This document shows, piece after piece, positions 1-64,000 of a DNA stretch of 64,000 nt (position 1 is its first letter; every line of letters starts with the position of its first letter). A program made the translations under genes and the position numbers. Under the pieces are notes generated by a model. That model saw nothing but the letters and a program-made list of their open reading frames with translations. It did not search any database and was not told where the DNA came from. Source of the DNA: Octopus sinensis (lineage: Eukaryota); contig NC_043004.1 of NCBI RefSeq assembly GCF_006345805.1, positions 6,262,001-6,326,000 on the forward strand, read 5' to 3'.

Positions 1-92
1 TTGTGGAAGACTCTTGCCCATGGTGCCATGCAGTGGGACTGAACCCAAAACCATGTGGTTGCAAAGTAAGCTTCCTAACCACACAGCTATCT
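1..92 (-). mobile_element. SINE family A (tRNA-derived, octopus-type), 5' head only; window edge
   Basis: Reverse complement of the family A head (GTGGGACTGAACC...CCATGTGGTT...ACCACACAGC). Confidence 0.75.
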
Positions 93-231
93 CTTCAAAT
101 ACAACCAACTCTCTTATACATGTCGACAAGTACCTTTAATTCTCAGCCACCTTTCCAACTTACACAAGTTCTACTTTACAGTCATACTAGTTAATGCGCC
201 TTCGGTATTTCACGTTTTACTCATAACTGTG

Positions 232-380
232 CAGTGGTTCTCAGCCAGGGTCCACATGACCCTTGGGGGTCGTTATAAAATTTTGTCGGTGAAATTTATC
301 TGCAATCAATTGATTATAATTCTACAATACACAAAATGTTTTAATTTTTTCTATACAATTCCTAATAATATCTAATAATA
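232..380. mobile_element. hAT-type MITE left-end fragment
   Basis: Begins CAGTGGTTCTCAGCC, like the hAT TIRs at 6252 and 61868; no right end seen. Confidence 0.5.
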
Positions 381-384
381 ATTA

Positions 385-528
385 GGCGCAGGAGTGGCTG
401 TGTGGTAAGTAGCTTGCTTACCAACCGCATTTTTCCAGGTTCAGTCCCACTGCATGTCTTCTACTATAGCCTCAGGCCAATCAAAGCCTTGTGGGAGGAT
501 CTAGTAGATGGAAACTGAAAGAAGCTTG

Positions 529-566
<38 letters not shown>

Positions 567-760
567 TCTCTCTCTCCCCCCAACATCACTTGACAACCGA
601 TGCTGGTGTGTTTACATTCCCATAACTTAGCAGTTCGGCAAAAGAGACTGATAGAATAAGTATTAGGCTTACAAAGAATAAGTCCTGGGGTCAATTTGCT
701 CAACTAAAGGCGGTGCTCCAGCATGGCCACAGTCAAATGACTGAAACAAGTAAAAGAGTA
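385..760 (+). mobile_element. SINE family A, near full length
   Basis: GGCGCAGGAGTGGCTGTGTGG head with tRNA-like A/B boxes, internal (TG)n, 3' AAACAAGTAAAAGAGTA tail; more than 20 similar copies in the window. Confidence 0.9.
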
Positions 761-761
761 A

Positions 762-977
762 CCCTTTTGTTACTGTATTTATTTTGAGATGCTCTGTGTT
801 TCTTTCAATTACTTTAAATATAACAAAGAATTTAGTAAAATAACTTATCATTTAGCTAGTGTTAGGAATATAAATTGTGACTTAGGTTTGGTGGAAGATT
901 TTAATTCAAAACTTATAAAAACAAGATATTTGTACGGAGAGCCAGAGCTGGTTTCAGCCGGGTTGGTAACGAAAGGG
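762..977. mobile_element. piggyBac-like MITE
   Basis: TIRs CCCTTTTGTTAC / GTAACGAAAGGG; TTAA on the right, TAA on the left abutting the SINE tail. Confidence 0.7.
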
Positions 978-2944
978 TTAATAAAAATATGAAGTTCTAG
1001 AGCATATTTCAAACCGTCTTTGAAATCCTCACCACATATATATGTGAGGGAGAGAGAATGTATGTGTGTGTGTGTGTGCAGATGCGTGCGTGTGCACTTG
1101 CCTATTTATATGTTTTGTATGACAATTGTTGTGAATTAGGAAATAAACACTTGAAAAATTATTCCCAACCCAATTTTAAATTCCTTTATTTCTATTAATG
1201 TGTTTCAGGATATGTATGGTGAATGTTGTAGCCACATCACCATTGCAGCCACAACAATTGTACATTGAATATCTATTGCGCATTTATATTTTTATATTTC
1301 ATCAAATATTGAAAAAAGTAAAGTCAGAGAAGTAAGTTTTAAATAAATGTGATGGCAAAAAATAAGAAGATTAATAAATCAAAATAAACCAAGAAATCAA
1401 CTATATATATATAAATGTGTACTTTATTTGTGCTTAACCAATGGTTTCAGGTGAACAGGAATCTTCATTATCAAGTCTGCACATGGGAACATTGGTACTC
1501 GTTTTCCACTTGACGAAAACTGTTAAGAAATTTCTCTTTACATGAAACCATTGGTAGACTTGCTAGATCCACAAATAAAGTTTATCCACCAATGCAATGT
1601 TGAGCACTCATTCTCGCTGTTTGATATTAGCATGCTTGCATGCGTGTGTGTGTGCATACATACATATACTTTTGTACTTTTTAAAATTTATTTGTATTTA
1701 AATTTTAACTTCAAACTATGATACAAATAAATTAACTTTATATCCCCAACTCTCCATTTTCTTACCTTATTAAGAATACTTGTTATAATAATCCCAAACA
1801 TATCACTGATATTTTCTTCTAATATGATGGAGATTAAATCAGTGAAATTTTGGATTTATTAATCCTTAAAGAGGACATTACATCCGTGAAATGACTGGCC
1901 AGTGTCGGTCACATAACTGGCCTGTTTAAAAGTACAATTCAATTTGTTCCCTAGAAATCTTTCACCACTGTGGTTATTTGTACCCTCTGCATTCAATGTT
2001 GATGCTAAACTACTACACAGATCAATGCTTTTGATCTGTGTAATAAAACACAAAGTGTTCCCCTGATGATTTCTTGCACCTCAGCATCCCACTGCACTTG
2101 GAACATTCAATACAGAGGTTGCAAATAAGTTTATATCAATTGACCCTTACATACATTTCACCATCGTGCTTGTGTTTATCATAATTTCTCCTACATATGC
2201 TCTGCATATCATAACCTGTACTACAATAAAGTATAGTCATAACCATAACACTTCACTGGAAGCTGACTGGACGATAATACTTTACATGGAACTCTAAACT
2301 CAGCAGCAGCTGTCATACATCTAATTGTACGACCCAAGATTATATACAAACTTATTTCTGTACACACAATCTTAATGATTGTTGTGAGGAAAAACTAGTG
2401 AAAATATTTTGTCAGTTTTACATCAATATATGTAATATAAACTGTTAGTAAGCCTGACATTTTCTTGACAACAGTGCTTTGATATTTAAATATCAATGAA
2501 TATATTCAATTTAGCTAAAGATTCAAATTTTCCCAATGTATACTTAAATCTCTAATAACAGATGTTAAGATTAAATCTGCTTAGTTTTATCAATGACAAA
2601 GCTACAGAAGGTTATGTCCAGCAAAATAGTACTCTAATTAAACATTAGATATATCTATTAGCGACAGTGGCACTTTTAATACGAAGAAGTAATATTTCTC
2701 CCCACTAAAATGTGGACACTCTAATTGTTCTAGTTTTGTTCAAATAGACCATCTACGTTTTAAGTGGGGATAAATATTACCATTAGATATATTGATATCT
2801 AACATGGCCACACATTTTTAGGGATGGGTATGGCCAATTAAGTCAACCCCAGTAATTGACAGGTATTTATTTTATCAATGTCAAAAGGATGAAAGGCAAA
2901 GTTAATCTCAATGCAATTTGAGCTCAATGTGTGTGGGTGGGTGT

Positions 2945-3290
2945 TAATTCCCTCAACTCCTTGAAGAACAAAGAGCACCAACAAGAGATCTCCATCTGTC
3001 TCAAACTTTGGTAATGGATTGTAGTAGTTGTTCCCAGGTGTAGCTGCCTGCCAATGCATCAGATTCTGTGGGCCTCGTGTGTTTTTCACCTACCACACCT
3101 GTCTTCCTTGGGGTATTCATTGGATGGTTTGCTTTGTTATACTGGAAAGAGGCTTTGATAGGATGTGTCCCAGCCAACCATTGATCAACTCATAATGTAA
3201 AGAGATCGAGATAAATCTTGCAACATATTTTGATTGATACTCTTCCAGATCTTTTACTTCTTATCTAATACTGACTTCTAACATATGCAC
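2945..3290 (-). mobile_element. RTE-clade LINE 3' remnant (degenerate RT C-terminus)
   Basis: Frameshifted minus-strand translation gives WLGHIL...SITKQT and TWEQL...DRWRSLVGALCSSRS, typical of RTE C-termini. Confidence 0.7.
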
Positions 3291-4750
3291 AAGACCTCAA
3301 ATATGAGAGATGGGTACACTTGAATATATACTTGGGTATACTGGGATACAGTCAATTGTATCACCCTTAGTACTTGTACTTTATTTTATGAATCATAGTA
3401 GAATAAAAGGCAAAGCTACCATTGGTGGGATTTGAACCCAGAATGTAAAGGATCAAAACTAAGTACGAAGCATTTTGTTCAATGCTCTGATAATTTCGCT
3501 AATCTAGTGCACTCTATGGCTATGATCTTTACATGTGAACAGCAACTAGAGAGTTATGTTTAATACAAGAGAACATGAGTTGGTTAGGCTATAGAACTAC
3601 AGAAGAAATCAACCATTGGAAATTCATGGTGAAAGAGATTATCTTAGAAGAAAATGACTATTTGCAAGACCTAACATTGAAGCAAGCTTTTTAACCACAG
3701 AGCCATGTCTTCACTAATTGAATTTACACACACACACACCAATTATTTCAACCCTAACGTTGATTTCTCTTTCAAACTTTTCTTCTCAATGCATATCAGA
3801 CAGAATTGTTCATAAATTCTGACACAGACTGATTCTGTGAGTGAGAAAGCAATGTTGCTTTACTTTATTGCCACTCTCTCTGAAGTAAACCAAAGAAAGG
3901 ACAAGAAACGGGTTTACTGTTATTTTATAGATGCAGCTACCACTAAGCCGGTTATATATGGATAGCCATGGAAACAGCCTAACTGTTGTTTGACCAGTGT
4001 ATGTGCAAATCAGATCACAAATGAAATCAATCAATATACCACCAAAACTTAAGTTAAAATTCTTATTGTTAAGAATGTGAATAGGATTTTATAACGGAAC
4101 TGTAAACAATTCTGGGCTGAAATACTTAGTCTATATGTGTATATTCTCTAGAGTTATTTTACTCTATTGACATCTTGACTAAGTCAAGTATTCACAGAAT
4201 TTGTTTTCAATTCTATTGTAAAACTCTATTCACATTATTATATGTCTTGGATAAAACCAACTCTTCCAAAGAAAGCAGCTGTCTTGTTTCGCAGACAGTT
4301 CTTCAGAGAATACAATTAATCATACATAACTAGCAAAAAGAAAAACAATGAAAAAAAAAAAGTAGTGGAGAAACACAATAACAAATACTTGTGACAAAAT
4401 ATTTTAATAGGAGGGAAAATACACAAAAATTAAGTATAACTGTGCACATGAGTGAAGTGCTTAAGCTGCAATGATTATAATTACTTTATATAGTATGTTA
4501 AAAGAATTCAAATGCAATTATTAGTTTGATGACATTCTAATTATGAGAGTAAAAAGGAGTTTAACAAGAGTTTGATTATTATGGATTTAATATTTCTGGT
4601 TTATAAGTATAGGATATTGAAAAAGAAATTTAGATTCGGAGAAGGCACAGGCATGGATGTGTGGTTAAGAAGTTTGCTTCCCAGCCATGGGGTCTTGGTT
4701 TCACTTCCCCTGCATGGTGGTACCTTCGGTACCTTGTTTTTTCTGTGTAC

Positions 4751-4870
4751 CTTTCTGTAGAAGAGCGTAGGCTCGAAACATAAAAGACTTTTTCAACTCC
4801 TGAGTGTTATACTAATACATCTGTTTGTTTTGTACACCACCTGTCTTCGTCATTTGTTTTTTCGTAAACT
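4751..4870 (+). mobile_element. Penelope-like element end fragment with hammerhead-like motif
   Basis: CTGTAGAAGAGCGTAGGCTCGAAAC motif followed by (TA)n; related to the opposite-strand copy at 5547-5745. Confidence 0.5.
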
Positions 4871-4892
4871 TATATATATATATATATATCTA

Positions 4893-5406
4893 TCTATATA
4901 TATAAAACTGTAGTTGTGTGAGTGTCTGTCCCCTTCGATTTAGATTCCTAACTACTCCCACATTTTGCAGTGCAGTTTAACCAAATTCGGGTATCTTATA
5001 GTCGTGATTAATATCGAGTCCGTCTGGCTATTAGCGCGCGTCTACGATGAGTCTACGATTTAAAAAATAATTTAACATTTTTTATTCCATTTTAATGCAT
5101 AATTTTTCGTGTGTCGATGGCGGCGGAGTTGGCATCCACGCTCAAACACCTGCACCTGTGTTTGCTTCTCCCCCTTCTTCCCTCCCTCGTGAAGCTGTGG
5201 GGAAGGGAGTTTAAGGAAATCAACGTCGTAATGCGTTGTCAAGGAGACCAGCGTTCTTTTAGAACAACGACTTCATGGCTTGAAGACACCAAAACAGAAA
5301 TGGCTAAGAAAGCCCGAATTGGCATCTATAAGGGAAGTAACTCTCTAAAAATGCTTATATAGTTATTTCCCTTACAAACCCGAGCAATGCCGGGCAATAC
5401 TGCTAG
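4893..5406 (+). mobile_element. Non-autonomous Helitron
   Basis: 5' TCTATATATATAAAA start; 3' CCCG...CGGG hairpin (5379-5394) then CTAG end (5403-5406); inserted between A and T in a (TA)n tract; no TSD. Confidence 0.8.
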
Positions 5407-5495
5407 TATATATATATATAATAGAAATATTAAAATTACTAAGTCTCTATAAATATATCTATAAGAATGCCATATTAATATGGTGATAACAATTA

Positions 5496-5546
<51 letters not shown>

Positions 5547-5550
<4 letters not shown>

Positions 5551-5745
5551 TAATCCAAACGGGAAAACAGAAAAAAACAACAGCACGTGGAACAATTACA
5601 GTATAATTATTATTAGGCGCTCAGGAAAATGGAAGAAGGAGGGTATGACGTTTCGAGCGGAGCTCTTCGTCGGAAACATAGGAGAAAGAAAGATCCCGAG
5701 ACGGGAGGACAGAGGAAAAAAAAAATTGCAGGTAGTCTTCACGAG
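5547..5745 (-). mobile_element. Penelope-like element end fragment with hammerhead-like motif
   Basis: Minus strand reads CCGACGAAGAGCTCCGCTCGAAACGTC; same family as 4751-4870; flanked by (TA)n. Confidence 0.5.
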
Positions 5746-6251
5746 GTCACATACTAATATATATATATATATATATGGTCCTCACAAAGGCAATGAAAAA
5801 AGACTGAGACCTTTGGCATTATGCCATGCTTGAGAAAAAGACCCATCAAGCCAATCTATATATAACAGGAGCCAGTAAACCAGCGCAATCTTCTACCTAG
5901 CCAGCTCCTATCAAACAGTCCAGCTCATGTCAGGATGGGAGGACATTAAATGATGATCATCATCATATATATTATATGCATATATGTATATATGAGTGAT
6001 TGTCTTTGTGTGTAACCTTCTCTACACATCACATAATGGTTGTATATGAACATCATCATCATCATCATACAAATGAAATGGTTCTTTTCCAGTTATCTGT
6101 GCAAAATGTGTATGGCCATGGAGAAACATTACCTTGGAAACAGGTTGGCCACAAGAGCATCTGGCCAAAAAAAAAAAAAAAAAAATACTGCCCCAACAAG
6201 TTCCATCTGACCCATGCAAGCATGGGTATGCAGACATTAAATGATGGTGAT

Positions 6252-6581
6252 CAGTGGTCCTCAACCCCATTTTTTAAAATCTATGGACCCCACTTTGAGT
6301 ACCATTTTATTCTGGTGGACCCGCATAGCTAGCTGATGTTTAAAAACTAGTTTTATAGATACTTCTTCCACAATTCCAATTTTGTTTTTCACATTAACTT
6401 ATATAGTTTGAACTTTGTAAAATGTTAGAGAAAGAAACTTCGCTGTTTCAGGGACCCATAAAATGCCACTGTAAATCTTGATCTCTGATTTACTATTTTG
6501 CATGTGTGGACGAATACCCCTCACCCCTGAATCTCATCTGGATCCCCCAGAGGTCATATGGACTCTGGTCGAGAACCACTG
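6252..6581. mobile_element. hAT-type MITE
   Basis: TIRs CAGTGGTCCTCAACC / GGTCGAGAACCACTG; degenerate 8-bp TSD ATGGTGAT / ATGATGAG. Confidence 0.75.
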
Positions 6582-6840
6582 ATGATGAGGATAAAGAATA
6601 GAGATAATTTTCAGAGTAAACTTGATAAGATGTGGTGTTAGTATAAATCAAAATGAGATCAATAGTAAGAGCATGGAGTTAAATATTTTTTTGATGGATC
6701 ATAGATGGACTGCCTTGTTATACAATAGTTATAGATGATTAAATGAACTAAACAGAAGATTCACCTGAAGTTCAACTGAGATTAAGAATTAGGCTAAACA
6801 TTGATTAGAAAATTAATGGTAAGAGTTGAATAAAGTAAAG

Positions 6841-7095
6841 GATAATAATAATAATAGCAATAATAATAACAATAATAAATAATAATAATAATAATGATGA
6901 TAATAATAATCATTTCTACTATAGGCACAAAGCCTGGAATTTGGGGGAGGGAGTATGTTGATTACATCAACCCCAGTGCGTAACTGGTACTTATTTAATC
7001 AACTCCAAAAGCATGAAAGGCAAAGTAAAGAGAGACAAAATGCCGCTAAGCATTTTACCCAGTGTGCTAACGATTCTGCCAGATCACCGCCTTAA
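6841..7095 (-). mobile_element. SINE family B with (ATT)n tail
   Basis: (AAT)n then TTTCTACTATAGGCACAA...ATGAAAGGCAAAGT...GCTAACGATTCTGCCAG...CGCCTT; about 20 copies in the window. Confidence 0.8.
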
Positions 7096-7446
7096 TAATG
7101 ATAATTGATTATGTAATGTGGGTCAATCAGATGTAGCTTGATCTAATAGTAAAGCCAAGATGAAATGTATACACACCTCTTATATACACATATATAAGCA
7201 ACTAAATATGTACTTCATGTATGAATATTGTCACAAATATTTGAGAGGTTTTTGTTAGCTTTCTTTTTTTTCTTTGGTTATCTATAAATCTTATTTTTTC
7301 TTCTTATCCGCTATCTGAAAAGCTATCTATGAAACAAGACAGCTGTTTAGTAAAAATCAATTCTATCTAACACACACACACTGCATCAAATCTCTGGAAG
7401 CAATTCTATAAATTAGGAATCATTAAAAGCATTTGCAAAATTAGGT

Positions 7447-7805
7447 GTAGGCATAGCTATATGGTTAACAAGCTTGCTTTGCAACCATGTGATTTTGGGT
7501 TCAGTCCCACTTCATAGTAACTTGGATAAGTGTTTTCTGTTATAGCTTTGGGCTGATTAATGTCTTGCAAGTAAATTTAGTAGATGGAAACTGTACAGAA
7601 GCCTGTCATGTGTGTGTGTGTCTTTATAGTTGTACCACTTGACAACCAGCATTGGTTTGTTAATGTCCTTGTAACTTAACAGTTCTGCAAGAAAAACCAA
7701 CAGAATAAGTACCAGGCATAAAATTGAGGTTGATTTGTTTGGGTAAAACCCTTCAAGGTGATGGCCCAGCTTGGTCACAGTCCAATGACTGGAACAAGTA
7801 AAAGG
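7447..7805 (+). mobile_element. SINE family A, diverged
   Basis: Colinear similarity to 385-760. Confidence 0.8.
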
Positions 7806-7946
7806 CAAACAAAAAAAAGTCTGAAATACGAGCACTCAGAGATCGCAAACCTCTGCCAAGGCACACCAACATCCTCTCAATGATTAGCCAGAGATGATTT
7901 TTAAAATGAGAATTTCTGAAATAAAGTCGACTGCTCTCAACCACTC

Positions 7947-8172
7947 TCAAAAATTAAGTAAAAAAAAAAAAAACCGGAAAAATAATGCAGAATCCTTGTC
8001 CAGTACTGGATTGATCCCCAAATTTAACCAGTTCACGCCAGTCACAAGACCAAACATATCATAAAGTTTCATCCAAATCCATTCAGCGGTTCTTGAAATA
8101 TCTTGACCATGGACAAACAAACAAACACAACTGAAAACAATACCTCCGCTTTTGCTAAGGTGGAGGTAATAA
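7947..8172. mobile_element. Helentron/HINE-like non-autonomous fragment
   Basis: (ACAA)n followed by terminal hairpin TACCTCCGC...GTGGAGGTA (8141-8168) then ATAA; architecture recalled from DINE-1/HINE-like elements. Confidence 0.5.
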
Positions 8173-11100
8173 TGAAGGAATTTCAAAGAACAGGGTGAAA
8201 ATGAATGAGAACAACAAAACTGAAGCCATGAATACAAAATTTGGTTCATTGTATACAAACAGAATATTCAACCCATTGATAAGCATACATACATAACACA
8301 CGTACATAATATAGTATAAATGTATCATAAATAGAAACAAGTTTGTTTTAGAAAGCTGTTAGAATGCAAATGGCTCTATAAATATCAAAACAACAGTAAC
8401 AAGATCAGTATGTTACCTTGGAAATATTTATTAGTTCCTTATATTTCAGAAAATTCTATTATATGACACAGAATTCATTGAACAAAAATAGATATTGGAT
8501 TTGCTAGACATCTTTTCACTGCTTTTACATACAGCAGGTGAGAAGCTTCTCTGTTGTTGCTTGACCTATTATAAATAACAAGCAAAGCTTCCTCATATCA
8601 AATGTGTTCCTAAAAATGAACACATCTGATATGCAATCCTTGATATATTATGCCAAAAAAAAAAGAAAAGAAAAAGAAAATGGTAACAAATACAACAAGG
8701 GAATCTCTATGAGGTTACTCAACTTGTTAAAAATAATGAAATTACCCTAAATCATATCTTGTCATCTTACAAATGTAAAGCTATACTGGATGAGGTCTGG
8801 ACACACCTGTCATTGCCATAGTTTTAATATCCACTTTTCTATACTTGCATGGCTCAAACAGAGCTTACTGAGGTAGATTTTCTACAGGTGGATGACCTTT
8901 CTGCTGCCAACCCTCACCTGTTTCTAAGATATGTTTTTGTAGAATATTGGAAATGAACAATACTGCTTGTATAACAGTAACACAAACATGCACATATACG
9001 TATATGTGTATATTATATATACACACACACGATTGGCCTCTTTCAATTTTCATCTACCAAATCCACTCACAAGGCTTTGGTTTTCTTGGGATTGTAGCAC
9101 TTAACCAAGGTGCCATGCAGCAGGACTGAACCTAAAACCATGTGGTTGGGAAGCAAACTTCTAAAGTACACAACCACGCCTGGACCTCATCATTAATTCA
9201 AAAGGGCTGGGGCAATTATAACAGCAATAGATGAGACAGAGAGAGGAAATCAACATCTGCAAGCTTGTAATCACATTATGTTAGTGAATGATTGCAAATT
9301 AGCCAAGAGACATTACATTCGGCTGCAGTCTAAGTTATCTGTGTGAGTGAATGTGTATGTGTAAAAGAGACTGATACATGTGAGTAGTACTCAAATAGGA
9401 GTCTTCTTTGACCCAGTCATATTCTATTACTAGAATAGTAAACAAATGGAAGGTTCAATCACATTAATCAGGTTATGTATTGTTAGTGCATGTGTGTGTG
9501 TGTGTGCATAAATCAATAATTCAAAATATAAATAGAACTTTGTTTTGTCCCTTTAATCAGCTAAATGGAATCATGTTGAATTAATAGAGTTTTTAAAATA
9601 GTGAAAATATCCGATGAAAATAGAAATTCTGAGAACAAGCCCCCAATAGCTATTTCATATAAAATGTTTTATTTAAATACTCAGGTTGATGAATATCTTG
9701 CCAATAATATTTGATAGATAAAAACTGTACAGAAGACCCTTAGTGTGCGTGTGTGTGAACGTGGTTGTTCAACCTGCTGGAAATAGCAGTAGTCAAATCT
9801 TCTCTAAACTTTAATCCATTTATCTTGAAAAGGAAAAGAAGAGCACACTAATTAATTTCCTTCTGAATACACAATGTCTGTGAGGAAAAGCTGACCATGG
9901 TTGGAATGCCTTGGAATATGGACCTAACTCATATTCAGGGCTGACATGAGTTTATCGAAAAAAAAAAAAAAATTCCAGTTGTGGTAGCATATCTATAAAC
10001 AACTAAAGATTGGAGTCTTTACCAAGCAGCCACATGAAATTCTTTTGTATAATGTGTGTGTGTGCATGCACGCCCTTGCCAATGCATCACGTGCTGGTTG
10101 TAAGTGAACATTGCCATCATACAAGCAATGTTGTTTATTTCAGGCTTCCATGTAAAACATGCCTGGCCATGGGAAATATCTTGTCTGGACACAGGTGAAG
10201 GTTGGCAACAAGAAGAGCATCCAGTTACTGAAAAATCTGACCCACGCAAACATGGAAAAGAGGGCATTAAATGAAGATGGTGATGATCATGTTCATTAAA
10301 CTGCTCAGTGGACAACCCATCATGTTTGATGGCACAAATGTCAATGAGCTTAATAAACAGAATACACTATTTATGGAAAAGATCAAATTGTAATATTTTA
10401 CTCTTAAGAAGCACAAAATGTGAAATCTTTAAGCAAAGAAATTTATCAATGGTTTTTAAATGATTTGATATTCTCTACAATATTCATCATTTTCCACAAC
10501 ATCAGTTCATTATTTCTAAATAGTACCCAAGCTGATAGCATTTTACCATCCCACTAGTAACTTAACAATTGAGTTAGTAATTATCATATAATTACTTTCA
10601 TTAATGTTCAAATAATCATTTAAAATTATAATCACAAACATATTCAGCATTAATATAAACAACAATTGTCTATTAGACATACAATTATTTTGGTTAAAAA
10701 TTGCTACACCCAAGTCATCAGCTAGTATCATTAGTTAACCGAATTTCTCTTTTTTTTTTACGTAAATTAGTAATTGATAAATTATTCATCAAAGCACAAT
10801 GATAACTAAGGATTATGGGATTTAGTCACATTTTTGTATACATGTTAGTTTTCAGTGTTATCTATTGTCATAATTGGAGCATGTGGCTCAAGAGATATCC
10901 CAAGTATCAATGCACGAGAGATATTCAGTAGCTTACCATGGGTAGGATGTTAAAGATAGTTTTTAACCCACCATCATAAGCAATATGTATATAAACACAT
11001 GAAAAGATTCATTAAATTACAGAGTACTTCTCCAGCCAACAACAGTGAACTATATTCTTCCATGGTACCTATTTACGGTGAAGCAGACTTGATCTTTGGA

Positions 11101-11368
11101 GAGATAAGGGTATTTGTCAGAAGACACAACACAGTTATGATAACAGATACAAACTATCAGCTCATCAGCTGACACCCTACTACCCACCCCATCCAGCAGC
11201 AAAGCTTGTTTTTGCACAGTTACTAAAATACCAGTAAAAAGTAAAATATTTAGTAAACAAATTGTTTAGATTTATCATAGCTTTCTTAATTCTAAAATAA
11301 GAAAAACAAAATGCATGAAGGTCAACCCTTTCATTTGTTTCTAGTTCGAGTTGGTTTACTAAATCAGG

Positions 11369-11399
<31 letters not shown>

Positions 11400-11400
11400 C

Positions 11401-11662
11401 ATCATCATCATTTAACGTCTGCTTTCCATGCTAGCATGGGTTGGACGATTTGACTGAGGACTGGTGAACCAGATGGCTGCACCAGGCTCCAATCTGATCT
11501 GGATGCCCTTCCTAACGCCACTGGCACGAGGGCCAGCCAGGCGGTACTGGCAACGGCCATGCTCAAATGGTGTTTTTTACGTGCCACCTGCACAGGAGCC
11601 AGTCCAGCGAAGGCTGACAACGACCTCACTCACACTCGGATGGTGCTCTTAGCGCTCCACTA

Positions 11663-11665
<3 letters not shown>
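11401..11665 (-). mobile_element. Retroposon family D with (GAT)n tail and internal 66-bp tandem unit
   Basis: (CAT)n-TTTAACGTC...TTCCATGCT...GGTTGGA start; two 66-bp units at 11525 and 11591. Confidence 0.75.
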
Positions 11666-11700
<35 letters not shown>

Positions 11701-12049
11701 GTATATGGTATGGCATACTGAGGTTCTTAGTCCTGACGATCTTGAACTAAGTACTTGTTACTCTTAAAAACAATTTTTTTTTTTTAAATGCTGTACAGCT
11801 GTACACATTTAAAAAAAAATTTTTATAGTTAGAAAGGATGTTGATAAACATCCTGGAACAGAAATAAATGACTCATTATAAATATTTTAGTTAGGCTACA
11901 ACTACACTATATTATTGTTGTTGTTTACACTGGCATGTTTCTGAAGACAGGCTTTCGAGTTCATTTGTGCTACATTTCTGGGGAAAATATCCACTAATAA
12001 TAATCAAGACCACACAAAGCAAAACATTACAAAATCCAGTTCTTGGTGT

Positions 12050-12430
12050 GGGGTAGGTTCATGTGCTTCTAACACTGAAAGCTATGCCAGTGGAGTGCAA
12101 CTCCCTCCTATGCTGACCAGGTCAAAGGATAGAGGCCAGACTAAATTGAATCACCCTTTCTCAAAAGTGAAAATAGGTTTACATAGGACCAACTACTCTA
12201 CCTAGAAAAAAAAATAATTACAGAAGCATTGTTGACAATTCAGAACCAACAAGACCTAAGAGAGGAAAGTTTTCCCTTAAGGATGAAATGGGAAGGACAA
12301 TACAAGTAGTAGAGCTGAAAAAGCAAGGATCCAACTGGAGAAATGCAAAAAACATAGCCCAGAGCTGAGAACAGTGGAGAAAAGCTGATGACAGCCTATG
12401 CTCCATTGTTAGTGAAGGGCTTAAATAAGT
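12050..12430 (+). mobile_element. Internally deleted RTE LINE (5' UTR-like segment joined to RT 3' end)
   Basis: 3' part translates ...MGRTIQVVELKKQGSNWRNAKNIAQS*EQWRKADDSLCSIVSEGLK*, an RTE C-terminus; the 5' part resembles RTE 5' UTRs. Confidence 0.55.
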
Positions 12431-13987
12431 AGTAATATGTCATATAAGATTTTAGAGATGAAATGCTAAGTAAGTCTAGCTTCTTATATAATATCCAACT
12501 GATTCATAAATTTGAATCTAGAATGAAATACAGTCTTTACCAGTCACCAACCTCATACAGTCATATATATCAACATACAGAGAGTTACACTGTACATTAA
12601 TGGATAAAAAATGTGCTAAATGTACAGTAGAAAGAACACTCATCCTTATAAGATTGAAGAGCTGTACTGTCCTAAACTTGAGTCAGGAGCTTTTACAAGA
12701 TGTATACATTTTGACAAGTTTTTGTTATAAAACAGGAAGATGCCCCCTTCCACTCACCAAATCAGACACAGTTTAAAGCACTTTAGTCTTTCCCCTCATT
12801 CAACTACATTCCACTAGGCAATTTCTTTCAGATTTAAACACTCAACATTAAGAGTACTCTTCATTTGATAGGTTAAAGAGATGTAACCTTTATCCCCCCT
12901 TTCCCTTTACATTTTCCTCTCATTTCTTTTCTCATTATTTATTCTTGCTTTTTCTCATATTTTCTCATAGAGTAACCATGTCATTTGAGCCTGAACTCTT
13001 GCCAAATCATCTACAGTATGTTCTGAGAGCTTGTCTGATAACTGCACTAACCAAACATGAAACTCAAAGTGGCTCACATATGACTCCTGTATTAATTAAA
13101 TGATACTTATCTCTTGCTAGATAGAGTTCATTTTTACTGATCCTACCGACAAGCAAATAGTACACTCTGTGTGTGTGTGTTCACATGTTCAACTGTTAAA
13201 ACAATTTGAATGTTAAATGTGTATAACAATAATAATGATAAATACCTTTACTGTAGTTATATACAATTACCATTTAGGAATTAATTAAATAACAATAACA
13301 TTTGAAATAACTTCTTATAGAAATAGCTAATAACATTAAAATAGGTCTCCAGTAATTAACGTGCTTAAAGCTAATGAAGAATCAAAATTACAAAGGATCA
13401 CAGCTGAAAAACATCTTAGAAATATAAAACTTTAATTAAGCTAAGAAACTATTTTGGGGGTGAGATTTCACTTAAGGAACAATGCTAAGAGATTGTCTTA
13501 TATTTCACTTATTGGCTTTGATCCAAAAATAATATAGAATGTAATGCTGCCATAACTCTTCATCAATTGAACCAACTATATCTAACCTAAATATTCAACC
13601 TGTTTTATACTAAAACTGACCACATTAAACCTCTCATACTTACCCTACAATGTCATTCTAAAAATAAACAATCACATAGCATTAGAGTTATTTTCCTTGT
13701 CTTTATTATATATATATTTTTTTATTTTAGACATTCCATGGCGGTTTTTAACCTATTAATTACAAAGAATAATTTAAAAATTTCAACTCAGTATGTGAGA
13801 TCCAACCATATAGGTACAATTATATATTATGAAAATTTAACAGCACAGAAATAGTAAGTTTTATACAAATATTTTACATGTTACGAGTGATCCAAAATTA
13901 ATTAAAAAAAAAAAGAAATGTTTAATCAGCCCCACTCACTCAAGTAGAAGTACTAAAACATTAGTATAAATCCTATATAAATGGGAT

Positions 13988-14170
13988 AGGCATATCTGTG
14001 TGGTTAAGAAGCTCACTTTGCAACCACACAGTTTCAGGTTCAGTCCCACTGCATGGCACTTAGGCCAGGTGTCTTCTACTATAACTTCTGGCCGACCAAA
14101 GCCTTCTGAGTGGATTTGGTAGACAGAAGTTGTGCGGAAACTTTCTTTCAGACTTATGTTTTTTACAGAT

Positions 14171-14223
<53 letters not shown>

Positions 14224-14436
14224 GTATGTGTGTGCCTGTGCTTGGCTTGTCCCCTATCACCATTTAACAACTGGTGTTTGTTTACGGCCCTCACTTAGTG
14301 GTTTGGCAAAAGAGGTCAGTAGAATAAGCACCAAATTTCAAGAAATAGGTTCTGGGGTCGATTTGTTTGATTAAATCTTTGAACACATTGCCATAGCATG
14401 GCCACAGTTCAACAATTGAAACAAGTAAAAGATTAA
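13988..14436 (+). mobile_element. SINE family A
   Basis: Colinear similarity with internal (TA)n(CA)n. Confidence 0.85.
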
Positions 14437-15789
14437 AAAATAAAGATAACAGAAATCTGTATTGAATTTATAGAAAATAACATTACTACAACTGCATGTG
14501 TGGGAATGGGGTGCTTGTGTGTGTGTGTTTTTAGAGATATTGTAACATAAATTGATTTATTTGAAGAATGGACTTATAAATGAAATGAAGTATTTCAAAA
14601 CGACCTCCTATCTTCAATGGAAGGAAAAAGAGAAAAAACCTCTTTGATAAAGGTCATACATCATCATAAATATAGAGGCTTTTGTGTGATCATTTACAAA
14701 AAAGCATGCATTTAGTCGGAATTAATTATTAATTATAAGTATTAAAAGTCATTAAATGTTCCGTATTTTTAGAAATACTGTCGATGAGTGAAAATAAAAT
14801 ATCATCTGTACTTCAAAGAGGCCAAACTCAAAATAGTTCAAGTTACTAACAAATCCAACAGTCCATAAACACAAAATGATAGACAAGAGATGACTGGATC
14901 ATGAATGCACATGGCCTAGTGGTTAGGGTTGTACTCGTGGTCATAAGATCATGGTTTCAATTCCCTGAAAGTAACTGGCCTTGTTCATAAATTAAGCTTC
15001 AGGTCAGCACCGATCAAATACACCTATGGTCCAAGTTATTTCAACAGCTGTTATCTCTCCCTTTCTTCAGGAATAGAGTATTTAGATGTGACGATGCATG
15101 CCCTGGTGATTAATAGCAACTCATGATTGCAAGATTGTAGCTTTGATTCCAAGACTAGGCAGGGTGTTGCATTATTACTCTAGTTCACTCAGCTGAAAAT
15201 AAGTTCCAGCTATAACCAGGAAGTTAACACTACAACAGACCAGTGTCCTGTTCAAGAAGAGTAAGTGTTATAATCTTAGTCACTTATGTACCATGGGAGC
15301 CAGGTTAAGGTCCAGTTTTATGTGTCCTAAGACTTGAGACAGTTTCAAGACTAAGTCAAAGATGACTGGACACAGCTGACAAAAACTAACCAAAAGAGCA
15401 ACAGTTCATAAAGTGCTGTCAGGCCAAGCATTGCGTTCTGTCTGTGACAAGGATTTTGAACACTAAACAGACCCAGTCAACCTAGTTGTAAACAAGAACC
15501 ACAAGGTAGGAACATCTTGGCACTTCAAATAGTTATAACTCTATAAAACTGACAAGAACATTCACAAATGGTAAGCCACTCCAATTGATACCACTTATAA
15601 CTGGGACATCCCTGATTGAGTAGACTTATAATTAAAGACATTCTAGCCATGACCACACATTTTCTCAACCAAAGTATTCTTTCTGATTATCTTATCCAAT
15701 GCGTTCCTCTTTTCACAAGTTAAGAGTAATCTGAGGGAGATTTGGTTGCTGTTTCTAGCAAATCAAGCAATCGTATAAAGCACTCTTAC

Positions 15790-15915
15790 TGAATGAATAC
15801 GCCAAATGAAGACCAGTTCTTCAGCAGTATCCCAACAACCAATAGATTAATGGTTCTCCCTGACGATGGTCTATAACTAGAGTCTTCAGAGTTGCCAATT
15901 TTTTTTTCTATCTCT
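15790..15915 (-). other. Candidate internal exon, 126 nt, phase 2-2
   Basis: TTTTATTGATTTTAG acceptor, CA/GTAAGA donor, open frame EIEKKIGNSEDSSYRPSSGRTINLLVVGILLKNWSSFGVFI; protein not recognised. Confidence 0.25.
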
Positions 15916-16221
15916 CTAAAATCAATAAAAACTCAACAAACATTTATGAAAATATCTGATGTAGAATTTTTGATGAGAGATAAAGTAGATAAAGATGAAT
16001 GCATGTTACTACAGTTATTTCAGCCAGAACTATGAGCTGTTGGTAATAAATATGTAATTACATCTTATTTCAGTGTAAATAGTTGTTTTGCAATAAAGCC
16101 ACATTTTAAAAGGACAAAAAAATTACTTGTGTTATGAAGTATTTATCTAATGACCAATGTGAATAAGACCAACAACCAGTTAGCAATAAAAAAAAAACAA
16201 AGTCTGCAATTCCCTTAACTG

Positions 16222-17280
16222 AATAATAATAATAATAATGATAATAATCCTTTTTACTAAAGGCACAAGAGGGAGGGGGCTAATCAATTATATCGACTCC
16301 CCCACTATTTTTAACTGGTACTTCTTTTATCAACCATGGAAGAATGAAAGGTAAAGTCAACCTCAGCAGAATTTTGAACTCAGAACGTAAAGACAAATGA
16401 AAAGCTACTAAACATTTATCCCAGTGTGCTAACAATTCTGCCAGCTCCCTGCCTTACAATAATAATAATAATAATAATCCTTTCTACTATAGGTACAAGG
16501 GATCGTCGATTACTTTGACTCCAGTACTTATTTCATCAATCTCAAAAGGATGAAAAGGTAAAGTCAACCTCAGTGGAATTTGAACTCAGAACCTAAAGAT
16601 GAATGAACTGCTGCTAAGTATTTTCTCCAATGTGTGCTAACACTTCTACCAGTTAGCCATAATAATAATAATTTCTAATTTTAGCACAAGGCCAGCAATT
16701 TTGAGGGCAGGTGGAAATCATTTAGATTCCCTAGTGCTCTACTGGTATTTATTTTATTTACCCCAAAAGGATGAAAGACAAACTCAACCTCAAGAAATAC
16801 CACAAAACATTTTGTCCGAACTGCTAATGAGTTTGCCATCATAATAATGATAATAATTCTTTCTACTATAGACAGGGGCCTGAAATTTGGTAGGGAGGGG
16901 CTAGTTGACTACATTAGCCCCAATGCTCTGTTGGAACTTTTTTTATTGATCCCAAAATGATGAAAGGCAAAGCCAGCATCGATAGCATTCGAATCAGAAT
17001 GTAAAGAGTCACAAGAAATGCTGTTTAGCATTTTGTCCAACGTGCTAATGATTCTGCCAACATGATAAACAATAATAAGCCAAATATAAATTTTAATTTT
17101 GGCAGAGGGGCAAGTCGATTACATCAACCTCCAGTCTCCAACTGGTACTTATTTATCAATCTCTAAAGGATGAAAAGCAAAGTCAACTGCAACGGAATTT
17201 GCACTCAGAATGTATAAATGGACAAAATACCGCCAAGCATTTTGCCCGGCATGCTAACGATTATGTCAGCTCACCGCCTT
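16222..17280 (-). mobile_element. Five head-to-tail SINE family B copies
   Basis: Units at about 16222, 16457, 16659, 16839 and 17061, each starting with (AAT)n and carrying the GGATGAAAG..AAAGTCAACCTC core. Confidence 0.85.
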
Positions 17281-17513
17281 AATAATAAGTCAGATATTAT
17301 TATCAAAAATCACTTAGGAAAAACATGCCCCCTAACCACAGTAGATGATGATTATCTCTCAAAGAAATGGAGAAATTATTTAAATACAAAGATCTAAACA
17401 GAATTAACCAGAAAAAAAGAGTATGGAGACATAGTCCTTATAATGAAATGTGCCTTGGGAATTATTTAAAAAAGAGATGCAGACAAATATATAACCAAAA
17501 CCTCAGCACTTAC

Positions 17514-17680
17514 AAATAAGCACAATATACAAAACATAGCATCGTTTGACACTGCACACATTATGCGGAGTGCCATCAATGCAACAGAAAACACAAAAAC
17601 CAAAACAAAACACTGCACACACCAAAAGTGCAGAGCTGCATTCAATAGTGCAATGAAAGCACACAATAAAAATAAGACTA
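17514..17680 (-). other. Candidate exon, 167 nt
   Basis: ATTATTTTTCAG acceptor, TTT/GTAAGTG donor; two open frames, both hydrophobic or Cys-rich, in T/G-rich sequence. Confidence 0.2.
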
Positions 17681-19032
17681 CTGAAAAATAATAATAGCAT
17701 TAAAAACAATAATAGTAATAATAATTTGAATATATTTTTTTCAATAGAAACTAAATCTTTATTCTAAAAATAAGGATTTTTTTGTTTGTTTTTTCCCCAG
17801 AATTTTAGTGGTACTTATCGCTACCTACAAATGGATAGCAAACAAAATTGACTTTTAGTATGAATTGAACCTGCATCAGAGAGACCTTGTACTAATCATC
17901 ATAGAGTATATGTCTAGTCCAAAATGGGGTAAAGCAAATTGCTTTGTAATCCTGAATGTCACCTCTTGTGAAGGTGGAAGATCATAAACAGATTGCCTCA
18001 GTAGCCTTATTGCCTTATTATTAGATATATCAGCAGATCCATCCCAAGGAACTGTCAAAGGTTGAGAATGATTTCAAAATAAATTTTCAAAGACAACAAA
18101 TGTATCTTTATTTTTCATACAAATTACAGAGTTTTTTTTTTTTAAATAGAAATGCTGAAGTTCTACTTCTGCTAAATATAATAGTGATCATCAAATAAAG
18201 CAATCTACCAATCAGTATAATATTTTGATAATTACAAAAGGGAAGAAATTTTGCAAAAAAATTTTTTTTTTTAATGTAAAGGCAGCAGGTAAAAAATTTA
18301 TTTTGTGCAATTATGGAAAATTATTTGAATTAAAATATTCTAGTTTAAAGAAAAATAAGTAAATAGTTAGGAAAATGCAGTTTATCTTTAAATGTCTCAA
18401 TGAAAAAAATAAACAAAGCATTCTTTTACTCAAAGTGTAGGTTTCAGGAAGAAGTGTAGGTTTCTTAATCAAAAATATTTAACACAGCAACAGTGTCCCA
18501 CATGCATGACTGACATTGAAGAAAGTTATATAACCCCCATGATAAAAATAAATATAATAAACAGCCTCACTACAAAACTACAGTAGCACACCACTCTCCA
18601 AAGGGCAGTGGTTGCAGTGATGTAGGCGGTGAGTAATACTATGCCAATGTACACAACGAGCACAAGCTAAGAGAAAGAAGCAGATCTGCACATATTTAAA
18701 TATATGTCTGCTTGTTACAAAGGTCACTGGTGAAACAAAAAGAACCTGTTGTTCTCCTTGGATGTCCTTTCAGGTTATATAAAACGTGGATAGCTGCTTG
18801 CTTACTCATTAAAGCATAAATGAATCAGTTTGGTAGACTGACTGATAGTTTTGTTAGTACAGAAGAGGATGCAATTATTTGTTTTCTAGTGTTTTCTTTA
18901 CCTAAATGTCATACTCTAATAATCTACACAGACAGCATCAACTAAAGAAGGCTTTGCAAAGATGCATTTTTTTTTTGTAATAAATATCAATATAAACTAT
19001 CAAAATAGATGAGAAAAAAAAAACTTGATTAC

Positions 19033-19255
19033 CTGATCCAGAAACAACATCACATATAGATAGATAGTCCACTAATAATAAATAGTAGCAGCACTAGTAG
19101 TCCTCTCAATGTAGCAGCAAGTGGAAGCTTGCTTCTGCAGTGCACTCACTCCCTCACTCATTCTCTATCAATAAAACAGAGGCTGACATATCAATATGTT
19201 GCCACAACATACAACAGCTGACTTGAAATTCTGCTGCTGCATGTACAATCTTCAT
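19033..19255 (-). other. Candidate non-coding or UTR exon, 223 nt
   Basis: GTTGTTTCTCTCAG acceptor and CAG/GTAATC donor; stops in all three frames. Confidence 0.3.
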
Positions 19256-20225
19256 CTGAGAGAAACAACATTCTTAAATAATTATAATTCAAAGAGAATC
19301 TTTCAACAAATATAAGAAAAAAAGGGAGACAAATACAAGGCTACAAAATCAAATGTCAATATTATTGATTTTGATTCTTTGACAAAGCATTTAGATTCCA
19401 GTCCAAAACAATATCAACAGCCCCATCAATGGGACAGTATTATTAATAAAAATAGAGCATTTATTCATTTCTCTTGATAGATGTCATACAAAGAAAACCA
19501 TTTCACTTAAAAAAATATCTCAAGAGAATTGCCAAAGGGATCTGAAGGAAATATTATCTTCTTTAAAATTGCAAAGAAGGGAAGGAAAATTAATTGGTAT
19601 AATAATAATAATGATTTCTTTATCTTTATTATTTATTAACAACAACAACTGGATCAATGATTCAATGAAGTTTTTCAAAATTGGGGTAATTTCCCAAAAA
19701 TTTAGGAAAACAGAACTAATGAGGGTAGCTTCTATAAAGTTGGTCATTCAACCTGCTAGAAATAGTAGTCAAAAATCTCCAACAAATTGTGTTACTATCT
19801 TAAAAATAAGGATTTATAAGATAATAATATAAATGGTCAGAATACATAATCTTTATTTATCCCTGGGCATTAGTGTCTCGAGTTCTAAGACTCATAGGGG
19901 CCAGTTACGTAGTCTCCAAGGTGCATAAGGGACCAAGATCGCAATATTCAAGAATGCATTAACCAATATGGGAATTGAAACCACAATCTTGCAATCGTGA
20001 GTGCAACATCCTAATCACTAGGATATGTATCTTTACATCTAAATACTCAATTACTAGGGAAAAAGGAGGAGGGGGAGCCATAAGAATACTTCCAATCATA
20101 TGTGGGTTTGATCGGCACTGACCTGAAGCTTAATTTATGAACAAGACCAACTATTTTGAGGGGAGGGATTAATTGATACCATTATTTGACTGGTACTTTA
20201 TTTCATCAATGATGGAGGGATGAAA

Positions 20226-20450
20226 GCGGCGAACTGGCAGAAACGTTAATGCGATGAGCGAAATGCTTAGCAGTATTTCATCTGCCATTACATTCTGGTT
20301 TCAAATTCTGCCGAGGTCGACTTTGCCTTTCAACCTTTCGGGGTTGATAAATTAAGTACCAGTTACGCACTGGGGTCGATGTAATCAACTTAATCCCTTT
20401 GTCCTTGTTTGTCCCCTTTATGTTTAGCCCTTTGTGGGCAGTAAAGAAAT
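20226..20450 (+). mobile_element. SINE family B, relatively intact plus-strand copy
   Basis: GCGGCGAACTGGCAGAAACGTTA head; GAGGTCGACTTTGCCTTTCAACCTTTCGGGGTTGATAAA central domain. Confidence 0.85.
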
Positions 20451-20808
20451 AAGAAACAATGGAGGGATGAAAATTAAAGTTGATTCCATCAAGAATTGGA
20501 TCCAGAACATAAACGAGCTGGAAGAAATACAAGACACACCAACAATTCTACCAGCTTGCTGCCACATTATGGAACTTAAAATAATGATTTCGACCTTCGG
20601 TAAAAGGCCAGCAGTTTTTGAGAGAAGGGAGCTAGTCAATTACACTAACCCCCAGCACTTGACTGGTACTTATTTCATTGACCCTGAAAGGGTGAAAAGT
20701 TGGCTTTGGTAGAATTTGAACTTAGAATCCAAAGACAGATGAAATGCTGCTAAGCATTTTGTCTAGCATGCAAATGATTCTGCCAGCTCACCATATAATA
20801 GCTACACA

Positions 20809-20962
20809 GAGCAGGAGTGGCTGTGTGGGAAGTAGCTTGCTTACCAATCACATGGTTCCAGGTTCAGTCCCACTGTGTGGCACCTTTGGTGAGTGTCTTC
20901 TACTATAGCCTTGGGCCAACCAAAGCTTTGTGAGTGGATTTGATAGACGGAAACTGAAAGAA

Positions 20963-21019
<57 letters not shown>

Positions 21020-21215
21020 TGTGTTTGTCCCCCTACCATCACTTGAGAACCGATGTTGTGTTTATGTCCCTGTAACTTAGCGGATCGGCAAAAAAGACCG
21101 ATAGAATAAGTGCTAGGCTTACAAAGAATAAGTCCTGGGGTCATTTTGTTCAACTAAAGGTGGTACTCCAGCATGGTTGCAGTCAAATGACTGAAACAAG
21201 TCAAAGAACAAAAGA
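20809..21215 (+). mobile_element. SINE family A
   Basis: Full colinear similarity. Confidence 0.9.
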
Positions 21216-22589
21216 AAAGAATACCAAACAATGTTTACACAACATATGACAAATTCATAATATAAGAAATGCTTTTGTATGTTTGAATTAATTTAAAGAA
21301 TAGATGTTTTTGGTCCTTCACCCAATCTCCTCCTCAAATCACCCCCTTTCCCATCCATGCATCATCTCTCTCACTGCAACTCTTCTTCGATACCACTTTT
21401 CTTGCTAACGGAAATCATTTCACTTATTCTTTCTTCATCTATTATTAAAAACCGTTCCCTCTACGGACGTTTTACATAGATCACCCACTACCACCACTGA
21501 ACCAACAAATTAACCACCGCCTCCACATGTCTTTCCCTTTCCTCCTGCAAAATGCCTGCCACCCTCTCCCCTGTCTCCGGCAACCTACCCAACCACATGT
21601 CATTTCCCCTCTCGTCCTCTTGTCTATTATGTCATTATTACCATCTAGTCTCTCCTTCCTCTTCCTGCTCTCTTCTGTATCCCACAACCTCCCCCCTATA
21701 CCAGCCTGTGCATCATTGGTGATTCCTCCTTTCCTTTATCTATTATTACCAACATCCGCCCTTCAACATTATCCAATCTTTAGTTGCTACTTACCTCTCC
21801 TTTCTTTACCCATTTTCCCATCTCTCGCTACCCCATATACTCTCGAAAACCTCACTGATCAACACTCATAGTTCACCTGTCCCCATTCACTTCTACTCAC
21901 CTCATACCTTGAGGCAGTACCTGGACACTGAATCACTATTGCTTATCTCTTTGCAGCTCCAACTGATCTCTCTCTCTCCTAAATGAGAGTAGCCGTGTAA
22001 CTCCTCTACACCAAAAACCTGCTGTCCCTTTCCTTCATCTCCCAACACAAAGTTGCCTCCACTTCTCAAGGTCCATAGCCTAGCAGCCACATGGCCACCT
22101 CACTAGTTCTGGTGGCATAGAAAAGTATCTGGTGGTACCCTAAGGGTATCCAGTGGTATCCTTAGGAAGGGTATCTAACTGTAGAAACCCATATCAGGAC
22201 AATTACCCCACCTCCATAGGACAATTCCCTCCGTCAATAATTACCTGCCTTGGTTAATTACCTCCTCTCCAATATATTAAGAAGTTTTAAATCATCTGTT
22301 GTCCTCAGGGCTAATTTCCTTGCGGGGGGGGGGGGGGGTTCCATGAGAGAGGGGGGGATAAATGTCCTAGATTCGTAGAAACCATGCCAAATCAGACACT
22401 TAAGCACAATACAGTCCTTGGACTTATCAGAACCTGTTAGATTGTCCAACCCATGCCAGAATGGAATGTAGATGTTAAATGAAGGGATTTGAACCACTAA
22501 TCAGTCAACACATACAGTCATTAGACTGCAGACATGCTGGGGCATTGCCATAAAGAGTTAGTTGAAAAAAATTGACCCCAGTACGTTTT

Positions 22590-22912
22590 TTTTTTTAATT
22601 TATAAGCCTGGCACTTATTCTATTGTTCCTTCTTGTTGAATTGCTAAGTTATGGAGATGTAAACAAACCAACACCAGTTGTCAAGTGATGATAAAGACAA
22701 GCACAATGGTGTACACACACACACACACACACAGATCTATGCATAAATATATACAACAGGCTTCATTCAGTTTCCATACACCAAATCCACTCAGAAGGCT
22801 TTAGCCAGCTCAAGACTATAGTAGAAGACACTTGCCCAAGGTGCCACACAGTGGGACTGAAGCCGGAACCATGTGGTTGGGAAGCAAACTTCTTACCATG
22901 CAGCCACGCCTA
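22590..22912 (-). mobile_element. SINE family A
   Basis: Reverse-complement similarity. Confidence 0.85.
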
Positions 22913-23615
22913 CACATGACTGTTTTTTTTTTTTATTATTTACATTGTCTAATGTGGTACTGAAAACTATAGGTCTTCTCCAATCAGATTTTATTATAAA
23001 ATCTAATTACTTGTGAGAATCAGTTGTGTAAATCATACAAGTAGTCTTCAGAATTTAATGTTGATTTTACAAAGCTACCACAGATTAGGCAGATGTATTT
23101 CTGCTATCAAGAAAATGATAGATGAGAATAATTTTATACTTGTAATTCAGATTTACTCGTTTTTTCTTGTCTACCACTTTATAGTGACATATATCACTTA
23201 TAATTACAAACATTTAGGATTTTACTACAAAATTGCAATAATGTGGATTTTAAGAATGATCATTTATCATCGCCGTCATCATAACATCCACTTTTCTATG
23301 TTTGTATAGGTTGGACAAAATTTTGTTGAGGCGAATTCTTTTTCAGAAGGATACTCTTCCTGTCACTGACCCTCAGTTGTTTCCAAGCAAGATAATATTT
23401 ATCCATAACCAGACAGGCTTTCACAGAAGAATGGAAATGAAAGAGACATGACAGTAACACACATGCATAAATATATACATTACAGGATCTGTGGACTTCT
23501 TTACAAATCATTGGCAGGACTTAAAATGACACATTCGACATAGGCATTATGACTGACAAAGAAAGAGTAGGTTGTTGGATCCTCATACATCAAAACTGAT
23601 GGGAGAGTCCATCAT

Positions 23616-23672
<57 letters not shown>

Positions 23673-24155
23673 GAACTATATGTGAATAAATTATGAGTTT
23701 GAAGAAATTGATTATTAAATATGGAAGCGGGCTTGAGAAAACAATTTTACTTTAACATCTATTTTTTTTTTTTTATTTCTACACTGCATTCGACAAGTTA
23801 AATGTAATTATATAAAAAACATATTAATCACTAAATATTTTATACTGCGTGCCATCATTGGTTTAACATTCATTTGTATTAGGTTGAAAAAGTTACATGT
23901 TGTATTTATTTATGTATATGTGGTACTTCATTTGTAGTATTTGATTTTTTAAGATCTAGTCCAGTGCTTCAGGATTGTAATGATGTGATTATTTATTTTT
24001 AGAATGACATTGTACGGAAGGTGTGAGAGACCGGATCTAGTCAGTTTGAGCATAAAACAAGTAGAATTTTGACTGTATTCTTTATTTTTTCCACTTGTGC
24101 CAGAGGCACTGTAAAATGTCATGATTGATGCCCTTCCTCCACAGACTAAAAGATA

Positions 24156-24546
24156 TACTCTTTACTCTTTTACTTGTTTCAGTCATTTGACTGTGGCCAT
24201 GCTGGAGTACTGCCTTTAGTCGAGCAAATCGACCCCAGCACTTATTCTTTGTAAGCCTAGTATTTATTCTATCAGTCACTTTTGCCAAACCGCTAGGTTA
24301 CGGTGATGTAAACACACCAGCATCGGTTGTCAAACGATGTTGGGGGGACAAACACAGACACAAAAACACACACACATATATACGACGGGCTTCTTTCAGT
24401 TTCCATCTACCAAATCCACTCACAAGGCTTTGATCGGCCTAAGGCTATAGTAGAAAGCACTTGCCCAAGGTGCCACACAGTGGGACCGAACCCGGAACCA
24501 TGTGGTTGGTAAGCAAGCTACTTACCACACAGCCACTTCTGCACCT
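24156..24546 (-). mobile_element. SINE family A, near full length
   Basis: Reverse-complement similarity including the TACTCTTT tail. Confidence 0.9.
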
Positions 24547-25289
24547 ATATATTAAAAAATACCATTACAATGACTGATGCCTCTAATGACCAGCCCTTGT
24601 TTTATATCAGTTGCAGTCTAACTATTTCATCTAGCAAATACATACAATAAAACAATGAAAAGGCATGACAGTGGTCAATCAACCTGCCAGAAATAGCAGC
24701 CAAATTCCTCAAACCATATTGCTGTGGTCAAAACATTGGATAATGTAGTCTGAGAAACTATATCTAAAACGAAAATGGTGCTTCGATTATAAAGTTTGCT
24801 TGACTCAGCTGACCTAGAGTTAAACAACATGATCAGATCAAACTCAGATCCAATATTCCATTAGCATAAAATGTAATACTGTATCCAACTTACATCAATT
24901 TATTTTTCTTCATTATCATTTACTATCATTTTCCTATATTGACAGCTCTACAGTATAACATATTACCACTCCTCTCAATAATGAGTCATCTTGTCTATGA
25001 TGACCAACATTCTTAATTCACCACTCCTTTACATATCTTCTAGGCTAAAAATTCTTTTAGACACTTTTTCCATTCAGCCAACAGGCTGTGAATTTGTATC
25101 ACATGTCTCTACTGATATAGATATCTCTCTACTGATATAGTTATCTCTCACAAGACCTTTATTTACCAACTACTTTTTAAGCTCCTTTCTTCCCTGCAAC
25201 ACCTCCATTGGTACATCCAGAATATTACAATGAAAAGATAGGGTATAGTTGTTTGAATATTGGTAATTTGGCATAGCTGACTGGACACT

Positions 25290-26414
25290 GAACCCGTTTT
25301 GGTAACAGTATTTCTTGGCATTGTGGAGGCGCGTGGCTTAGTGGTTAGGGTGTTGAACACATGATCATAAGGTTGTGGTTTCGACTCCTGGGCCGGGCGA
25401 TGTGTTGTGTTCTTGAGCAAAACACTTCATTTCACATTGCTCCAGTCCACTCAGCTGGCAAAAATGAGTAATCCTGTGACAGACCAGTGTCCCGTCTAGG
25501 TGGGGAATTTCTACGCCACTGAAACCAGCCCTTATGAGCCTGGCATGGCTTGAGAAGGAACATTTATTAATTTTTTTATTTCTTGGCATTTAAGGCCAGC
25601 ATGTACAAATGTAAGCATGCAGAGTGAAGCTGCTTGGCACAGATTGACCTTGAACTCTGCTGTACATGCACACTAAGTTTTAACATTCTAGCTCACTTCT
25701 GCTGTTTACAGCAGTGCTTGAAAGGAACATGTGTAGTGTGCAATCGTCACATTGACTATGACTCTGCATCAAATTTTGCCAAAAGCTTGGCAATACCTGG
25801 TGAGAGGCCTATGCAAAGTTGCAGAAGTGTACAGGGAGGCATGTATGAGCCAAAAAAATGTCAACAGTGACAATGTTCTAGGAGACCTGCAACCAACAGA
25901 ACTGAGAAAAACATCACAGATGTGCATGCAGCTGTGAGGGGAAATCACCGAATCACTATCCGTGAGTTATCAGAGGACGTGCAGATTAGTTACAGTTCAG
26001 TCCATAATCACTGAAAATTTGGGTACGAGACATGTGTCTGCCAAGTTTGTGCCAAAATTGCTTTCAGCTGACAATATACCTGCCCATTCAGTGCAGCTTG
26101 TGCAACAGATTTTGGCTAGGTACAGCATTCCCCCAGGTCTTGCCCCTTGCAACTTTTTCCTCTTTCCCAAAAAAAAATCCCACTTGAAAGGAAGAAGATT
26201 TCAGGATGTCAAGGAAATCAAAGTTAATGTGATAAGGCAGCTGCTGACTTTCTCAGAAAACGAGTTCCAGGAATGCTTCCATAAATGGAAATAGCAGTGG
26301 ATTAAGTGTGTGGCTTCTGAAGGGGACTTCTCTAATGCAAATTAAATGTCAAATTGGTATGTGTTGTAGTTTTGTTTCTATAGCACCAGTCCAGATACTT
26401 CTTGATCAGACCTC

Positions 26415-26415
<1 letters not shown>
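25290..26415 (+). mobile_element. Degenerate, internally deleted mariner element (left TIR not seen)
   Basis: Transposase fragments ENLGTRHVSAKFVPKLLS and PGLAPCNFFLFPK...LKGRRFQDVKEIK; right end CTTGATCAGACCTCG followed by TA. Confidence 0.8.
25323..25577 (+). mobile_element. SINE family C (tRNA head) inserted in the mariner 5' region
   Basis: A box TGGCTTAGTGG, B box GTTTCGACTCC; 14-bp TSD TATTTCTTGGCATT on both sides. Confidence 0.85.
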
Positions 26416-26464
<49 letters not shown>

Positions 26465-26649
26465 CACACACATAGTGGAAGACATTACAGCTTATTAGTC
26501 AAACACGATTGACAAACATTTTTCTCCTCATACACAGAGAAATATGTTCATACGCATACATAAAGAGAGGAAGGGAGAGGGAAGAAGAGCATAAAAGACA
26601 ATGAGTAAAACAACATTAAGAACATCTGATAAGTCACTGTTGAATAATA

Positions 26650-26990
26650 CCAAATAAGCAAAGTTAAATGGCTGTACCAAAACACCTCATACTCTATCCA
26701 GAAGATCCTACAACACACATCACTTCTGCTGCCACATGTTATCCATATTTAGAGTCCAAGTCTCACAACAGTAAATGTGCTTCTTACACACATTTCACTT
26801 CCACTGTTAGAGAGTTATTCCCATGTCCAACAGTTCAGACTAATTATACTCCATTTTGATCCAGAGCAGGCCAAAGCACATTGTACACTCAGACATGCAG
26901 CAGTTGGTTGTATGAGTATCCATTTTATTCTCCATTCTGCTTTTTTATATGGCCAAAGGCAATCAGGGGTGGAGGGATATCAGTGAATAT
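26650..26990 (-). mobile_element. RTE LINE RT remnant
   Basis: Minus strand gives CVRST then, after a frameshift, CETWTLN, matching the RTE LLYGCETWTL motif. Confidence 0.6.
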
Positions 26991-28024
26991 TGTTGAAGCA
27001 GATGCCATTATGAAACTACAAACTCAGATTTTCAGAATTTATCAAAGATGATTTCGCAAAGCAGCAACGAGAGCTAGTAACTATCAATATTTAATGCATG
27101 TATATAAAGATACAGGCATGGTTATGTGGTCAAGAATTTGCTTCCAAACCACATGGTTTTGAGTTCACTGAGGTACAACTTAAGCATGTGTCTTCTACTT
27201 AGTCCCAGGTCAAACAAAGCTTTGTGAGTGGATTTGATAGATGGAAACTGAAAGAAGCTCACTGTATATGCATCATCATCATTTAGCATTCATTTTCCAT
27301 GATGATGATGATACATATGTGTGAGTGTGTTTGTGTCTCCTTGTCTTGACATCACATGACAGTTGTGAGTATCACTGTCATACAAGCAGTGTCACTCCTT
27401 TCCAATATTCTGTGAAAACCTGTCTAGTGGGGGGGGGGGGATATTACTTTGCATAGAAAAAAGTAATGTTTGGTGACAAGAAGGGCATCCAACCATAGAA
27501 AATCTACCTCAAGAAATTCCATCCATCTCATGCAAGCATGATGATGATAAAATATCTGTATCAATATATTCAATAGCTCTCCAACTATCTTCAAATGTTC
27601 AAGTAGGTTTATTGGTTTTCGATTCATTAACTCCTGCTCTAATTTCTCAGTAGTTTCTATAAGTTATTTTTACGTTGGCTCAACTTAAGATCAAGTATAT
27701 CATTTATACAAGTTAATTCCTTTTCTATGTAATGACAACATTAAAAACAATTTTTCAATAGCTAAATTTTGCTTTATAAACCAGAATAGATCACACAGCT
27801 TCTTGTTCATCTTTAACATAAAAGATATCAAAAAGATTGTATTATCTGCTTTCTCTTCTCTCTAGCTAAAAATGGTATTCTAGTTGTTGCCAAATCTCTA
27901 AATATATAATTTACACTGACCAACTTCTTCTATACCATTCAAGTCTGCTTTAGTCTGGGAGAAACTACTTACTGCATGAGAGGAGAAAGCGATATATGAT
28001 TTTATTTTTTTTTTTGTTTGTTGC

Positions 28025-28412
28025 TCTCTTTTACTTGTTTCAGTCATTTGACTGCAGCCATGCTGGAGCACCGACTTTAGTCGAGCAAATCAACCCCAGG
28101 ACTCATTCTTTGTAAGCCTAGTACTTATTTTATTGGTCTCTTTTGCCGAACCGCTAAGTTATGTGGACATAAACACACCAGCATCGGTTGTCAAGCGATG
28201 TTGGGGGGACAAACACAGACACACAATGATGATGATATATACATATATACAGTGGGCTTCTTTCAGTTTCCGTCTACCAAATCCACTCACAAGGCTTTGG
28301 TCGACCTGAGGCTACAGTAGAAGATACTTGCCCAAAGTGCCACGTAGTGGGACTGAACCCAGAACCATGTAGTTGGTAAGCAAGCTACTTAACACACAGC
28401 CACTCCTACGCT
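28025..28412 (-). mobile_element. SINE family A
   Basis: Reverse-complement similarity. Confidence 0.9.
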
Positions 28413-29469
28413 TCAATAATTTATCTTAAGGCTTTTTCTTCAATGAAATTACTATCAACCAAAACAGTTATATACTGTTCGTTTTGCTTTAACTAGTGAT
28501 GTTTATTACAGTTTTCCCCAATATTCATGTTATTTTTAAATACATATAATACATTTTGGCTTTCTCTCAAATTATTTATATTAATAATAAAAGCATAAAT
28601 AAGATGGCTAATTGGCAGAATAATTAGAGCCTGAGAAAAAATGTATAGCTGTATTTCTTCCAGCTCTTTATGTTTTGAGTTCAAATTCCACTGAGGTCAA
28701 CTTTGCATTTCATCCCTTTCAAGCTCGATAAAATAAGTACCAGTCAAACATTGGAGAAAACATTTGAAACAATACTGATTTCAAATTTTGGCACAAGGCC
28801 AGCAATTTCAGGGGAGGGAACTGGTTGATTAAAGTGACACCAGTACTCAACTGGCACTTATAATATTATTGACCCTGACAGGACGAAAGACAAAGTCGAC
28901 TTTGGTGGAATTTGAACTCAGACAGACACAATCCCAGTAAACGTTTCACTGGGCATGCTTACAATTTTACCAGCTCACCACCTTAACACCTGAAATGATA
29001 TTAAATACACAAATTCAATTTTAGTAATTTTTTTTTAATAATAATCTCCAAAGTAAGTTTAAATTTTAAATTGTAAAAAGAAAATGCTTCCAGAGGAAAA
29101 TTGATATGCTTCACAAGAAAAACGAAGGATATAAGTCATAAGAATCAATACTGTCTACATTATTAAACAGTTTCAGCATTCATGACTGCTTATCGGAATA
29201 TTGTTCAAGAAATAGTATTAATATTTCAGAAGTTAATTAGTTGTTTTATATACACTAGTATCATGGAAACTACAAAAAACAAGCACAATAGCTGGCACAA
29301 TTTCAGGAATTATGGTTTTATCAAAGAGTCTAAATTAAACCAACCAACGCAAAAATATTAGTCAGCATATTTCTAAAATGTAAGAAAATATGGTTTAACC
29401 ATTTTTTAAAAATTTGATTCCGGTTGAAATACAGGATCTTTATTTATTCCATTTAATTTTTAAAATCAT

Positions 29470-29849
29470 CTTTTATTTGTTTGTCACTGGACTGTGGCCA
29501 TGCTGGGGCACTACTTTGAAGAATTTTTAGTCAAATGAATCCTGGGTACTTTTTTGTTGTTGTTTAAACCTGGTACTTCTAGCAATTTCTTTTACTGAAC
29601 CATTAAGTTACAGGGACGTAAACACACCAACACTGGTTGCCAAGTGGTGATAGGAGACAAACACATGCACACACACACATACACACATGTGACAGGCTTC
29701 TTTCAGTTTCTGTCCACCAAACCACTAACAAGGCTTTGGTTAGTCCAAGTCTACAATAGAAGATACTTGCCCAAGGTGCCACCAGTTGAACTGAATCCAG
29801 AACTATGTGGTTAGGAAGCAAGATTCTTACCACAGTCATGCCTGCACCT
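29470..29849 (-). mobile_element. SINE family A (left member of a divergent pair)
   Basis: Reverse-complement similarity. Confidence 0.85.
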
Positions 29850-29874
29850 ACGAATGTGGAATTTACTAAAATAA

Positions 29875-30040
29875 AGGAGCGGCTGTGTGGTAAGTAGGTT
29901 GCTTACCAACAACATGGTTCCGGGTTCAGTCCCACTGAGTGACACCTTGGGCAACTGCCTTCTACTATAGCCTCGGGCCAACCAAAGCTTTGTGAGTGGA
30001 TTTGGTTGATGAAAACTGAAAGAAGCCTGTCGCATATATG

Positions 30041-30085
<45 letters not shown>

Positions 30086-30275
30086 CCCCCACCCAACATT
30101 GCTTGACAACCGATGCTGGTGTGCTTACGTCCACGTAACTTAGTGGTTCGGCAAAAGAGACTGATAGAATAAGTACTAGGCTTACAAAGAATAAGTCCTG
30201 GGGTCGATTTCCTCAACTAAAGGCGGTGTTCCAGCATAGCCGCAGCCAAATGGCTGAAACAAGTAAAAGAGTAAA
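29875..30275 (+). mobile_element. SINE family A (right member of a divergent pair)
   Basis: Full colinear similarity. Confidence 0.9.
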
Positions 30276-30553
30276 ACAGAGTATAATCAAGCTATTTTCG
30301 AAACAAGTTAACATGAAATTTCAATGGAAGTCAAAGTCTAGAAGTTACAGTATTATATTTAATCTTAATTACAGTTGTTTCAACACAAAGGGAAATACAC
30401 TTCATGAACATAAATAATCATCATCCTCATTATTATTGAACATCCATTTTCCATGCTGGCATGGGTTGGATGGTTTGACAGGAGCTGACACACCAAGCTC
30501 TACTGTCTGCTTTGGCATAGTTTCTACAGCTGGACGCTCTTCTTGATGCCAAT

Positions 30554-30838
30554 TTCTTTTTTTGCACCCTTTTCAAGCCTAGCCAGCCTCATGGGCCCAG
30601 TTTCTGTGGCGCATGTGTCCCCCCCCCCCCAGTCCATCGTAGCATTACTCAAGAAACAGGAAAAGAGAGTTGTGATGAAAGAGTACAACAGGGATTGCCA
30701 CCACCTCCTGCCGGAGCAATGTGGAGCTTTTAGGTGTTTTTGCTCAATAAACACACACAACGCCCGGTCTGGGAATCGAAACTGCAATCCTTCGACCGTG
30801 AGTCCGCTGCCCCAACCACTGGGCCATTGCGCCTCCAC
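30554..30838 (-). mobile_element. SINE family C nested in a family D fragment
   Basis: tRNA-like head on the minus strand; 13-bp TSD TCTTGATGCCAAT at 30541-30553 and 30839-30851. Confidence 0.85.
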
Positions 30839-31120
30839 TCTTGATGCCAATATTCAAATATAAATGATTTTATAATATAATAATATGTGTGACATTGTTT
30901 ATTGAAAACTGAGTTAGCACAAGTTGCTAATTGTTTTTCATTGTGGTTACTTGTGTCTCCATTCTTTGAACGTGGAAACCAGGAATGAGAAACTCAAAAT
31001 AGCAACTCACAGAGTCAGCTCTGCCTAACAGTATTGAGTACTTTTTCTATTCAAATGCAATTCACACCAATGTGAAATCACCATGCATGAATGAATATGT
31101 ACACATGTGTAAAATATCTA

Positions 31121-32374
31121 CGAGGGATGTTCAGTAATGCCTCTGACCCACTTGTAGTTGTTTGATCTTGCTGAAATTTTGCATGTGCAATTATTTATAT
31201 CTTTATAGATTACGTGGCAAATTACAGCTCTGAACTAATTGTGGTTTCTGATTTACAGGTGTTTGAACTGAGTCAAGTGTGAAATGGAGCCTGTTGAGTG
31301 TCGAGCAGTGATCCGGGTTTTTGTATTTGAAAGGACGCACACCACGGGAGACTTTTGATGAAATGAAAGTAACTTATGGTGATGATGCCCCATCATATGA
31401 CCTTGTAAAACGCTGGCATCGTGAATTCAAACATGGTCGGAACTCTGTGGAAACAGCCCTCAGATCTGGTCACCCTCCTTCTGCCATTGATGAGGCATCT
31501 GTTCGTCAAGTTAAGGCTGCCATTTTGGAAGATCGACGCATAACTATTCGCCAAATAGCCCATGAGGTCAAGATTAGTACCGGGTCTGTGGAAACTATCA
31601 TTCATGACCATTTGCATATGCAAAAGGTGTCTGCCAGATGGATTCCGAGGTTGCTCACACCTTTCCAGAAGCAAGAACGCGTCTGGAGATGTGCCAAGAA
31701 GATGAGTCAAAATTTTTCAAAAGACTGATTACACAGGATGAAACCTGGGTCCATCACCATGATCCAGAGACCAAAGCCCAGTCAATGCAGTGGAAACACC
31801 GTGACTCACCTCCTCCAAAGAAGACAAGGGTGCAGCCCTCCGCTGGCAAGGTCATGCTCACAGTCTTCTGGGACCAGGACAGAATAGTGATGACAGATTT
31901 CCTGGCAAAGGGTACCACAATTACAGGAGCCTATTATGTTTCACTTTTGAGGAAATTAAGAGAAGCTATCAAAATCAAGAGGCGGGGCAAGATCAGCAAA
32001 GCATCCTCCTCCTGCAGGACAACTCGATGGTCGCCAGATCAGAAGCACAGGCGTGCGGCTATGAACTCCTCCCCCAACCCCCTACTCTCCTGACCTTGCA
32101 CCCTCGGATTTTCACCTCTTCCCAGCCATAAAGTTGTTTTTGAAAGGAAAGTGTTTCCCACATGATGCAGCCTTGATTTCCGAAGTCAGGTCGTGGTTGG
32201 AGGACCAAGCTGGGGTCTTCTACAAAAACGGTCTCTAGAGCTGCATCAAACGATGGAAGAAATGCGTAACTCTGGGTGGTTCCTATATAAAAGAAGACTA
32301 ATAACTGTGCCAAGTGTCGTTGCTCTACTGCTATGGAAAGTGGGTCAGGGGCATTACTTATTGAATGCCCCTCG
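31121..32374 (+). mobile_element. Near full-length mariner (Tc1/mariner) DNA transposon
   Basis: TIRs CGAGGGATGTTCA----GTAATGCCTCTGACCCA / TGGGTCAGGGGCATTACTTATTGAATGCCCCTCG; TA TSD at 31119-31120 and 32375-32376. Confidence 0.95.
31284..32301 (+). pseudogene. Mariner transposase pseudogene (multiple frameshifts and deletions)
   Basis: MEPVECRAVI start, HTH region, WIPRLL, ITQDETWVHH, LLQDN and YSPDLAPSDFHLF motifs spread over several frames. Confidence 0.92.
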
Positions 32375-33594
32375 TAATTACACTGTCTAACATGATTTTT
32401 GTCCTTGCGTAGCAACTGTTATTTCCTATTTGCTTACCCTTAGAAAGTATGAAAAATTGCTTTTTGTTAAATTTATTCAAACCCCAAAGAATCCCTCTCA
32501 ACACATAGCTATAATGCTCCTCCACCATTCCTGCTCATGAACAGAGATGCACATATTGTCAACCACCAAAAGTCATGCTCAAGTGCTTAAGGTCAACAAA
32601 TCTGTGGTATTGAATATTTGTAGAACATTTGCTATAATTATTTCTGTTTCAGCAACTCAGCACTGAATCTGTCTGAAATATAATGGAAAATAGGTCAGTT
32701 TCAAAACATTGATGTCCAGGTCACAGAAGCAAAGCTTGAAGGGAATGGTAGTCATTTCCTTTGATTTCTAGATAGAAGCAAATAGGAAATAACACTAACT
32801 GACCAAAGACAAAAAAATAAAAATTTTGTTACAGTATTATAGATTAAAAACAAAAGTATTCAGTCTGCTTTGAACCATTACAAAACAAAGAGGAGACACA
32901 TACACTTGCTATTAAATTAAAAAAAGGGATAATTTGATAGGAAATAAGTGTTTAGCTTCAGTATTTTATAATTTTACTTTTGCTCTTATGACAGTCTGAT
33001 ATTTGATTCCGTTCTCCGGAATCCTAAAGTACTTCCGGCAATACCATCCATTTTTTTTCATCTTACCAAACAACTTGACATTTTGCAACCAAAATTCAAC
33101 AGCTATCTGTACTCAAGGCTAACATGTGCCCTTAAATTTAAGAAAGAATTATCATCAATTATATCAGCCCTAGTAATTCACTGTACTTTATCAACCTTGG
33201 ATTATGCAGTCCACTGGGCTCAGTCCTTTATTTTCTAATCAATGATCTCATGCTTTATTATGCATGAAATCATTGATTCAGTAGTTATGATACAGTAATT
33301 TCCTGGAATGTGTGAGTGGAAGTGAAGGAATTGTATACTTTGTTGCATATTTTAATAAAAGTTTGTAGCTAATACTAAAATGACATGTTAAATAAAATTA
33401 AATTTAATTTCTTGCAGCAATGTTGGTAAGATGTCTTTAAATATGAGACAAAAAAAAATGTGAATTGACAAACACTAAGACATATTATTTTATAAAACGA
33501 AGATTTGCCTAACTTCTCTTACTTACAAAGTGGAATGCCTTACAACATACTTTCTGGTAAGATTTTCTTACTACATACCAAATTAACAATGCAT

Positions 33595-33900
33595 CATCAC
33601 GATTTAATGTCCATGCTCGCATGGGTTGGACAGTTTGACATGGAGCTTGGCGGCCAGGGAGCTGTCTAGACTCCAGTTGCCTGTTGTGGCATGGTTTTTA
33701 TGGCTGGATGCCCTTCCTAACATCAACCACTTCACAGAGTGTGCTGGGTGCTTTTTACGTGCCACCAGCATGCGTGTGTCTACGCAGCACTGTCACGGGT
33801 GCATTTTATGTGGCACCGTCACTTGTAAAGGAGAAGCCTGTATATATGGGTAACAGCAATTTTACTTAGCTTGGGGTGTCTTCTCAAATACAGCAAATCG
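33595..33900 (-). mobile_element. Retroposon family D
   Basis: (CAT)n start and GGATGCCCTTCCTAAC core. Confidence 0.7.
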
Positions 33901-34719
33901 CATTATACAAAAACTGTTAAAAAACGATCCAATTATTCCCACAGCCCACTGTAAAAAAAAAAGAATCTAAACTTGCTTTGGATACTGCACATCTTCAAAT
34001 TTAGCTAATTAAAACAATGGCAGCAAAAAAAAAAAAAAATTCAAGCAATTAATAACTTCCATGCCATTTAGATAAACCATTTTGACAACTAAAATATATT
34101 AAATCACATTTATATATATAATAGCCTTTATTAGAACACAAACACATTTTGTTTGCCTCGTGTCATAGGTTATAAGTAAATAATAATGTAAATGAATTTT
34201 ATATAAATACCTACTCTTTTAAAACTGTTATGCTCTTGCTTAATGATTGAAAGCAAAGAATGATTTATATTTAGATTCAGGGTTAGACAAGAACAAATTC
34301 AAAGCCACAATACTTTCATACTGAAACTTGAGCCACCACAATTGCCTATTTGAAGTAAATATACAAAATATTGAGACATGAAAACTATTTTAAATTAATC
34401 CTCTCTTCTAAAATAACCAATGACAATGAAAATAAACTCTATAACAACTCACTCTGGCTGACTGGCTGTGTGTGGGGGGGGGCTGGAGGAAATAGTGTTG
34501 TAGTTGATCAGGTCAGTTTCATCAAACAGTCTTCCAGCTGTGACTACCTGGTCATTTTATATGGTAGTCTGGATTACATTATCCAATGTCTCCTGCCCTC
34601 TTTCAAATGTTAGGGTGTGATTTGAGACAGAACTGGTTGTTATATCTAGCAGCTGACAAAGAGACCATCATTCAAGTGTGACCTCATTGAATGGACATGT
34701 TAATTTTAATTGTATTTCA

Positions 34720-34925
34720 TCATCATCATTGTTTAATGTCCGTTTTCCATGCTGGCATAGGTTGGATGGTTTGACTAAAGTCTAGAAAGCCAGTGGCCAC
34801 AGGCACAGGAGCCAGTCAGGCAGGCTTGGCACCAATCATGTTCGGATAGTGCTTTTAACATGACACTGACACGGGAGCCAGTCAGGGGGCACTGGCATTG
34901 GCCATGTTCGGATGGTGCTTTAGAA
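34720..34925 (-). mobile_element. Retroposon family D with two 66-bp units
   Basis: Units start at 34804 and 34870. Confidence 0.7.
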
Positions 34926-35901
34926 GTTTGTGCGAGTTAAATTCAAGTGGTTGAATCCTTAAATGCTACCATTTATTGAGCTACTTATACATACAGGCTT
35001 CAACATAGTTTCCAAGTATCAAATTCACTTACAAGGCAATGGTCAGCCTGGAACTATAGTAGAAGATACTTGGCCAAGGTGCCATGCAGTGAGACTGAAC
35101 TTGAAATCACATGGTTGCTAAGTTTTTTCATAAATATATCAATATATGTACAGTCCCCCCCCCCTCCATTTATTCTTCTGAGATTTTAATCAAAAGGATT
35201 GAGATCACACTCTGCACAGTCTTAATAGCAGCAGCTGCTAGGTGCTATTTCAAACCTCTTACATTCTGTTCATTCAAAGAATTTTTATTCACTAACAAAT
35301 TAATCTCAACCATATTCACTTTAAAGCCACTTAAATCCCTTCTTCAAAGCTTGAAAATGTTTTCTGTATTCTTCAGTTAAATTAACAGAAGAGGTTAATT
35401 CAAGGACACAATATCTTAATGAATATAACTGTACAATATAATGTGTAAGTGAGAAGTGACAGAACATTGAACACTTAACAAGAAAGCAAATTAATCTAAG
35501 ATACGTCATCATCCAGTGTTTTAAATCCGGGTTTTGTCCCCGTTAATGGGGGTGGCCAGATCTACCTCAATGCCATAGCAACTGAGGCAGGCAGTTGCAG
35601 CCTAGCCCAACCTTTGGGCTGGCTGGTGCCCATTCTCCCTAGCAAACATGAGGCATTTCTGGAGCTGGATATTTTCTATGGGGTGCATGCCCTTGCTTAC
35701 CCCCAACCTCAGTTTCTAGACAGGAGTGATCCTGAAACCAAGACTTCTACCATGATCTTTAAGAAACGTGGTGGATTTAAATTTTTAACACTTTCAAGAA
35801 ACTGACAGCCCTTACACATTCCCATATAAATTCAACATAACCACCTAAAACTTTTTATACAAATCTACCAAACAGACTAATTATACATCATTACTATAGA
35901 A

Positions 35902-36199
35902 CAGGGGTCGGAGAACTTTTTTAACCAATTACTCCAAAATATATTTATTTATGCCGACGTCACCCCTTGGTTTGAAAGGAAGAAAATCATACATTCTTTG
36001 AATTCAAAAGGTTTATTGAATCAATTTATATGAATCCATTACATTGGACAGATGCAGGGTTGCCAGAAGAGAAATTTCTGTCATTACAAGGAAAACGGAT
36101 TTTTATATAATTTTACTTATGTCTAATGAGTCCCCATTACCCACAAGAATTTCATTTTTACCCCACTTGGGGTAATTTACCCTGGTTTGCTGACCCCTG
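35902..36199. mobile_element. hAT-type MITE
   Basis: TIRs CAGGGGTCGGAGAAC / GTTTGCTGACCCCTG; 8-bp TSD CTATAGAA / CTATAGCA (7 of 8 match). Confidence 0.8.
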
Positions 36200-36549
36200 C
36201 TATAGCACATCATTACTATGGTAAAAATATAATTTAGAAAACAAAGCGCAAGAAACTATAAATGGTTTTATATCGAAATCTGGAAGATTGGATATTATTT
36301 AATGATAATGGCTTCAATTTTTAGCACAGGGCTAGCAATTTTAGGGGAAGGAGGTATGTCAGTGATATTGACCCCTGTGCTTGAGTGATACTTTCTTTTT
36401 TTTATCACCCCCCCCCCTCCCACCGAGAGGATGAAAGGCAAAGCCAACATTCGTGCCATTTGAACTCAGCATGTTGGGTAAAATGCTTAGTGACGTTTTC
36501 CCAGCTCTTTATGTTCTAACAATTCTGCCATCTTGCCACCTTTTCTTCA

Positions 36550-36950
36550 TTATCATCCTTGTTTAACGTCTGCTTTCCATGCTGGCATAGGTTGGATGGT
36601 TTGACTGAGGGCTAGCGAGCCAGGAGGCTCCAATCTGATCTGGAAATGTTTCTGCAGCTGGATGCCCTTTCTAACGCCAACCACTCCAAAAGAGTAGTGG
36701 GTGCTTTTTATGTGTCACCAGCACAGGAGTCAGTCAGTGGGCACTGGCATCAAACACATTCAGATGGTACATTTTACGTGCCACCAGCATGGAAGCCAGT
36801 CGGGTGGCACTAGCCATGGCTACGATTTCAATTTTACTTGACTCAACAGATCTTCTCAAACATATCATATCGCTCGATGCTGCAAGGGTACTTTTAAAAG
36901 GGCTGATCATGCAACACTGGCATCGGCCAAGGCTGCAATCTCACTTTACT
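36550..36950 (-). mobile_element. Retroposon family D with two 66-bp units
   Basis: Units start at 36722 and 36788. Confidence 0.7.
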
Positions 36951-37609
36951 TGTTGATAATGGTAATGAGAATGAAGATAATGATTAAGCTGATAATAATG
37001 GTAATGAGAATGATGATGACGCTTAGATTTTAGATTTTAATTGAATTTTTATGCCTGAGAGTGAGTCTAAAATGTAAGATAAAATTCAAAGTCAACATGA
37101 ATATTCAAGGATGTAAATGTGACCTTATCTACATTTAAAGCAGGAGGGAAAAAGATAAAACTTATGATGCTCTGGCTATGACCATACCATTTTTTTTTTG
37201 GAGGGTGGGCATCGTGTATCTAGGGCTTTGTTATCCAATTTGTATTTTCATTTTCAAGAAAGTAGAGTGTGATTTGAGGGACATTTGAATGCTAGTTGTA
37301 GCAGGTTGAGCAACAATCATCTTGGAAGCATTGTGTTTTCAACCTGAAGTATCATCATGCAGTTTTTCCTATAGAAGACCCAAACATTATTTAAATTTCA
37401 AAAGGCAATCTTTTCTGATATAATTATTTATGAGATGTCAACAAAGCAAGCCAGTAAGAGTGCTGCTGGCTTGAAAGAAAGGTTGAAAAAAATCATTGAC
37501 ATACTACTTAACATTATCTATTAGTGACAGAACCAAAAGTTAAACTCAAGTATCCACCTTGATCACAACAATTTCACAAGGAGCATTATAAAACCAAAGA
37601 CATCATACA

Positions 37610-37677
37610 ATAATAATAATAATAATAATAATAATGATAATAATAATAATGATAATAATAATGATAATAATAATGAT
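37610..37677. repeat. (AAT/GAT)n microsatellite
   Basis: Direct reading. Confidence 0.95.
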
Positions 37678-37679
37678 AT

Positions 37680-38130
37680 GGTGCTACTTTGGTATGCAAT
37701 CTATGTGTCATAAAACTGCTTTGGTATATGATCTACACTTTATATTGTAATCTACAAGAAAAGCTATACTTAACAAGAACAGTTTTTCTAGCTGATGTTC
37801 ATTTGATTCACTGATAAAATTAGTAAATTTGTTTCAAATTTGCTTCATTCTAATTTCTTTTTAATAATAAATATATAAAATGTATAAAAATTTTAATTAT
37901 CTATTTTTTACTTTTCTAGCTGATGTTTCTTTGATTTGCCCATTTGTTTAATTTGCCAATAAAATTAGTAAACTTGTTTCAAATCTGCTTTATTTAAATT
38001 TTAAATAAACATATAAAAATGTTTTATTTAAGCCATAATAAATAAATGAAACATGTGGATCACATACTAAAGTAGAATTTGACTCTTGTAGATCATGTTG
38101 GTTACATAGATCACATACCAAAGTAGCACC
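37680..38130. mobile_element. MITE with 27-bp TIRs, possibly PIF/Harbinger
   Basis: GGTGCTACTTTGGTATGCAATCTATGT / ACATAGATCACATACCAAAGTAGCACC; flanks TAT / TAA inside (TAA)n. Confidence 0.65.
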
Positions 38131-38575
38131 TAATAATAATCCTTTCTACTATAGGCACAAGGCCTGAAATTGTTGGGGAGGGAACTAGCTGAGTACATCA
38201 ATCCCAGTGTGTCACTGGTACTTAATCTATTGACCCCGACAGGATGAAAGGTAAATTTGAACTCAGAATGTAGAGACAGGTGAAATACCACTAAGCATTT
38301 CATCCGGCACACTAACAATCCTGCCAGCTCTCCACCTTAATAATAATAATAATATAAATTATGGTTTAAATTTTGGCACAAGGTCAGCAAGTTCAGGGAA
38401 GTGGGTAAGTCAAATGAGCTCAGTGCTCAACTGGTTTTATTGACTCTGAAAGGATAACAGGCGAAATCAACCTTAGTGAAATTTGAACTCAGAACGTGAA
38501 GACAGACAAAATGCTTAGCAGCATTTTGTCTGGCATGCTCTTGATTTTGCCAACTCACCACCTTAATAATAATAA
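38131..38575 (-). mobile_element. Two head-to-tail SINE family B copies
   Basis: Units at about 38131-38340 and 38341-38565, joined by (AAT)n. Confidence 0.8.
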
Positions 38576-38609
38576 TAATCCTTTCTATAGGTGCAGGAGT
38601 GACTATATA

Positions 38610-39005
38610 GGCCACAGAAGTGGCTGTGTGGTAAGAAGCTTGCTTCCCAACCACATGGTTCCGGGTTCAGTCTCACTGTGTGGCACCTAGGGCAAGTGTC
38701 TTCTACTATAGCTTCAAGCTGACCAAAGCCTCGGGAATGGATTTGGTAGACAGAAAACTGAAAGAAGCCCATCATATGTGTGTGTGTGTGTGTATGTTCG
38801 TGTGTCTGTGTTTGCCCCTCCCCCCCACCATCGCTTGACAACCGATGTTGGTGTGTTTACATCCCTGTAACTTAGCAGTTTGGCAAAAGAGACTAATAGA
38901 ATAAGTACTAGGCTTACAAAAAATGAGTTTTGGGGTTGATTTGTTTGGCTAAAGGCGGTGCTCCAGCATGGTCACAGTCAAATGACTGGAACAAGTAAAA
39001 AGAGT
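38610..39005 (+). mobile_element. SINE family A
   Basis: Full colinear similarity. Confidence 0.9.
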
Positions 39006-41004
39006 ACCATAGGCACAAGGTCTGAGATTTTGGCAGTGGAACCAGTCAATTACATAGAGCCCAGTGCTCAGTTGGAATTATTTCATCAACCCTGAAAGGA
39101 CGAAAGGCAAAGTTGACCTCAGTGGAATTTCCAAGAAGGAAACCTAACCATAGAAACTCTGCCTTGAATTTTGTCTTGTCTATGTAAGCATGGAAAAGTC
39201 AACATTAAAACAATGATGATGATGATGATATATATAACCTGTTGAAAGTATTCTTCATGCTTACAATCTAAATTCTATCTTAGCTGTATTGAAAACCCAG
39301 TCAACCTTTATTTTTAGTGTTACTGTAATGAGAAAATTTTTTATACGATACTGGTTTTACTGAATCACAATGAAAATCGACTACAAAAGAATTAATTTTC
39401 AAGGTTCCTCTTAATTAAGCAAAGTTAACAATGTACATTCTATCTGAATGTGAATACAGTTTTCTACACACCTTTCCCAGTCACCTGGCCCATTTTTCAC
39501 ACAACTTTTCAATGTCATGATCATTCGAAAGAAAGGTAACCCATAATGAATTCAAGGAAAGGGAGACATGTAGTTTATATTGTAAAATCTACCAGTCTAG
39601 CAATCACTTAAAACAACAAGGTTGTACACGTGAATATCATCATCAGCATTTTAATGTCCACTTTTCCATGATTGGATGGGTCAAACATAGTTAATTGAGA
39701 TGAATTTTTTTAAAGCTGCATGCTCTCCCTGTCACCACTCCTTACCTGTTTCCAGGCACAGTAATATTTCCCGCACAGTCATATATATTTTCGCAGAATA
39801 TAAGAGGAAATGAATAAGATTTATTTACAAAAATCACACAATATCAAGACAAAGAGATGCAAACATAGACACACACATGCATATACACACACACACACAC
39901 ACACACAAGATGGCTTTCCAGACAGTTCCTATCCACTCACAAGGCTTCTGTTGGCCAGGGGTTATAGTCAAAGACAGTTATCCAAAAGCATGATTCCTGG
40001 ATTGAACAAGGCATTGTGTCATTAAACAAGGTGTTTCATTTCACATTCTTCCAATCTACTCACCCAGGTGCTGATGCAACCCTCTCTCCCCCTTAGCTGT
40101 CACAAGATTAATGGGTGAGAAGGGGGGTAAAGAGGGTACCTGCTCATGATTGTATGGGTACCTAAAACGGTTAGCAAAAGTAGGGTGTGTGCTATCAAAT
40201 CATGCTCACTCACAAGTGATGCCTGAAATTTGTATAAGAGAAAACCTTTCGCCTTTTACTCGTTTCAGTTACTGGACTGTGGCCATGCCGGTGCACCACC
40301 TTCAAGGGTTTAGTTGAACAAATTGACCCCAGTACATATTCTATCAGTTTCTTTTACCGAATTGCTAAGTCAAAGGGATGTAAACAAACCGACACCAGTT
40401 GTCAAATGGTTAGGGAGACAATCACAAAGACACACACACACACAAAGTAAGCTTCTGCACAGTTTCTGTCTACCAAATTTACTCACAATGCATTAGTTGT
40501 CTCAGGGCTATACTAAAAGACACTTGCGTAAGGGGTCACACAGTGGGATTGAATCAGAAAGCACATGGTTGCAACGCAAGCTTCTTAACCACGCAGCCAT
40601 GCCAGCACCTGGTTACAATTCTTACACAAGTCTTTAGTTTGGTTTCATTACTCAAATTCTTGTCATCAAAGATTCATGTTTTATCTTGGTAAGAAAAATA
40701 ATCTCCAGTCAGGGGGAATCATGTATTAAATATCTTTATCAATAATAATCTAGAAAATAAACTTTCATGTTTTAGGTCACATTGACGCAATTCACCCTGC
40801 AACGTATGACCTTGTTGCAGCTGATATGTTATGAAGTTTTGACATACGTCTCAGTGAATGCAGCTGTTTGCAAATGGACAAGTTCACAACTGAGCTTATA
40901 TGTTTGTCATCTTTTGACTTGATGCAGTCCTTGGACTGTGGCTATGCTGGGGCATCACCTTGGAGTGCTTATTCAAGCAACTCAACCCCTTATACTCTCT
41001 GTTA

Positions 41005-41317
41005 CTCTTTTATTTGTTTCAGTCATTTGATTGTGGCCATGCTGGAGCACCACCTTTAGTTGAGCAAATTGACCCCAGGACTTATTCTTTGTAAGCCTAG
41101 TACTTATTGTATTGGTCTCTTTTGCCAAACCGCTAAGTTACACACTAGCATCAGTTGTCAAGCAATGTTGGGGGGATAAACACAGACACACCACACACAC
41201 ACACACACACATACACACACACACATATTATTGATTTTAATATTTCTATTATATGTAATTTTCTAGATGGTGGAATTTAATTGTTCCTTTTGAATTGATA
41301 AAAGGTGTTTTTTTCTA

Positions 41318-41356
<39 letters not shown>

Positions 41357-41430
41357 TTTGTGAAATTTGATTTAGTATTTCTAAATTGAATTTTTCCTTG
41401 TAAATTAGCAATAATATTCCCTAAAATAAT

Positions 41431-41476
<46 letters not shown>

Positions 41477-41950
41477 CGGGCTTCTTTTAGTTTCCATCTA
41501 ACAAATCCACTCACAAGGCTTTGGTCGGCCCGAGGCTATAGTAGAAGACACTTGCCCAAGGTGCCACGCAGTGAGACTGAGCCTGGAACCATGTGGTTTG
41601 TAAGCAAGTTACTTACCACACAGTCACTCCTACTTTTTTTTTTTTTTTTTTTTTTTTTAGAGTCTGGTACTTATTCTATCAGTCTATTTTGCTGAACTGC
41701 TAAATTACAGGGACATAAACATAGCAAAATTGATTGCCAAGCAGTAGAGTAGGTACAAACAAGAAAAGACTCATTCACACACACACATACACACAAACAA
41801 GGCTTCCACACAGTTTACATCTACCAAATTTACTCAGAGTTTTGGTCAAACTGGGAATAAAATAGAAGACATCAGTCCAAGGTGCTGCACAGTGGGACTG
41901 AACCTGAAACCACATGGTTGCAAAATGAATTTCATAACCACACAGAAAGG
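41005..41950 (-). mobile_element. Two SINE family A copies, the first interrupted by AT-rich and (TA)n sequence
   Basis: Reverse-complement similarity at about 41005-41612 and 41655-41950. Confidence 0.8.
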
Positions 41951-44199
41951 CCCGCATCTAGTGCAGCAATATCCCAGATGGCAGTACTTCTTTGATGAAA
42001 ATATAGATAGACAGTTATTAACAAAGTTGTACAAAGTAGGTAATAGACTCCAGAAAATCACTTGACTTGCTGGAAATTGCAGCCAACTCTCCACCGAATT
42101 ACACTTCCAGTGTTGACACATCAGATAATATAGTGTTGCATATTTCTAAAATGATAGGGTGGTCAGGACTAGAATAACCTTCACCAAATGTTACCAGAAC
42201 AGTGTTGACTATGCTAAGCAATAACAGCCAACTGTGTTTGGAAATTTATCAGTTGCTAATTTATAACAAATATCTGAAACTGTCATAACATCATAAAGAG
42301 AAGATAAGATAAAGTTCAGAACTGGACACCTATTGTAGTCTTTCAAAATCAAAACATCATCATTTAACGTCCATTTACCATGCTAGTATGGATCGGACAG
42401 CTTGATAGGATCCAACAAGCTGCAGGACTACATCAAGCTCCAGTGTCAGCTTCAGTATGGTTTCTATGTTTGAATGCCTTTCCTAATGCCAACCACCTTA
42501 AAGTGTGTACTGGGTGCCTTTTTCTTGATACCAGCACTACTGAGGTTGCCAAAATAAGGAATAGAAAATGGAAGAGTCCCGACTGAGTAGGGTGTGTACT
42601 TGAGGGAGTATGAAGATGGCTTTATGCAAGGTGATGAGAGGCTAAAGTATGACTGAGGAACAAGCATAGGTGTCTTACTATGGAGAAGATACATGGCTAC
42701 CCTATGTTATTTGCAGGTGAGTGAGAGTAGCTGAAAAGCAGAGATGATGGCAACAAGATGTTACAGCAAAACAAGGTACAAGAAGGTGAGTATAAGAGAG
42801 AATATGGACAATTGATCAGGGAATGAAGAGAGGGTAGTCTTTCACTTAGATTTTTACAGCTCACATACATTGGAGGCTTATAAGCAGATGTATGCATTTT
42901 GATATAAGTTTTAAGTGCATGGTGTATAAAGAAGAACATTTAATATTGTAATTTAAAGAATCTTATGATCTGTATGAGCGTAAAATAGTTTCATAAAGTA
43001 TATTTCAATGTACAGTGGAATGAGAATCCTAACATTTCAAACTGGACCCTTTTTCAGTTTTTTTTTTTTTCACAATACACTGACATTATCCACCCCTTCT
43101 TTTAAATGTTATATATATCATGTATATTAGATCCATGCATATATTTTAGTAATAGACTCCAGTAAAATTGTATGTTGAAAGCTGTTTTTTTTTTTGGTTT
43201 GTTTGAGGAAAGAAGGATATGTGATATTGCATAAACAAAGAATGTAAGAGATAAAATTTTGGCACTGTATACACCAACAAGTTAGTTTGGCACAAAAACC
43301 ATTGACTATTCTCACTGCTCTTCCATACTCTGCTACTAAACCACAAAGATGAGTAAAGATAAATGGTTTGGCCCTGACATGCTATAAAACCAGTGACAGT
43401 GTACCTACCAGCTTATGACTACCATTAAGAGACTACCACAATTCAAATGACATTAAAATTTCCTTCTAACATCACAAGGTCACTACAATTACCTTATGTT
43501 GTTAATATTTTCAATCCATTGAAAAAATGCACCCAGTATACACTTTAGGAAGGGCATCAAGCTGTAAAAACCATGCCAAACAGACACTGAATCACAATGC
43601 AGTCCTTGGGCCTTTGTCCAGCTCATGCTAGCATGGAATACAGATGTTAAATAATGATGATTGTTATACCAATATATATTTAGTAGGTTGTTCCCATAAA
43701 AAATACTAGATAAACTGTAACTTTCTAATTAATTATCAATAAGACAGCTAAAATATAATCAAAAGCAGGCATTCTCGAAAACTGAATAACAATAACTTCA
43801 ATATAATCAACAGAGTATTTATTTTTGGTGTGTGTTTAACAACAATCTTTCGTTTCCTTTTTTTTTTTCTCTTCAACTACTGACTCCATTCTGATAAATA
43901 AAACTCAGTTATCAATATTTTGCGTATACACTTTACAATACTATCGATGTTATACACTAAAGAGTGTCAACAAGTTACTTTGGAAAAAAAAATGGTTAAA
44001 CTCAAAATATTGGATTTTCACAAAAATAAAATTAAAATATTATTTCAACACACGGTTTCACATCAGGAAACTTGCAAAACAAATGTATCAATTCTATTCC
44101 ATTTATTTTTAACTTTATCAATTTCCTAAATATCCATGTACAAATTTCCTTTTTAAGTAAGAGGTAATTAATTAATAAAAAAAAATTTCTGAGAGTCAT

Positions 44200-46560
44200 T
44201 CAGAAGTGTATAAGTAACCGACTAATATATGATGTTTGGGAAAACATTTGATGAGTGAGTGATGACTCATACCCACACAGGCACGAAGACAAGGAGAAAC
44301 TGTATGGTGCCCTCAAAATTCTAGATAATAAAGTTGAAACAGAAAACAACTTTGATAAGAAAGTTGAGAAATTTAAAAGAGGCTATTATTGATACGAGTT
44401 ATATCGAAGGAACGCTGTAAAATTAATTGATTTTTGAATAGTGGTCACTGGCGTAGATTAACTCTATTAAGAAGGTTAAAAGCAAATATTTAGAGTAGAA
44501 AATTAATAGTTCTGTTATTAATTTGATTAAAAACGTGAAAAACTTTAAGTGATAGTAAACATCCAACGGAATCGTTAGATGAGTGGCATTTATTTGACTT
44601 TGGTGTTATCAAACAAACAAAATAATTGGGGTGGAGGAAAAATAACCTGGTAACTAATATCGTAAAACTTCTCAGCCTAAGAAAACCAACAAGAGAAGAC
44701 ATCAAAAACTTTTTCGATCGCTGAAGACAGTCTTCATCCAAGTGATATATGATCAAAGGCATTCCAGCCGAGACCATCCCACCATTTCTGTTCAGACAGT
44801 GTATACTAGGACACATTATCCAATGTATTCCTTTATTTTCATGGTATCATTTGACACCATAAAAATAAACAGGTCTATATAGAGGCCCCTATTTTCTATC
44901 TCAAAGCCTTTCCTCCCACGTCTAGCTTGGTGAATCGGTGTCAGTTATCTGCTTCAAAGATCTTTTATTCTAAAAGTGATAATATATGTGAGAAACGATC
45001 TTGCTTCCTCAATATAAATCTGGTTTTTCTTGCTACACACACAAGGATACATTGTTTAAACTAACTTTGTTTTACGGTGACACCGGTTTTAACATGTACA
45101 AATATTTTTATTAGCAATTATACAACCATTATATATATTAACAAAAAAATCTAACACATCCGAAATACAATAAGCAGTATTTTTAACCTTGACGAATGAT
45201 TTGTGAATGATGTGTATGTGTGAGTGAGAGAATGAAAGAGAGGAGTGCAGAGAAAGAAAGAGAGGGGTGCAGAGAGAGAAAGTGAGGGGTGTAGACAAAT
45301 AGGAAGACAGAGGGACAGAGAGAGGCGCACAGCGTGCATGTATATGAGAGAGGGAGTGGGAGAAAGAAACGATGTATAAATTTAGCAACTTTTTACGATA
45401 TAGTTTTGGGGTTTCTTTTTCGACTGTATGAAAAATATAAATATAATAATAGTATCTGGAATCTAAGATTCTCGAGAACGAAACAAAACAGAACTATAGT
45501 TAGAAGAAGATTAAACTTTCTACAACATAATTGTGTAATCAGAATAAACATATAAATATATCAAACAAAAATATCTAACCTGTAAGGAATGGTGGGTCGG
45601 TTCCAAACAGCAACAGTGAGACTTAGTTCTTTTAAAGACATCGGGACGTTTAGCTGGCCCCACTATGCCATGGTAATCCAGCTCAATCGTATAAGGATAA
45701 AACTATAGTTACAACTTATTGTTCCAGCGGGGGGAAATCATCGTTGGCAAGTAACAAAAGTAAAGAGTGAAAACTTTGAACGAAGTTTAAAAAAAAAAAA
45801 AAAGAGAGAAATCGGTTTCTAAAAACGAACTGAAAGTTTTTATAAGTTTATATCGCTTGACATGACTTCTAAACCACGCCAAACTTGCAGTGATGGTTAT
45901 GATGGTGAGAATGAAGGGGAAAAAGAGATGTAGGCGAAGTAGGAGTGTCGAGGAAATAGAAAGAGAGTAAGTGAATGAAGAGAGTGAAATATAGCCTCCC
46001 CTACAACCTCTACCGCCAAATTATCGCTTTACAGCCTCATGACGATAGTGGGTTATTAAAAGAGATTCTGAAACAGCTGGTGCGCGCGGCTAAATTAGAG
46101 TGCTTTCCCTTTCTAGAGAGAGAGCTAAATTTATATTTTACTCACTCTGGTTGTTGTCTATGTGCGGCAGTCAGTAAGGGGGGGAAAAAAAGACATAAAC
46201 AAGAGCCTCTTCTGTTTCCCCTAGATTCCCAGATCGTAATGAACGTTTGTGTAAACCAAAAAAGGTTCACATGCTGTGAGTCAGCGAAGAGAAAGCGAGA
46301 TTAAGCACACGCACCAGGAAAATAAAAAGAGAAAGAATATTTAAAGTTCTTCTTAATGCTCTTTGTAAGAGAAACTGCAGATGTTTCCAGTTAAAGCACC
46401 ATTGAAATTAATTATGTTGAAATTATTTAATTAGAGAAAAATAACATTTATACTATTAAATGAACCTGTTTATTATTACATTATATTAACAATGTGTTTT
46501 AAAGGAAGGTAGATTTACGCGTTGTGAGCGAAGGTGAGTTCTAACATTTTGGGTAGGGAT
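44200..46560. promoter_or_regulatory. CpG-retaining, largely SINE-free promoter-like region
   Basis: Frequent CG dinucleotides (e.g. TGCGCGCGGC at 46081, ACGCGT near 46517) against a CpG-poor background; GA-rich tract 45210-45370; AP-1 sites TGACTCA near 44263 and TGAGTCA near 46277. Confidence 0.5.
46146..46320 (-). other. Candidate first (5' UTR) exon of a minus-strand transcript
   Basis: Consensus donor AGA/GTGAGTAA (plus strand TTACTCAC at 46138-46145) inside the CpG-rich region; upstream boundary is a guess. Confidence 0.35.
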
Positions 46561-46644
46561 CTATTTAACCTTGAAACACACTTCTTCGAAGGGTTTGAAC
46601 CGAAACATAAGGACTCATCTGTCTTCACATCACACGAGTTTATA

Positions 46645-46773
46645 TGTCCCAAAAGTTCGTAAACACTTGCGAAAATTGAATTCTTACTCGCCAAGTACTA
46701 ACAAAAACAACAAAAATTATTCCTCAAAATAAAGACCATTATTTTCCAAGACTTTCTACGAACTTTTGGGACA
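46645..46773. mobile_element. Tc1/mariner-type MITE remnant
   Basis: Perfect 17-bp inverted repeat TGTCCCAAAAGTTCGTA / TACGAACTTTTGGGACA with TA-rich flanks. Confidence 0.7.
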
Positions 46774-46854
46774 ACCTTATATTATTTTGCAAATATAACA
46801 AGATTTACTACATTATGAAGGCAACAGGTACAGTGGATAATTTCCACTGTAAAT

Positions 46855-47042
46855 AATCCTTTCTATTATAGGCACGACGCCTGAAGTTTTAGTGTGTGTG
46901 TGTGGGGGGTTAATAGGTCATCATCGACACTGATAGATGAAAAGCAAAGTCAAACTCGGCGGTGTATGAACTCAGAACACAAAGACAGACAAAATGCCGC
47001 TAAGCGTCTCGCCCGGCGCGCTAACGCCAGCTCGCCGCCTTG
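46855..47042 (-). mobile_element. SINE family B copy retaining CpGs
   Basis: GCCGCTAAGCGTCTCGCCCGGCGCGCTAACGCCAGCTCGCCGCCTT. Confidence 0.85.
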
Positions 47043-47069
47043 CCGAGAGTAATGAAAATAGTGATTGAA

Positions 47070-47260
47070 GTGCAGATATGCTTATGTGGTTAAGAAGCTC
47101 GCTTTGCATCCACATGGTTTTGAGTTCAGTCCCACTGCACTGCACTTCGGGCAAGTGTTTCTTACTCTTGGCCCGAACCGACCAATGCCTTGTGAGTGGT
47201 GAAATTTGGTAGCTAGAAACTGTGCGGAAACCCGTCGTGTGTATGTGTGTACGTATATGT
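47070..47260 (+). mobile_element. SINE family A, 5' half
   Basis: Colinear similarity. Confidence 0.8.
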
Positions 47261-47299
47261 GTATGGGTACTATATTTTATTGGAGAGATATCCCAATTT

Positions 47300-47728
47300 G
47301 GCATAGTTTCGGTTGTAGTAGCACAGATTTCCGTCGATTTCCGTAAAAAACTTTTATTTTTTTACATAAGTAATGAGAGCGAAAGAGACTAAGAGGAAGC
47401 GATTTTACGACGAGAAGGTTTCACTTTGAAATCGGCTGTGTGCGTTTGATGGGGTGTGGGAGACAGACAGTATGTTGTGTAAGTGAAGTGCTTCTGTTAG
47501 TGTGTGCGAAGAGACAGAGAGAGTAATGTGTGAAAGAGAGAGATAACTGATTTTTTTACTCGGTGTATGTGTATATGTATGTATGCATGTATGTGTGTGT
47601 GTGTGTATGTATCTATGTATGTGTGTGTGTTTATGTATGTATGTATGTATGTATGGCCGATTCATCGTATTTTTTACTCGGTGTATGTGAATATGTATGT
47701 CTGCATGTATGTGTGTGTGTGTAAGTAC

Positions 47729-47760
<32 letters not shown>

Positions 47761-48589
47761 ATGTATGGCCGATTCAGTGTTTACATTATTTCGAATTAAA
47801 ACGAAAGATTACCTTGCGGCGCCTGTTTATGTAACAGTCTGCTATGTAGAAAATAATGAGGTTGACTCAATGGAATAATGACAGTGATCGAAGATATAGA
47901 CAAAATTTTTTTTATTTAATCGTTATACATGCCTTGTCGACTGCTACTGTGCAGCCTTAATGTCTCTGTTGATGTGACGATGGTGAAATGGTAAGAAACA
48001 GATGGGAGAGTTATAAAATGAGGAGATATTCTTCTCATGAGAAAAGAGTTGCATTCAAAGGAAAAAAAAGTTAATAGTCTATAGAGGTGCACAGAAACTG
48101 GGTGCAAGCATGCATATATATGCATGTGTAAACATTGTGTTGTGCAGCAAAAGGAACGAACAGTACAAAATGTGTAAGGAAAAGTGACAAATCCGATTGG
48201 TAATGTTCTGTGTGAAAAGTCTATGCCGGCCATACATACATACATACATACATAAACACACACACATACATAGATACATACACACACACACACACATACA
48301 TGCATACATACATATACACATACACCGAGTAAAAAAATCAGTTATCTCTCTCTTTCACACATTACTCTCTCTGTCTCTTCGCACACACTAACAGAAGCAC
48401 TTCACTTACACAACATACTGTCTGTCTCCCACACCCCATCAAACGCACACAGGCCGACTTCAAAGTGAAACCTTCTCGTCGTAAAATCGCTTCCTCTTAG
48501 TCTCTTTCGCTCTCATTACTTATGTAAAAAAATAAAAGTTTTTTACGGAAATCGACGGAAATCTGATCTACGACATACGAAACTTCGCC
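47300..48589. mobile_element. Non-autonomous long-TIR DNA transposon (Merlin- or Mutator/Foldback-like)
   Basis: Inverted arms 47300-47659 and 48227-48589; GGC...GCC termini; perfect 8-bp TSD CCCAATTT at 47292-47299 and 48590-48597. Confidence 0.85.
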
Positions 48590-50611
48590 CCCAATTTTTT
48601 AATGGTAATTTTTTAAAAATAGGGGTGAGATAACCAAAAAGAACCAGAACGGTACCTCTGTATGTATGTATTCCCCCTCTCCCACCCATCTACCGCTTCA
48701 TAACCGGTGTTGCTTTGTTTCCATCGTCTTTGTTTACCAGTTCCTCGAAAAGAGAGCCGATAAAATAAGTACCAGGCTTAAAAAATAATTGCTGAGCTAA
48801 ATTTGTTTCTAAACTCTTGAAAGACAATGCCTTATCATGGCTACAGTCCAATGACTGAAACAAGTAAAAGATGAAAGATGTATTTCAGACATTAAGTTAC
48901 TGGAAATGTTTTAAGTAAGACAGACGTGGTATCAGTTATTCTTTTTTTACGATGTTATGTAAAGGTGATTTCAGTAAATATTTAGACCTTGTGAAGTTTA
49001 GTGAGTGGCAGCAACAGCTGAGGACAGAAGCTTCGTGCAATAGAGGAATTTCTAAGAATTTCTACAGGATCAACTAACAAGGAAGCCTACAAATGGATGC
49101 TTGATTTGCTAGAATGAATAGTTCTATCTCTGATGTAATTACTGATAGAGTATACAATTAGATACGAGGTTAAATAGATAGAATTTTGGGGGTGGCTTTT
49201 TTGTGTGTGTTCATCATCATCAGTTAATGTCCATTTTTCCATGCTGGCGTGGCCTGGATGGGTCAAGAGGAACCAATGAGGTAGAGGGTTGTGCTCAGCT
49301 CCAATGTTTTTGGCATAGTCTCTATGACTGGATGCCCTTTCTAATGCCAAACACTTCACAGTTTACTGTGTGCTTTTCTACAAGACACTTTTTTCAAGTA
49401 CTAGTGAGGTCACCAGGTCCTCACAAAAAGAAACACTAAACTGCGAGGGGTATAGCACTGAAGGGTGTGGGAATATGATAGAGGGCACAGGAGCAAGTGT
49501 CATGCTGAGGTGGTAAATACATAACTTCCTGAGAGAAAGAGAGACAAACAGACAGATGGTGAGGGTATACTCTTAAGGTACAAGATGAATATGAGTGAAA
49601 GGATAGGGATGAAGGAGTACAAAAGGTGGGTGTGTAGGAAGTATGCATGAGGAGGCAACATTAACTGGTGAGAAAGTGTGAAGTCAAGTTTTCAGCAAAC
49701 TTGTGTGTGTGAGAGAGAGAGAGAGAGGGGAGTAGGGAGGGAGACAGAAGCTAATATAAACATTGTACTTCAAATGAAGTACAATGGTGAAAATGTGCTG
49801 TCAATTGATGGTAGAAGATACTACCAGAAGAGGTTGGTTAAATAAAACTGGGAAAGAATTAGTGAGGTGAGATCTGAGAATGCTAGATCTGAAATATGAG
49901 ATCATCATTTAACATTCGTTTTCCAAGCTGGCATGGGTTGGAAGGCTGCACTAGGCTCCAGTCGTCTGTTTTGACAGATGATAAAATCAAAACAAATAAG
50001 AAATTACTATATAGCAGAACCATCTAACTGATACTAAAACAATGAATATGCATACACATGCACAGAGAGCAAGTCAACCATATCGTCATGTCTGGATAGT
50101 TTGTCACACCTAACTGGTTCACATAAAGAAAAAAGAAAAACAAAAAACATATAGCCTACCTAAGTAACAATTATAATCACTAAATTATTTCTGGTTTTTC
50201 AGTGTACCAAGTAATAATGGTCTATTTATCTGTGTGACAAATTGTTTCTCTATCTGCATATATCAAAAGCAAAATTCAAGTTTCTGTCATGGCATATATT
50301 CGTAGTTCTTTGAAATGATAATCCAATTTGATGCTCTGTACCTATTTTAGTCACTGCATTATTTTTAGATGTTTGCTGCCAGCAATTTAGATCAGACTTT
50401 TGCAAAGATGTCATTGTAGCTCAGATAGCTGATTGATTATATTCGGCACCTTCATATTCTGTGAAGAAACTGATAAATCGCTGAGTTAGACAATTAGTTG
50501 TTGTTGTTTAACACTAGGCCAACTGTTACCTAATAAATCTATAATCAACTTCTTTGCTCTTCTCAGAGGAGTGTAGAACGACATTATCTAATGGATCTTT
50601 TTTCTTTTTAA

Positions 50612-50831
50612 CCCTTTAGCGTTCAGATTACTCTGTCAAATATAATGCTTTTTCATTCACATCGTTTTGAATTAATCCTGCATTATCTTGTAGCTCTGAG
50701 AATTTGATGATGTGATGGTTTATTTTTAGGATGTCATTGTAGGATATGAGTGAGAGGCCAGATCTAGATGGTTTGAACATAAAAGAAGTAGAAAATTTGG
50801 GCCGGATATGGCCGGTTTAAATGCTAAAGGG
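50612..50831. mobile_element. piggyBac-like MITE, complete
   Basis: TTAA-CCCTTTAGC...GCTAAAGGG-TTAA; partial relatives near 13560-13760 and 23940-24080. Confidence 0.85.
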
Positions 50832-53094
50832 TTAAGACAGTATGATTTAAGGGAATCTGCCTACTATTTCTAGCCACTCAAGTACCTATGTAGAGTCCCA
50901 TTATTGGTCTTTAATGAAAGCTTTGTAATACTTGGTAATTCCATGTTGTCACTTTGATGTACGCTAGCTAAATGTCTAATTTGTCATGTAGTAATGATGC
51001 TATTGTCAGTCCGCTGTGTTGTGATGTATTTTAAACTAATTATGTTATGTTCCAGTCCAACTTAACTTGACCTTTGCTTAAATTTCTATTGGCTGTCACT
51101 GCTCAACACACACTGATGGGATCTTGGAAGTTGTCTCCTGTCAGCAGATGTGCAAGACATTTGCTGATGTTATGACACTTAACAAAAATAGATTTGCATA
51201 GCAAGTGGATATGATGTTAATAGCATGTCATACTTTCTCTCAGTTAATTAACTTGGTCAAACTGAAGTTCCAGATTAAGCAAAGGCTGTACCAGAGCAAC
51301 TGGCTCTTAGAATGCAGCAATGAATACAAAATTTTTTCTTATCTATGTTCTGTAGTCATTAGGACATTTATAGCCAGTTTCAACAGATTTAGTGGAGAGG
51401 ATGAGCAATAAATTAAACGCTTCCATTGGAAATGGAATTGCCGTAAAATCTCAACTGATATCCTCTTGCTGAGACAAAACCATTGATATTAATCAAAATG
51501 TAGGTAAACTCAACAAACTGATCATTGATTTATAACAAGAAAAATAATTAAAAATATAAAATGTGTTTTCGTTCATGCAATTTTTGTTACAATTATTAAT
51601 AATAATTCTTTCTTTATTCTATCGACTCTGAAAAGATGAATGGCAAAGTTGACTTTGACAGGATGATAATAATAATCTTACTACTATAAGCACAAGGCCT
51701 GAAGTTTTGGGGAAGAGGGTTAGTCAATCACACCAACCTGAGTGCTCGACTCATACTCCAGCAGAATTTGAACATAGAATAATAATAATCATGATTTCTA
51801 ATAAAGACAGAATATCATCAGCCTGTGGAACAAGCATTCTGTATCCTTATGTTTCATCAGCTACAAACAAAAAAGAAATTCATTGCCCACTTAGGACTGT
51901 CTTATAAGGAACAACAAATGATAAATTTTCTGTTTCCTGTGCAAAGACTTGTCAAACTGGAATTAATTAAAAGCATCGTTCATAATCCAGCTTGGTATGT
52001 TTTCAGAGACATTGTCTATGAGGAGAATCTTTCTTCCCTGGCAGTCACCAGTGGAGGTCGTACCACATTTGAATGTTAAATATAAGTACATATATTTTTA
52101 TTATAACAACAACATCAATAATAATAATAATAATAGTAACAGCTTCTCCGTATGACTGTGCCAAAAGTAATATTTATTTAGAGAAAAAAAAATAAAAGGA
52201 AAATAAACCATTCCATTGGATTCCTGGTTGGTATATGTGGTTCTTGAAAAACAGTGAACCATCTAAACTAAGACAAATATCAGACAGATACAGGCATAGG
52301 CATGGCTGTGTAGTTAAGAAGTTTGCTTTACAACCACATGATTTGAAGTTCAATCCCACTGTGAGTGGATTTGGTAGAGGGAAACAGAAAGTAATCCCAA
52401 GTGTCAAAACCATAGTGATATCTGTTTGAACAACTGATGATGGGATGCACATGTTATACTCAATTGTGAATTTCTTATATCTTAGGCTCATTATTTTGGG
52501 TTGTCTTCATTCTTGTAAAGCGGAAAGTGTTTGAAGATTCATAGTCTGTGGGGATTACTTATTTTGGAATTGTATCGTTTTCTTCATAGGTAACCTAATT
52601 AGGCTTAGACAATGCTTAGATATTGGTATCTAGTTTTGGAAGGTTTTATAGCATGCACACACACATGATGTAAGTGTTTGTGTCTCCTGTTATAGGTGTA
52701 AATGAGTGTCACTGTCATACAAGCAGGGTCTTTCATTTCCAATATTCTACAAAACATGTCTGATCATGTAGAAATATTATCTTATTTGGAAACAAGTGAG
52801 GGTTGGCAACAGGAAATGCATCCAGCCAGGTAAAATCTGCTTCAACCAACTCCATCAGATCCATACAAACATGGAAGAAGAGTGGATGTTAAACCAATGA
52901 TGATGAGAGACAAAAAAAATTTTTCTTACTTGTTAGACATCAATGTAAAACAAACTAAAATTGATAATTTAAACATACATAACTAATAATATAACAACAA
53001 ACTGCTGTTTCTGAATATATATCACATACAGCCACCAGCATTTATTACTGATATCATCTGTCAAATCCACTACACTGTTTATTCTTTAACTTTC

Positions 53095-53329
53095 ATCTTT
53101 TACAGGTTTCAGTCATTTGACTGTGGCCATGCTGGGGCACCACCTTGAATAAATTTAGTCAAATGAATTAACCTCAGTACTTATCTTAAGCCTGGCAGTT
53201 ATTCTGTTGGTCACTTTTGTCAAACCGCTGTTACAGCAGAGACATAAACAAACCAACACCAGTTATCAAGCAGTGGTTGGTGACAAAAATCACACACACA
53301 TATTATATATATATATATGTATATGTATA

Positions 53330-53411
<82 letters not shown>

Positions 53412-53545
53412 ATGTATGTATACACACACACATACACATGATGGGCTTCTTTTAGTTTCTGTCTACCAAATCCACTCACAAGGCTTTGGTCAACCTGAGG
53501 CTCAAATAGAAGACACTTGTCCAAGGTGCCATGCAGCAGGACTGT
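53095..53545 (-). mobile_element. SINE family A with an expanded (TA)(TG)(TATG) tract
   Basis: Reverse-complement similarity. Confidence 0.85.
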
Positions 53546-53799
53546 TAAACAATATATTTTAATTAAAAAAATGATAGGGTAGTGGCCATAAATATTTATA
53601 TTGTAATCATCATCATCATATAATGTCCATTTTTCCATGCTTCCATAGTTCAGACAAAATTTATTGAAGCAAATTTTCTACAACTGGATGCTCTCCCTGT
53701 CACTAACCCTCACTTGTTTCCAAGCAAGCTAGTAATGCCAGTGACCCAGATATGTTTTTCCATGGATGACTGAAAATGAACACTAATTGAATACCGCTA

Positions 53800-54173
53800 A
53801 CATACAAGACAAGGGTACTCACATACGTGAACTGCACAGGCACTCTGTTGGTTATGCTGATGAGGGTTCCAGTTGATGCAATCAACAGAATAACCTGCTT
53901 GCAAAATTAATGTGCAAGTGACTGAGCACTCCACAGACACACACTACCTTAATATAATTCTCAGGGAGATTCAGTGTGACACAGAATGTGACAAGGTTGG
54001 CCCCTTTGAAATACAGGTACAACTCATTTTTGCCAACAGAGTGGACAGGGGCAACACGAAATAAAGTGTCTTACTCAAGGACATGAATGTGCCATCAGGA
54101 ATTGAACTCATGACCTTACAATCATGAGCTGAATACCCTAACCACTAAGCCATGTGCCTTCACACATAAATAC
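53800..54173 (-). mobile_element. SINE family C-like copy
   Basis: Minus-strand tRNA head (ACCACTAAGCCATGTGCCTTCAC) and central domain similar to 25323-25577. Confidence 0.7.
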
Positions 54174-55050
54174 ACACAGACAGACATATAGGTAAACGGA
54201 TATAAACAACAGGCTTCTTATAGTGTCTGTCTACAAAATCCACTCACAAGGCTTTGATCAGCCCAGGGTTATAATAGAAGATATTTGCTTCTTTAATGTG
54301 AGAATAAAATAACAGCTTAGTTTCACACAACAAAAAAAATATTTGTTGGTTTCATTAAATGAAACCTTATCATTACAACACCACTATAAAACACGCTGTT
54401 ATGCTGAAATACTCGAGATAATACTGGTAATGATTTCACCAACTAACAAACAATAAACAATAGATGCGGGGGTTTCTATTAAAATATAGTTTAAGTTAAA
54501 ATATCTTGTCAAAAATAAAGTTAAAATAAAATCAATATAGTAAGAAATTACAGTATTTCTTAAACATCTGTTACTCTTAGGAAACTACATCTTGATAACA
54601 TTAAGTTTCTTAAACATACAACAACTACATTTAGATAATTGGATAAATGTGTCTTATGTATATGTGTGAAGATACGTGTTTGTGTGTAGGCAATAAAGAG
54701 GTCTGTATGTAGTGGCTCAGTCTGCTAGAAATAGCAGACAAATTTCCATCAAATCATATCCTACCTGCTTCAAAAAGAGCACACTGGATAATGTAACCAT
54801 CATCCAGAAAATAAAGAGATGAGAAGGTCATAATAAGAATGCTTTGATCATAGGTTTGCTTCACAGGGACAGACCTAGGGATGAACAATAATAACTACAT
54901 ATATATTGCTTTTGCTTATTTTGCGCCACAAAAACCTAAAAGTGGTCAATACACATTTATATTAGAAATGCACAGTTTGATGTTTTATACACATGAGATA
55001 AACAGGAATATATATCCAAGCCACACTTTTGCTCAAACTTTTCTTACAAA

Positions 55051-55450
55051 GTGAAGTGGCTGTGTGGTAAGTAGCTTGCTTACAAACCACATGGTTCCGG
55101 GTTCAGCCCCACTGTGTGGCACCTTGGGCAATTGTCTTCCTTCTACTATAGCCTCGGGCCAACCAAAGCCTCGTGAGTGGATTTGGTAGATGGAAACTGA
55201 AAGAAGCCCGTTATATATATGTATATATATATATGTATGTGTGTGTGTATATGTTTGTGTGTCTGTGTTTGTCCCCCCCCTCCTCAACATCTCTTGACAA
55301 CCGATGGCGGTGTGTTTACGTCGCTGTAACTTAGTGGTTCGGCAAAAGAGGTCAATAGAATAAGTCCTGGGGTCAATTTGCTCGACTAAAGGTGGTGCTC
55401 CAGCATGGCCACAGTCAAATGACTAAAACAAGTAAAAGAGTAAGAGTAAA
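55051..55450 (+). mobile_element. SINE family A
   Basis: Full colinear similarity. Confidence 0.9.
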
Positions 55451-55484
55451 GTAGCAGAGTGTGGATAAATGTAATCTAATTTAC

Positions 55485-55535
<51 letters not shown>

Positions 55536-56360
55536 TTGCCATTAGGAAGGGCATCTAGCTGTAGAAACCATGCTACAACAGCTATTTGGAGTTTGGACAG
55601 CTAGGGTTGGACATTTTAGTCACCTACATACAGATGTCTACAATTCCTGATCCGAAGATAGTCATCTGCAAGAAAAATGTGGACAGGAAGGGAATTCTGT
55701 TACAGTCTGGGAAGGGATGAAGTGAAAAAAAAAAAAACGAGCAGGCCTGGGGGGCTCTCATAGTCAGAAAGGCAGAATCTATAAGTTAGTGCTTGAAACA
55801 ACTTTGTTGGTGAGTGAATCATTGTCCAGCAGTTAAATGACTTTGTTGGATGAAATTACTGTGTGTGTGCATGTGCATGCATGCACATGCTTGTAAGTAA
55901 TAATTACTCCATGATGTGAGTATGATAAAATTTAACAGTGTGGTGAGAAGCACCACTAAAAGCATTAACCGAGCAAGCAGATGATGCAGAAGATAAATAA
56001 GTGCAAGGCTATAAAATCCATCTAAGCGATGCCATCATGGAAAAAAATGGTTATAAATTTTAGGATGATGTTATAGAAGATTACACATTCTGAGTTGATG
56101 GGAAAATCAACAGATGGATACAGCATTTTAATCAAAGGATGGAACAGAGCCTGACAGTTCTATTGATTGACAATGCCAAATATGTAAAGCACTGCAAGTG
56201 TTCTGGGCTGTCTATTTGCAAGTATGGCTTGGCTGTATAGTTAAGAAGCTGGCTCAACAATCATGGAATTCTGGGTTCAATTCTCCTACACGATGCCTTG
56301 GGCAAGTGTCAGCCTTGTGGAGGTAATTTAGAAGACAACAATGGTGTGGGAAGTATGTGA

Positions 56361-56396
<36 letters not shown>

Positions 56397-56399
56397 CAC

Positions 56400-56640
56400 A
56401 AATCAATCCATCTTTCCCACCCAATATTCTTGGGAGGGTTGTAGGAGTAGAATCCTCATGTACCTCTTCCACAGAGTCCTGTCAGAAGCAACTATCATTA
56501 CAATTCCTGAATTCCTGAGCATGACTAGCTGAAATCATAGATATTATCTAACCACCTCGTTCTTGGTCTACCTCTAAGTCTCCAGCCTGTTGGATTGGTT
56601 TGGCTTAAAAAAATGCATCTTTCATGACATTTTATGTGTC
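56400..56640 (-). mobile_element. RTE LINE 3' remnant
   Basis: Minus strand AGAGGTAGACCAAGAACGAGGTGG encodes RGRPRTRW, followed by LDNI; same family as 60790-61250. Confidence 0.7.
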
Positions 56641-56844
56641 AAAAAGACAACTAAGTCCTTGAACATCAGCACTATTCATAGGGAACATCTCACCCTAAGC
56701 AGAAATGAATGATGGTCAATAACTAGGAAGAATAGCCAACAGTTAGGGAATATTTGAACTTTCTTTGGTCGACCTGAGGCTATAGTAGAAAGCAATAACC
56801 CAAAGCACCATGCCATGCAATCCATGCCAAGATGGGAAATACAC

Positions 56845-57225
56845 AGGTGTGACTGTGTGGTAAGTAGCTTGTTTACCAACCACACGGTTCCAGGTCCAGT
56901 CCCATTGTGTGGCACCTTGGGCAAGTGTCTTCTACTATAGTCTCAGGCTGACCAAAGCCTTGTAAGTGGGTTTGGTAGAAGGAAACGAAGAAGCCCATTG
57001 TGTGTGTATATCTGTATGTATGTGTGTGTGTTTGTTCCCCTGCCATTGCTTGACAACTGATGCTGGTGTATTTATGTCTCTGTAACTTAGCAGTTTGGCA
57101 AAGGAACCGATAGGATAAGTACCAAGTGCACAGAGAATAAATCCTAGGGTAGATTTCTTCAACTAAGATCCTTTAAGGTGGTGCTCCAGTATGGCCACAG
57201 TCAAATGACTGGAACAAGTAAAATA
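56845..57225 (+). mobile_element. SINE family A
   Basis: Full colinear similarity. Confidence 0.9.
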
Positions 57226-60084
57226 ATTAAATGATGGTGATATCATTCTAAACATCGTTTAACATCCATTTCCCAAGCTAGCATGGTTTGGATGGTTTGA
57301 CAGGAACAAGCAAGTCAGAAGACTTGCCTGTCAGTTTCGGCATGATTTCTGTAGCTGGATGCCCTTCCTGATACCAACTGCTTTTCAAAGTGTACTGGAT
57401 ACTTTTCACATGGCATAAGCAGCAGTAAAGTCTGCAAGTAACTTGCAGGACAAAATTCCTCAACTGGGGAGAACAGTATTGAAGGAAACAAAGTTGTCTT
57501 ACATTAGTAGACATAAGCTTCCTCAGATGGCGAATAGAGGAGAGAAAGATGAAGATGTGATAAGGGGGTGCAGTGGCTGAACACCAAAATTACAGGTGTA
57601 TATAGTGGTGTAGAAATAGGATATATACATTTATATGTAATAAATACATAATTTAAGTAATCGGTCTTCATCATCATCATTTTCTGCCTGGTTCCCAGGC
57701 TTGCCTGAGTTGGTCAGAGTATCATCTATATGTTGATATGTCAGAAAATCTAAAGACAATATCTAACATTTAAATTGGCAAATTTTGAAAATTCATATTT
57801 TAAATTAAAAACAGAAAATTATTTTTGGTAATCTTAATTAAAATGGAACATGGATAGTTTTCTAATATTTGAGGTTATTGTAAATTTTCTGAAACAAACA
57901 GGCAGTTAAACATATTTACACACACACATAAGAAAAAGAATGTTATCAAGAAGACAATAAAAAGTTTTAAAAAAGAATAATAATTACTTATAAATGATAT
58001 GTATATTGATTATTCCAGAGATCACAGGAAAAATAATTATCTTTTAACATATGAATATATTTTATGGATTTCAAATACCAGAAAAGGGAGAATTATAACT
58101 TATTATGCTGTCGGAGCTAACATATAAAAGATTTATTGGGGATTTGTATATATATATATTACCAATGAATTGTTGTTTTATGCCAGAAATATATTGTTCT
58201 GATTTCAATTAATTTCCTAAACTGTGGTATCCCTTGGCCAAATGCTTCATTTGTCCAAAAGAAAGGCAACATTATTTGGATTGCTTTGATAGGAAAAATA
58301 AAACATGAAAAGACATTTTAGATATAACAACAGAATTAATAAATGAATATTAAATTTCAACAGACAATAGATTTCTATCAAATCTTACCAGTTTTTGTTG
58401 GTTTTTCTAAAACAATCAATACACATTTTGGACTTATGGTTATGTTCACAACTTAGGGCATTCCACATGGTAATTCACACAACTAAGTAGCAGCCATGAA
58501 ACTTGATTGAGTAAACAAGTCTTCAGACTAGAGTCTTTTCCCTTCTTCATTCTGATGGGCTATGTGGCATAAAGTCTGAGCAAACACTGACAAATATTGA
58601 GTTTTTGTTATATTTACAATTCACCACCAACTCTTCTTTCGTGGTGTGTGTCTTGTCTTAAGGGGGAATAAAGTCAATAACTAAATTAAAAGGAGCTGAA
58701 AATTCTGTCAGTTAAATAATTTTTTTAGAATTATATAAACTTGAATAATAAACATCTATTAGAAACAATAAAATCCATACAAAACTATTTAGAAATGTCA
58801 GCTTTGTCTTGACTGGTCAGTTGTCATTTAATTTCATAGATATATTCCTTTTGCCTGTGTCTGTCTCTCTCTCATTAGTTCTCTTCCTTTTTCTTCATTG
58901 ATTTGTCAGTTGCTAGCAGAATGAATTTTAGCAAATAAATTGCAAGGCCAAGCCAACAAGTATATTTTCAGTGGGATATAAAGCAGACAGGTGGTGAAAA
59001 GTTAAGGAGAACAAGCTGATTGCATATACAAGGAGTACGTGACAGCAAAATTTCAAGAACACCAGCAGGTGAAAAGTTACAATCACAGCATCTGTCAACT
59101 ATCGTGTACATAACATATAAAACCAAGCGTTATTCTAAATGAAAAAGTACATAAGCAATTCTATATAACAACAGCATCTGACTATGTATATTATATGCAG
59201 TGTTAATAGTCAAAAGGATTAAGAGCTAATCCTACCACATAAATATCCACAACAGACATTTTACGAGGTGAACTACACACCAATTAGACATTAAAAATTT
59301 TATTCACTTCATTAAATAAATTATTGCTAAATCTCAAGAAATAAATATCTAATAATCTAATATATATCTAAAATATGTATAAATCTTGCCAAACCTTGTA
59401 AAAATTGATTTTTTTAAAAAGTTCAAACAAATAGTGTCAAGGATATTAAAATTAAGCTCCTTTAATATGGGATAGAGTAATTAATCCACGTATCAGTTGA
59501 TTATATCACATAAGAAAGATGAATTCCATTTAAAAACACACACATAAGACTTAACATAAGACTTTGTTAATCTAATTATCAAAACATACAAGACATAAAT
59601 AAAGGATATAAAGAAAATCCCTGTGGTTTTGATGCCACTCTTGTCCCTTGTTATTATAAAGCGGGGAGGGTTAAGCTGGATTCAACATGGCCACCATGTC
59701 ATGGGTTTGATATTGCTTTCTTGAGTTCAGAAACTAGTTGTTATATTTCTACCAGTCATTAACCCCACCTCATCATCACAAATCCAAAGACAATGAAAAA
59801 ATAACAGTGTACAATATTTACACCTTCCACAAAGACTTTGTTGATACAATAAACATGGACAGCAAGCAGCCAGAACTGTTAGCAAATAATGCCTTGTGTG
59901 TGAATTTGGTATATTCCTGAGCTTGATTTGATAAAGTAAATCTTTGGAGGTGATGCTCCAGCATGGCTGCAGTCTAGTCTCCATTTCTTCTTAGGTTAAG
60001 TGGAAATGTTGCTCGCAAGAGTTAATAATTAAATTTCCTAATTAATTTTTTTTCTTGTATGCTCACTTCCTTTCTGTACTAAAT

Positions 60085-60710
60085 CAATGGTTTTCAATCG
60101 GGGTCTATATGACTCCTAGGGATCTGTATAAGACTTGGGGGGAGGGGGGCACAGAGAAGTAAAATAGTAAATTAGGGGCCCCTCATCATCATCGTTTAAC
60201 CTCTGCTTTCCATGCTAGCATCAGTTGGACGATTTGACTGCAGTCTGGCGAACTGGATGACTGCCCCAGACTCCAATCTGATGTGGCAGAGTTTCTACAG
60301 GTGGATGCCCTTCCTAATGCCAACAACTCCGAGAGTGTAGTGGGTGCTTTTATGTGCCACCGGCATGAGGGCCAGTCAGGCAGTACTGGCAATGGCCATG
60401 CTCAAATGGTGTTTTTTATGTGCCACCTGCACAGGAACCAGTCCAGTGGCACTGGCAATGACCTCGCTAAGGATTCAGAAAAAATTTTGGTTTAGAAGTA
60501 TTTATTGCAAGAAACATTTTTTTTTCCCCCCTCAAACATTTTACTTAGTTCAACCTACACAAGTTAATGTGTGCAAAGCAAAATAGGAATTTTGAAAGAA
60601 AACCTATAAAACTAGTTTTTAAACATGGAATGGCTATGGGTGTCCACCAAAATAAAATAGTAATTAAATGAGTCTATAGATCAAAAAAAAAAAAAAAGAA
60701 AACAGCTGAG
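60085..60710. mobile_element. Degenerate hAT MITE with a nested family D copy (about 60182-60470)
   Basis: CAATGGTTTTCAATC left end; family D 66-bp units at 60364 and 60430. Confidence 0.6.
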
Positions 60711-60789
60711 AATAGGTGTGTTAGATAATACTACAAATTAAGATCTTCACAGATATTCTACTTTGGATACTGAATAATGTACCAGCTTC

Positions 60790-61250
60790 AGCAGTTGACC
60801 TTCAGAAGAAGGTTAAAAAACCAAGCTTGCTATCTTCAATTCAGTTCTCATGGCTATCATCCATATGGTCATGGATGTTGGGTAATGACCGAAAAAGTAG
60901 AATCGCAAATACAAGCAACTGGAACGAGATGCATGTGAAGGATCTCTGAAGTAATGTGTAGCTCAGAGATCAGGGAGTCTCAAGGTCAAGGTGCTACTTC
61001 TTCACATTGAGAGGTCACAGTTATTGTTCTAGAATGTCACAGGAAAGGATCGCAAGTCAAGTAGGTGGCAGGGGAGCTAGGGGTAGATCAAGAACAAAAT
61101 GGTTGGATAATATCCATAGTTTCAATTGGTTACATTTAGGAACCCTAGAGAGGTGATGCCTGGAGACTACTTCACAACCCTTCCAGGAATAGTGGGCAAT
61201 GGAAATGGATGAATAGATGGATTTATGTATATTTTCTGATATGAATTCTT
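60790..61250 (+). mobile_element. RTE LINE RT C-terminal remnant
   Basis: Frameshifted KTKLAIFNSV, YGHGCWVMTEK, LLLHIERSQL, RMSQERIA and GRSRTKWLDNI, then a (GATG)-type tail. Confidence 0.8.
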
Positions 61251-61867
61251 TTCAAAGTGGATGTCTAATTTATTGATAAATCAAGGTAGTTCTTGTCCAC
61301 AAGTAGATAATTGCTACTGGCATTACAGCTTGCTAAATCACTTTAAAGTAGTTCTTGACTCAGATTAAAAACTACAAAATGTTCATAGGAAATAGAAATC
61401 AGTAGAGACAAGGATAAACAAAAGTTATCCGCTTTTACATGTTATGAAGAGAAAATCAAAACAATTTGTTAATAAATGTCTATTTCACATTTTTAGATTT
61501 TAATGTTTTTCTGAGTGTGATTCTACAGAATGCAATTTAGACAAAATATCTTGATTCAAGTAATTAATTTGAATTATGCTCTTGCACATATCTTCAAGAC
61601 AGTGACGAGTATATGTGAGAGAGAAAACATATTCACTTTAATTAGGAAAAAAAAAATTCATTACCACCATTAATTAGCACCAGTTTAATATTTACAATTT
61701 TATACAAGTATTAGTAGGACAGATTTATAATACATCAATATTACATTCATCTTGATCTGGTATCTAACAAAACCAACATTATCAGACTGAACTCCATTAT
61801 GCCAAAACTTATTTTCTCCCAACTTTCACCTCCAGTTGATGCTTCCCTTCACCAGGATACATTAGTC

Positions 61868-62626
61868 CAGCGTTTCTCAACCTTTTCACCCTTAAATAAA
61901 TTCCATGTCTCAAGGAACCCCTGCACAAAAAAATATACCATATCTATCTCATATCTATTTCATAATAGTTCATGTGGTAAATATCACATATATATATATA
62001 ATCTTTTGTGGTGAATGGCGATTTGACGTCTATATCTAGCATGTTGACTGTCCACTTTTCGTGTTCAGTCCTTAATTGGTATATATATATATATATATAT
62101 ATATGGTTGTTATATCTTTAATAACATAAGGTTAGATAAGATGATGTCTACATTACAATAACCAATAATATGTTGTGCATGTATAGTAATATCACAATCA
62201 TGAAATTACGGAGATGTACTTGCATAGCAAGTAACCTGATCTGAGATTGTGTACTGGAATGAAAACAATTGCAGCGTTGAAGGTGTTTATAAGCCATTTA
62301 AGACACACACAAAAACCATTAGATTCACGTCAACATTTAAATTTAATTTGCCAAAATATTTTCATAGCTTTGAGACTGTGACCTGTTCACTGACAAAATT
62401 CCGTGCTGCACAGAATTTTGGCAAATTAAATTTAAATCTAAATATTTTGGCAAATTAAATTTAAATGTTGAAATGAATCTAATGCTTTTTGTGTGTTTCT
62501 TAAATGGCATATAATCACCTTCCACAATCATGAAATTAATATCAGCTTATCTCACTGTCTAGCAGAACCCCTAGGAACCTTTTGCGGAAACCTGGGGTTC
62601 CAGGAAACACCGGTTGAGAAACACTG
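61868..62626. mobile_element. hAT (Charlie-like) MITE with nested insertions
   Basis: TIRs CAGCGTTTCTCAACC / GGTTGAGAAACACTG; perfect 8-bp TSD CATTAGTC at 61860-61867 and 62627-62634. Confidence 0.9.
62209..62522. mobile_element. Retro-type insertion with an internal inverted duplication (Penelope-like?)
   Basis: 16-bp TSD CACAATCATGAAATTA at 62193-62208 and 62523-62538; inverted arms of about 85 bp at 62280-62362 and 62440-62522. Confidence 0.6.
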
Positions 62627-63539
62627 CATTAGTCATTCAATTCATCCACCTGCCCAATGTTCATTCTAAAAAGCTTATATTAAAAATACAGAAGACTATA
62701 TTCAATACATTTATCTCTTAATCCCCACTGAGCTGATCAAATTTTGGCTGGTGATGTAACATGCTAATCATATGCAAATTAGCCCTAACAACCTCTCTCT
62801 ATTGGCCAGTAAAATTAAAATATGCATACTACATCATATGAAATGTGGAGAATTCTGGAAAGCACCCCACTATCAAAAACAAGTGCATATGCTCAGAATG
62901 GAGTATACTACTCACTCTCTACATTGCTTATTACTCTATCATGTAATAAGAATTGGGTTTGTTGTTTAGTCTAAGTCAGCCTTGATTGAGCAGACTTATG
63001 ACAAAAGGTTTACCAGCCTTGATCATCCTGTCTTTTCCTTTTTTTTCCAGCATCAGCATGTCAATATGTTGTTCTTTTTTAAAGACAGTAGTGTATATTT
63101 CAAGGGCAATTTGGCTGCTGTTTTCAAGCAGGTCTACTAATCATGTAGATTACTAGACTTGCTTTATGAAATAAAAGTTAAACACATTTGTTACCCAAAA
63201 AGATTAAAGAAAACATTTTTCTTCCTTACAAGGGGGGGCTGTCATAAGATTAGATATCAGGACTTCGTGGTTAGTAGTCCAGCCTCTAAACATCACAGTT
63301 TCATTACAGTATTTCATTATAGGCATTAGTCCCTGGAAATATTAATTTCCATCTAACTTTATTTGCTAGAGAATATTTAATTGTCTAAGTAAAAGCAAAG
63401 CTAATTACATGACTCACTGTCATGCTTTATCATCATTTAAATGTCTCCTTTTCCATGCTCACATGGGTCAGAAGGAATTCTTTGAGACAGATACAGTCAG
63501 ATGCCTTTCCTGTCACCAACCATCACCCGTTTCCAGTAA

Positions 63540-64000
63540 TCTGACTGCGGCCATGCTCAAGCACCACCTTAAAGGGTTTTTTAGTCGAAAAAAATCGACC
63601 CCAAGGCTTATTCTTTGTAAACCTAGTACTTATTCAATTGGTCTCTTTTGCCAAACTGCTAAGTTACTGGGACATAAACACACCAACAATTGGTTGTCAA
63701 GCAATGATGGGGGGGACAAACACAGAAACAAAGACACCATGTGGTTGAGAAAATTGGAAACAAAGGATATCCTTGCATGATGGTGTTCATCATCATCATC
63801 ATCCATTCATTTTTCCATGCTGGCATGCTTGTTTAATACTATAACATGTCAAGACAAGGAGACACTAGCATGCACACACACACACATGCTAGGCTTCTTT
63901 CAGTTTCTGACTACCAAATCTACTCACAAGGCTTTAATTAGCCTGAGACTATAGCAGAAGAAACTTGCTCAAGATGCTATGCAATGGGATTGAACATGAA
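63540..64000 (-). mobile_element. SINE family A fragments
   Basis: Reverse-complement similarity at about 63540-63730 and 63850-64000. Confidence 0.75.

What the first reader, a model, noticed from the sequence alone, without database searches (positions are those of the whole stretch)
47300..48589. 1.29-kb foldback-type DNA transposon with about 360-bp TIRs and a perfect 8-bp TSD
The arms (360 and 363 bp) occupy over half the element, end in GGC/GCC, and are flanked by CCCAATTT on both sides. GG termini, long TIRs and an 8-bp TSD fit Merlin (IS1016-related) or Mutator/Foldback elements. I do not recognise it as a described octopus family. It encodes no transposase and sits directly beside the promoter-like region. 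If transcribed it would form a roughly 340-bp near-perfect duplex, a strong ADAR or Dicer substrate.
Basis: partly seen in the sequence, partly recalled or inferred. Interest (0 to 1): 0.7.

Follow-up and report, generated by a model that had tools for sequence, protein, structure and literature searches.

The report
Non-coding long-inverted-repeat DNA transposon copy
This is a real 1.29-kb insertion with 360-bp inverted ends and an 8-bp target duplication, best read as an ordinary non-coding "cut-and-paste" transposon copy sitting inside an older SINE; its transposase family and copy number could not be tested.

Summary
Arms 47300-47659 and 48227-48589 are 97.5% complementary over 358 nt. They are abutted by a perfect 8-bp direct repeat, CCCAATTT (chance about 8e-5). 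The element encodes nothing recognisable.

What I added:
- It is nested in an old SINE copy, inside about 95 bp of extra non-SINE DNA.
- It lies within, not merely beside, a CpG-undepleted domain at about 44-49 kb.
- Seven of the nine differences between the arms fall in the outermost 24 nt, while the interior is nearly perfect.
- Each end carries GATTTCCGT twice.
- The left arm has an extra diverged copy of the inner 112-bp microsatellite unit.

Best reading: a non-autonomous class II TIR element with foldback-like architecture, moved in trans by a DDE transposase that makes 8-bp staggered cuts. The long arms are probably secondary to a shorter, asymmetric TIR of about 45 bp.

GG termini, the 8-bp TSD and the long TIRs fit Merlin and Mutator/Phantom about equally. 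The hAT and P terminal signatures are not met.

No second copy lies in the 64-kb window, and no collection I could reach returned DNA of the host genome. Ordinary kind, low interest.

The parts
47292..47299 (.). Left copy of the 8-bp target-site duplication, CCCAATTT
   Evidence: Chance about 7.8e-5.
47300..47659 (+). Left arm (360 nt), starting 5'-GGCATAG and ending ...ATGGCCG
   Evidence: 97.5% complementary to the right arm.
47300..47323 (+). Left tip. These outer 24 nt differ from the right tip at 7 of 24 positions.
   Evidence: The clustering of differences has binomial P about 2e-7.
47326..47344 (+). Subterminal direct repeat, 2 x GATTTCCGT. Candidate transposase-binding motif (inferred).
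   Evidence: 4 of the 5 occurrences in the window lie in the two arms, against 0.18 expected.
47552..47664 (+). Inner unit, copy 1: TTTTTTACTCGG(TGTA/TG)nTGGCCGATTCA. It forms the inner end of the left arm.
47670..47776 (+). Inner unit, copy 2. It is about 88-90% identical to copy 1 and has no counterpart on the right side.
47777..48226 (.). Unique, non-coding middle domain
   Evidence: No Pfam hit, no protein relative and no similarity elsewhere in the window.
48227..48589 (-). Right arm (363 nt), the reverse complement of the left arm. A GCCGGC palindrome lies at its inner junction (48225-48230).
48545..48563 (-). Subterminal 2 x GATTTCCGT of the right end
48566..48589 (-). Right tip (5'-GGCGAAG... 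when read inward), diverged from the left tip
48590..48597 (.). Right copy of the 8-bp target-site duplication, CCCAATTT
47267..47299 (.). Left part of a stretch of about 95 bp of AT-rich non-SINE DNA that contains the insertion site
   Evidence: Absent from 11 other SINE copies. No other copy in the window.
48598..48659 (.). Right part of the same non-SINE stretch. GGTAC lies at both outer edges (47266-47270 and 48654-48658).
47085..47266 (+). 5' half of the host SINE copy
   Evidence: about 20 related copies in the window.
48660..48880 (+). 3' half of the host SINE copy

Best explanation
The segment is one copy of a non-autonomous cut-and-paste (class II, TIR-order) DNA transposon with foldback-like architecture.

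How it got there (inferred from the anatomy): a DDE transposase supplied in trans made an 8-bp staggered cut at CCCAATTT and joined the element's GG-ended termini to it. Gap repair then produced the 8-bp duplication. The target lay in an AT-rich stretch inside an old SINE copy, within a CpG-undepleted and presumably unmethylated, open domain.

What the transposase probably recognises (inferred): the outer 45 bp or so, meaning an asymmetric GG-tip of 24 nt followed by two GATTTCCGT motifs. The near-perfect 335-bp interior of the arms is probably secondary. One possibility is an inverted duplication or template switch seeded at the shared core CAGATTTCCGTCGATTTCCGT. The other is arm-to-arm gene conversion that spares the tips.

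Which transposase (undecided): most likely Merlin (IS1595-like) or Mutator/Phantom, which fit about equally well.

Shown: inverted arms, TSD, absence of coding capacity, nesting in a SINE. Inferred: mobility in trans, the binding motifs, the origin of the arms, the superfamily.
For: - Arms are 97.5% complementary over 358 nt.
- An exact 8-bp direct repeat abuts both termini, with empirical chance 7.8e-5.
- No ORF has a Pfam hit or any relative.
- The element interrupts a SINE that has about 20 uninterrupted relatives in the window.
- GATTTCCGT occurs twice in each end, 4 of the 5 window occurrences against 0.18 expected.
- Seven of nine arm differences lie in the outer 24 nt, P about 2e-7, and six of those seven are transversions.
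- The structure is asymmetric: the inner unit is duplicated only on the left and the middle domain is unique. That argues against a simple palindromic artefact.
- Literature: Merlin has 5'-GG termini, TIRs of 24-462 bp and TSDs of 8-9 bp; imperfect tips are known; Octopus bimaculoides has 191 Merlin hits (PMC8101967).
- Literature: MULEs have TSDs of 8-11 bp and TIRs up to hundreds of bp, including Spectre with an 8-bp TSD (PMC6446971).
- Literature: foldback-like Tm1 has asymmetric terminal motifs (PMC3169594), and Tetris has TSDs of 8-10 bp (PMC4079207).
- Literature: many recently active TIR and MITE families are reported in Octopus vulgaris (PMC13282606).
Against: - No second copy of the arms, tips or centre was found in the 64-kb window.
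- None was found in any collection I could reach. Those collections appear to lack the host genome, so this is absence of test rather than evidence of absence.
- Comparison with the other SINE copies does not give a clean empty site, because about 95 bp of additional non-SINE DNA surround the element.
- The tips, normally the most constrained part of a TIR, are the least similar part here.
- The superfamily rests on three generic features only.
Confidence: 0.7

Rival explanations
1. A one-off local rearrangement. A fold-back or template-switch inverted duplication arose at this locus and was never mobile. The 8-bp flanking repeat would then be coincidence or a by-product of break repair.
For: No other copy was seen anywhere I could look. 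The near-perfect interior with diverged tips, and a GCCGGC palindrome at the inner junction of the right arm, are what a template switch could leave.
Against: An exact 8-bp direct repeat precisely at both outer ends has a chance of about 8e-5. The tips are still homologous (17 of 24) and start with the same GGC. The whole unit is foreign to the SINE it interrupts. A local duplication would need a nearby source for the arm sequence, and none exists in the window.
Confidence: 0.1
2. An assembly artefact, for example a chimeric or palindromic long read, or a mis-joined repeat.
For: Long near-perfect inverted repeats containing microsatellites are prone to assembly error. No read data were available to me.
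Against: A missed-adapter palindrome would be symmetric about a point. Here there is a 567-nt asymmetric interval between the arms, with a unique 450-bp middle. The inner unit is duplicated on one side only. There are arm-specific substitutions and indels, and a matching TSD set in a continuous SINE context.
Confidence: 0.05
3. A non-autonomous element of another 8-bp-TSD superfamily: hAT, P/Galileo-like, Zisupton or Novosib.
For: The 8-bp TSD is the hallmark of hAT. hAT families are among the most numerous recently active TIR families in Octopus vulgaris (PMC13282606). Galileo shows that foldback architecture can arise in the P superfamily (PMC3688188, PMC4079207).
Against: The termini GGCAT and GGCGA do not match the hAT 5'-YARNG or the P/Galileo 5'-CA signatures, which I take from my own knowledge of those families. 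No alternative boundary gives a TSD (by inspection). Long TIRs are atypical for hAT.
Confidence: 0.1
4. A hairpin-RNA gene, such as an endo-siRNA, long-hairpin or editing-substrate locus, rather than or in addition to a transposon.
For: The predicted perfect-stem RNA has an MFE of -773 kcal/mol. The locus lies in a CpG-undepleted, promoter-like domain.
Against: There is no evidence of transcription. Rfam gave only sub-threshold microsatellite matches to mir-297. The TSD and the terminal anatomy are explained by transposition and not by a gene model.
Confidence: 0.05

Closest known systems
Non-autonomous Merlin elements (IS1595/IS1016-related superfamily)
   Same: 5'-GG termini, an 8-bp TSD, a TIR length within the reported 24-462 bp, and tolerance of imperfect tips (PMC8101967). 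The superfamily is reported as unusually abundant in Octopus bimaculoides in the same paper.
   Different: No link to a DDE_Tnp_IS1595 transposase was shown. Only 2 recently active Merlin families are reported in O. vulgaris (PMC13282606).
Mutator/Phantom foldback-like elements (Drosophila FB, Tm1 of Meloidogyne, Tetris of D. virilis, Spectre)
   Same: Long TIRs that occupy most of the element, a non-coding middle domain, asymmetric outermost motifs (Tm1 A1/A2), and internal repeats in the arms. TSDs of 8-10 bp are reported for Tm1 and Tetris, and 8 bp for Spectre (PMC3169594, PMC4079207, PMC6446971).
   Different: The usual MULE/FB TSD is 9 bp. Here the arms are mostly unique sequence, and only the inner 110 nt or so is a repeat unit (2 copies left, 1 right). 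No MULE transposase partner is known.
Galileo (P superfamily, foldback-like)
   Same: It shows that long, internally repetitive TIRs can evolve secondarily from a short-TIR transposon, and that the long TIRs carry repeated transposase-binding sites (PMC3688188, PMC3573991).
   Different: By my own knowledge, Galileo has a 7-bp TSD and CA-type termini. Neither is seen here.

Membership tests
Class II TIR-order non-autonomous element (MITE-like or foldback-like) | Terminal inverted repeats at both ends | tested here: met
   Arms of 360 and 363 nt, 97.5% complementary.
Class II TIR-order non-autonomous element (MITE-like or foldback-like) | Target-site duplication of fixed length directly outside the TIRs | tested here: met
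   CCCAATTT on both sides, exactly 8 bp, chance about 7.8e-5.
Class II TIR-order non-autonomous element (MITE-like or foldback-like) | No transposase gene | tested here: met
   No Pfam hit and no relatives for any ORF.
Class II TIR-order non-autonomous element (MITE-like or foldback-like) | Several dispersed copies that share the termini and have different TSDs | tested here: inconclusive
   None in the 64-kb window. Pattern scans of the metagenome, prokaryote-genome and viral collections found nothing. No search returned DNA that matched the window beyond its mariner element.
Class II TIR-order non-autonomous element (MITE-like or foldback-like) | An empty site exists (orthologous or paralogous) | tested here: inconclusive
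   Eleven other SINE copies lack the element, but they also lack the surrounding 95 bp.
Merlin | Conserved terminal 5'-GG | tested here: met
   GGCATAG and GGCGAAG. Criterion from PMC8101967.
Merlin | TSD of 8 or 9 bp | tested here: met
   8 bp.
Merlin | TIR of 24-462 bp | tested here: met
   360 bp.
Merlin | Mobilised by a DDE_Tnp_IS1595 transposase carried by an autonomous element with the same TIRs | not testable with these tools
   No host genome or TE library was available.
Mutator/MULE, including Phantom/Foldback | TSD of 8-11 bp, mostly 9 | tested here: met
   8 bp, the lower edge of the range (PMC6446971, PMC3169594).
Mutator/MULE, including Phantom/Foldback | Long TIRs (tens to hundreds of bp) | tested here: met
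   360 bp.
Mutator/MULE, including Phantom/Foldback | An autonomous partner that encodes a MULE-domain transposase | not testable with these tools
   No host genome was available.
Foldback (structural class) | Arms built largely of tandem subrepeats around a short non-coding middle domain | tested here: inconclusive
   The middle domain is non-coding. Only the inner 110 nt or so of the arm is a repeat unit, with 2 copies on the left and 1 on the right. The outer 250 nt is unique sequence.
hAT | 8-bp TSD | tested here: met
hAT | Short TIRs with a terminal 5'-YARNG | tested here: not met
   The termini are GGCAT and GGCGA, and no alternative boundary keeps a TSD. The criterion comes from my own knowledge of the family.
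P / Galileo | TSD of 7-8 bp with CA-type termini | tested here: not met
   The TSD length fits, but the termini start with GG. The criterion comes from my own knowledge.

The most novel reading that the evidence does not exclude
The copy is a snapshot of how a foldback element is born. In this reading a short-TIR transposon with asymmetric ends of about 45 bp acquired 335-bp perfect arms in one step, by an inverted duplication seeded at its 21-bp shared TIR core, and then transposed. It landed in an unmethylated promoter-like domain. Read-through transcription there would yield a dsRNA of about 355 bp, feeding ADAR editing or RNAi in a cephalopod.
Probability: 0.1. Interest if true: 0.5.

Novelty: new member of a known kind. 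Interest (0 to 1): 0.22.

Why it matters
In itself it matters little. Non-autonomous TIR elements are common, and many recently active TIR, MITE and unclassified families are already reported in octopus (PMC13282606).

Three things would make it modestly useful if confirmed genome-wide:
- A young long-TIR family would be a marker of recent DNA-transposon activity.
- The contrast between diverged tips and a perfect interior could show how long foldback arms arise from short TIRs.
- A perfect inverted repeat of about 355 bp inside a CpG-undepleted domain is a candidate source of dsRNA and a potential hotspot for rearrangement.

Tried and rejected
**Other copies in the window**
- BLASTN of the whole element, the unique arm parts and the centre (word sizes 9 and 7) found only microsatellite matches and two non-significant A/G-rich hits.
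- The tip pattern GGCRWAGTTTCG with one mismatch gave one chance hit at 30514.
- A home-made scan for TIRs with 8- or 9-bp TSDs found only TA-microsatellite artefacts. It cannot detect imperfect tips such as these.

**Copies elsewhere**
- Exact-pattern scans with two arm segments found nothing in the metagenome collection (2 scans), the prokaryote-genome collection (1) or the viral collection (1).
- The centre ORF searched against 5.8 billion proteins found nothing.
- The arm ORF searched against 1.84 billion representatives gave one low-complexity hit.
- Exact look-ups of two window ORFs found nothing on record.

**Attempts to reach host-genome DNA**
- The mariner ORF gave hits. The two long contigs fetched share only the mariner with the window and carry no SINE, so they are other organisms. 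A third hit was a 929-bp Logan contig, which I did not compare further.
- A SINE-derived ORF gave one weak hit.
- The host organism therefore stays unverified by tools. The SINE families look like octopus repeats to me from memory only.

**RNA families and coding checks**
- Rfam gave only sub-threshold mir-297 matches caused by the TG/TA microsatellite. No tRNA genes were found.
- Pfam on the element's ORFs found nothing.

**Ideas rejected**
- CTATGCC at 48221-48227 is the reverse complement of the left tip and sits at the inner edge of the right arm. I considered whether it marks the true right end of a 927-bp element. I rejected this because there is no extended similarity (shuffle p 0.1-0.4) and GGCATAG occurs 9 times in the window.
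- CpG retention as a sign of the element's youth. I rejected this because the old host SINE and the whole 44-49 kb domain also keep their CpGs.

Full report
**1. Observation**

The sequence is as described.
- The segment 47300-48589 is 1290 bp.
- Its first 360 nt and last 363 nt are reverse complements at 97.5% over 358 aligned positions, with BLAST E about 2e-173. The arms are 56% of the element.
- The ends read 5'-GGC...GCC-3'.
- CCCAATTT sits immediately outside both ends, at 47292-47299 and 48590-48597. The neighbouring bases differ on both sides, so the direct repeat is exactly 8 bp and no other boundary choice gives a repeat.
- In two million random boundary pairs drawn from this window, an 8-bp flank identity occurred at a frequency of 7.8e-5.
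- Folded as RNA, the element is predicted to form one stem of about 355 bp with a few bulges, MFE -773 kcal/mol.

**2.

- *Uneven arm similarity.* Seven of the nine differences between the arms lie in the outermost 24 nt. Compare GGCATAGTTTCGGTTGTAGTAGCA with GGCGAAGTTTCGTATGTCGTAGAT: six of the seven are transversions. Positions 25-360 carry one substitution and two small indels. Such clustering has a binomial P of about 2e-7.
- *Subterminal motif.* Directly inside each tip is GATTTCCGTCGATTTCCGT, two copies of GATTTCCGT. Four of the five occurrences of this 9-mer in the window are in the two arms, against 0.18 expected.
- *Inner unit.* The inner 110 nt or so of each arm is TTTTTTACTCGG(TGTA/TG)nTGGCCG. 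On the left it is followed by a second copy, about 88-90% identical (47670-47776), which has no partner on the right.
- *Middle domain.* The 450-bp centre (47777-48226) is unique and non-coding. The longest ORF (129 aa) begins in the microsatellite. It has no Pfam hit and no relative among 5.8 billion proteins. The longest open arm segment has no relative among 1.84 billion representatives.

**3. Surroundings**

- *Host SINE.* The flanks are the two halves of a SINE copy of about 380 bp, at 47085-47266 and 48660-48880. About 20 relatives lie in the window, each with a central TG/TA microsatellite.
- *Extra non-SINE DNA.* An alignment with 11 other copies shows that the foreign DNA in this copy is not just the element. 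About 95 bp of AT-rich non-SINE sequence is also present (47267-47299 plus 48598-48659). It is bounded by GGTAC on both sides and has no other copy in the window.
- *Likely order of events.* SINE first, then a short insertion of unknown nature, then the element into that insertion. The other SINE copies therefore show that the region is an insertion but do not give a clean empty site.
- *CpG domain.* The whole stretch from about 44 to 49 kb has a CpG observed/expected ratio of 0.7-1.1, against 0.32 for the window. The host SINE copy keeps its CpGs (0.69, against 0.0-0.55 in ten other copies). Its own high CpG content (0.93) cannot be read as a sign of youth.
- *No gene evidence.* I saw no convincing coding exon within 3 kb or so on either side. 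There are no tRNA genes and no Rfam families above threshold.

**4. What it most likely is**

Inverted termini, an exact fixed-length target duplication, no coding capacity and nesting in an older repeat together make up the anatomy of a non-autonomous cut-and-paste DNA transposon. I hold that reading at about 0.7.

The mechanism follows from what is established for DDE transposases and is inferred, not shown:
1. The enzyme is supplied in trans and binds the ends.
2. It excises the element.
3. It joins the 3' ends to a target cut with an 8-bp stagger.
4. Repair of the gaps gives CCCAATTT on both sides.

The diverged tips with a perfect interior suggest that the functional TIR is the outer 45 bp or so, meaning an asymmetric tip plus the repeated GATTTCCGT motif. 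The long arms would then be secondary. They could come from an inverted duplication or template switch seeded at the shared 21-bp core. A GCCGGC palindrome lies at the inner junction of the right arm (48225-48230). Alternatively, arm-to-arm conversion may stop short of the tips.

Asymmetric outer motifs are documented in the foldback-like Tm1 family (PMC3169594), and strongly imperfect tips in a Merlin family (PMC8101967). Secondary elongation of TIRs has been proposed for foldback-like elements (PMC4079207, citing Marzo et al. 2008). Without other copies I cannot say which process applies, or whether the long arms are a trait of the family or of this copy.

**5. Superfamily**

- *Merlin.* Defined by 5'-GG termini, TSDs of 8-9 bp and TIRs of 24-462 bp (PMC8101967). 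All three are met. O. bimaculoides is reported there as unusually rich in Merlin sequences (191).
- *MULEs.* They have TSDs of 8-11 bp and TIRs up to hundreds of bp. Invertebrate lineages with 8-bp TSDs (Spectre) and 8-10 bp TSDs (Phantom, Tm1, Tetris) are known (PMC6446971, PMC3169594, PMC4079207). These features are also met, at the low edge of the TSD range. Mutator families outnumber Merlin families among recently active O. vulgaris elements, 21 against 2 (PMC13282606).
- *hAT and P/Galileo.* hAT shares the 8-bp TSD, but its 5'-YARNG terminus is not met. P/Galileo CA-type termini are not met either. Both criteria come from my own knowledge.
- *Weighing.* I rate Merlin and Mutator/Phantom about equal and the others together at about 0.1.
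- *'Foldback'.* This is a structural label that spans superfamilies (PMC3169594, PMC4079207). It fits only loosely here, because most of each arm is unique sequence.

**6. What could not be tested**

They are other copies with the same termini, an empty site, an autonomous partner and long-read support.
- The window holds no second copy.
- Exact-pattern scans of the metagenome, prokaryote-genome and viral collections were empty.
- The protein collections returned nothing that could be traced to this genome. Centre, arm and SINE ORFs found nothing, and exact look-ups failed.
- The mariner hits I followed to long contigs come from unrelated organisms, which share only the mariner at about 88% DNA identity.
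- The nulls are therefore uninformative about copy number.
- The host species is not verified by any tool. The SINEs look like octopus repeats to me from memory only.

**7. Rivals**

- *One-off fold-back rearrangement (0.1).* It would explain the lack of other copies and the perfect interior. It does not explain an exact 8-bp repeat at both outer ends, or why the whole unit is foreign to the SINE.
- *Assembly artefact (0.05).* This is unlikely given the asymmetric interior and the arm-specific differences, but it needs reads to exclude.
- *Another 8-bp-TSD superfamily (0.1).*
- *Hairpin-RNA gene (0.05).* There is no evidence of transcription. This reading is compatible with the transposon origin rather than an alternative to it.

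**8. Verdict**

- It is a member of a known kind in a genome already reported to hold many such families (PMC13282606).
- Interest is low, about 0.2. The one detail worth a follow-up is the contrast between diverged tips and a perfect interior, as a possible record of how long foldback arms arise.

Noticed in passing
window 47267-47299 and 48598-48659: About 95 bp of AT-rich non-SINE DNA surround the element inside the host SINE. GGTAC bounds the stretch on both sides, and its minus strand ends AATAAAATATA. It may be a short older insertion, perhaps a truncated retro-copy with a 5-bp TSD. There is no other copy in the window.
   Followed up: partly
window about 44000-49000: A CpG-undepleted domain, with observed/expected 0.7-1.1 against 0.32 for the whole window, and positive GC skew. 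It is presumably a germline-unmethylated, promoter-like region. No exon or transcription start was identified.
   Followed up: partly
window 31119-32376: A frameshifted Mos1/mariner-like transposase pseudogene (HTH_48 plus Transposase_1). Its DNA is about 88% identical to contigs of two unrelated ENA assemblies that share nothing else with the window. Named protein hits are crustacean. This suggests a horizontally spread mariner lineage.
   Followed up: partly
window 62276-62525: A 250-bp inverted repeat with 86-nt arms (92% complementary) and a 78-nt loop. It could be a MITE or a hairpin. TSD not examined.
   Followed up: no
window-wide, e.g. 7458-7804, 13999-14437, 24152-24544, 38627-39000, 55063-55439: About 20 copies of one SINE of about 380 bp with a central TG/TA microsatellite, in both orientations. 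Pairs of these copies account for most of the other long inverted repeats in the window.
   Followed up: partly
window 46850-47060 (minus strand); 49200-49430 and 49900-49980: Two further short interspersed repeat types flank the locus. One is CpG-rich and lies just left of the host SINE. The other is a 'catcatcat...ttttccatgctgg' repeat that occurs twice to the right.
   Followed up: no
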